Shown here: in pieces, positions 1 to 64,000 of the stretch
How positions within the stretch are numbered: the first letter of the stretch is position 1
Layout of the letters: every line of letters starts with the position of its first letter
From: Octopus vulgaris
Taxonomy: Eukaryota
Assembly: GCA_951406725.2 (NCBI GenBank)
Contig: OX597826.1
Location: 23,436,001-23,500,000, forward strand
DNA: 64,000 nt
Direction of reading: 5' to 3'
The notes under the pieces: model-generated
Told to the model about the DNA's origin: nothing
The model's database searches: none
Seen by the model: only the letters and a program-made list of their open reading frames with translations
Position numbers and translations under genes: made by a program

Positions 1-545
1 TCAAGCATGACTTTCGTACGTTGGGCCTCACAGAGGCTATGTTGAAAGACCAAGACCTCTGGAGATATGCTGTGACTTCGAAGACCTGACAAATGAAGTG
101 AGTTCATGGCTCGCAGGACGGCCTGCTGTGCTAACCTTGGATCGTAGGGTGACCCGCTGTGCTTGAGGAGACCTATTGAGTCAAGTACGTCAGCACCAAC
201 ATCAAAAGAAAAATCAAATGGAAATTGTAGTTAATATACCCTTGCCAGTGGCACGAAAAAAGCATCACCCGAACGTGGCTGATGCCAGCGCCGCGTGACT
301 GACATCCGTGTTGGTGGCACATAAAAAGCAACCTCCAATCATGGCCGATGCCAACTCCTCTGGTGCCTGTGCTGGTGGCATGTAAAAAGCACCCACTACA
401 CTCTTGGAGTGGTTGGCATTAGGAAGGGCATCCAGCTGTAGAAACACTGCCAGATCAGACTGGAGCCTAGCGCAGCCTCCTGGCTTCCCAGACCCCAGTC
501 GAACCGTCCAACCCATGCTAGCATGGAAAACAGACGTTAAACGAT
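1..545 (+). mobile_element. 3' end of an RTE-clade LINE (ORF C-terminus + 3'UTR)
   Basis: Bases 3-89 translate to KHDFRTLGLTEAMLKDQDLWRYAV, matching the C-terminus of the RTE ORF at 14279-14743 (KHDLRTLGLAEEMTRDRDLWNYAV). The downstream sequence is the reverse complement of the 3'UTR at 13822-14150. Confidence 0.8.
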
Positions 546-775
546 TATTATTATTATTATTATTATTATTATTTCTTCTCGAGCGGACGGATGTGTCTCC
601 AGAAGCTGCATAAGTTTTGTACCATTTCTGTTGGAAATTTGTTTAAAAGTGTAAATATTTTTGGACTAACTTCTTGCGGAGCTAGTTGGCTAGGCAAAAT
701 TTTACCCCATTGGGGGTAAAATTTTCGTTTGAAATATTGACTTTTTAAAATTACATTCACATACATATTGAAAAA

Positions 776-2386
776 ATGTCGTTAAAAAGAACAGTTGGCT
801 GTTCCCTTCTTGGAACACCACCACCTCCACAAGAAAAAATTGATTTGAACATTTCTCCAAACCGCCCATTTCATGCCTTAAAAGGCAAACAAAATTTTTC
901 AAGGGAACGTGTCATTCCAAAAAATGAAAATGAAAACGTTCCAAAAAATGAAAATGAAAACGAAGGCGTCACTTTTGACGTCATCGAAGATTTCCCTCCT
1001 CTTCCCTCCACCAATACTCCGGTACCAGAAAAAGAGGGAAGAAAGAGCGTTCCAAAGAGAAACGACAACGATGGCATCACCTTTGACGTCAACGAAGATT
1101 TTCCTTCTCTTCCCTCCACCAGTGCGCCAGCACCGAAAAAGGAAGGAAGAAAGGACATTGACACAATAAACACCAGCACAAAAACAATGGAAACCCATCG
1201 TAACAATTTCGCCTTAGCTACAAAGCAGATCTCTGAGGAAATAAAAGTTACGATGGAGGAGATTAAAAATTCAAAGGTTTTGTTGAGAAAAGAGGGAAAT
1301 AGTGTTTTCTTAAACACTCCCCAAGAACTCAATAAAGAAACACAAAAAAAGACAATAATTTACAAAATTTTCGAAACAAAACAAAAAAAACTCACAAATG
1401 CCACACCTCAGCAACTCAAAATAGCTCTAAAGCCCATATGGGGGCAAAAGAACTATGTGACAAAAGGCAAGCGGTATGGAACCGTGGGGGTGAGATTCCA
1501 AACAGAGGAAGAGGCAAGGAAGAATGCCATTTCGCCCTTGCAAACGGACGGTTTGTTACTCGTGCCAACGTATCTCGGGCAAAGAGTAATAAAAACCCGC
1601 ATCGACCTTGCCCCCCACTGAACTAAATATTCCTTGGCTAGTGGCAGCTGTCCTCTATGACATAGAGGACAACACCACTATTCTCCAAGTCCACAGGCAT
1701 AGAGAAAAAATCTGGTCAGGTATGGGAGTTCAACTGCTGGTACAAATCCAGCAGGAAAACATTAATGCCATACCTGACTCGGTAAATTTGCCGGACGGAA
1801 CCAGGCTGCACGTTGCTGTGGAGGGGCGAAAGCCAAAATGTTACCTCTGCAGCAGCGAAAGCCACCTAAAAAGGGACTGCCCCATTCACAAAAAAAGAAT
1901 GGAGGCAGCCGGCAAGAAGCAGCAACAACAACAACAACAACAGCAAGAAACGCCAAAGGCTGCCACACCACCAACACCATCACCACCACCAAGACGAACG
2001 ACACCACCTCCAACCACCAACCCCAGCACCAAGAAAAACAACAACAAAAAAAAGGAAGAAGAATCACTGACACCGTCACCATCACCAACAGACACAGCAA
2101 TACCACCGCTACCAGCAGAATTTTTCGCCCTGCTGCTGAAGCGGACCCGACAGCCATCCCCTTTCCGGATCAGGACAGCTCGGATTGTGCGAGCACTGAT
2201 ACCGAGAAAGATGAATGGCACACAGTGCCTCCGAAGAAGAAGAGGAGGAAGAAGCAAAAAGACACACAGGGGAAGCACGAACAAATAGTGCTTCCCAATA
2301 TCAACAACAACAAACAACAACACTTTCGACATCACTACTGCCACTGCCACACACTCCAACACACACAGACACGATTGCAGCCATAA
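776..2386 (+). pseudogene. Tx1-like ORF1 (RRM-like region + CCHC zinc knuckle), two frameshifts
   Basis: 776-1621 shifts at the C6 run (~1612-1617) into 1608-2288, which carries GRKPKCYLCSSESHLKRDC. It shifts again near 2125 into the frame with EWHTVPPKKKRRKK. Confidence 0.75.
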
Positions 2387-2685
2387 ACACAAAAAATGAA
2401 AAACTTGTTTCATATATAAAAGACAACACAAGTACAAACATTACAGATACCTACTCACAACACACCACCAGCACACATTCTCACAATCAAAATTAATCAA
2501 AAAACATATAGTGACATAAAACAAATATTCCCTAACGATGTCGGATCACTAGGGAGAAGTTTCTCAAAGAAACTTTATAAAAATATTGTAGAAACACCCG
2601 TGCAAAAGCACAAGGGAGCCACCCCCACCACCAACAACAGTAAGTAGAGCCTTTTTCTTCTTTTATTTTTCGTCACCTTTGAAAC

Positions 2686-5600
2686 ATGGCAAAACTTAGA
2701 ATCGGTTGCTTGAATGTGAGAGGCCTCGGGTCACCTTGGAAACAGGGTCACCTGTTAAACGACCTGAGGTTTCATGATGTGGATGTAGCAGCCATTAGTG
2801 AAAGCAGGCTCTCCGACCCGCAGGAACTCGCAGCCCTTTTTGGTGGATACGAGATCTTTCTATCTCCGTGTCGGCCGGGAGCGGGCGGTGGTGGTACTGC
2901 GGTGTTGTTTCGGAAGGGCCTGGACTTGAAAATAAGGACAGTCTTCCTGGATCCGGAAGGTAAGTTGGTGGTCTTCGACGTAGACGGTAGTGACGGCGGT
3001 GCTTTCAGACTGCTGGCTGCCTACGCTCCGACAGGAGCAGGGCAGTCGAATTATTTCAAATGTCTGGAAGTTTTCCTGGGAACGTCACGCACTCTAGTGC
3101 TTGTTGGGGATTGGAACGCTGTCTTAGACGAACGTTTCGATCGGGTGGGCAGGGGAGCATCTGATAGGAGAGAAGGGTGCAAGAGCCTCGCCAATCTACT
3201 CGGACGCTTTCAGCTGTCCGACAGATTTCGACTTGACAACCCAATGTGGACTTGGACCAATCGCATCGGGTAGTCTAGATCGTACTTAGATAGAGTGTTT
3301 TGTAAGCCAGCGGATAAGGACAGCATAGGGTGTCCACAATTCCACCTAGTCGACTACACAGACCACAAATTCGTAATCTGTACGGTCGACTTAGATAGGC
3401 TACATAGACAGGGACCTGGCTACTGGAAGCTGAACGCGTCGTTAACGGGGTGCAAAGCTTACAGAGACCGGATTAGTTTACTAGTTAAGCGGGCGCTCAT
3501 GGGGGCAATCATCAACAACAACTGGTGGTTTGCCCTCAAGAGAGCAATTAGAGTAGAGTCAATTAGGTTTAGCAAGACTCTAGCTATTGAACGTAGGAAG
3601 AGAGAGCAGGATTTAGTTAAGAAACTAGACGAGGCTCTTGACTCTGGCATCGCGACCGACGTGTTGGCGGCAAGGTTGGTCCTCGACCAACACTTTGACA
3701 CCAAACACGAAGGCTGCGTTGTCAGAGCTGAGGCACGTTCGCTAAGCGAGGAGGAGACTAGAGCCGCTCGATGGGCCCGCGTGGTGGAGGCGAAGCGAGG
3801 CAACAAAGCAACCATTCGGTCTTTGGTGGACCAGAACGGGCGTGAGGTTACCGAACCGAAGCAGATGTGTGCGGTGTTTCAGCGGCACTTTGCTCAACTG
3901 TTTGGGACGAGCGGTGGAACGGACAACGGTACAGACTTCAGTGTGTACCTAGACGGCCTACCGCAACTCTCAGACAGCGAGGCAGAGTGCTGCGAAGGAC
4001 CGATATCTGCCTGGGAAGTGGAGGAAGCGATGAAGAGTTGCACGAGAGGTAGATCGCCGGGTTTGGATGCCAGACTTGTTTGCGGGCCTGTTGGCAAACG
4101 TCTACTGCAACTGGCAGCAAAACGAGAGAATTCCTGCTTTTGTCTGTCGAGGGGTGGTGGCTTTGCTAAAAGAGGACCCAAACAAGGGGGACATTATAGG
4201 GAATTTTCGGCCCATCACTCTGCTCAATGCAGAGTTGAAGATTTTGGCCAAGGTGCTAGCCAAGAGATTGGCGCTTGTCGTGGACAAGCTGGTTGGCAAG
4301 ACGCAGACATGCGCCGTGCCGACCAGGTTTATACACGACAACCTCCATCTCATGCGCTACATCATAAAGAGGGTGGGCAACGACGCTGGCGCGGGTGGGG
4401 CTTTGATCAATTTAGATCAGAGTAAAGCCTTCGATAGGGTCGCCCATCGGTACCTGGCAGCTGGCTTCGGTCCAGTCATCTGCGGGTGGATCGCTGCTTT
4501 ATACAGCAACATCTACTCGGTGATACGGGTGAACGGTCACCTTTCGGAACCGTTTGACATCTTGCGTTCGGTCCGCCAAGGATGCCCTCTCTCCTCCCTC
4601 TTGAACATATTGACTCTCGAGCCATTACTGCACAAGTTGGAGGCTTTGAGGGGTATCCCGCGCGATCTAGGAGGTGGAAACAGCGTGTCTGCCTATGCCG
4701 ACGACGTCACCGTGATGGTGTCGAGTCACAGGCACATTGACCTGATTGGCGAGACACTAAACGAGTACGAAGCGGTGACAGGGGCAAAGATTAACGCGGA
4801 AAAGTCTGTGGGCTTGCAACTGGGCACCTGGAGAGGCAAGCCCATGCCGTCCAACAGCGTCGTAGGGCGCTGGACAGACGGACCCGTTAAACTGCTCGGG
4901 GTCTGGTTCGGTCCGGACCTCCAGGTGGATAAAAACTGGGAAGAAGTGACGAGCAGAGTGGCACGTCTCACCCAGAAATGGGCCGAGAGGAAGCTGTCCC
5001 TGAAAGGTCGAGCGGAGGTGGCGAATGCGTACATCGCATCTGTCATCTATTACCGCTTGATCGTCGTCCCTTGTCCCGACCGCTGGTTGGCCAAGCTGGT
5101 ACGCCTGCTCTTCGACTTTTTGTGGAAGGGTCAGGTGCCACTGGTCAGGCGATCCATCTGCTGTCAACAACCGCTGAACGGAGGCCTTGGAATGCCGTGG
5201 TTACTGATGCGCAGACATGCGTTCAGGCTGCGACATCTCAAGCGATTCCTAGACGGTGAACAGGTGTGGTCGTCTTTTGTCAGACGTGACTTTCCGCAGC
5301 CCGTCTCTTTGACAGAGCTGCAGACCTGGATCAAACGTAGACCGAGAAAGGGCGTTTGGCACCTCGAGTGCCGTCAAACTCTCTCCGCCCTCCACCAGGC
5401 GGGCAATGCGATCGGTTTTAGTTCCACTCTAGCGTTCTGTAGAGGGTTAGTGGAGGAAAAATGCGACGACATTCTCGGGGAAACTCTAGGCATTGATGAT
5501 AACGAGCTGAGCGGTCTGTTCGGAAGGACTTTCGGGCCGGAGCCAATGGATAATTTCCAGAGGTCGCTCACCTGGCAGTGCTACCGAGGAGCTCTGCCTG

Positions 5601-6061
5601 TTTGGGATAAACTCTACCGGCACAGAAGTGCCGTCAGCCGGGCCTGCCCGAGGTGTTGCCAGGACGACGAAACCGTTCTGCACGCACTCGTCCAGTGCCC
5701 GAGTATTGCTGAACTATGGGTTTATGTCGAACAGCTACTGTCACGTATAGGACGGATCCGGCTATCAGCTGAATCCATAGTGAAGATTGCCCCGCCGACC
5801 TCCTTTAACAAGGAGGGTGAAGCCGTATTCCTGTGCCTAGTGGCTGTGGGGAAAGAGGTTGTATGGTGGACCTGTTTGAAAGGGCTGAAGTCAGACACTT
5901 TCCTCTTTGGTCAAGGCCTCATCAACTTTTTCAAGTTTCACTTGAAAAGGAAGATGAGGTTAGAGAGGAGAGTGCTGTCTGATAGCAAGTTTTCTGAAAG
6001 GTGGGTGAATTGTGCAAGAATGGCCAGTGTAAATGGACCAATTCTCAGGTTTCGCCTGTGA
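2686..6061 (+). pseudogene. Tx1-like ORF2 (AP endonuclease - RT - Zn finger)
   Basis: Motifs LNVRGL, VGDWNA, S(R)SYLDR, YTDH, PGYWKLN, FRPITLLN, QGCPLS, YADD and CPRC..H..C. In-frame TAG at 3271-3273; deletion/frameshift near 4066. Confidence 0.9.
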
Positions 6062-6334
6062 TTGAAAAAGGTTTTATAAAAGGAGAAAGGGGCTCTCTAC
6101 CCCCCTTTTTGACAAGGCTCCCGTTGGCTTTTATGGGTTTTTCCTCCAGAAACCTTTCGAAGCGCCTCCCCCTATTGAGAGTTTTTCATTGTTAAATATT
6201 TTCGTTGTTACACTGTTTTTTACACGGATTTTTACAAACGGACAAAACCCTTTGTAACCTTTCGTCTTGTTTTGTCCCTTTATGTTTTCTAATCATGTGT
6301 GTCAGCCCTTGTGGCCAATAAAAAGAATTAATTA

Positions 6335-9115
<2,781 letters not shown>

Positions 9116-9118
9116 ATA

Positions 9119-9535
9119 TGGCAAGCTGACAGAATTGTTAGTACGCGGGGCAAAATGCTTAGCAGTATTTCGTCTGCTGCTATATTCTGAGTTCAAATTC
9201 CGCTGAGGTCGACTTTGCTTTTCATCCTTTTCGGGTCAATTAAATAAGTACCAGTTATGCACCGGGGTCGATGTAATCAACTTAATTCCCCTCCCCCAAG
9301 CTGCCCTTGTGGTAAAAATTTGAAATCATTATTATTAGTAGTAGCAGCAAGGCAGAGAGCTGACAGAATCGTTAGCATGCCGTGTGAAATGCTTAGTGGC
9401 ATTTCATCTGTCTTTACATTGTGCGTTAAAATTCTACTGGGGTCGATAAAATAAGTACCATTTGAGTACTGGGGTCGATGTAATTGACTATCCCCTTTCC
9501 ACCAAATTTCAGGCCTTGTGCCTATAGTAGAAAGG

Positions 9536-9540
<5 letters not shown>
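9119..9540 (+). mobile_element. Two tandem copies of tRNA-like SINE family 2
   Basis: Head GGC(A/G)AGCTG(A/G)CAGAA, B-box-like GAGTTCAAATTCC, core CTTTCATCCTTTCGGGGTCGATAAA-TAAGTACC, (TTA)n tails. The second copy is internally deleted. Confidence 0.75.
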
Positions 9541-9583
<43 letters not shown>

Positions 9584-9587
<4 letters not shown>

Positions 9588-9750
9588 TTTCCTTCTTTGT
9601 TCAAATTTTCTTCCATTTCTCGCCTAGTGTTTCCTGTACACCTAGGGCAGAGAAGCTCATTGTATGCATTCCCAGATTTCACATGCAAATTCACAGGTAA
9701 AATATGTATTTAAAAAATTAATAAATAAATAAATTCATGAACGGATGGTG
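9584..9750 (-). mobile_element. 3'UTR fragment of Dong-type subfamily D
   Basis: Approximately the reverse complement of 44955-45120; flanked by (TTA)n on both sides. Confidence 0.75.
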
Positions 9751-9765
9751 TTGTTGTTATTATTA

Positions 9766-9804
<39 letters not shown>

Positions 9805-9807
<3 letters not shown>

Positions 9808-12800
9808 TATGTTTGACTTTTGCTTTATATTTGTACAAGTTGGCTCCAAGTCTCACCCAGAGACCTCAAGAGACAACAGGGTTGGAAGTTCATGTTGTTG
9901 TTATGCCTAGTGTGCCATATATTTGGGGGGTGGGGATGTTGTACTAATGAATGTCTAAAAAAAAAGGTTTTTTTTTTTTTTTTTTTTAAAACCGAAAATT
10001 ATGTTTGTTTTAAACCTTGAGATTACATAGAGAGTATTTTGCGTAGGATATGAGCAGTTCCCATGAGCACTATCTTTTGAACTCTGCCATTTTTGGGTTT
10101 CCTGGTATCTGAGTTAGGTAGCTATCAGCCCCTTTTGCTATCATTCCCAGGGCACCTATGACAACAGGTATTGTTTTAGTCTTCAGGTTCCACATTTTGC
10201 TGATTTCTATTTCAAGATCTTTATATTTGCTCAGTTTTTGGTAGGTCTTGACAGATACGTTTATATCGATTGGGACAGTCATATCAATGAGGAGGCATGT
10301 TCTTTGTTTGAAGTCTTTCAATATGATGTCTGGCCTATTTGCATCTATCTTCCTGTCAGTTTGAATGGTGAAGTTCCAGAGGAGTGAGATGTGGTCATTT
10401 TCAAGCACTGGGGGTGGTTTGTGTTCCCACCAGTTTTTTCCATGGGGCAAATCCAGGTTTTTACAGATTACCCAGTGAATATATTGTGCAGCTCTATCGT
10501 GCCTGTTGAGATACTCTGTAGGCGCTAGAAGACTGCACTTGGAGACCACATGGTCAATGGTTTCATTTTGTTGCTGGCATACACGACACGTTGGACTGCT
10601 TCTGATCTTTAATATGTTGGCCTGGTAGTTTCTTGTTGGTAGGCATTGATCTTGAGCTGCTATGATAAACCCCTCTGTTTCAGATTTTAAGCCAGAGGCC
10701 ATTAGCCATTGATGGGTCAGGGCTTTGTCGATATCTGCATTATTCGCTCTCTTTGGGTATTTGCCATAGAGAGGTTTTTCTTGCCATTTATTATTCAGAA
10801 TATCTAAGGCCGCAGTTTTGGCACGGGTTTTCATGCGCCTAGCTTTTTCTGTGCTTGTTTCTTGTATATCTATCTCTAATTCCGAAATTGGTTGTATTCA
10901 GAATTCACTTAGATATTCCTTTGCCTGTTTTGTGACTGAGTATGATGCTTTCTTGTTTTCATGTTTTGAGACAAGTTTTAACATCCAGTCCTCAGAGTTT
11001 TTCAGGTAGGTGTCTAGGCCAATTGTAGCAATCTTCATTGTTATTGCCAGTTGCAAAAGTCCACGGCCTCCCTCTTTTCTTGGCAGATAGAGTCGTTCTG
11101 TATCTGCCTTAGGGTGGTGCATTCTATGCATTGTCAACAGTTTCCTTATTTTTCTGTCGAGCTGACATATTTCAGTAATTGACCAGTTAACAATATTGAA
11201 ACTGTAAGTCACGACTGGTATAGCTAATGCATTGATTGCTTCGATCCTGTTTCTTGCATTCAGCTCTGTCTTGAGTATTGCTCTCACTCTTCGATAGCAT
11301 TCTCTCCTGATCCTTTCCTTCATCTCTGAATGCCTTATTCCGTTCCCTTCAATTACCCCTAGGTACTTGTAGCTCTCCGCTGGGTCTAGTTCTTTTATGA
11401 CATTCTGTTGGTCAAGGTTAACGTTAGATGTTTCTGTCATTTTTCCTTTGATAAAGGTAGCCTTTGCACATTTATCGAGGCCGAATTGCATTCTGATGTC
11501 GTCACTGAATTGTTTGACTATCGCTAGTAAGCCCTTGAGTTGTTGATCATTTTTTGCAAAAAGCTTTAAATCATCCATGTAAACGAGATGATTTATATTT
11601 TTATCAAACATTTTATACCCGTACTGCGCGTCATTGAGCAGCTTTGAGAGAGGTATTAAGGATAAACAAAAGAGGAGTGGTGACAGTGAGTCACCCTGGA
11701 AAATGCCACACGAAATTTTTACATCACCAGCATTTAGGGATTCACTGTCACTGTTCAGAGTTAGTGTGGTTCTCCATGATCTCATACTTACAGTCAAGAA
11801 GTTTCGCAGAGTTGGTGCTATCTTATACATTTCAAGGCATTTCCTAATCCAGCTATGTGGTAGGCTATCAAAAGCCTTTTTATAGTCTATCCAGGCTATT
11901 GATAAGTTTTTGTGTCGTTTGTGACAATCTTCTAAGATCATCTTATTGATGAGTAGTTGGTCTTTACAGCCGTAGGATCCACGTTTACATCCTTTCTGTT
12001 CATTAGGGAATATGCTGCTGTCTGTTAAAAAACTATAGGTATATTCCGTCAGGACAGATGTTAGTGTTTTGTACATAGTTGTTAAGCAGGTTATGGGTCT
12101 ATAGTTTTTTGGTTCATTTGTTTCTTCACTTTTTGGAAGCAGGAATGTTAACCCATTAACTAGCCAAGGAGGCATCCTACTAGGGTGTTGCAAAACATCA
12201 TTGTACAGTTCTGTTAGCAGTTCATGGCTCTCTGGGAAGGCATTCAGCCAGAAGTTAGGAATTTTATCCTTTCCTGGAGACTTCCATTTGCTTGACCTCC
12301 TGAGAGCAGATCTTATATCTTCTACCTTGACACCCTCCCACTTTTGCTCTTCTAAGGGGTCCAGTTCTGTAGATATTCTGTCAATCCAGGGGGCCTTTTC
12401 GTTGTGTGTTTTTTCTTCTGCCCAGATTTTATTCCAAAATCTCTGCACTTCTTCTTTTGATGGTACAGACCCTGCAGTAAACGCTGTTTTTCCTATCTTC
12501 CTGTAAAAATTCTTGGTGTTATTTTTGAACATGTTGTTGTCCTTGAAAAATCTAACACGCTTTTCATACCTCGCTATGCAGGCAGCTTTGGCAGATACCT
12601 TTTGTTTGATGGTTTCTATGGTGGCATCAATATCAAGTATAGTTTTCATATTGTATTTTTTCAGTAATTTTTGGGTTTTTGTAGGTTTGGTAGTCTTGTG
12701 AGCCTTAAGGTTTTTCAAATATTCAATGTCAGATCTAAATATTTTAATTTGTTGTTGCAGACACTCTTGCCAAGAAGGCTTTTTGTGGGACTGTTGCCGT

Positions 12801-13618
12801 TTTCTAATCTTTACACCACATAGGATCGTTGAGATTTTCGCGGATGCATAGTATAGGTGGTTGAGGTTTGTGATATCAACATCATTAACTGAAATTATAT
12901 CCTTAAGTGCAAGCCGGATTTTACCAATTATTTTCATGTTTTGGTTAGAGTTGCGAATTTTAGGAAGTGTATCACGCTCATCCATGCTGGTTTCTTTAAT
13001 TTTCAGCCATTCAATCATGATTTGATTTTTTAGCTCATGTAGTTCTGTTGGGTCAGTATTTGTGTGACTTTCTTTATCTATTTGATGCTCATCTGTCTTA
13101 GTGTTTATGATTGTTTCAGGGCGTATTTCACTTTGCCTATCACTTATACTAACTCTTTCAATCCTCTCTTCGTTTTTATCCGCCCTGGGCTGGTCTATAA
13201 TCATTTCCTTTGTATTATCTTCTCTAGCTGCAGCTTCGTTCATCTTATCCGATATTGCTTGTCTAACCTGATCAATCTCTACTTCAGTCAGTAATTTCTT
13301 TTTTATAATGTTTCTTCTAACATTGGCAAGCTTGTTACTGTCTATGTAGGGTCTTACTTCAGGGTGTTTCTGTCTCCAGTTTAAGTATGCTTGTACAGTG
13401 CTAGACTTATCTGTGGGGAAATATATGGCATGGTAGAAGGCCTCAAGAACTTCTTTATTATCTTCCCTAGACCATTTTTCCTTCTTTTTCTTTTGATTAT
13501 TTGGTGATGAGCATGGATGGCCATCTGTTGGAATATTCCGGTTGTGGGGTTCGTCCAGCTCCTGTGTGTTGGGAAGATTTGATCCAGTAACTGATTTTTC
13601 AATCAGGATTTGGTTCAA

Positions 13619-13620
<2 letters not shown>
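9805..13620 (-). mobile_element. R4/Dong-type RLE LINE, subfamily A, ~3.8 kb (longest copy)
   Basis: 927-aa ORF with RT (NYRPITCL, QGDSLSP, YMDD), then an in-frame TGA at 10898 and the knuckle/RLE segment 10070-10834. Both ends lie in (TAA)n. Confidence 0.92.
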
Positions 13621-13675
<55 letters not shown>

Positions 13676-13821
13676 CATCATTTATTATTATTATTATTAA
13701 TGTATAAAGGATTGAGGTAACTCTTCCAGAAGATATAGTCAAAATTAAAAGAAGAGTGCCATTGTCATCTAGTGAACGATATTTCGACATTTTGTGTGTC
13801 ATCAACATCATCATCATCATC

Positions 13822-16800
13822 ATTGTTTAGCCTCCGCTTTCCATGCTAGCATGGGTTGGACGGTTCAACTGGGATCTGGAAAGCCAGATGGCAGCACCAG
13901 GCCCAGTCTGATCTGGCAGTGTTTCTACAGCTTGATGCCCTTCCTAACGCCAACCACTCCATGAGTGTAGTGGGTGCTTTTTACGTGCCACCAGCACAGG
14001 TGCCAGACGAGGCTGGCAAACGGCCACGATCGGATGGTGATTTTTACGTGCCACCGGCACGGAGGCCAGTCAGGGCGGCGCTGGCAACGGCTACATTCGG
14101 ATGGTTCTCTTACGTGCCACCGGCACTGGTATCACAGCTGCAATTTCCATTGATGTTGATCGATTTCGATTCTCACTTGCCTCAACAGGTCTTCACAAGT
14201 CGAGTTTTGTGTCCCAAGAAGGAAAGGTATGCATAAGTGGACTGGCTACATCCCGTGTAGAGGCCACTGGTTATGGTCTCACTTGTCCTGCCAGGTCTTC
14301 TCACGCACAGCATAATTCCAAAGGTCTCGGTCTCTAGTCATTTCCTCGGCGAGACCTAAAGTTCGAAGGTCGTGCTTCACCACCTCATCCCAGGTTTTCC
14401 TGGGTCTACCTCTTCCACAGGTTCCCTCAACCATTAGGGTGTGGGACTTTTTTGCACAACTATCTTCATCCATTCTCGCCACATGACCATACCAGCACAA
14501 ACGTCTCTTTTGCACATCACAACTGATGCTTCTTAGGTCCAACTTTTCTCTCAAGGTACTTACACTCTGTTGAGTATGAACACTGACATTACACATCCAT
14601 CGGAGCATACTGGCTTCATTTCTTGCGAGCTTACCCATATCCTCAGCAGTCACGGCCCATGTTTCACTGCCATGTAGCATGGCTGTTCGTACACATGTAT
14701 CATACAGTCTGCCTTTTACTCTGAGCGAGAGGCCTTTTGTCACCAGCAGAGGTAAGAACTCTCTGAACTTTGCCCAAGCTATTCTTACTCTAGCAGTTAC
14801 ACTTTCAGCACACCCGCCCCCGCTACTGACTTGGTCACCTAGATAACGGAAGCTATCAACTATTTCTAGTTTTTCTCCCTGGAATGTGGCGGAAGTTGGT
14901 CTCTGCGCATTTTCAGTGTTTATTGCTCCTGAGCATCTGCCACATACAAAAGCTATCTTCCTAGTTAGCCTTCCTTCGACATTGCTGCACCTCTTATGTG
15001 TCCATAGCTTACACTTAGTGCATCTTATAGAGTTTCTACCTACACCTTTTCTACAGATCGAGCAGGGCCATCTACCTGAATGCGTTTGTGATTTGTCTAC
15101 CTTCCTACTTATTAGGACTTTGGTTTTAGCTAGGTTGACTCTAAGGCCCTTCGATTCTTATCCTTGCTTCCACACCTGAAACTTCTCCAGTTCTGATAGT
15201 GACTCTGCAATTAGAGCAAGGTCATCAGCATAGAGGATCTCCCAGGGGCATCCTGTCTTGAATTCCTCCGTTATTGCCTGGAGGACTATGATAAATAGGA
15301 GGGGGCTGAGGACTGAACCTTGGTGGACCCCAACCTCTACCCGGAATTCTTCACTGTACTCATTGCCAACCATCACCTTACTAGCAGCGTCCCTGTACAT
15401 GGCTCGCAGAGCTCTCACTAACCATTCATCTATCCCTAGTTTCCTCATTGACCACCAGATAAGGGATCGGGGGATCCTGTCGAAGGCTTTCTCCATGTCA
15501 ATGAAAGCCAGGTACAGGGGCTTATCTTTGGCTAGATATTTCTCCTGCAGCTGTCTTACCAGGAATATAGCATCAGTGGTACTTTTCCCTGGCACGAACC
15601 CAAACTGCATCTCATCTAAACTAACTCTCTCTCTAATTAGTTGGGCTATGACCCTCTCCGTAACCTTCATTACCTGATCCACAACATGATACCTCTGTAA
15701 GTATTTGTATCTAGGGCGTCACCTTTACCTTTGTAGCAGTTGACTATTATGCTGCTACACCAGTCATTGGGTATGACTCCTTCGTGTATCACCTGGTTAA
15801 CTATACGGGTGACTAGGCTATAGCCAACACTACCAGATATTTTTAGCATCTCTGCAGTGATTCCTGATAGGCCTGGGGCTTTCCCTGTCTCCATGCTTTC
15901 TAATTGCCTTAACTACCAAGGAACTGTCAACTCGGATAGCTGGTCCCTCTGTTGGGTCGACATTCGGCAGACTCTTTATCCCATTCATTTTCTTTATTCA
16001 GCAACCTTTCAGAGTTGCGTCTCCAAACCTCTCTCTTTGCTTCCTCATTTAGCGCAAGTGTACCATCCATGCGAACACATTTCTCTCCTACCACATCACG
16101 ATTCTCTCTCACACACTGTTTTGCAACACGAAATACCTCAAGTCTTTGGTCCTCACGGCGTAGAACATTGGCAAATTTTTTCTTATCTCCTTCCCCTCTA
16201 GCTAAATAAACCCGTCTTCTAGCTTCTCTTTTGGCAGTCTGATACAATTTCCTGCTACCACCATCTTTTCTCTAATAGCCCTGTCTACAACATTGCTCCA
16301 CCACCACATTATTTTGGGTCGAGAGGGGACTTTGCACCACCCACAGATCTGGTCAGTGGCTCTCAGCAGGTTGTCCTGTAGAAACCTCCAGTTGTCTTCT
16401 ACACTATGTGAATCTATATCCTCATCTATTTCGTCAAAGGCTTCGAGTAATATGTTTCTAAATCTCTGTCCATTCGCAGGATCTTTAAGCTTCCAGACCC
16501 TTCTTTTCCATGTTGGTTGTCTTCTGGGCGACCACTTAGTCCTGATCCTAAAGTCACTAAATACTAGTCTATGTTGTGGGGTACATTCTTCACCTGGGAA
16601 GGTTTTGGCATTTATAAGCAGCCATCTTTCCCTTTTTCTGGCAAGGATGTAGTCAATCTGGCTAGTATGTCGGCCTGATTGGTAGGTGACTAGGTGACTG
16701 GTAGGTTTCCTGAAGTTAGTATTGCAAGCCATAAGTTCATTTGCATCGCAGAACTCCAGCGTCCTGGTTCCCTCCTCGTTGCGGGAACCATAGCCGTAGC

Positions 16801-17290
16801 CTCCATGTACGCCATGGAAGCCCCCTGTATGCTGACCAACATGTCCATTGAAGTCACCAGCCACAAAAAGAAGGTCCCTGTCGTTCGTCAATGAGGTAGT
16901 CTGCAGTAGGGTGTCATAGAATCGGTCTTTCTGTCCATCGGGTAGCCCCGGCTGAGGGGCATAGGCCGATATAATGGTTGCTAACCCATGGTGAAGTATT
17001 AATCTAATCTTAAGTATTCTGTCGCATACTCTGACTACTTCAATTACCTTATCTACCCATTTTTCAGCGAGAAGTATACCCACGCCCCCGACCCCGTCAG
17101 TGTTCCCTGCCCAGAAAATCTTGTACCTGCATTCTTTGCCTGTGAGGAACCTAGCAGAACCTCCTCTCCACCTTACTTCTTGGATGCAGCATATATCAAC
17201 ACATCTCCGTTCAAGCATCTCAACAATCTCACTAGACCTACCTTTCAGTGGGCCAACGTTGAGAGTGCCAACCCTGAGGGTGTGGCAGGT
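13822..17290 (-). mobile_element. RTE-clade LINE (APE + RT), degenerate
   Basis: APE motifs TLNVG, IQEVRW, GDFNGH, QIDY; RT motifs QFGF, QGSVLSP, YADD; C-terminal GRGRPRKTW. 3'UTR ends in a (GAT)n tail at ~13800-13822. Confidence 0.9.
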
Positions 17291-17417
17291 ATGGGTCCAA
17301 AAAATAATTTTGTCAATCTACTTCATTCTGGTTAATATATAAAGGATTGAGGTAACTCCTCCAGAAGATATAGAGTCAAAATTATTATTGTTGTTGTTGT
17401 TATTAATATTATTATTG

Positions 17418-17910
17418 ATCTGGCAGAATCGTTAACATGCCGGGCGAAATGCTTTGCGGTATTTTGTCTGCCGTTAATCAACTTAATCCGTTTGTCTGTC
17501 CTTGTTTGTCTTTTCTGTGTTTATCCCCTTGTGGGTAGTAAAGAAATAGGTATTTCATCAATCACTACGTTCTGAGTTCAAATTCTGCTGAGGTTGACTT
17601 TGCCTTTCATCCTTTTGGGGTCGATTAAATAAGTACCAGTTGCGCACTGGGGTCGATATAATCAACTTAATCCATTTGTCTGTCCTTGTTTGTCCTCTCT
17701 GTGTTTATCCCCTTGTGGGTAGTAAAGAAATAGGTATTTCATCAATCACTACGTTCTGAGTTTAAATTCTGCTGAGGTTGACTTTGCCTTTCATCCTTGG
17801 GAGGGGGGTCGATAAACTAAGTACCAATTGCATACTGGGGTCGACCTAATCGACTGGCCCTCTCCCCCAAATTTCATGCCTTGTGCCATTAGTAGAAAGA
17901 ATTATTATTA
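17418..17910 (+). mobile_element. Compound/partially duplicated SINE family 2 copies
   Basis: Same head/core as 9119-9540, with an internal ~185-bp duplication (17478-17660 vs 17662-17840). Confidence 0.7.
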
Positions 17911-18057
17911 CTACTTTACAACACTCCTTCCTCACAAGCTGACCTTTATGGCCCCTTTGAATGCCAGCTTTCTCTCAAACTACCTTTGCAAAATGTGAAT
18001 AGTTTTTCTCATTACCTCCATTATTACTGTGTAACCTAATCAACTGCCGACTCGAAT

Positions 18058-18700
18058 CTTCTTTCTCGTCCTCTCTCTCTCCCTCCCTCTTCCTTTATCT
18101 TCTCCCGTTCTCCCCTTTCTCTTTTCATCTTTCTTTCTCTCTCTCTCTTTCTCTCCTTTTCCTTCTTTTTCTCCCTCTTCCTTTATTTCTTTCTCCCTCT
18201 CTCTCTCTCTACCTTTTCTCTTTCGCTTCCTCCTTCCTCTCCTTTCCTTCTCTCTTCCTATATTCCTCTTTCTCCCCTCTGTCCCCCTTTCTGTCTTTCT
18301 CCCCGTCTCTCATGCTCCCTCCCTCTCTTTTTCTCTCTTTCCCCTTCCCTCTCTCCTCTGCTTCTCTTATATATATCTCTCTCTCTCTTTTTCTTTCTCA
18401 CTCTCTTTTCCCACTCTCCCATATCTCTCTCACTCACTCTCCCACCATCCTCCACCAAATAAGATGCTTCTTGATAGAAATCGATAGTTCAACCACAATC
18501 ACACGGCAGCCTCTGCAATGTTGAATATTTGTCTTGTCTTAAAAGGGTTCATGTTTCACACACGCACACCCACACGAACACACATGCACTCATACACACA
18601 CTCACACACACACACACACTCACATACACACACATGCAAACACACACACACACACACACATGCAAACACACGCACACATGCACACTCACACACAAACTTA
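18058..18700. repeat. Pyrimidine-rich (CT)n tract followed by (CA)n tract
   Basis: Direct inspection. Confidence 0.9.
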
Positions 18701-18784
18701 GTTTTGAAAAGCTGCCCCATTGTTACAAAACCAAAGTAAATCAAACTCATACAACCAGATGCAGTGTTAGAAATGCATGGAGCT

Positions 18785-19095
18785 CTTTTACTCTTTTATT
18801 CTTTTACTGGTTTCGGTCATTTGACTGGGGCCATGCTGGAGCACCGACTTTAGTTGAACAAATCGACCTCAGGACTCATTCTTTGTAAGCCTAGTGCTTA
18901 TCTTATCAGTCCCTATTGCTGAACCACTAGGTTGCGAGGGCATAAACACACCAGCATTGGTTGTCAAGCGATGATGGGAGGACAACACACACACACACAT
19001 ATATATAAATACGACAGGCTTTTTTCTGTTTCCGTCTACTAAATCCACTCACAAGGCTTTGGTAGGCCCAAGGCTATAATAGAAAACACTTGCAG
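18785..19095 (-). mobile_element. SINE family 1 (tRNA head, internal TA/TG microsatellite), 5'-truncated
   Basis: Reverse complement of the body of 31169-31585. Confidence 0.75.
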
Positions 19096-19879
19096 GTGCT
19101 TTTCATGTGGCACTGGTATCATTTGTGTGTGTACATACACACACATGCATATATTAAATTTTGTAATTTATTCGTAATTTCTTGCAATAAAGAAAATATT
19201 CTGTAAATATGTGGATATGTGCAATTTCTCACCAATCTCCATTCTGTAAATAATATAAATTTTGATATTACAAACCTGAAAATACAATTCAAAATCTGAA
19301 TGGAAAATTTTAATTAATTTAATCATTTATTTATCATAAATTGTTTTACAATTTGCTTTTATTCTCATGGATAAGAGATTTCTGAAATTAATACATTTTT
19401 ATATAAATTGTTAGTGCATATAATGTCACAGTCAGATGCTTTAGGTTTTTTTTTTTGCTTTGTTTTGTATTTTTTCCTGTTTTCTAAAAAGCAATCTCTG
19501 AACTATGAAGAGGTAATTACTCTGACTTTTCTTCTATAATGGACAGCAGCAAATAGAATAATTACGATATGCAGCCCAGATAACATCTACCTTAAACGTG
19601 AAATAAATGTTCCACTTAGCAAGCTGGAAAACTGAAACAAGCAGAGTTAAATCCCTTGCGTGATGGAAGCACAACACAATTGCTGTAACTAGGTTTGAAT
19701 CAAGGATGTCCATGATATCAAATCAACAAGCATTTTACCTGTGGAACAAATTGTTTCAGCAGATTAGATTGATTCAAGCAGTGTAATATGCTAATCACCA
19801 TGTAACTATTGGTGTCTTTACTAACTTCAGTACATATCTATACACATATCTGTACTAATCTCTCTCCCTTCATATACAT

Positions 19880-19943
<64 letters not shown>

Positions 19944-20125
19944 GTTTCACACCTACAAAGCGCTTAGCAGTATAGGCAACTCATCAAACTCAAATAGCCA
20001 GTTGCAGAGAGGTTGTGTCTTTGGCCACATGAGTCACCTATATTGCTAACCACTTTATGGGTGTTAAACCAATGGTCACTCTCTGACCACCCATAACTTT
20101 TAACTTACTACTAATGTGTGTGTAT

Positions 20126-20160
<35 letters not shown>

Positions 20161-20286
20161 CACATACATATATATACCCACACTTTGACTAGAGATTGTG
20201 TTAACCTCATGAAGGGATGGTTTCATCCAATGAAATACTGGTTGAATACCTAATATTTTTGAGGAATCAATTTCTTTAACCATAAT

Positions 20287-20322
<36 letters not shown>

Positions 20323-20509
20323 ACATATAGAAGAAGAAAAAGAAAATGGAGATTGGGAACTTAATAATTGTTTATTATTAACAACAAATCAATCATCATC
20401 CCTTACAGCTGTTTCAATTAATACTTAGTGAATCTAATTAGGATTCACTAAAAGGGAAAGAAAATATACCCTTGGACGTTTTATATATGTTTATATATAT
20501 ATATATATA

Positions 20510-20700
20510 TAGGGAGAGTTTATGAAAAAACAAAAGACGAAGACAGGTGGTGTACAAAACAAACAGATGTATTAGTATAACGCTCAGGAATAGAAAAAGT
20601 CTTTTACGTTTCGAGCCTACGCTCTTCTATAGAAAGGGACACAGAAAAAACAAGGAGAGAAAAAAATGTGTGTAGTGGCTAACCATCTATCATGGCGACT
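20510..20700 (-). mobile_element. Penelope pLTR-like fragment with degenerate hammerhead-like core
   Basis: Reverse complement contains ttCTATAGA-agagcgtaggctc-GAAAcgTAaaagac. Homologous to 49509-49675; embedded in (TA)n. Confidence 0.5.
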
Positions 20701-20739
20701 ATATATATATATGTATGTATATGTACATGTATATGCTAC

Positions 20740-21200
20740 TATCCATTAATATGAAACAACGAGCTTATTGTATACAGTGCCCAGGTGCACTACAACTTGT
20801 CGGAAAAGGGATAGACAGCAGTACCAAGTCAAATAAAAACAGCAATGACAGCCAAAAGCACGTGCTCAGTGCATGGAATAACAACACAAAATAGAAGAGT
20901 GAACAGTAAAAGGGTCATAATGAGGAAAGGGTACCCAGGCATTTCAGGAGTAACATTGTGAATTTCAGAAAGCATAGAATTTTTAAAGGATGCAGTGTCC
21001 TGACACCTAGCAACTGATACAGGTATTTTTTTTTCCGTACTTTGATCATTCAGAGCATGACTAAAAAAAAATGTTTTCAAAAGTCATGAGTTAGTTCTGA
21101 GCTGTTTTTTTTTTTTGGTTTTGATTTTGTAAGTGTGTCCATGGGTAGCAGAGATATTGAATTCAAAAAAAAGTGGCCAATGTTGTTATAAAGACAGTGG
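20740..21200 (-). mobile_element. Old CR1/L2-like LINE 3' remnant
   Basis: Degenerate translation ..HFF.....K(L/I)PVSVARCQDTASFK resembles the C-terminus of CR1-group ORF2. Confidence 0.4.
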
Positions 21201-22693
21201 ATAATCTTGCAAACTTTTACCCACAAGTCAGCTGCTAAACTAATCTCTACACCTCATAATGATCATCATTTAACATCGCATGTTCCATGCTGACCTGAAC
21301 TGGACATTGTGACATAATGCTTCACTGTCAGTTTTGGCATGATTCCAACAGCTGGGTGCTTTTCTTAATGCCAACCAATTTACAGCATCTACTGAGTGTT
21401 TTGTTTTATTCATGCCATTGGCACTATTGATCTTACCGTGTAGCTTGCAAGACTACAAACCCTGTGTAGGCAACTATAATCTAGGAGACAAGGAGTAGAG
21501 AGAAGTAAAGAGAGAGAGGAAAGAACCAAAGCAAAATAGGTTTCTTGCAGTAGAGGTGCAACATGACTAAGCACATTTTAGAAAAGAAGCCAAGAGCAAT
21601 CAGGTAGAGCTGGAAAGAGATAAAAATGGTAGTGTTGGGTGAACCTTCATGGTACAAGGTGGATAATTAATTTTGATATCTATATTGGTCTCAAATTTTG
21701 GCACAAGGCCAGTACTTTCAGGAGATGGGGAAAAGTCAATTACATCAACTCCAGTACTCAACTGGTACTTATTTTATCGACCCTGAGAGGACGAAAGGCA
21801 AAGTCAACCTCGGTGGGATTTGAACTCAGAACATAAAGTCAGAAGAAATGCTGCTACACATTAGACCCAGCAACGATAAATATTGAGAGAAGGATTGAAA
21901 GAACAAAGAATACAAAGGGGCCGATCAGACAGGTTGAGATGGGGAGTGTGGGAGATATACATTAGGATACATCGATATATACATACACACAGACAGATAG
22001 TGGCCCATCAGCTCACTGCTTTATATCTCAATATCTATATTAATATCCATAAATATATCTATACTAAACTCTATACATATCTAACCTAATATATCTATAG
22101 CTAACGTTATCAGAGTCTAAAACATCAGAGAGTTCTCTCCCCACAGTAAATATGATATACAATAATATAAGTCATACAATTGTTGCTTATACTGCTGACT
22201 CTTGGCTGATAAAGATCACCATTAGCATCTTCTAATTTTAATGATTGTATCCAACTAATTATTGTACATGGAATGTACAATAATTGTCCTGTATGTGTTC
22301 TGTTCTAAGGAATATTATTGATTTTGTAAATCTTTGTGTGCATAGAAAAAAACAAATGTTCATCCTAATTTGGATTCGTAGATAATGATCTGAATAATTG
22401 GGTTAATTTGGGTGTCTTTTTAATTTAAATGCTCTGGAAGACAGTTCTCTGGGAGAAGAGGAGATATTGTGAAGAAAAGAAAGAGGAGAGATTTTGTGGA
22501 AACTTAAGACAGAGAAAGAAGAAAGGAAGAGATATAGATATATGTATTATGAGGATACATATATATATACATGTGTGTGTGTGTACACACATATGTGTGT
22601 GTGTGTAGAAATATATGTATATATAGATATGTGTTAATATATATATAAATGTTTGTGTATATATATGTATGTATATGTATATGTATGTGTGTG

Positions 22694-22724
<31 letters not shown>

Positions 22725-22824
22725 AAGTATACATATGTAAGTGCATGCATGTATATACACACACACATGTAAATATCGAACAAAGAAAATGAGTGTTCAA
22801 TACCACATTGGTGGATAATGATTC

Positions 22825-23030
22825 TTTATTTGTGTATTAAGGCTGCCATTGGTTTCATGTTAAGAAATATCTCAACCATTATTCAAGCCAGTTTCATAGA
22901 AATATTGGTGATTGTCTTTATTTCTGATCCAAAATGGAGACAAAGATCAATTTTCTGTGATTGGCTTGAATAATGGTTGGGGTATTTTCTCAACATGAAA
23001 TCAACAGTAGCTTTTATACACAAATAAAAT
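22825..23030. repeat. ~205-bp imperfect fold-back (MITE-like inverted repeat)
   Basis: TTTATTTGTGTAT..CAACCATTATTCAAGCCA is mirrored by TGGCTTGAATAATGGTTG..ATACACAAATAAA; the inner arms also pair. Confidence 0.8.
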
Positions 23031-23172
23031 ATATATGTGTACACACACACACACACACACACATGCACACACATACACACACACATAATATTTTATCTTT
23101 AATCAGCAGAATTTACAAAGTGACTCTAGGACCAGAGTCACTGTGTAACTTCCATCAATCAAAAATAGAAAA

Positions 23173-23887
23173 TCTTTATATATATAAAACTGAGAATGTG
23201 TGTCTGATTGTCTGTCTGTGTGTTACCCTAAAACTTAAGAAATACACAACCAATTTCATTCAAATTTTACACATGCCTTACTTAGGGTCCATGTAGTTTC
23301 ATGGGCAATAAAAATGTTCAACTTCTTGCCTACAGCGAGCCCATAGCAATATCATATCTTCTCCACTATTTCAGTATTACATGTTAAAAGTGAAACAAAA
23401 ATATTTCTCTATTTTATGTCAGATGCTTTCACTTTAACAATAAAAATAATAATAACAATTGAATTATATGTAGTAAGTAATAATTAAAATCAAACTAAAG
23501 TATAATATAAGTAAAAATAGCAATTGGTATAAAATTGCATCAATGATTTGAACTTGAATAAGTGGTTTCACATGAATGGGAATTAAATCAAAAATAAAAT
23601 TAGCGTGCAGAAATGGAATAGTCCAGATGGATAATAAAAAATTAAATTAAAGAAAAGACTATTGTCTATAAAGTATACAATGTAGAGAAAAAAGAAGAGC
23701 TAACAATTCCAGTCTGTTATATATTTTGAGTATTGTTATCACTAGCGATATCAAGATATAACTTTGTATTTTGCATTTTATGTGTAGATGTATATATATA
23801 GATGTACATGTAATATGTACACATATATATACACATATATACATGCACTAGCACTATGACCCGGCAACGACGGGTCTTTAATGCTAG
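23173..23887 (+). mobile_element. Non-autonomous Helitron
   Basis: 5' A|TC start, GTCT microsatellite near the 5' end, 3' hairpin GACCCG-gcaacga-CGGGTC (23858-23876), CTAG|T end, no TSD. Confidence 0.85.
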
Positions 23888-24058
23888 TATATATATAATC
23901 ATGTTTTGAGCTCTATTTATCCTGTTTGTATTACGAAACACCTATGTGTGTGTATATATATACACACACATACATACATTCATATATGCACACACATATA
24001 TATATATATGCTTGTGTGTGTGTGTGTGTGTGTAGGTGTGTGTATATATATATATATA

Positions 24059-24102
<44 letters not shown>

Positions 24103-24207
24103 TACATATATATATATATACATACATATATAAGGACCTTTTTTCATACCGAATTCTATTTGGTGAAATTATTAATTTCTTCTTAATTAATTAATTTTAC
24201 CCTTTGT

Positions 24208-24245
<38 letters not shown>

Positions 24246-24543
24246 CGGGAAGCTTTATGAAAATAGACAAAAGACGAAGGCAGGTTTATACATACATATA
24301 TAAATATGTATAGCATCAAACAAATGTACTATGTAGTGTGAAACTAAGAAAACAGTGAAGGAGAGAGATAAAGTGAGAGGGAGTGAGTGAAAGAGAGATA
24401 GAGAGAGGAAGAACCAAACTGAAAGATAGATAGATAGATAGATAGACAGATGTGAATGTAAAAATGCAAGTAAAACTGGGTTATATATCATCTTCTAATG
24501 AATAAGCATCTGTAGCCAATTGATCAGGAAAGGTTCAAAGTAT

Positions 24544-24686
24544 TTAGGGTCCACATGAGGCACAGCAACGAGATTTGATGACTGGGTTGTTGCATTCCTT
24601 GTTCGTATAGACACGGATGAACTGTTCACAGTTCAAACTTCCATATGGACTGTTGAAGACTACCGCATGGTCTCCATAAGCACAAC
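24544..24686 (-). CDS. Host gene last coding exon: PLAC-like module 5 + stop
   Basis: ttacag| acceptor, phase 1. (G)CAYGDHAVVFNSPYGSLNCEQFIRVYTNKECNNPVIKSRCCASCGP*, TAA at 24544-24546. Confidence 0.88.
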
Positions 24687-25027
24687 CTGTAAGACAAAGG
24701 GAGATAATTTGTTTGTACTATTCTAGAAATATTTGATTAAAAAAAACTTATCTGATTTTGTCATCTGTGTTTGGTTTTATTATTTATCTCTTATATTTTA
24801 CTAGCATCACTCATTGGACTGCGTCCATGCTGGGGCATTGCTTTGAGAGTTTAGTTAAACAAATTAACTTTATGGCCCCAGTACAAATTTTTAAAGTCTG
24901 TTATATATTTTACCTGTCTGTTTTGCTAAGCTGCAAAATTATGAAGATTTAAACAAATGAACATTGGTTGTCAAGTGGAGTGTGTGTGTGTGGATGAACA
25001 CAAATGCATAGGTACGTCACACATACA

Positions 25028-25096
<69 letters not shown>

Positions 25097-25124
25097 GTCT
25101 ATCTATCTATCTATATATATATAT

Positions 25125-25455
25125 CATCATTGTTGTCGTCGTTCAACGTTCGCTTTCCATGCTAGCATGGGTTGGACGATTTGAGTGAGGACTGGCAAAC
25201 CAGATAGCTGCACTAGGCTCCAGTCTGATCTGGCAGTGTTTCTACAGCTGGATGCCCTTCCTAACGGCAACAACTCCGGGAGTGAAGTGAGTGCTTTTAC
25301 GTGCCACCAGCACAGGGGCCAGTCAGGTGGTACTGGCAACGACCTCACTTGAATCTTTTCACACATGCCACCAGCACAGAAGCCAGTTAGCCGTTCTGGC
25401 AATGATCACGCTCGGATGGTGCTCTTAGCACTCTACTAGTGCAGGGCTCATGTGC
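25125..25455 (-). mobile_element. RTE 3'UTR fragment
   Basis: Matches 13822-14110. Further copies at ~21265-21430, 32455-32700, 56785-57240 and 61093-61325. Confidence 0.75.
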
Positions 25456-25525
25456 CAATATATATATATATATATATATATAACTACCTATCTATCTCAA
25501 TAAGTAGATCCATCCATCCATCCAT

Positions 25526-28500
25526 CTGTTTAAATACTCAACAAATGCAGCAGTTATTCTATGCAGGAGTCCCTAATTTGCACACCATAAAATGTTTAAT
25601 ACTTTATAAACTGTTTAAATACTCAACAAATACAGCAGTATTTCTATGAAGGAGTCCCTAATTTGCATACCGAAAGTGTTTAGCACTATAAACTGTTTAA
25701 ATACTCAACAAAAATGCAGAAGTTATTCTATGAAGGAGTCTCTAATTTGCATACCGAAAATGTTTAACACTTTATAAACTCTTTAAATACTCAACAAATG
25801 GGGCAGTAATTCGATGAAGGAGTCCCTAATTTGCATAACAAAAACGTTTAGCACTCTATAGACAGTTTAAATACTCAACATACGCAGCAGTTATTCTATA
25901 AAGGAGTTCCTAATTTGCATACTGAAAATTCTGAACCCCTCCATAAACTGTGTAAATACTAAACAAATGCAGAATTTATTCCTTAAAGGAGTCCCTAATT
26001 TGCATACCGAAAATTTTTAACCCTCTATAAATTGTTCAAATACTCAACAAATGCAGCAGTTATTCAATTAAGGAGTGCCTAATTTGCATACCAAAAGTTT
26101 TAAACCGCCCTATAAACTCTATATATACTCAACAAAGGCAGCAGTTATTCTATGAAGGAATCCCTAATTTGCATACCGAGAATGTTTAACCCCTCTATAA
26201 ACTGTTTAAATACTCAACAAATGCAGAAGTTATTCCATGAAGGAATCCCTAATTTGCATACCGCATATTTTTAACCCCTCTATAAACTATTTACATACTC
26301 AACAAATGCAGAAGTTATTCTATGCAAGAGACCCTAATTTGCATACCGAAAATTTTTAACCGCTCTTTAAACTGTTTAAAGACTCTACAAATACAGCAGT
26401 TATTCTATGAAGGAGACCCTAAGTTGCATATGGAAAATTTTTAACCCTCTACGTATTGTTTAAATACTCAACAAATGCCTCAATTATTCTATGAAGGAGT
26501 CCCTAATTTGCATTCCGAAAATGTTCAACACTCTATAAACTGTTTAAATACTCAACAAACGTAGCAGTTATTCTATGCAGGGGTCCCTAATTTGCATACC
26601 GAAAATGTTACACACTTTATAAACTGTTTAAATACTCAACAAATGCAGCAGTTATTCTATGCAGGAGTCCCTAATTTGCATGCTGAAAATGTTTAACCGC
26701 TCCATAAACCTTATATACACTAAAAAAATGCAGCAGTTATTCTATGAAGGAGACTCTAATTTGCATACCGAAAATGTTTAACAGCTCAATAAAATCTATA
26801 TATACTCAAGAAAAACAGCAATTATTCTATGAAAGAGACTCTAATTTGCAAACTGAAAATTTTTAACCACTCAACAAATTCTATATATACTTAACAAATG
26901 CAGCAGTTATTCTACGCAGGAGTCGTTAATTTGCATACCAAAAATGTTTAACCACTCTATAAACTCTATATATACTCCACAAGTACAGCAGTTATTCTAT
27001 GAAGGAATACCTAATTTGCATAACAAAAATGTTTAAACGCTCTATAATCTTTATATATACTCAACACATGCAGCAGTTATTCTGTGAAGGGGTCCCTAAT
27101 TTGCATACCGAAAATGTTCAACACTTTATAAACTGTTTAAATGCTTAACAAATGCAGCAGATGATCTATGCAGGAGTACCTAATTTGTATGCTGAGAATG
27201 TTTAACCGCTCCAAAAACCCTATATATAGTCAACTAATGCAGCAGTTATTCTATGAAGGAGACTCTAATTTGCATACCGAAAATGTTTAACAGCTCAATA
27301 AACTCTATATATACTAAACAAATATAGCAGTTATTCTATGAAGGAGACTCTAATTTACATACCGAAAATTTTTAACCGCTTAACAAACTCTATTTATACT
27401 TCACAAATGCAGCATTTATTCTATGCAGGAGTCGCTAATTTGCATACCGAAAATGTTTAACCGCTCTATAAACTCTATATACACTCCACAAATACAGCCG
27501 TTATTCCATGAAGGAGTCCCTAATTTGCATACCGAAAATGTTTAATCGCTCTATAAACTCTATTTATACTCAACAATTGCAGCAGTTCTTCTATGCAGGA
27601 GCCCCTAATTTGCACACCGCAAATGTTTAACCGCTCTATAAACTCTATATATACTCAACAAATGCAGCAGTCATTCTTTGAAGGAGACCGCAATTTGTAT
27701 ACCGAAAATTTCTAACCCTCTATATACTGTTGAAATACTCAACAAATGCAGCAGTTATTCTATGCAAGAGTCCGTAATTTGCATACCGAAAATGTTAAAC
27801 TCTCTATAAACTCTTCAAATACTCAACTAATGCAGCTTTTATTCTATGCAGGAGTCCCTAATTTGCATACTGAAAATGTTTAACCGCTCTATAAACGCTA
27901 CATATACTCAACAAATACAGCAGTTATTATATGAAGGAGACTCTAATTTGAATACAGAAAATTTTTAACCCTATATAAACTGTTTAAGTACTCAACAAAT
28001 GCAGCAGTTATTCTTTGCAAGAGACTGTAATTTACATACCGTAAATGTTAAACACACTATAAGCTGTTTAAATGCTCAACAAATGCAGCAGGTATTCTAT
28101 GCACGAGTCTCTAATTTGCATACCAAAAATGTTTAACCTCTCTATACACTCTATATATACTAAACAAATACAGTAGTTTTTCCATGAAGGAGACTCTAAT
28201 TTGCATACTGAAAATTTTTAACTGCTCTATAAATTCTATATATACTGAAGAAATGCAGCAGTTATTCTATGCAGGTGTCCCTAATTTGCATACCGAAAAT
28301 TTTTAACCGCTCTATAAACTCTATATATACTCCACAAATACATCAGTTATTCTATGCAGGAGTCCCTAATTTGCATACTGAAAATGTTTAACCGCTCTAT
28401 AAACACTATATATACTCAACAAATGCAGCAGTTATTCTATGAAGGAGTCCCTCATCTGCATACCGAAAATACTCAACCTCTCTATAAACTCTATATGTAC

Positions 28501-29608
28501 TCAACAAATGCAGCAGTTATTCTATGCAGGAGTCCCTAATTTGCATACCAAAAATTTTAAACACTCTATAAACTGTATATATATTCAACAAATAAAGCAG
28601 TTATTCTATGTAGGAGACTATAATTTGCATACCGAAAATTTTTAACCGCTCTATAAACTCTATATATACTCAACAAATGCAGCAGTTATTCTATGCAGGA
28701 ATCCCTAATTTGCATACCGAAAAGTTTTAACACTCTATAAACTGTTTAAATACTCAACAAATGCAGCAGTATTTCTATGAAGGAGTCCCTAATTTGCATA
28801 CCGAAAGTGTTTAGCACTATAAACTGTTTAAATACTCAACAAAAATGCAGAAGTTATTCTATGAAGGAGTCCCTAATTTGCATACCGAAAATGTTTAACA
28901 CTTTATAAACTCTTTAAATACTCAACAAATGGGGCAGTAATTCGATGAAGGAGTCCCTAATTTGCATACTGAAAATGTTTAACCGCTCCATAAACTCTAT
29001 ACATACTCAACAAATACAGCAGTTATTCTATGCAGGAGTCCCTAATTTGCAAACCGAAAAGTTTTAACACTCTATAAACTGTTTAAATACTAAACAAATG
29101 CAGTAGTTATTCTATGAAAGAGTCCCTCATTTGCAAACCGAAAATGTTTAACCGCTCTATAAACTCTATATATACTCAACAAATGTAGCATTTATTCTAT
29201 GCAGGAGTCCCAAACTTGCATACTGAAAATGTTTAACCACTCTATAAACTCTATATATACTCAACAAATGTAGCATTTATACTATGAAGATTCCCTAATT
29301 TGCATACTGAAAATGTTCAATCACTCTATAAATTCTATATATACTCAACAAATGCAGCAGTTATTCTGTGCAGGAGTCCCTAATTTGCATACTGAATATG
29401 TTTAACCGCTCTATAATCTCTATATATACTGAACAAATACAACAGTTATTCTATAAAGGAGTCCCTAATTTGCATACTGAAAATGTTTAACCGCTCTATA
29501 AACTCTGTATATACTCAACAAATGCAGCAGGTATTCTATGCAGGAGTCGCTAATTTGCATACTGAAAGTGTTTAACCACTCTATAAACCGTATATATACT
29601 GAACAAAT
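25526..29608. repeat. ~85-bp tandem satellite, about 48 units, in the last intron
   Basis: Consensus CCCTAATTTGCATACCGAAAATGTTTAACCGCTCTATAAACTCTATATATACTCAACAAATGCAGCAGTTATTCTATGCAGGAGT. Unit spacing 82-86 bp; flanked by (CCAT)/(CCGT/CTGT) microsatellites. Confidence 0.97.
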
Positions 29609-29873
29609 CCGTCCGTCCGTCTGTCTGTCTGTCCATCCGTCTGTCCGTCCATCCGTCTGTCCGTCCATCCATCCATCCAGCTAATTCATACATTACAAGT
29701 GCAATACGTGAGAGGAACAGTAAAAATATGCAAGACTTTTCTCAAGTTCCAAATGTTAATATGTCTGTGTTAACCACATCCCAAAGATGAAACCTTGTAT
29801 CTTTGTTGGAAAACGGCTCCCTCCTCAGTAGAAGATTTATGATAATTAAAAAATACAAACAAAGATAGATAGT

Positions 29874-29902
<29 letters not shown>

Positions 29903-29904
<2 letters not shown>

Positions 29905-30321
29905 TTTACTCTTTTACTCTTTTACTTGTTTCAGTCATTTGACTGGGGCCATGCTGGAGCACCGCCTTTAATCGAGCAACTCAACCGCGGGACTTATTCT
30001 TTGTAAGCCCAGTACTTATTCTATCAGTGTCTTTTGCCGAACCGCTAAGTGACGGGGACATAAACACATCAGCATCGGTTGTCAAGCAATGCTAGGGGGA
30101 CAAACACAGACACACAAACACACACACATACACATACATATATATATATACATATATACGATGGGCTTCTTTCAGTTTCCGTCTACCAAATCCACTCACA
30201 AGGCTTTGGTCAGCCCGAGGCTATAGTAGAAGACACTTGCTCAAGGTATCATGCAGCGGGACTGAACCCGGAACCATGTGGTTGGTAAACAAGCTACTTA
30301 CCACACAGCCACTCCTGCGCC
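29903..30321 (-). mobile_element. SINE family 1, full length
   Basis: Reverse complement of the 31169-31585 pattern. Confidence 0.85.
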
Positions 30322-30590
30322 TATATATATATGTGTGTGTGTGTGTGTGGCTGATTCACACATTTATAGCAGTTTTTCTAAACTCTGTAAAAGAACTCGG
30401 ATATTTGGGCTGCCAACCAAGCCTTTTGCGATACCTTTAAAGCCAGGAATTTTCCAGCACCCCCTCTAACACACCCACACCCACAAACACACACGACACT
30501 TCTATGCAGTTTTCACCTTCCAAATTCACTCACAAATCATGGATTCAACCAGCTCCTAATATAATAATGAATATAGTGTTTTTATATATT

Positions 30591-30645
<55 letters not shown>

Positions 30646-30884
30646 TTGTCCAGAATCATGATGGACCCAGAGGAGTAGAGAAAATAGTAATTCAGTGAAT
30701 GAGAAGTGAGAGTAATAGCCCTCACTAAGAGGGAATGAGAGAAAGGAAGGGGTGATAGATGAATAAGGAAGGAAAGGGTGAAAAAAAAGAAATCAGCATT
30801 TCAACTCTGTGTAAGTATATGTGTGCATAAGTATGTGAATGTTTGTATGTGTGATTATTATGTACCTTATTTATATTTAAAATA

Positions 30885-31117
30885 CTTATTTCTTTATTAC
30901 CCACAAGGGGTTAAACACAGAGGGGACAAACAAAGACAGACATAGGTATTAAGTCAATTACATCGACCCCAGTGCATAACTGGTACTTAATTTATCGACC
31001 CCGAAAGGATGAAAGGCAAAGTCGACCTCGGCGGAATTTGAACTCACAATGTAACGACAGACGAAATACGGCTACGCATTTCGCCCGGCGTGCTAATGTT
31101 TCTGCCAGCTCGCCGCT
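30885..31117 (-). mobile_element. SINE family 2, full length
   Basis: Head GGCGAGCTGGCAGAA, GAGTTCAAATTCC, conserved core, 3' end CCCCTTGTGGGTAATAAAG. Confidence 0.8.
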
Positions 31118-31168
31118 ACAATTAGCCATCATGACTGATGGCACATGGTCAGCTAGTAATAAATAACA

Positions 31169-31585
31169 TAGGTGCAGGAGTGGCTATGTGGTAAGTAGCT
31201 TGCTTACCAACCACATGGTTCCAGGTTCAGTTCCACTGCATGGCACCTTGGGCAAGTGTCTTCTACTATAGCCTTGGGTCGACCAAAGCCTTGTGAGTGG
31301 ATTTGGTAGACAGAAACTAAAAGAAGACCGTCATATATATGTACATGTACATATATATGTGTATGTGTATGTGTGTCTGTGTTTGCCCTCCAACATCGCT
31401 TAACAACCGATGCTGGTGTGTTTACGTTCCTGTAACTTAGCGGTTCGGCAAAAGAGACCGGTAGAATAAGTACTAGGCTTACAAAGAATAAGTCCTGGGG
31501 TTGATTTGCTCAACTAAAGCTGGTGCTCCCGTATGGCCACAGTCAAATGACTGAAACAAGTAAAAAGAGTAAAAAAAGAAAAAGA
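31169..31585 (+). mobile_element. SINE family 1, full length (tRNA-derived head)
   Basis: A-box-like TGGCTATGTGG, B-box-like GGTTCAGTTCC, ACCTTGGGCAAGTG core, internal (TA)(TG)n, AAAGAGT-repeat tail. Other copies at ~35140-35340, 37103-37605, 49677-50085, 54429-54870, 54959-55430 and 58975-59145. Confidence 0.85.
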
Positions 31586-31590
31586 GTTAC

Positions 31591-31719
31591 CAGGTTCTGT
31601 TTTCTTCACTTTGCTGCAGGTGTCACAGCAAATGGTCTGTGTTTGGTGTGAGTAACAGCGAGCTATGTCAAGTAAGACTGCTTTACACAAGTAGCTGCTT
31701 TGGTCGCCATAAGGACATG
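31591..31719 (-). CDS. Host gene exon: PLAC-like module 4
   Basis: tttgcag|...G|gtaact, 129 nt, phase 1-1. (A)CPYGDQSSYLCKAVLLDIARCYSHQTQTICCDTCSKVKKTEP. Confidence 0.9.
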
Positions 31720-32053
31720 CTGCAAAGGATACATCAAAATGATAGTAAACAAATTGCATAAAGTGTTATCTCATATGATAAACGATAGTTTCTAACATAG
31801 GTGAAAGGTGTGAAATATTGGGTTTTGAGCAATTGTAGATTATTCGCTACAATATCCCTCTATAGAGGAGTAGAAGTGTTGAAGAGGGAGATGTAGGGGA
31901 TGTGACAGTGGCTGTAATGAGAGGGTATGATGGTGGATATGAGAGGGTGCAGAGAAAGATAGTAAGATTTGTGAGGTGTTAAAATGTAGGATGGCCAAGA
32001 AGAAAGATAACTGAAGGTGCAGAAAGAAGGTGATTGGAGAAAATAGATTCAGT

Positions 32054-32295
32054 CAGTGGTTCTCAACCAGAGTTTATATGACCCTTGGAGGTCCATATAA
32101 GATTCTGTTGTTAAAATTTACATTATACTTGTACAATACACAAAATATCTTAACAATTTTTTGAAATGTTCTTAATGATGTTTAATCTTAAAAATATAAT
32201 AGGAATTTTTTAAACATCGAATGGCTATGGGAGTCCATCTGAGTGAAATAGGAATCAAAGGTGTCCACAGAAAAAAAAATGGCTGAGAATTACTA
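32054..32295. mobile_element. hAT (Charlie/MER5-like) MITE
   Basis: Termini CAGTGGTTCTCAACC ... GGCTGAGAATTACTA; no clear 8-bp TSD. Confidence 0.55.
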
Positions 32296-33599
32296 GTATA
32301 ACTGCAGAAGGGAGGATAAAGCAAACATGGGATGGAAGTGGTTTTAAAGAGGTATTTTTTTTAATGTTGATCTTTAGCCTTGCATTAACATCCACTGGGA
32401 AGCTGATTTCATCTATTGTACACAGTTTCTCTTCTCTATCATCATCATCATATCATCATCGTTTAACGTTTGCTTTCCATGCTAGCATGGGTTGGATGGT
32501 TCAACTGGGGTTTGGGAAACCAGGAGGCTGCACCAGGCTCCAGTGTGATGTGGCAGTGTTTGTACAGCTGGATGCCCTTCCTAACATCAACCACTCCGTG
32601 AGTGTAGTGGGTGCTTTTTACGTGCAACCGGCACTGGGGCCAGAGGAGGCTGGCAATGGCCACGATCAGTTGGTACTTTTTACGTGCCACCAACAAGGAC
32701 TTTGTATGTATATAGAGAGTAAAGGGTCCCCTTTGGTCATGACTGACCATGGGATTGCACCTAGTAAGTTACCTTCTAAGGCACAAGTCCAAGCAAGGTT
32801 GTTTGTGGAAGACTTGCAGTCACCCATGCATACCAGCCTCTGCTCTCCATGCCACCAATGTTATCCAAGGGAAAGGCAAAAGCTGATACAGTTTGGCACC
32901 AGTGATGTCACACCTCATTTCTACAGATGAGTGAACTGGAGCAAAGTGAAATATAGTGTCTTGCTCAGGAAAATTACACAGCCTGGCCCAAGTTCCTTTA
33001 TGTATGTATATATGTATGTATGTATGTATGTATATACATATGTACTTATGTATGTGTGTATGTATGTATATACATGTGTATGTATATATGTCTGTGTGTG
33101 CATGCATATATGTATGTGTGTAGGTATGTATGTATAACAAAATACAATAAAACATTCCTCTATTGATCTGCTGTATTTCAGCAACCAATTGCACTCTGAA
33201 CATCCAATGTAGATGTTGCAAATAACCACAACGGTGAAACATATGTAGGGAACAAATAATACAGACTGCATTTTGTGTTTATCATGATTTCTTGTGTGTG
33301 TGAGTGTGTGTGTGTGTGTAGTGGGGTATATATATGCATGTGTGCTTTACTGTGTATTTTGACTTCAATTTCTTCATTTTCTGGGAACAAACATATTGGA
33401 ATAAATATAGTAAGACTGATGGCCTAAGAGAATTGGTAACTGACAGAAGGAATAAATATAAGTCTGTTGAAGTGGAAAAGGAGGAAATGGTGACTAATGG
33501 AAATGTCACTTTTAGAGCCACCCATGTGGACATTTGGGGTGTCACAATAATGAAAGTGATAGGTTTGGTGTTAGAGACACTTTGAGAACATTAGCACAT

Positions 33600-35800
<2,201 letters not shown>

Positions 35801-35805
35801 ATATA

Positions 35806-37034
35806 AGTAAAACAATTAAGATTCAAGTGAGTTCCAATGAATTCACATGAATGCGGTACTTAACTTAGATGCACCAGAAATCTTTATGGTATTAACCATA
35901 AAATAATGTGGGGTGATTATAAACAAGAAAAAAGCAACAAGAATGGATTAGTTGTTCAGTACAATTGTTTCATACGAAGAACAGATTTATTAAAAGCTGC
36001 AAATATTGCAGCAAATACAAGTGTCCCGTATTCATCAGCCAAAACACATATGAGTTTTCCAAACATCCTAGGGGGTGAGGCTACACTCATGAAGTATCGA
36101 AGAGAGTTCTATGAAAAGCAAAGTTAGATTGTAAGCAGACTTAAATGTTCTCTAATGATGCACAGTCTTATAAAAGGTTTTTAAAAAAGTTTGTTAGCTT
36201 CACAGAAAAGGTAAATCTGTCTATAATAATGCAGGTGTAATTTCCAGAGATATGAGGAGAGATTTTATTCTCAGAGAAGATGAATGTATCCATAATAATG
36301 TAGATGTAATTTCCTGATATATGAGGAGAAGATGTTGATCACACTTCTATTCATTTCACAAAACTACTATGTTGGAAGAAGAGATTGGCTATATTGGCTA
36401 AAAGAAGTCGCAAAAGAAGTCAGTGAAGCAGAAACGGCCCAAATAAGGACATTATGGGAGGAAGGGGGTGTAAGTACACAACCTACAAAGTTTAGTTTAT
36501 TTCTGTGGTGACAGAAAATCTAGGTCAGTGTTGCAGGAATCTAAGATTTATAATTTATAAGAGAAAATTATTTTTGACCATCATACAGCTATTAACTGCC
36601 ACTCCTACAGAGTTAATGGCGGGTTAAAGAATATAAAGAGAACAAAAGAAAGTATCAAAGCAAGCACTAAATCCCGAGAGGTCTGCTCGGGACTTAGTGC
36701 TTGCTTTTTCCATGGGTATGAGTAAGTATTTCATATATATCTCACATATTTATCGCTGAAGAAGGGAAAATTCTTATGAATTAACCCCGAAATTGGGACC
36801 AATACGGTAATAACAGATTTTTTAGAAATTTCTATTGGCTTATTTCAAGACGCATAAATTATAATGGTGATTGACAATTTTGTCTTTTTTTCGGCATATT
36901 TGGCATTAGAATTTTTCTTTTGCCCTAATTTTTTAAATTATTTATAAATTTAACTTTTAAAGGTATTTTTTGATATGCTGGCCATTGATAACATTTTTTT
37001 CTCTGAAAAATAAAAAAATTTTATCCTACATTAG

Positions 37035-37035
<1 letters not shown>
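35806..37035 (+). mobile_element. ~1.2-kb non-coding, structured, hammerhead-bearing element inserted in (TA)n (Penelope-derived/retrozyme-like)
   Basis: Bounded by (TA)n on both sides; no recognisable ORF. Contains a 22-bp hairpin (36657-36707) and a hammerhead fold (36750-36810). Confidence 0.5.
36750..36810 (+). ncRNA. Type I hammerhead ribozyme-like fold
   Basis: TTATCG-CTGAAGA-aGGG aa AATTC ttat GAATT aa CCCc-GAAA-TTGG ga CCAA-TA-CGGTAA. All three stems can be drawn; A.C mismatch at the base of stem II. Confidence 0.7.
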
Positions 37036-37082
<47 letters not shown>

Positions 37083-37261
37083 ATATATGTATATATATAT
37101 ATACGACAGGCTTCTTTCAGTTTCCATCTACGAAATCCGCTCACAAGGCTTTGGTCAGCCCGAGTGGGACTGAACCCAGAACAATGTGGTTTGTAAGCAA
37201 GCTACTTACCACACAGCTACTCCTGTACCTATGTATATATACATACACACACACACATGTA

Positions 37262-37302
<41 letters not shown>

Positions 37303-37828
37303 GACAGAATATAGAGAATGACCAACACTGCTTGTTTGACAGTGACATTCATTTACAACTATCATGTGATATCATGACAAGGAGACACAAACACACACAC
37401 ACATATACATACATACATGTATGTATGTGTGGGTTGTATGTACAATGGGATTCTTTCAGTTTCCATCTACCAAATCCACTCACAAGGCTTTGGTTGGCCC
37501 GAGGCTATAGTAGAAGACACTTGCCCAAGGTGCCACGCAGTGGGACTGAACCTGGAACCATGTGGTCGGTAAGCAAGCTACTTTCCACACAACCACTCCT
37601 GTGCCTATTTATATCAGTTTGTATATCACTTTATATTTATATACTTGTTTATATCAGTTTAAAATTTTACCTGAAGATTGTGGTATATATGTTATGATTT
37701 AATCTGTGAATGCATCAATAAAATTCTACCAGAGCAGCTGTTGTAAATTTTAAACCCTATTTGTGTCCTGATATATATATATATATATATGCCAAATATG
37801 CCAGAGTGGAAAACCTTGTTCAACTGAC

Positions 37829-37957
37829 CTTTATTGTTTTCATTTTTGAACTTGGGACAAGTTTCACAACAGATCCTTTCAATGTCTCGTTGGTAACATG
37901 TGGCAGGCTTAATGTATTTACAGTGAGGTGACATATCACCAAATTCACAACCTGGTG
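37829..37957 (-). CDS. Host gene exon: PLAC-like module 3
   Basis: ttttttag|...G|gtcagt, 129 nt, phase 1-1 (in-frame alternative acceptor 6 nt downstream). (T)PGCEFGDMSPHCKYIKPATCYQRDIERICCETCPKFKNENNK. Confidence 0.9.
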
Positions 37958-38014
37958 CTAAAAAAGAAATATACAACATCAATTGTAATTGAGGCAAGTA
38001 TTTAATTACAATGT

Positions 38015-38265
38015 GGAGGTGCGTGGCTTAGTGGTTAGGGTGTCAGCATCATGATCGTAAAATTATGGCTTTTATTCCTGGACTGGGCGACACGTTGTGT
38101 TCTGGAGGAAAACACTTCATTTCACATTGCTCCAGTCCGCTCAGCTGGCAAAAAGGAATAACGCTGCGATGGACTGGCGTCCCGTCCAGCTGGGAAACAC
38201 ATACGCCATTGAAACTGGGAAACCGGGCCCATGAGCCTGGCTAGGATTTAAAAGGGCGCATTTAA
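38015..38265 (+). mobile_element. tRNA-derived SINE family 3
   Basis: GGAGGTGC..TGGCTTAGTGGTTAGGG head and shared 3' CCCATGAGCCTGGCTA..AAAGGGCGCA; related copy at 51044-51320. Confidence 0.65.
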
Positions 38266-39050
38266 ACATGGAAACATGGGTGTTTTGTTTGAATTCTTAT
38301 TCAGGGACCTTTTGTGCAGGATGGGCTACTTGACCCTAAAAAATTCTAACTGGGCCCCACCTGCAAGTAATGTGCTGTTTATCCTGATGTGAGATCGGCA
38401 CGTCAAGTACACATGGTTGTGATGCATGTGCCTGGTGTACCTTTATCAGGCAGGTAGTTATGATTGGCATATTGGGGTTTGTATATTTGTACCCCAGTGC
38501 CACTTTGATGGCATGTGCTGCTTTCACAGAAATATACAACATCAATCGTAATTGAGGCAAGTATTTAATTACAATAAACTATTGCAATTAGCTATAGCTG
38601 TTATTGAGTTTTAATTAGCCTCAGGTCAGATTGGATCAAGCAGTTTAAACCCAGATCAGTCTGGATCAAGCAGATTAGCTAGGATATTTAGGAAGGTACA
38701 TGGCATCCAAGGTTACTTGCTGTAGCCCAATGTTAATCTGTTGTTCATAAATGAAATAATAATAATAATCCTCAAATAGTGGGGAAGGGATTAAGTCAAT
38801 TACATCGACCCCAGTTCATAACTGATACTTATTTAATCGACCCCGAAAGGATGAAAGGCAAAGTCGACCTCAGTGGAATTTGAACTCTGAATGTAGCAAT
38901 AGGTGAAATACCACTAAGCATTTCATCCAGCATGCTAATGACTGTCAGCTCACCGCTTTATTATTATTAAAAAACTCATTGTTTGAAACTGCAAGACTTT
39001 TTGAAGCATGATCAGTAAAAAAGGCTGAGAGTTTACATCAGAATAATAAC

Positions 39051-39132
<82 letters not shown>

Positions 39133-39137
<5 letters not shown>

Positions 39138-39673
39138 TCAAACTGACAGAAAGATAGATGCGAATAGGCCAGACATCATATTGAAAGACTTCAGACAAAA
39201 AACATGCCTCCTCATTGATATGACTGTCCCAATCAATATAAACGTATCTGTCAAGACCTACCAAAAACTGAGCAAATATAAAGATCTTGAAATAGAAATA
39301 AGCAAAATGTGGAATCTGAAGACTAAAACAATACCTGTTGTCATAGGTGCCCTGGGAATGATAGCAAAAGGGGCTGATTGCTACCTAACTCAGATACCAG
39401 GAGACCCAAAAATAAAAGAAATTCAAAAGATAGTGCTCATGGGAACTGCTCATATCCTACACAAAATACTTCCTATGTAATCTCAAATTTTAAGACAAAC
39501 ATAATTTTTGTATGGTGTTTTAGACATTCACTAGTACAATACTAAGTACAAAACCAAATATATGGTGCCCTAGACATAACACCAACATGAACTTCCAACT
39601 TGTCTTTTGAGATCTCTGGGTGAGACTTGGAGCCAACTTGTACACTTGTACAAATGTAAAGCAAAAGTCAAAC

Positions 39674-39677
<4 letters not shown>
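39133..39677 (+). mobile_element. Dong-type subfamily A 3' fragment
   Basis: RLE segment QTDRKIDANRPDII..KLSKYKDLEIE plus 3'UTR, between (TAA)n tracts. Confidence 0.88.
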
Positions 39678-39721
<44 letters not shown>

Positions 39722-39745
39722 TGATGATGATGATGATGATAATAA

Positions 39746-40155
39746 TTAAGGCCAATATGTCAGAGATCATGAAGAAGAAAAGTACTTTCTAAATGATGTA
39801 TCAATGCCAACAGATGACAACGTTTCTCTAAAAGAAATGGAGAAACTTTCAAAATACAAAGACCTTGAAATAGAGGTAACTCGAATGTGGGGCTTAAAAA
39901 CAGAAACAATTCCTATCATAGTAGGTACATTATGTATGATAAAAAAATATTCAGACAAATATATAACAAAAACATCAAGACTAGCAAAAATATATAACAT
40001 ACAGAAAATAGCACTACCAGGCACCGCACACATCCTATGTAAAACACTTTCAATACAGTATCAATAAGAGCATCACAACAAACCACAGCACATATCCAAG
40101 GCAGACAGGGCTGTATTCGGTAGTACAGTGAAAGCACGTTATAAAAACAAGACTA

Positions 40156-40160
<5 letters not shown>
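39746..40160 (+). mobile_element. Dong-type subfamily B 3' fragment
   Basis: DVSMPTDDNVSLKEMEKLSKYKDLEIEVTRMW with a distinct 3'UTR; between (TAA)n tracts. Confidence 0.8.
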
Positions 40161-40210
<50 letters not shown>

Positions 40211-40219
40211 TTAATAGTA

Positions 40220-40261
<42 letters not shown>

Positions 40262-40262
<1 letters not shown>

Positions 40263-41668
40263 GTGACTTACAGTTTCAATATCGTTGACTGGTCAATTAC
40301 TGAAATATGTAATCTTGACAGAAAAATATGAAAACTGTTGACAATGCATAGAATGCACCACTCTAAGGCAGATATAGAACGACTTTATCTGCCAAGAAAA
40401 GAGGGAGGCCGTGGACTTCTACAACTGGCAATAACAATGAAGATTGCTACAATTGGCCTAGACACCTACCTGAAAAACTCTGAGGACTGGATGTTAAAAC
40501 TTGTCTCAAAACATGAAAACAAAAAAGTGTCATACTCAGTAACAAAACAGGCAAAGGAATATCTAAGTGAATTCCGAATGCAACAAATTTCGGAATTAGA
40601 CATACAAGAAACAAGTACAGAAAAAGCTAGGTGCATGAAAACCCGTGCTAAAACTGCTGCCTTAGATATTCTGAATGATAAATGGCAAGAAAAACCTCTC
40701 TATGGCAAATACCCAAAGAGAGCGAGTAATGCAGATGTTGACAAAGCCCTGACACATCAATGGTTAATGGCCTCTGGCCTAAAATCTGAAACAAAAGGGT
40801 TTATCATAGCAGCTCAAGATCAATGCCTACCAACAAGGAACTACCAGGCCAACATATTAAAGAACGGCAGTAGCCCAACATGTGTATGTCAACAACAAAA
40901 TGAAACCATTGATCATGTTGTCTCCAAGTGCAGTCTTCTAGTGCCTACAGAGTATCTCAACAGGCATGATAGAGCTGCACAATATATTCACTGGGTAATC
41001 TGCAAAAACCTGGATCTGCCCCGTGGAAAAAACTGGTGGGAACACAAACCACCTCCAGTGCTTGAAAATGACCACATCTCACTCCTCTGGAACTTCCCCA
41101 TTCAAACTGACAGAAAGATAGATGCAAATAGGCCAGACATCATATTGAAAAACTTCAAACAAAGAACATGCCTCCTCACTGATATGACTGTCCCAATCGA
41201 TATAAACGTATCTGTCAAGACCTACCAAAAACTGAGCAAATATAAAGGTCTTGAAATAGAAATCAGCAAAATGTGGAAGCTGAAGACTAAAACAATACCT
41301 GTTGTCATAGGTGCCCTGGGAATGATAGCAAAAGGGGCTGATCACTACCTAACTCAGATACCAGGAAACCCCAAAATGGCAGTAATTCAAAAGATAGTGC
41401 TCATGGGAACTGCTCATATCCTACACAAAATACTTTCTATGTAACCTCAAGTTTTAAAACAAACATAACTTTCGTTTTTTTTCTTTTCTTTCTTTCTTTT
41501 TTTTTCTTTTTTTTTTAGGCATTCACTAGTACAACACTAAATACAAAACCAAATATATGGCACACTAGGCATAACAACAATACAAACTTCCAACCTGTTG
41601 CCTCTTGAGGTCTCTGGGTGAGACCTGGAGCCAACGTGTACAAATATAAAGCAAAAGTCAAACATAAA
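40262..41668 (+). mobile_element. Dong-type subfamily A, 5'-truncated
   Basis: 368-aa ORF 40338-41444 (post-RT region, knuckle, RLE); (TAA)n at both ends. Confidence 0.9.
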
Positions 41669-41677
41669 ATAATAATG

Positions 41678-41737
<60 letters not shown>

Positions 41738-41739
<2 letters not shown>

Positions 41740-44700
41740 TAAAACCTGATTTTACTGAGTTAAATGAAATTATTTACGCTTCTGCTAGGGCAATTGAAAC
41801 CAGCTGTATGCCCCCGAAAAACAAAGAAAACAAAACCTGGGAAGAAATCAAACCTGGAGAAGTAAAATTGAAAAAGAGATTGAATTTATGAGAGGGGAAA
41901 TATCAATATTAAATGAACTAATATGTGGAAATGATGTAAGATCCAGAACAGGAAGAAAGATGAAGAGAAAATTTGGATCCTCACCAAGAGAAGAACTGAT
42001 ATCAATAAAAGAAACGCTGAAACAAAAAGTCCAAGCAAAAGCCCAAAGAATACGAAGATTTGAGAAGAGAAACAAGTTTTACAAGCAAAATAAGCTGTTC
42101 ACATCCAATGCCAAAAAATTCTACAGAGAAATAGGGAAGGAGAAAGTAGTTCAAAACTTTTGGAAAAGGATTTGGAGTGACAAGAAGACGTACAACATAA
42201 ATGCTGACTGGATTATACAAACTGAAGGATCCTACCAAAATTTACAACAACAAGCATGGGAAGACATCACAATAGCAAACCTAAGAAAGGCACTCACGAA
42301 GGCCCATAATTGGAAATCCCTCGGTAAAGATAGGGTGCCGAATTTCTGGCTCGCATCGCTCCCATGCGCACACGGTAAGCTAGTTCAGCTGCTCAATGGA
42401 ATTATGAGAGACCCAAAGAAAATACCTGAATGGTTAGCAAGTGGCATTACTTACCTACTCCCAAAAAATAACGAAACCAACCTTCCAAAAAACTATCGGC
42501 CTATAACCTGTCTATCCACCACGTATAAAATCCTAACATCTATCCTGGCGGAGAAAACATATGCATTCATGGAGAAGAACGATATTTTCCCCATTGAACA
42601 AAAAGGGTGCCGCCGAGGCTCTTACGGATGCAAAGATCAACTGCTAATCAATCGTATGATCCTTGAGAACTGTCACAACAAGTGCAGAAATCTCAGCACC
42701 GCATGGATTGACTATAAAAAGGCCTTCGACAGTATACCGCATCCATGGATCTTGAGATCGCTGGACATTTTCAAAATTTCCCCTGTGATTTCAAACTTCC
42801 TGAAGCACAATATGTCATTGTGGAATACGAATCTCCAATTATACCACTCTAATGGAGTACTTGCCTCAGAAAATATAAACATCAACTGTGGAATTTTTCA
42901 AGGTGACTCACTTTCACCTTTAATATTCTGCATAGCCCTAATACCCCTTACAAGTGAATTAAACAGAACAGGGTATGGGTATAAAATTGCCAATAAAAAA
43001 ATAAGCCATCTATTTTATATGGATGACTTAAAACTTTATGGTAAAGACAATAATGAACTTGAAGGCCTATTGCGCACCGTGAAAGCATTCAGCAATGACA
43101 TCGGGATGGAGTTTGGACTTGAGAAGTGTGCCAAGGCCACTTTCCAGAAAGGGAAAGTGAAGACCACAAATTCAGTCGTGTTAGACGTTGACACAGTCAT
43201 AAGAGAGCTTGAGCAAGAACAAACATACAAATATTTAGGGATAAATGAAGGCTCTGGTATTCAGCATGCAAGCATGAAAGAGAAAATCAGGAAGGAATGT
43301 TATAGGAGAGTTCGTGCAGTCCTGAAATCTGAACTAAATGCACGTAACAAGGTGTTAGCTATAAATTCCTTAGCAGTTCCAGTTGTTACTTATAGCTACA
43401 ATGTGTTGAACTGGAATATGAGTGAAGTAAAGAATATAGATAGGAAAGTATGCAAGCTGCTGAGTTGTAATAGGATGCACCACCCAAAGGCAGACGTAGA
43501 TCGCCTTTACCTTCCCAGAGCCCAAGGAGGTCGAGGCCTGATCCAATTTGAACTAGCTTACAAAACAACCACAATTGGACTGGCCAAATATCTCGAAATA
43601 TCGAATGACTGGATGCTAAAGCTCGTGGAAAATCACGAGAGACGAAAGAAGCTTCATTCTATCATAAAAGAAAGCAAAAAATTTGCTATTGATCTCGTGC
43701 AGGATACCCAAACTGAACAACCTGAGGGAAGTACGGCAACTATTGTTGCAAAGAAGGTGAAAATGATGGCAATGAAAAAAGCGCACGAGCAATTGGCTGA
43801 TAGGTGGGAGGAGAAACCTCTGCACGGCAAATATGTGACCCGCAGCAAACAAGCTGATGTTGACCAGAAGCAAACCCATCAGTGGCTATGGAGCTCAGGG
43901 CTAAAAGCAGAGAGCAAAGGTTTCATCCTGGCTGCTCAAGATCAAAGCCTATTAACTCGGAACTACCAGGCCAATGTGATGAAAAATGGAGCAGACCCAA
44001 AATGCCGATTCTGCAACGACATGATTGAAACAGTGGACCACCTAATCTCTGGATGTAAAGTCTTAGCACCAGTGGAGTATAAATTAAGACATGACAGAGT
44101 TGGCCAATATCTCCACTGGCTAATAAGTCGGCATTACAATATCAAAACTGCCGACAAGTGGTATAATCACCACCCTGAGGCTGTAACTGGAGGAGAAAAT
44201 GTAACCATTCTGTGGGACTTTCCAGTACATACAGACCGAACCATCAAGGCCAATAAACCAGATATTGTTGTGAAAGACCAAAACAATAAAGTTTGCTTAT
44301 TGATCGACATGAGCATCCCCTGTGATCATAATATCTCAGCGAAAGAGTTTGACAAGCTCAGAAAATATAAAGACCTACTCATTGAAATTGAGAAAATGTG
44401 GCATCTCAAGGCGGTTACAATACCAGTGATCATAGGAGCACTAGGAATGATTAAGAAGGGAACCGAAAATTATATGAGAATGATCCCTGGCTTACCATCC
44501 CTGCAAGAAGTGCAAAAGATTGTCTTAACTGGTACATCACACGTATTGAGAAGAGCATTGTCGATGAGAACTGTTGCTGCTCATGTATTTTAATTTAACT
44601 TAAAAAAAAAAAAAAAAAAATGAATGAACTACTGAGTTTGGTTTAATGGCCTACCAATGTATACTATGAGTTTCTTTGCCCTAGGAGTCGGGAAGACACT

Positions 44701-44745
44701 CGGCAAGAAATGATAGCAAATTTGAAAGAAGAAGAAAAAAAAAGT
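41738..44745 (+). mobile_element. Dong-type subfamily C, 5'-truncated, uninterrupted RT-RLE ORF
   Basis: 901-aa ORF 41888-44593 with YMDD, CRFC..H..C, RHD, KPDI, K..KY; flanked by (TAA)n. Confidence 0.92.
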
Positions 44746-44769
44746 AATAATAATAATAATAATAATAAT

Positions 44770-45120
44770 AAATGTGGCATCTCAAGGTGACTACAGTACC
44801 AGTGATTGTAGGATCTCTAGGAATGATAAAAAAAAAGTACTGAAACCTATTTGAAAATGATACCGGGCTTACCATCCCTACAGGAAGTGCAAAAAATCGT
44901 GTTAACTGGAACGACTCATGTACTATGAAGAGCATTATCATTGTGAAAACAACATCCATTCATGAATTTATTTATTTATTAATTTTTTAAATACATATTT
45001 TACCTGTGAATTTGCAGGTATAACCTGGGAATGCATACAATGAGCTTCTCTGCCCTAGGTGTATGAAAAACACTCAGCGAGAAATGAAAGAAAATTTGAA
45101 GAAAGAAGGAAAAAACAACA
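44770..45120 (+). mobile_element. Dong-type subfamily D 3' fragment
   Basis: MWHLKVTTVPVIVGSLGMIKK.. followed by a 3'UTR matching 9584-9750; (TAA)n tail. Confidence 0.8.
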
Positions 45121-45159
<39 letters not shown>

Positions 45160-45181
45160 GATACAAGCCAAGTTAACTTAC

Positions 45182-45313
45182 TTTGGATTGCACTGTTCAG
45201 TTTCTTCTTGTGATTTTTGCATGCTTCACAGCAGATTGCTCTATTGTAGTGTTCATAACATTGGTAACCAGGAAGGTTTTTACACTGTGAACTGTGATCT
45301 CCATATTCACATC
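45182..45313 (-). CDS. Host gene exon: PLAC-like module 2
   Basis: gttag|...A|gtaagt, 132 nt, phase 1-1. (G)CEYGDHSSQCKNLPGYQCYEHYNRAICCEACKNHKKKLNSAIQ. Confidence 0.9.
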
Positions 45314-45362
45314 CTAACTCAAAGAAAGAAACTCACTTAGGTATTATATGAATATCCCTGTG

Positions 45363-45396
<34 letters not shown>

Positions 45397-45659
45397 TTAC
45401 ATTTATTTAGTTATCTCTGTTCTGTCTGACTGAACAAATAGTTTTCTAGTTAAGACGCTGTATGATTTAAACAGTGCTTCCTCATATCAGCAGTACCTAA
45501 TGTGACATTTCCTTTGTGAAACAGGAGAGTGAGATTTGAGGAAGATTTGGTTGCTATTTCTAGCAGACTGAGTGACAACGTCTCCCTAGACATTACTGTC
45601 TCAAGTCTCAGGGCTCATAGAACCAGTTAACCAGTTTACATGGTCTATAAATAACCAAG

Positions 45660-45716
<57 letters not shown>

Positions 45717-46083
45717 ACGTGCACGTGTGTGTATACATGTATATATTTAGATATATACATGTATAATGCTTAGATATTGCTTAGATATTGGTGTGTGTAT
45801 GTGTCTGTATACATGTATATACTTATATACATACATGTATAATTCTTAGATATTGGTGTGTGTGTGTGTGTGTGTGCATGCATGCGTGTGTATGTGTGTG
45901 CATGTGTGTGTATACATGTATACACACACATGCACATATATACATGTATAATGCTTAGATATTACTTAGATATTGGTGTGTGTGTGTGTATGTCTGTATA
46001 CACGTATATACTTATATACATACATGTATAATTCTTAGATACTGCTTAGATATTGGTGTGTGTGTGTAGTTAATTCATCTTAC

Positions 46084-46237
46084 CTATTTCTGCTCTGTTT
46101 TTCATTTGATGACATTTTTCGCAACAAGATTTGTAATAATGTTCATAGGTGTAACATAAGTGGCTGCCAAAACGGTCAATGGCATCAGGACATAGTAACC
46201 CATTGATAAGAATTGGAGCATCAATCTCAGGACAGAC
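46084..46237 (-). CDS. Host gene exon: PLAC-like module 1
   Basis: ccgtag|...G|gtaaga, 154 nt, phase 0-1. VCPEIDAPILINGLLCPDAIDRFGSHLCYTYEHYYKSCCEKCHQMKNRAEI. Confidence 0.9.
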
Positions 46238-46599
46238 CTACGGAGGAATAGAACAAAGCAAAACAATATATACACAGAGGAATGTACATGCAAAATTTAT
46301 AATAACTAATGAAAATTCCACAGAATGAAAAAAATTAAGAGGACATATTGAAGAGAGAAAAAATGTTTTGTTTTTTGTAGCATCCATAGTTAAGCTTTCT
46401 TTATTCTTGATGTTTGTCTACATTCATTTCCTCACATCTCTCTGTTGGTGTTGCCTTTTTTCTCTCTTTATTATATCTTCTTGCTGTTCCTCTCTAATCC
46501 ATGCTTTATATCTGCGCATCCTTTCTTGGGCAGCTTGCAATTGTGTTTCTTGTGAATCCATAGTTTAGGCTAAATTAAACCTTATGAACAAATATTGAT

Positions 46600-47643
46600 T
46601 TTTTTAATCGAGCAAGCAATAAATAATTGCACTTATGCTGCCAATATCAACAGAGCATAGGGAGAGGGGTCCACAGTACAAAGGTGGTTTCAGAAATTCC
46701 ATAGTGGTGATGAGAGCCTTGAAGATGCAGAAGGTAGAGGATGGTCATGCAGTCTTGCCAATGAACAATTGAAAGCAATTGTTGAACAAAACCCACATCA
46801 AAGTGTCAGAGAAATGTCTCAGGCACTTGGTGTCAGTATTGCAACGGTCTCACACAATCAGCAGAAGATTGGTAAGGTGAAAAAGCTCGATAAACGGGTA
46901 CCGCATGAGCTCAATGAATATCAAAAAGTTCAGCATTTTGAAGTGTGCTCAGGGCTCTTTCTGTGAAACACAGATGATCCTTTTCTTCACTGAACAGTCA
47001 TTTGTGATGAAAAGTGAATCCTTTATGATAACTGTAAATGATAAGGTCAACAGCTTGATCGTGATGAGTCCCCCAAACATTTCCCAAAGCCGAAGTTGCA
47101 TCAGCAAAAGATTATGGTGACTGGCTGGTGGTCTGCAATTGGTGTTGTCCATTACTACTTTCTGGAAGCCAATCAGAGCATTATAGCAGAGGTTTACTGC
47201 AATCAACTCACTGAAATGTATGCTCACTTGAAAAAAATGAGATCTGCATTGGTGAATCGGCGTGGCCCAATTCTGCTCCATGATAATGCAAAACCACATG
47301 TTGCAAGAATGACACTGCAGAAACTCACAGACTTGGGATACGAGACTTTACCACATCCTCCATATTCTCCTGATCGTTCACCTACTGACTACCATTTTTA
47401 AAGCATTTAAACACATTTTTAATTGATAAAACTTTCAGGTAAAACCAGAGGTGGAATCAGCTTTCAAAGATTTCTTAGCATCAAAGCCAATAAATTTTTA
47501 TCAATGAGGCACAAATAATCTTGTTGATTGATGACAGAGATGCATAGATGTTCACAGCTCATGACTAATCAAAACATTTCTATTGCTAATTTTTTCAGAG
47601 TAAAATTATGTTTCTGAAATCGGCCATTATTTTCGGAACAACC

Positions 47644-47646
<3 letters not shown>
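46600..47646 (+). mobile_element. Mariner (Hsmar1/SETMAR-like) transposon relic
   Basis: Motifs QRWFQKF, (W)VPHEL, ICDEK, LLHDNA, HPPYSPD with many stops. Right TIR CGGCCATTATTTTCGGAACAACCTAA followed by TA; left end missing. Confidence 0.88.
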
Positions 47647-47694
<48 letters not shown>

Positions 47695-47948
47695 CAGGCA
47701 GTGGCTCTTGTGGCTTCTGTTCTTAACTGATTATCATGTACATGTTTTGTTTTGAAAGAAAAGATGGTCTACAACAAATATTCTCTTCAGTGCCACATAT
47801 TTGTTTGTCAGTTGTCTGACCTTAGTCAGTTGAGCATTTCCCTTAGTAGCTGACAATATGTGCACCTCTGATCATGAGCAGAAGTAATGGGGAAGCATCA
47901 TAGATATGTGCTAAGAGGAATTATTTGGGGTTTGAATAATTCACCTCT

Positions 47949-48485
47949 GGAAACATGGGTGTTTTGTTTGAATTCTTATTCAGGGACCTTTTGTGCAGGA
48001 TGGGCTACTTGACCCTAAAAAATTCTAACTGGGCCCCACCTGCAAGTAATGTGCTGTTTATCCTGATGTGAGATCAGCATGTCAAGTACATATAGTTGTG
48101 ATGCATGTGCCTGGTGTACCCTTATCAGGCAGGTAGTCATGATTGGCATATTGGGGTTTGTATATTTGTACCCCAGTGCCACTTTGATGGCATGTGCTGC
48201 TTTCACAGAAATATACAACATCAATTGTAATTGAGGCAAGTATTTAATTACAATAAATTATTGCAACTAACTATAGCTATTATTGAGTTTTAATTAGCCC
48301 CAGGTCAGCCTGGATCAAGCAGTTTAGTCCAGATCAGTCTGGATCAAGCAGGTTAGCTAGGATATTTAGGAGGGTACTTGGCATCTAAGGTTACTTATTG
48401 TAGCCTGATGTTAGGAATTTTTTACAATGGTCCAATCTGTTGTGCATAAATGAAATAACAATAATAATAATAATAATAATAATAA
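47949..48485. repeat. ~520-bp direct duplicate of 38270-38770
   Basis: Near-identical blocks from GGAAACATGGGTGTTTTG to AATGAAATAA. Confidence 0.9.
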
Positions 48486-48882
48486 TGATCCTTTCTACTA
48501 TAGGCACAAGGCCTGAAATACAGGGGAAGAGATTCAGTTGATTACATTGACCCCAGTATTCAACTGGTACATAATTTATTGACCCCAAAAGGATGAAATG
48601 TAAAGTTGACAAATAAAAACTGTAATAATTTGTTCCAAATTTTGGCACGAGGTGAGAAATTTTGGAAGAAGGGGTATGAATTTTATTGACCTCAAAAGGA
48701 CGAAAGGCAAAGCCAACATTGGGAGAATTTGAACTCAGAACGTAAACTCTTCGAGGTTGTCCCCTAGCATGGCTGCAGCCCAATGATCAGAATGAGCAAA
48801 AGATAAAAGAGGAATACAATTTTATGAGGTGGGGGGAACAAAATACAAAAAAAAAAAACCCAGGGTACAAAATGATACTTAC

Positions 48883-49299
48883 ATCTGAAACAAATTGAGG
48901 TTTGCCAGATTGATCAACATTGAAAGTTTGAGAATTTCTTTCATATCCTTGGTTATATGTAGGGTACTCTGGGTAGTAATTGGAATACGGTACCCTATTG
49001 TTGGGTACTCTAATAGGGTACCACCCTCCAGTGTTTATTACTTGTCTAGGGAACTGTGCTCTATTACTTGGTATCAGCCTTGGATATTGAAGTCTATTAT
49101 TTCGTACTCTGACAGGATACTGTCTTCCAGTGTTTGGTACTCGACTTGGGTATTGCCCTCTTGCAAGGGGTACTTGGCTAGGGTACTGTCCTGTATATGG
49201 TATCTGACCAGGGTACTGCCCCCCTGTGTGTGGTACCCGACTGGGATACTGCCCTCCAGTATGAGGTACTTGTCTGTGAATATTCCCAGTAATGAATGC
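48883..49299 (-). CDS. Host gene exon: 11-aa QYP tandem-repeat region
   Basis: ttttgtag|...GAT|gtaagt, 417 nt, phase 0-0, open frame. AFITGNIHR-QVPHTGGQYPS-RVPHTGGQYPG-QIPYTGQYPS-QVPLARGQYPS-RVPNTGRQYPV...KPQFVSD. Confidence 0.85.
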
Positions 49300-50205
49300 C
49301 TACAAAATAAAATATACAATTAGTGGATTTCAGATATGGACATTTTGGAATAAAATAGAATCAAGAGAGAACAAATGGAGAAAAATACTGAAAAAAAACA
49401 TTCAATAAATATCTTTGACACATTGTTTAGGAATTAACAGAATTCAGAACAGGTTTTTATCAGAGTATTAGTTTATAAATATATACACACACATATATAT
49501 ACATAAACCATTTTCTATTTTCTCTCCTTGTTTATTTCTGTGTTCTTTTCTGTCAAAGAGTATGGACTCGAAACGTAAAAGACCTTCTCACTTCTCGAGC
49601 GTTAAACTAATACATCTGTTTGTTGTTTACACACCTATCTTCATCTTTTGCTTTTTTTAAATTTCTCACTATATATGAGGTACAGGAGTGGCCGTGTGGT
49701 AAGTAGCTTGCTTACCAATCACATGGTTCTGAGTTCAGTCCCACTGCGTGGCACCTTGGGCAAGTGTCTTTTACTATAGCCTCAGGCCGACCAAAGCCTT
49801 GTGAGTGGGTTTGGTAGATGAAAACTGAAAGAAACCTGTCGTATATATGTATATATACATATGTGTGTGTATATGTTTGTGTATCTGTGTTTGTCCCCCC
49901 CAACATTGCTTGACAACCGATGCTGGTGTATTTATATCCCAGTAACTTAGCAGTTCGGCAAAAGAGACTAATAGAATAAGTACTAGGCTTATAAAGAATA
50001 AATCCTGGGGTCGATTTGCTCGACTAAAGGCAGTGCTCCAGCATCGCCGCAGTCAGATGACTGAATCAAATAAAAGAGTAAAAGAGTATATATACATATA
50101 CATATACACATATACACACACGTGTAAGTATACATGCACACACACACCATCATCATCATCGACAACACCAACATAAGAACCACACTTTAAATGCATATGT
50201 CTCAC

Positions 50206-50325
50206 CTTGTTTCTTCGGTTTGGCCAATAACCATATGTCCTTCGTGGGCTTTCGATTTTGGTCAGGATCCTGACACTGGGCACCGATCTCCTTGCATTTA
50301 CAGATGAGGATTTAGATGATTCTGT
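50206..50325 (-). CDS. Host gene exon: S/R-rich linker
   Basis: ttttgcag|...AAG|gtgaga, 120 nt, phase 0-0. TESSKSSSVNARRSVPSVRILTKIESPRRTYGYWPNRRNK. Confidence 0.72.
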
Positions 50326-50339
50326 CTGCAAAACCAAGA

Positions 50340-50725
50340 TATCATCATCATCATTATCATCACCATTTCTGTCATCATCACCATCATCATTATAATCATC
50401 ATTATCACCATCTTCATAATCATCATCATCATCATCATCATCATCACTATCATCATCATCGTCATCATCATCGCCATTTCTGTCATCATCATCAGCATCA
50501 TAACCATCATCATCATCACCACCATCACCATCACAATCATCACCATCACCATCACCATCACAATCATCACCATCACCATCATCATCATCATCATCATCAT
50601 CATCGCCATTTGTCATCAACATCATCATCATCATCATCGCCATTTTTCATCATCATCATCATCATCATCACCATCGTTGTCATGCCACATCAGCTCATCG
50701 TTGTCATTGTTATCATCATCATCGT
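50340..50725. repeat. (CAT/CAC)n trinucleotide microsatellite
   Basis: Direct inspection; source of the poly-D/H/M ORFs. Confidence 0.95.
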
Positions 50726-51459
50726 GAATTATGATTCTCAACACAAGTACTACTAACATAGGCCCCCAGGGCAGAAAGCTGTGTATGTAAATGTGTGTGT
50801 GTATGTATGTAGGTGTGTGTATGTATATGTAAACATGTGTATGTATGTATGTGTGTATGCATATGTGTGTGTATGTATGTTTTTATGTGTGTGTATGTGC
50901 GTATATGTATGTGTATGTATGTATATATGCTTATGTGTGTGTGTGTGTGTGTGTGGAGTGGGTTGATGGGGTGTATGACAATCAATTATATGAACCCTGG
51001 TATTTTACTGGTACTTTAGTTTATCAACTTTGTAAAGATGAAAGGAGGTGCAATGGCCCAGTGGTTAGGGCAGCAGACTCACGATCGGAGGATCGTGATT
51101 TCGATTCCCAGACCGGGCATTGTGTGTTTATTGAGCAAAAACACCTAAAGCTCCACAAGGCTCCAGCAGGGGGTGGTGGCGATCCCTGTTGTACTCTTTT
51201 GCCCCAACTTTCTCTCACTCTTTCTTCCTGTTTCTTGAGTAACACTATGATGGACTGCTATAGAAACCGGGAAAGTGGGCCCATGAGCCTGGCTAAGCTT
51301 GAAAAGGGCGCATAAATAAATAATAAAGATGAAAGGCAATGTTGACATCAGCAGGATTTGAACTCAGAAACTTTCTAAGTGCTGCTATAAATACAGCACA
51401 GCATTTTTCTTTTCCTGACAATCACCAACAACACCAAGAAGCATCTACCGACACCATTA

Positions 51460-52300
51460 CCATCTCCAACCACTACCACCACCACCACCACCACCACCAC
51501 CACCACCACCATTAATTTAACATCTTTCTAACACATCCCATCAGCAAATATCATACCACCACCACCACCATCCCCATTACTCCAACCACCACTACCATGA
51601 TGACGATGATGACAGCAATGATGATGATGGTAATGACAATGATGACAACGACCACTACCACCACCAATTTAATATCTCCAAAACATCCCACCAGCAAATA
51701 TCATACCACCACTACAACCATTACCACCACCACCACCACCACCACCACTACCTCCACCACCACCACCACCACCACCACCACCTCCACCACCACCATTAAT
51801 TTAACATCTTTCTAACACATCCCATCAGCAAATATCATACCACCACCACCACCATCCCCATTACTCCAACCACCACTACCATGATGACGATGATGACAGC
51901 AATGATGATGATGGTAATGACAATGATGACAACGACCACTACCACCACCAATTTAATATCTCCAAAACATCCCACCAGCAAATATCATACCACCACTACA
52001 ACCATTACCACCACCACCACCACCACCACCACCACCTCCACCACCACCATTAATTTAACATCTTTCTAACACATCCCATCAGCAAATATCATACCACCAC
52101 CACCACCATCCCCATTACTCCAACCACCACTACCATGATGACGATGATGACAGCAATGATGATGATGGTAATGACAATGATGACAACGACCACTACCACC
52201 ACCAATTTAATATCTCCAAAACATCCCACCAGCAAATATCATACCACCACTACAACCATTACCACCACCACCACCACCACCACCACCACCTCCACTACCA
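51460..52300. repeat. Tandem triplication of a ~250-285-bp (ACC)/(ATG)-rich unit
   Basis: CCATTAATTTAACATCTTTCTAACACATCCC recurs at ~51509, 51793 and 52047; units differ essentially only in (ACC)n length. Confidence 0.92.
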
Positions 52301-52759
52301 CCACCACCGCTACTACCATCACCACCATCACAACTACAACCACCACCCCAACCACTGCCATCCGCAACAACACTAATCAACTACCATTATACATTATCAC
52401 TGAACCTCCACCCCACCACCATCACCACCACCAAACGCAGCCAATAAATAGCAAGTAATACAAAGTGTATCATGGGATATCACCTACCTTTTAAATCAAA
52501 ACCATTTGAAAACTCATTACCAAGGCCATTTAGATAACAAAACAAAAACTAAGCAAAGAAGTAAAAAAAAAACAAAAAAAACAAAAAATTCTTTAATTAT
52601 GTTAGAGAGAAATATAGCACAGAACCATTAAATTTTGGCTTTCTTTCTTTCTTACCCTTATCCTACAACTAAATTTGTATCTTAAGGGTGGATGGGTGTT
52701 TCTGATTGTAGTTGTTTATGTTGCAATCATTATTGTTATTATTATTGTTGTTGTTGTTA

Positions 52760-52974
52760 AGGTGGTAAGCTTGCAGAATTATTAGCACTTTGAACAAAAT
52801 GCTTGGAAGTATTTCTTCTGACTCTTTAGGCTCTGGGTTCAAACTCCCCTAAGGCTGACTTTGCCTTTTGTCCTTTCTGAGTCGATAAAATAAGTACCAG
52901 TTGAATACTGGGATCAATGTAATCAACAAGCCCATTCTCCCAAAATTTCAGGCCTTGTGCCTATACTACAAAGA

Positions 52975-53008
<34 letters not shown>

Positions 53009-53263
53009 GTGGCGTTTTGTCTGTCTTTATGCTCCCCTCCCCTGTTAACCCTGTGCCAAAATTTGAAACCGTTATTATTCTGGGCAAAATGCTTAGTGGT
53101 ATTCAATCTGTCTTTACGTTCTGAGTTCAAATTCTGCCAATGTCAACTTTGCCTGTCATCCTTTCAGGAATCGATAAATTAAGTACCAGATGAGTACTAG
53201 GGTTGATCTAATCGACTGGCCCCCTCCCCAAAAATTTCGGGCCTTGTACCTACAGGAGAAAAG

Positions 53264-53319
<56 letters not shown>

Positions 53320-54420
53320 TAATTGAAGGCAGTGAGGTGGCAGGATCATATGCTGGGCAAAATGCTTAGCTGTATTTCATCCATTTTCATGATCTGAGTT
53401 CAAATTCTGCCGAGGTTGACTTTGCTTTTCATCTTTTTGGGGTTGATAAAATAAGTACCAGTTGAGTACTGGGGTCGATCTAATTTCAGGCCTTGGTTAC
53501 TATTATTATTATTAATTGAAGGCTGTGAGCTAGCAAAATTGCTTGCACACTGGGCAAAATACTTAACAGCATCACGTTCGTCACCATGTTCAAATTCTAC
53601 CAAGGTTGACTTTGCATTTCATCCTTTCGGGGTTGATAAATTAAGTATCACTTGAGCCCAGGGGTTGTTGTAATTGACTTATCCCCTTCCCCGAAATTGC
53701 TGCCCCTGTGGCAAAATTTTAAATTATTATTATTATTATTATTATTAAAAATGGGTGGCGAGCTGGCAGAATTGTTAGTATGCTGGACGAAATGTTCAGT
53801 AGTATTTTGCTCTTCATTACATTCTGAGTTCAAATTCCGCCAAGGTTGACTTCGCCTTTCATCGATAAATTAAGTACCAGTTACGCATTTGGGTCGATTT
53901 AATCAACTCATCTCCTTCCCCAAAACTGCTGCCCTTGTGGCAAAATCTGAAACCATTATTATAATTATTAATGCAGCAACTGACAGGATCATTATCGCAC
54001 CCAGCAAAATGCTGAGCAATATTTTGTCTGTCTTTAGATTTTGAGTTCAAATTCCACCGAGGTCAACTTTCCTTTCATCCTTTTGGAGGTCGATGAAATA
54101 AATACCAGTTGAACACTGGGGTCAATGTAATTGACTAGCCTTCTCCCCACTAAATTTCAGGCCTTGTGCCTATAGTATAAAGGGTTATTATTTTTATGAA
54201 TGCAGCAATCTGGCAGGATCATTAGCACACTGGAGAAAGTACTTAGCAGTATTTCGACTATTATGTTCTGAATTCAAATTTCACCGAGGTCGACTTTGCC
54301 TTTCATCCCTTCAAGGGTCAATAAAACAAGTACCAGTTGAGTCTTGGGGTTGATGTAATCGACTTACCCCTACCTCTGAAATTGCTGGTCATGCACCAAA
54401 ATTTGAAACAATATTATTAT
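52760..54420 (+). mobile_element. Head-to-tail array of ~7-8 SINE family 2 copies separated by (TTA)n
   Basis: The GTTCAAATTC..GACTTTGCCTTTCATCC..TAAGTACCAG core recurs about every 200-250 bp, always in the same orientation. Confidence 0.85.
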
Positions 54421-54621
54421 TGTTGTTATAGGCGCAGAGGTGGGTGTGTGGTAAGAAGCTTGCTTCCTAACCATATGGTTCCAGGTTCAATCCCAATGCA
54501 TGGCACCTTGGGCAAGTGTGTTCTGTTATAGCCTCAGGCCGACCAAAGCCTTGTGAGTGGCTTTGGGAGATGAAAACTGGAAGAAGCCCGTTATATATAT
54601 ATATATATACATATATATATT

Positions 54622-54660
<39 letters not shown>

Positions 54661-55149
54661 TTGTGTGTCTGTGTCTGTTCCCACCACCATCACTCAACAA
54701 CCGATGTTGGTGTGTTTACGTCCTTGTAACTTAGCGGATTGACAAAAAGACACCAATAGAATAAATACTAGACTTATGAAGAATAAGCCCTGTGGTGGCC
54801 GATTTCTTCAACTAAAGGCAGTGCTCCAGCATGACCCCAGTCAAATGACTGAATCAAGTAAAAGAATAAATGAATAGCTGTTTTTGTTGTTGCTGTTGCT
54901 GTTGTTGTTGTTGTTGTTGTTGTTACTGCTGTTATTTAAAAAAAAATTTATTTCGAGATAGGCGTCTGAGTGACTGTATGGTAAGTAGCTTCCTTACGAA
55001 CCACATGGTTCCGGGCTCAGTCCCACTGCGTGGCACCTTGGGCAAGTGTCTTCTACTATAGCCTCGGGCCGACCAAAGCCTTGTAAGTGGATTTGGTAGA
55101 CACAAATTGAAAGAAGCCCGTCGTATATATGTATATATATATATGTGCA

Positions 55150-55185
<36 letters not shown>

Positions 55186-55569
55186 TGTATGTGTATGTGT
55201 GTATGTGTGTATGTGTGTGTGTGTAAATGTTTATGTCTGTGTTTGTCCCCCCAGCATCGCTTGACAACTGATGCTGGTGTGTTTATGTCCCCGTAACTTA
55301 GCAGTTCAGCAAAAGAGACCGATAGAATAAGTATTAGGCTTACAAAGAATAAGTCCAGGGGTCAAATTGTTCAACTAAAGGCCGTGCTCCAGCATGGCCA
55401 CAGTCAAATGACTGAAACAAGTAAAAGTATATAACTTTCCCCCATCCCTAGAGTATGGTAGCAAAACTGTCGCTTGAAGTATGTTATTTTGTGATTCTGA
55501 AAGAGCAAGCATTTTTATTTCATAGTATTTTTATACTTGTGTTTCTTGCATGAACTTTTAATGTTTGCT

Positions 55570-56110
55570 TACGTGGTGTGTATGTGGGTCTCTGAGTATG
55601 AGAGTTACTGTGTTTGTGTGCGTGTTTGTGTGTGATGTGTGTATGGGTTGTGTATGTGTGTGTGTGCATGTGTGTGTGTGTGTGCTTGTGTGTCAGTGTG
55701 TGTGCCTGTATGAGTGTGTGTGTGTGCATGTGTGTGTTTGGTGTGTATGTTCAAGTGTGTATTTATGTACATTTGCATGTTTGTGTGTGATGTGTGCATG
55801 GGTTGTGTGTGTGTGTGTGTGTGTGTGCGCACGCGCATGCTTGTGTGTCAGTGTGTGTGCCTGTATGAGTGTGTGTGTGTGCATGTGTGTTTTGTGTGTG
55901 TGTGTGCAAGTGTGTATTTATGTGCATTTGCATGTTTGTGTGTGATGTATGCATGGGTTGTGTATGTGTGTGTGTGTTTGTGTGTGCATGTGCATGTGTT
56001 TGTGTGTGTGCGTGTGTGCTTGAATGTGTGCATATATGTATGTGTGCATGTGTGTGTGTGTTTGTGAGTATGTGTGTGCATGTGTGTGCGTGTGTGCATG
56101 TGTGTGTGTT
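55570..56110. repeat. Complex (TG)n tract with ~155-bp higher-order duplication
   Basis: GCTTGTGTGTCAGTGTGTGTGCCTGTATGAG occurs twice (~55684 and ~55839). Confidence 0.85.
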
Positions 56111-57315
56111 GGTTTGGATATATTGAAAAGGACTTTTTGTTTTGAATTACAAGTATATTCTCAGCCTACATTAATGCTGCTGCTGTTCACGATGATGATG
56201 ATGATGATCATCATCATCATCATAGCTATGCCTGCTGGTCCTATTTTATTTTTCACATCAACATTCCCCTCCTACTCCACAAAAAAAAATGTAAATTTGA
56301 CTTCAGCAAGAATTGAACTCTGAGCGCAGAGTAGAATAAGAACAAACATTGTGAAGTATTTTAGCTGATGCTCTGATGACTCAGCCATTTCACAGCTCTT
56401 TGTAATTCATGCACAGTCTAAGAAAACACGCAAGGTTTTGACTACTACAGCTGAATAAGAATAAGTTACATCTGAACCGTGATTCTTCACTACACAAGTG
56501 ATGGTTTCCAGGCCATGCATCACAGTAAACTGCTGAGAGGCAATATTTAATTATATTAATTTGAGAAGAGACCTCTAATCATAGAAAATTTGCCTCAATG
56601 AATTCTGCCTGAACCAAGCAATCGTGGGGAAAGTGAACAGGGATAGCCATGGCTGAGTAATTAAGAAGCTTGCTTTTGACAGCTTTGTGGTTTCAAGCTC
56701 AGTCCCCTCCTCCTCCTCTTCCTCCTCCTCATCATTATCATCACCACCATCACCATCGTCATCATTGTTGTTGTCATCATCATTATCATTTAACATGTTT
56801 TTCATGCTGTCATGGGTTGGATGGTTTAACAGGAGCTAGCCAGCTGGTGAGCTGCTCGGGCTCTATGTCTGTTTTGACATGGTTTCTATAGCTGAATGTC
56901 CTTCCTAACACCAACCACTTTACCGAGTGTACTGGGAGCTATTACACAGCACCAGTATGGGTGCTTTTTATGTAGCACCAGCACAGGTGCTTTTATGGCA
57001 CCAGCACCCACAAGCCCATAAGATTAGGATTACTCAGCTGAAGTGGGGATGCAAGGGGCATGCCTGTAAACAAGGACAACCATGATTTCACTTAGCTTGA
57101 CATGTCTTCTCAAGCACAGCAAACCACCAAAAATCTTGGTCCTCTTTGAGGCCCAACATCCGAAGATCCTTTCTCACTACTTTATCCCATGGCCTCCTGG
57201 ATCTACCCTTTTCACACATTCCCTCCACAATGAGAGATCAGCACAGTCCTGAGCTCACAAATGTCTTGTGAGTGAATTTTATCAACAGTAACTGTATGGA
57301 AGCTTGTCATATATG

Positions 57316-57439
<124 letters not shown>

Positions 57440-57442
57440 TTT

Positions 57443-57644
57443 TCTTCAAAATGTAACCACATGTGAATCGTTGGTGATTTTCTTCCTCCGTCTTCCCTTC
57501 TATTGAACTTTCCTCTGTTTCTGAAGAAGAGCACCTGCTCAAAATGTTAAATCATCTTTCTTTCCTCCCCTGAGCATCTGCTAATACATTACATGGACCA
57601 TGTTCTCGCATTGTTGTGTTTTTGTGTTTGTTCTTTTTGGGATT

Positions 57645-57650
<6 letters not shown>
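57443..57650 (+). mobile_element. Solo Penelope 3' pLTR-like fragment
   Basis: Homologous to the reverse complement of 61412-61626; degenerate CTGAAGA-agagc..gctc-aAAA core; inside (TA)n. Confidence 0.6.
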
Positions 57651-57677
<27 letters not shown>

Positions 57678-57683
<6 letters not shown>

Positions 57684-58585
57684 GGATGGAAAGTAAGTAG
57701 GTATTAGAAATTGCTTATAGAATTTTTAGCATCACTGAAGTCATAACAAAGACATTTTTTTAAACAGACAACACTAATGGGGATTTCTTATTTTCCTATT
57801 GTCTTATCGTCTATTTTTTAGTTTCCAGATGGCCGGTCACTTGACTGTTCATGAGCGAACTAAGATAGCAGCATGCTATGAAGTGTGGAATTCCATTGTT
57901 TTGGTTCAGAGGTGGTGGCATGCATGGAAAGGTAAGCATGCAACACTACGTCCAGGGACAATAAAAAGTTGTCATGCAAAGCTGATGACCACAGGCTCTG
58001 TGAACGATGCAAGAATTAGCTTTCCAATCACATCTCGATCAGCAGAGAACATGGCAACAGTGCGTGAAATGTTTACTCGCAGCACACAAATAACAACATG
58101 TCAAGCAGCTTGTGAAAGTGAACTAACAAGACACAATACATATGGTGTTGCATAAAGAATTGAATTTTCATCCATAGAAACCCTATTATGTGCAGGAGCT
58201 AAAACCCGAAGATTGCAAGCACAGAATGGAATATAGAATGGCCTCCAAGAAGTCCAGATCTCACTCCATGTGATTTTTACCTGTGGGGTTACACAAAAGA
58301 AGAGGTGTACAAGAGAAAACCTTGCACACTGGAGGACTTAAAGACATGGATTCAGGAGCTTCTCAATGATATCCTAGATGATATACTTCAGAAGGTTGTT
58401 CATTCCCTCCTTGGCCATTTGAAGAAACTGGTTGATGCTACCGGTGCTTTCATTGAAATATGAAGATTTACTTTCATTTTCCCATGTTATAAAGAACATG
58501 TATAATTTTTTTTTCAATAAATTTGTACAAGGAATATGGATTTTATTACCAATTTTTAATGACTACTTACTTTTCACCAACCCTG
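57678..58585 (+). mobile_element. Tc1/mariner-superfamily transposon (DUF4817-type HTH), internally deleted
   Basis: ~40-bp imperfect TIRs ((C/T)AGGGT(G/T)G.TG.AAAGTAAGTAG..) flanked by TA. N-terminal HTH-like ORF 57799-58155 and WPPRSPDLTPCDFYLWG motif. Confidence 0.85.
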
Positions 58586-58588
58586 TAT

Positions 58589-58622
<34 letters not shown>

Positions 58623-58654
58623 TAGAAGGTTTGGAGGTGAGGTACAGGTATTAT

Positions 58655-58916
58655 ATATTAGAAAAAATTAGGTACTCAGAGATCTACATGGTTGTACATT
58701 TACAGATTTTTATTAATATGTCACATGTTTTTATAAATCATATATTAGTGCTTGCATCTACTTCAGTAGAATCTTCAGATTTTGAAGAATTTTGAATTTG
58801 AAGAATCTACTAGAGTAGATGCAAATCTAATATATCATTTATAAAAACATATGACATATTAATAAAAATCTGTAAATGTACAACCATCCAGATCTCTGAG
58901 CACCTTATTTTTTCTA

Positions 58917-58920
<4 letters not shown>
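58655..58920. repeat. 266-bp fold-back element (arms ~125 bp, 13-nt loop)
   Basis: ATATTAGAAAAAATTAGGTACTCAGAGATCT... mirrored by ...AGATCTCTGAGCACCTTATTTTTTCTAATAT. Confidence 0.92.
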
Positions 58921-58967
<47 letters not shown>

Positions 58968-59390
58968 TGTCTCTCTCTCACTAGACAACCAGTGTTGGTT
59001 TGTTTGCATTGCTGCAACTTGGCAGTTTGGCAAAAGAGACTGAATGGATAAGAACTAGGCTTTAAAAAATATAAATACTGGTGTCAATTGGTTTGACTAA
59101 AACCGTTCATGGCCACAATCCAATGACTGAAACAAGTAAAAGATAAAAAAAAAATTTATAATGATGATGGTAATGACGACAATGATAATGATGTCCAGGG
59201 TGTGATCTGAGGGACATTTGGTTGCTATTTCTCATATGCTGAGTGACTGCACAGGGACTCCATCAACAATGGTTCTAATCATATTATTAGTTATAGCAGT
59301 TATCCATAATTAAAATGTTAGACTCATGCCTTATTTTATCATTAGATATATAGGCAGAAATGCAGCATATAATTTATCAACACACACACT

Positions 59391-59474
<84 letters not shown>

Positions 59475-59559
59475 CATACATACATACATACATACATACA
59501 TACATACATACATACATACATACATACATACACACAACACATATATATAAAGAACTTAC

Positions 59560-59621
59560 AGTGACTCTCCCATCAGTTTCTTCAGTGAAATTTGTTGTTG
59601 CTGTAGTATTGAATTCATAAT
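59560..59621 (-). CDS. Probable host gene exon (T-rich linker, N-glycosylation sequons)
   Basis: tttttaag|...ACT|gtaagt, 62 nt, phase 1-0, compatible with the 50325 acceptor. [21 protein letters not shown]. The gene presumably continues beyond the window. Confidence 0.55.
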
Positions 59622-59875
59622 CTTAAAAATAGAAAGATATTTTTATACATACATGAATACATACACACATGCATATATACATATATATTTATACATTTAG
59701 GCAGATTTAAAGTGGTGGTGGTGGGGGACTTTTTGGGGTAGGCATGGCGCAAACTGTCTTTCTTAGGGGAGTGGTCAAAAGAATCAGTGATAAAGTAGAT
59801 AAAAGAATAAAAGAATAAATAGAATAATAGAATAGAGTTTTAGGTAAAAAAGAAGACTATCACTTATATCTATAT

Positions 59876-59919
<44 letters not shown>

Positions 59920-60028
59920 GTATACACACATACATACATACACATATATATATGCACCCATATACATACATATACGTACACACCCATACACATACTCATA
60001 CATACACACATACATATATCCATACACT

Positions 60029-60072
<44 letters not shown>

Positions 60073-60249
60073 AATACACACACACATACATGCCAACATG
60101 CAAGCACACGCACACATATATCTACACATTAAATTAGAGACAAAACCACTATTAGGCAAATCAAACAATGAAAGACTTAAGCCAATACATATGATTAATT
60201 TATATTATTTAAATATGTAACAAAATTATTAAAAAATATAATTAATATC

Positions 60250-60312
60250 CCACTACGATCGTTTCCTGCCTGCTGTCTTCAAATTTTTGAGTCGCAGTCA
60301 TTCATCAGGTGG
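60250..60312 (-). ncRNA. Type I hammerhead ribozyme-like fold with palindromic stem III
   Basis: Reverse complement: CCAC-CTGATGA-aTGaCTGC...GCAGgCAg-GAAA-CGATCG-TA-GTGG, inside an ~770-bp AT-rich insert (60130-60900) between (TA)n/(CA)n tracts. Confidence 0.72.
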
Positions 60313-60923
60313 TTTAAATATCTAAAATATAATCAATATTTTTAAGATATAAATAATATATATAATCTAAAATAATAATTTACTTATAATAAACTCTATT
60401 ATTAAATATGATTATATCGAAATCGACTATAATGTTAAATATTAACTTTAATTTATAAGGTAGAAAACCCATATTCTAATATCAATATTAGTCTATATCT
60501 AATTACATAAATATTTAAAATGACTAATATATATAAATTATCAACGAAAATATATATAAATATTATAATCAAGATCTAAAATAATCTCTATAAATAATTG
60601 TATATAATGAGAACCTAATAAATTTAATTTTTCATATTTAAAGATGAAATAGCTAATTTCAAAGTACAAATAAACTAACTTAAACTGACTTTCAAAATCT
60701 TATGTAAAATACTTATAGAAATATTCAATTCTTAGTAATATAGTATTAAATAAATACTATAAGTACTATAAACATAATTATGAATGGGAATAATTATCTA
60801 ATATAAATTATGCTATTAAATTAGACATGGCCTAGACCATCTTTAGTCGAAACATATCTAATTTTATCAAAGTTTATCTAATTTATTTAATATCTAATAA
60901 CATAGATATATATATATATAACG

Positions 60924-60963
<40 letters not shown>

Positions 60964-60984
60964 TATATATATGCATATATATAT

Positions 60985-61054
<70 letters not shown>

Positions 61055-61344
61055 GTATGCATATATATAACACATCATCAACATCATCATCATCATCGTT
61101 TAACGTCCATTTTTCATGTTAGCATGGGTTGGACAGTTCGACCAGGGGCTGGGAAGCCAGGAGGCTGCACCAGGCTCCAGTCTGATCTGGCAGTGTTTGT
61201 ACAACTGGATGCCCTTCCTAATGCCAACCACTCTGTGAGTGTAGTGGGTGCTTTTTATGTGCCACTGGCATAGGGGCCAGAGGAGGTTGGCAATGGCCAC
61301 GATCAGTTGGTGCTTTTTACGTATCACACATATATATATATGTA

Positions 61345-61411
<67 letters not shown>

Positions 61412-61416
<5 letters not shown>

Positions 61417-62163
61417 TAATCCAAACAAGAAAGCACAAAAAAACACAACAACGCGAGGACATGGAACAAATATAGTATTATTGGACGCTCAAGAAAGAAG
61501 GAAAGAAGGAGGGTTTAGCGTTTCGTGCGGAGCTCTTCGTTGGAAACATAGGGGTAGGAAAGATCCAGAGAAGGGAAGACAGAGGAAAAAAAATCGCCAA
61601 CAGTACACACGAGGTCACATTTTGAAAGACTGGACGGAAAAGGGTGAAGAAAGTTGTTTTCAAAGACAGAAGAGTAGTTCTGTCAAAGACAAGAGAATGT
61701 GTATATAAGTGTGGATATGTGCGTGCGCAGAGGTTTGCGTGTGTGTATGTGTGTATGTGTGCAATGATGACACGTGGGTGTGTGTGCATGTGTGTGTATG
61801 TGTGTGTGGTTGTGGCTGTTGAACAAAGCGTGTTTGTAGGGCTAGTAATGTGAAGGTCGAAGAAGAAGGAGTGGTGTCTTTTGTCTCTACCACAGGTTAG
61901 TACTGCTACTTTTAAGTATGTGTGTGTGTGTGTGCGTGTATGTATATGTGTCGTGTGTGTGTTTTTTTTGTAGTGTTTCTGTGTATGTATGTGTGTTTGT
62001 GTGTGTATGTGTCGAGTTTGGGTGTGTGGCAAATAACTGTGCTTTACTTAGTGTATGTGTGCGTGTGTGCTTGTATGTGCGTAAGTGTGTATACATGTAT
62101 GTATAATTGTGTGCGTGTATGTATAATTGTGTGCCGTGTGTATGGGATGTATGTGTGGGTTCA

Positions 62164-62198
<35 letters not shown>

Positions 62199-64000
62199 GC
62201 GTGCGTGTCGTATGTGCGTGTAGTTGTGTGTGCGTGTACGTGTGCGTTTGTATGTGTGTGTGTAAGCGTATATGGGTGTATATCTGTGCATTCTTGTGCG
62301 TGTGTGTACGTTTGTGTACGTGTGTGTGTGCACGGGCATATGTGTGTGTGTGCGAGGGTGTGTGTGGGTATGTGTATTTGTGTATGTGTGCGTGTGTGTA
62401 TGTGTGTGGAAGTATGTGTGCGTATATGTGCATGTATGTTGTATGTGTGTGTGGTGTGTTGGACGTATGTGTGTGTTCGTGGATACGTGAGTATGTGTGT
62501 GTATGTGTTTCTGTATAAGGACAATAATTTATAAAAACAATAAAATAATAAAAAATCAAAAAACAAAAAATTATTAAAATAATAGAAAAGACGTAATAGC
62601 ACGTAAGGAAAGAAATGAAAAAAAGACAAAGAAAAAAAGAAAATGAGGAAGAAATAAGAAATAAAGTTGCTTCTTGCGGAAGGTGGAGACGTAGTCACTA
62701 AGAGGAGGGGGCTGTGTTGAGTCTGTGCGGGGTAATAGTCTGTAAAGTGATAATAAACCGTTGCTCCAAGTGAAGCCTGGATTGTGGAGGTCCGTTGTGT
62801 GGGGCGAGACCAAACACCGACATGTCACCGGGGGAATGGCTGGCCGAGCAGAAGTGACGTGCGACGGGAGAATTGGAAGGCAGCCGAGATGTTCGGCAAA
62901 CCGGTCGGCCAACCGGCGTCCCGTCTGTCCTACATAAAGTATCCCGCAGAAGTTGCATTTTATGCAATATATGAGACCAGACGAAGTGCACGTAAAAGAA
63001 TGTCTAATACGTACAGTTCGCTGGTTGGAGCCGGTGACAGCAGTGGTGTTGGTGATGAAGGGGCAGGTGTTGCAGCGGGATCTGGAGCACGAGAAGGATC
63101 CATGTGGGGCTGAGGGGGAAGAGGAGAGGGTGCTACGTACCAGGAGATCGCGTAGATTCCGCGCTCGTTTAAAGGAGGACAGGGGTGGTTTGGGGAAATG
63201 GGGCGGGTCGTGGGATTGAGCTGGAGACGACGGAAGGCACGTAGTATGCTCCGACGAAGGGGTAGAGTGGAGGGGTGGAAAAGGAGGGGAAAGGGGGTGC
63301 GGTTGGGGGTTGGTGAGAGGAAGGAGAAAGGGCGGTAGTGCGATCGATGCGACGAGCGCGGGCAAGGGCGTTCAAGACCAGGGTTGGGGGGTATCCTCGA
63401 TGCCTGAACAGGCGGGCCAGGTACTGAGACTGGGTCTCGAAATCCTGGTCGCGGCTGCACAAGCGTCGGAGGCAGAGGAACTGGGAGTAGGGGATGGCCC
63501 GTTTGGTGTGGAAGGGATGGGAGGAGAAGTTGAGATAGAGGTGGGAATCTGTGGGTTTGAAGAAGGCGGAAGTGGTGAGAGAGTGGGAGGGGTGGTCGAT
63601 GCTAAGAGAGATGTCAAGGAAGTTAGCAGAGGTATTTGAGATGGTGGAAGTGAATTGGAGAGAGGGGTGGAAGTTAGAGAGGAAAGAGATGAAATGGCAG
63701 AGTTGTTTGCGGGAGAGGGAGGTGGCGCCTATGCAGTCGTCTATGTAGCGACCGTATAGCTCTGGGGTCGGCCCGGAGAATTGGGAGAATACTTGGGCCT
63801 CAATGTAGCCAACAAAGAGATTGGCGAAATTGGGGCCCATTCTCGTTCCTATCGCGACCCAAGACAGCTGTTGGTACGTTTCCCCGGCGAACGTGAAGCA
63901 GTTGAGGGTGAGGACGAGCTCTGCCAGGCGGAGAAGGGTGGGAGTGCTGGGGGTGGGGTCGGGGCGACGGTCGGGGAAGTATGGGAGGGCTAAGAGACCG
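61412..64000 (-). mobile_element. Penelope-like element (RT + GIY-YIG), frameshifted, runs off the window end
   Basis: GTRMGPNFANLFVG, RYIDD, FLDI, then CNTC and LIYCIKC..LYVGQTGRRLADRFAEH (62696-64000). Putative long (CA)n-rich 3' region ending in a pLTR-like segment at 61412-61626; linkage of that segment to the ORF is inferred. Confidence 0.85.

What the first reader, a model, noticed from the sequence alone, without database searches (positions are those of the whole stretch)
35806..37035. 1.2-kb ORF-less structured element with a hammerhead: candidate non-autonomous ribozyme retroelement
Seen: inserted in (TA)n with no coding homology that I recognise. It has an internal ~70-bp duplication (36222-36265 vs 36292-36330), hairpins at ~36591-36626 and 36657-36707, and a full hammerhead fold at 36750-36810. 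Together with the unrelated hammerheads at 35507 and 60250 and the Penelope ORF at the window end, this suggests (inference) several distinct ribozyme-bearing families that target TA microsatellites and borrow Penelope RT/GIY-YIG. This is my best candidate for an undescribed system here.
Basis: partly seen in the sequence, partly recalled or inferred. Interest (0 to 1): 0.72.

Follow-up and report, generated by a model that had tools for sequence, protein, structure and literature searches.

The report
Retrozyme fused to Penelope retroelement end
The 1.2-kb "element" is a one-off join of two different jumping repeats, the tail end of a protein-coding Penelope-like retrotransposon and a small protein-free repeat with a predicted self-cutting RNA motif, likely fused when the first landed on an older copy of the second; both belong to known kinds.

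Summary
The span is not one element. Only the window's own copy covers all 1,230 bp among 40 scored matches. Part A (35806-36660, minus strand) is the 3' UTR and terminal repeat of a ~4.3-kb Hydra-clade Penelope-like element with RT and GIY-YIG. Part B (36679-37035, plus strand) is a 5'-truncated copy of a ~469-nt non-coding retrozyme: 980 motif matches, partial tandems, no coding parent found. Its hammerhead is supported by four compensatory pairs against a sister family, but this copy has a near-private stem-II mismatch. The strong hairpin is a 22-nt remnant of B's usual inverted arm, joined to A through a 4-nt microhomology. Both families insert in (TA)n with the Penelope two-start-site "tail" signature, so B likely rides on Penelope RT. 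B looks older than A here (13/357 vs 7/855 private changes; p 0.001 to 0.075), favouring two successive insertions. The scan has noted the same retrozyme/Hydra pattern on other DNA of this genome. New families of known kinds; modest interest.

The parts
35661..35805 (.). (TA)n tract, target of the A arm
   Evidence: 71 of 78 A-family 3' ends have a TA-like flank
35806..36660 (-). Part A: 3' UTR / pseudo-LTR end of a ~4.3-kb Hydra-clade Penelope-like element, 5'-truncated after 855 nt, starting at the family's distal end site
   Evidence: other copies continue past 36660 into a GIY-YIG and RT ORF
35955..36043 (-). Type I hammerhead motif of family A (core CUGAUGA 36038-36032, palindromic stem III ACAAUUGU, predicted cut 35960/35959)
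   Evidence: 125 exact 35-nt matches genome-wide; 377 matches of a 22-mer at <=1 mismatch
36199..36329 (.). 62-nt internal duplication, period 69; a fixed feature of the A-family UTR
36657..36660 (.). 4-nt microhomology (AAAG) shared by A and the inverted B arm at the join
   Evidence: A copy L003 and B copy L033 beside the window junction
36657..36678 (-). 22-nt remnant of an inverted B arm; forms the 36657-36707 hairpin with the start of the B arm
   Evidence: both arms carry the minority G allele of 36689 (7% of copies)
36679..37035 (+). Part B: 5'-truncated copy (monomer nt 118-465) of a ~469-nt non-coding retrozyme, ending at the family's distal end site
36750..36810 (+). Type I hammerhead motif of family B (core CUGAAGA 36756-36762, GAAA 36789-36792, predicted cut after 36804); this copy has an A10.1-C11.1 mismatch at 36763
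37036..37103 (.). (TA)n tract, target of the B arm
   Evidence: 69 of 79 B-family 3' ends have a TA-like flank

Best explanation
The span is a head-to-head join of the 3' end of a coding Hydra-clade Penelope-like element (A) and a copy of a non-coding ~469-nt hammerhead retrozyme (B), likely made in two steps: B was likely pasted first into a TA repeat as the usual two-armed insertion, and a younger A copy likely then replaced most of B's left arm. Shown: two separate families, each with hundreds of copies, each with two fixed 3' end sites in (TA)n; A continues into RT + GIY-YIG in longer copies; B never leaves its monomer; a 4-nt microhomology and a 22-nt inverted B remnant at the join. Inferred: B RNA is cut to monomers by its hammerhead, probably circularised, and reverse-transcribed by a Penelope (most likely Hydra-type) protein from both cut DNA strands; A was primed in the left TA tract and its cDNA end annealed at AAAG inside B's left arm (or a later microhomology deletion removed what lay between).
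For: Only 1 of 40 scored matches covers the whole span; the other 39 stop at or before nt 855. B matches start at query nt 19-33 in 39 of 39 other scored copies. 0 of 53 listed A matches on C1-C3 lie within 5 kb of 99 listed B matches. A continues into an ORF with RIRWK, DKT, CxCx5C, CxxC and CxH, and L062 has a direct upstream repeat before the ORF start, matching the Hydra definition (PMC8557442 section 11). 53 unique B insertions consist of monomer pieces in partial tandem and inversion; 4 arms cross the predicted cut site twice. Two-armed insertions pair a distal with a proximal end in 24 of 24 A and 14 of 26 B cases (distal+distal 1 of 26), the Penelope 'tail' signature (PMC11167929); the window pairs two distal ends. 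Private substitutions: A 7/855, B 13/357, p=0.001 at equal rates, 0.014 without CpG. The best genomic match to this B copy is only 93%, so no source copy carrying its changes was found. Single A and B arms often join non-TA DNA at their inner end. The join is not at either predicted ribozyme cut site.
Against: The age gap shrinks to p=0.075 if B sites change 2.1 times faster than A sites, the ratio seen between arms of two-armed copies (5.6% vs 2.7%). Insertion-linked and later deletion cannot be told apart. No cleavage, circle or expression was shown. No coding element with a B-like terminal repeat was found (0 of 50 Hydra-endonuclease loci), so the helper family is unnamed; other TA-targeting Penelope clades (Naiad) exist in cephalopods. 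The join was not confirmed in independent reads.
Confidence: 0.72

Rival explanations
1. One insertion event with two RNAs: a Hydra RT dimer primed the A mRNA on one cut strand and a B retrozyme RNA on the other, the A cDNA switching briefly to the B RNA at AAAG. The join would then record family A as B's helper.
For: Both 3' ends face outward into TA like ordinary two-armed insertions; a Penelope protein cleaves and extends both strands in vitro (PMC11167929); family age ranges overlap (median private changes 1.7% A, 2.0% B); a second two-family head-to-head join exists in L216; the age gap is not significant under a 2.1-fold rate difference.
Against: B arm carries 4.4 times more private changes per base than A; no near-identical B source copy; distal+distal pairing breaks the distal+proximal rule; 0 of 53 other A matches have B nearby; the inverted B remnant is what a truncated ordinary B insertion leaves.
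Confidence: 0.18
2. B is not an independent retrozyme but the orphan terminal repeat (pLTR) of a coding Penelope family whose long copies were not sampled.
For: Short A-family and 35507-family insertions look just like B until long copies are found; retrozymes and pLTRs are related (10.64898/2026.07.22.740005); only 53 insertions of a family with 980 motif matches were read.
Against: The distal end runs head-to-tail into monomer nt 1, not into an ORF; none of 53 B insertions or 25 sister-family loci shares unique upstream sequence beyond the monomer; 0 of 50 Hydra loci carry a B-like end; the circular monomer folds far better than shuffles (z -5.8).
Confidence: 0.07
3. The 1.2-kb span is itself a transposing non-autonomous element, or an assembly chimera.
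For: It is bounded by TA on both sides and holds two outward-facing hammerheads; no contig in four public runs bridged the join.
Against: Single copy among scored matches; a structured join with microhomology and an inverted remnant carrying the same minority allele as the adjacent arm is the footprint of these families, not of a mis-join; collapsed repeat contigs cannot show absence.
Confidence: 0.03

Closest known systems
Hydra clade of Penelope-like elements (Craig et al. 2021, PMC8557442; nearest catalogued: Hydra-1_Obim, 2,507 bp)
   Same: Part A's parent: RT followed by C-terminal GIY-YIG, RWK and DKT motifs, CxCx5C linker, CxxC and CxH in the endonuclease, canonical hammerhead in the terminal repeat, (TA)n targets, inverted 5'-truncated arm with a tail at one end.
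   Different: A different family from Hydra-1_Obim (protein start and hammerhead row compared by eye): ~4.3 kb, ~1.5-kb 3' UTR, asparagine-rich inserts, tail ~115-125 nt rather than the 30-40 bp quoted for Penelope; all 8 extended copies read are broken or truncated.
Metazoan non-LTR retrozymes (Cervera and de la Pena 2020, PMC7229834; Li, Clavereau and Pollet 2026, 10.64898/2026.07.22.740005)
   Same: Part B: non-coding monomer, one type I hammerhead per unit, tandem copies, low GC (32%), strongly self-paired as a circle, co-occurs with Penelope-like elements.
   Different: 469 nt is above the 170-400 nt of PMC7229834 but within the 51-972 bp of the preprint; dispersed 1-2-unit two-armed insertions rather than long arrays; no parent pLTR found; RNA not tested.
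Penelope 'tail' / two RT start sites (Frangieh et al. 2024, PMC11167929) and inverted pLTR junction palindromes (PMC3846280)
   Same: Two fixed 3' end sites per family, one per arm; palindromes at inverted junctions; 5' joins by microhomology.
   Different: Here the signature is seen in a non-coding retrozyme as well, and the two arms of this locus come from two unrelated families.

Membership tests
Hydra-clade PLE (part A parent) | Single ORF, RT with C-terminal GIY-YIG endonuclease | tested here: met
   (L064, L065, L062, ORF in pieces); ESM Atlas top score 0.98, RVT_1 among neighbours; Pfam and PDB sequence searches gave nothing useful
Hydra-clade PLE (part A parent) | RWK motif and DKG changed to DKT | tested here: met
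   RIRWK and PADKTG in L062, L064; definition
Hydra-clade PLE (part A parent) | CxCx5C linker; CxxC and CxH; no CCHH in the endonuclease | tested here: met
   CNCRIKSKC, CQLC, CIH in L062, L065; no CCHH seen by eye
Hydra-clade PLE (part A parent) | Hammerhead in a pseudo-LTR; (TA)n insertion | tested here: met
   (L062 upstream direct repeat); 71 of 78 ends TA-flanked
Hydra-clade PLE (part A parent) | Placement in the clade by RT phylogeny | not tested
   reference proteins were seen in the supplement and compared by eye only
Non-LTR retrozyme (part B) | Non-coding monomer in head-to-tail repeats with a type I hammerhead per unit | tested here: met
   two complete hammerheads on one arm in 4 of 53 insertions
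Non-LTR retrozyme (part B) | Hammerhead fold conserved by selection | tested here: met
   95.8% of 795 cells paired, slid controls 30-48%; four pairs changed on both sides between B and its sister family, about one event each; rows were pre-selected by a motif search
Non-LTR retrozyme (part B) | Low GC, highly self-paired monomer | tested here: met
   GC 32%, circular fold z -5.8 against 60 shuffles
Non-LTR retrozyme (part B) | Self-cleavage and accumulation as circular RNA | not testable with these tools
   no run on record as RNA was listed
Non-LTR retrozyme (part B) | Homology to the pLTR of a coding PLE | tested here: inconclusive
   none in 50 Hydra-endonuclease loci out of 150 scored of 18,392 candidates; other clades not searched

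The most novel reading that the evidence does not exclude
The join is a single insertion in which one Hydra RT complex copied its own mRNA from one cut strand and a retrozyme RNA from the other. Such two-family insertions (this one and L216) would be direct genomic records of which Penelope clade mobilises animal retrozymes, and would show that the two arms can use two different RNAs.
Probability: 0.18. Interest if true: 0.6.

Novelty: new member of a known kind. Interest (0 to 1): 0.3.

Why it matters
As a locus it is a dead, one-off fusion. The families behind it add a new Hydra-clade element and a new retrozyme pair (B and its sister) whose insertions carry the Penelope-specific two-start-site signature. 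That supports the published but largely untested proposal that Penelope proteins mobilise animal retrozymes. Two-family joins would matter more if they proved to be single events, since they would name the helper.

Tried and rejected
Rfam: 0 matches at gathering score in the window; no hammerhead model among 28 matches at E<=5. Pfam gave no RT or GIY-YIG hit for the A-family ORF pieces or the window-end ORF; PDB sequence search 0. Unconstrained folding of the three hammerhead motifs did not return the hammerhead shape. Search for a coding parent of B: the B pair 3 kb apart on C17 (L129) holds unrelated repeats and no ORF; the endonuclease near L054 is a separate neighbour; the RT beside sister-family locus L150 is separated by a TA tract; 0 of 50 Hydra loci have a B-like end. 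A faint likeness of B's last 50 nt to Hydra ORF starts was seen by eye and not tested. Expression: no RNA holder listed. Four contig sets laid on the span gave no piece bridging the join; contigs cannot show absence. Look-ups of earlier findings by sequence returned nothing for A or B. MITE or Helitron reading of part A rejected: no terminal repeats, variable 5' truncation into an RT ORF. RNA-level ligation of A and B rejected: the parts are in opposite orientation and the join is at neither cut site. The output was cut in the middle; statements from them rest on the parts shown.

Full report
Observation. The flanking (TA)n tracts, the lack of an ORF, the internal duplication (36199-36260 vs 36268-36329), the hairpin 36657-36707 (z -9.35) and a type I hammerhead layout at 36750-36810 are real. 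The hairpin at 36591-36626 is within chance (z -1.5). A second hammerhead lies on the minus strand at 35955-36043. The host is likely an octopus; this is inferred from recalled repeat motifs and the 2.8-Gb size, not from a call.

The span is two things. Searching the genome with all 1,230 bp, 40 of 5,624 candidates were scored; only the window's copy covers the whole, and the other 39 stop at or before nt 855. Most of the fetched ones continue with a different shared sequence. Searching with the right-hand 375 bp, 40 of 2,709 were scored; the other 39 start at nt 19-33. A 22-mer from each part, with up to one mismatch, has 377 (A) and 980 (B) matches, reversed controls 0. Among the listed matches on C1-C3, 0 of 53 A matches lie within 5 kb of any of 99 B matches; the nearest is 77 kb away. 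These lists are only the first 100 rows of each search.

Part A. Eight extended copies show an element of about 4.3 kb whose sense is the window's minus strand. [quoted passage not shown] These are the features given for the Hydra clade (PMC8557442: passages, section 11 and supplement rows seen). An octopus family, Hydra-1_Obim, is catalogued; by eye ours is a homologue but another family. All eight copies are broken or truncated. The genome also holds other Hydra ORFs open for 899 and 908 codons, 44-45% identical to the A RT.

Part B. The monomer is about 469 nt. In 59 loci, 53 unique insertions, every copy is built of monomer pieces in partial tandem and inversion. None runs into sequence shared with another locus, apart from an abundant SINE-like repeat next to the TA tract. 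Four arms cross the predicted cut site twice, which needs a circular or uncut multimeric template (inference). A sister family of about 480-490 nt, 81% alike, changes both sides of four hammerhead pairs. On 53 rows (the window plus 52 of 62 motifs; 10 with indels left out; rows chosen by a motif search) 95.8% of cells pair, against 30-48% for slid controls. The four changes are about one event each. The window copy has A instead of G at 36763, breaking the pair that closes the core (2% of copies), so it is likely a weakened ribozyme. One natural monomer folded as a circle gives z -5.8 (60 shuffles). This fits non-LTR retrozymes (PMC7229834, passages seen; 10.64898/2026.07.22.740005, parts 1-3 of 5 seen; its supplements are closed). 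Two searches for octopus with retrozyme or hammerhead terms listed no paper on such a family (listings only). No coding parent was found in 50 Hydra loci.

Shared insertion footprint. 71 of 78 A ends and 69 of 79 B ends abut TA-like sequence. Each family has two fixed 3' end sites. Two-armed insertions use one of each in 24 of 24 A cases and 14 of 26 B cases; 1 of 26 is distal+distal, and the other 11 have at least one end at neither site. This is the Penelope 'tail', explained in vitro by two internal RT start sites with both strands cut and extended (PMC11167929, passages); junction palindromes and microhomology joins are described in PMC3846280 (passages). B therefore likely uses a Penelope protein; Hydra is the best guess, from the matching footprint and the intact ORFs. 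The ORF at the window end has a CX4CxxC linker, the Neptune/Nematis type, and no match to the A proteins; nothing ties it to B.

The join. A ends at 36660 in AAAG, which is also the start of a 22-nt inverted piece of B; B's main arm begins 7 nt upstream of the point it mirrors. Both B arms carry the same minority allele (7%), as expected for one B insertion. The A arm has 7 private changes in 855 nt and the B arm 13 in 357: p=0.001 at equal rates, 0.014 without CpG, 0.075 if B changes 2.1 times faster, as the arm-to-arm figures could mean. The locus pairs two distal ends, and no close source copy of this B arm was found (best 93%). I therefore favour an older two-armed B insertion whose left arm was largely replaced by a younger A insertion or lost in a later deletion (0.72). 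A single event with two RNAs remains possible (0.18); a second two-family join in L216 (1 of 19 loci of the 35507 family) shows such joins recur. Public contigs did not bridge the join and cannot test it.

Neighbouring hammerheads. The one at 35507 belongs to a multicopy family whose longer copies run without a TA break into a Hydra endonuclease or RT (L225, L209). The one at 60250 has a core and palindromic stem III but a poor stem II, and relatives elsewhere; its parent was not found.

Verdict. The named 1.2-kb element does not exist as a unit. It is a Hydra-clade end plus a retrozyme, new families of known kinds, and earlier notes of this scan describe the same pattern in this genome. Interest 0.3.

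Noticed in passing
L216:1419-2060 (G000 C8): A second head-to-head join of two different hammerhead families: an arm of the 35507 family joined at 1780/1781 to an arm related to window 60131-60302, TA on both outer sides.
   Followed up: partly
window 35486-35660: 3' end of another coding Hydra family (minus strand); most copies have the variant core CCGAAGA, this copy CUGAAGA.
   Followed up: yes
window 60131-60902: Very AT-rich, TA-flanked repeat with a hammerhead-like motif at about 60245-60315 (minus strand, weak stem II); relatives in L045, L053, L186, L216; parent not found.
   Followed up: partly
window 62574-64000: Frameshifted GC-rich Penelope-like ORF with CX4CxxC linker and GIY-YIG-like YVG motif, a clade other than Hydra; 66% alike to a copy in L042.
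   Followed up: partly
L132-L156: Sister retrozyme family of about 480-490 nt (core CUGACGA), 81% alike to B, same end sites; may be the ~490-nt family of earlier scan notes.
   Followed up: partly
L033 minus strand, monomer nt 15-62: B carries a GTTCGAATC box-B-like motif and a CACTTCCGG ETS-like motif (labels recalled), both kept in the sister family; possible internal promoter, untested and not rare by chance.
   Followed up: no
L187, L188 (G000 C14, C5): Hydra-type ORFs open for 899 and 908 codons, candidates for the active helper.
   Followed up: partly
L061-L065: A-family ORF has long asparagine-rich inserts before and after the RT thumb end, like those described for rotifer Penelope elements in PMC3846280.
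   Followed up: no
window 25534-29608: Tandem array of 48 copies of an 85-bp unit, 83% matches.
   Followed up: no
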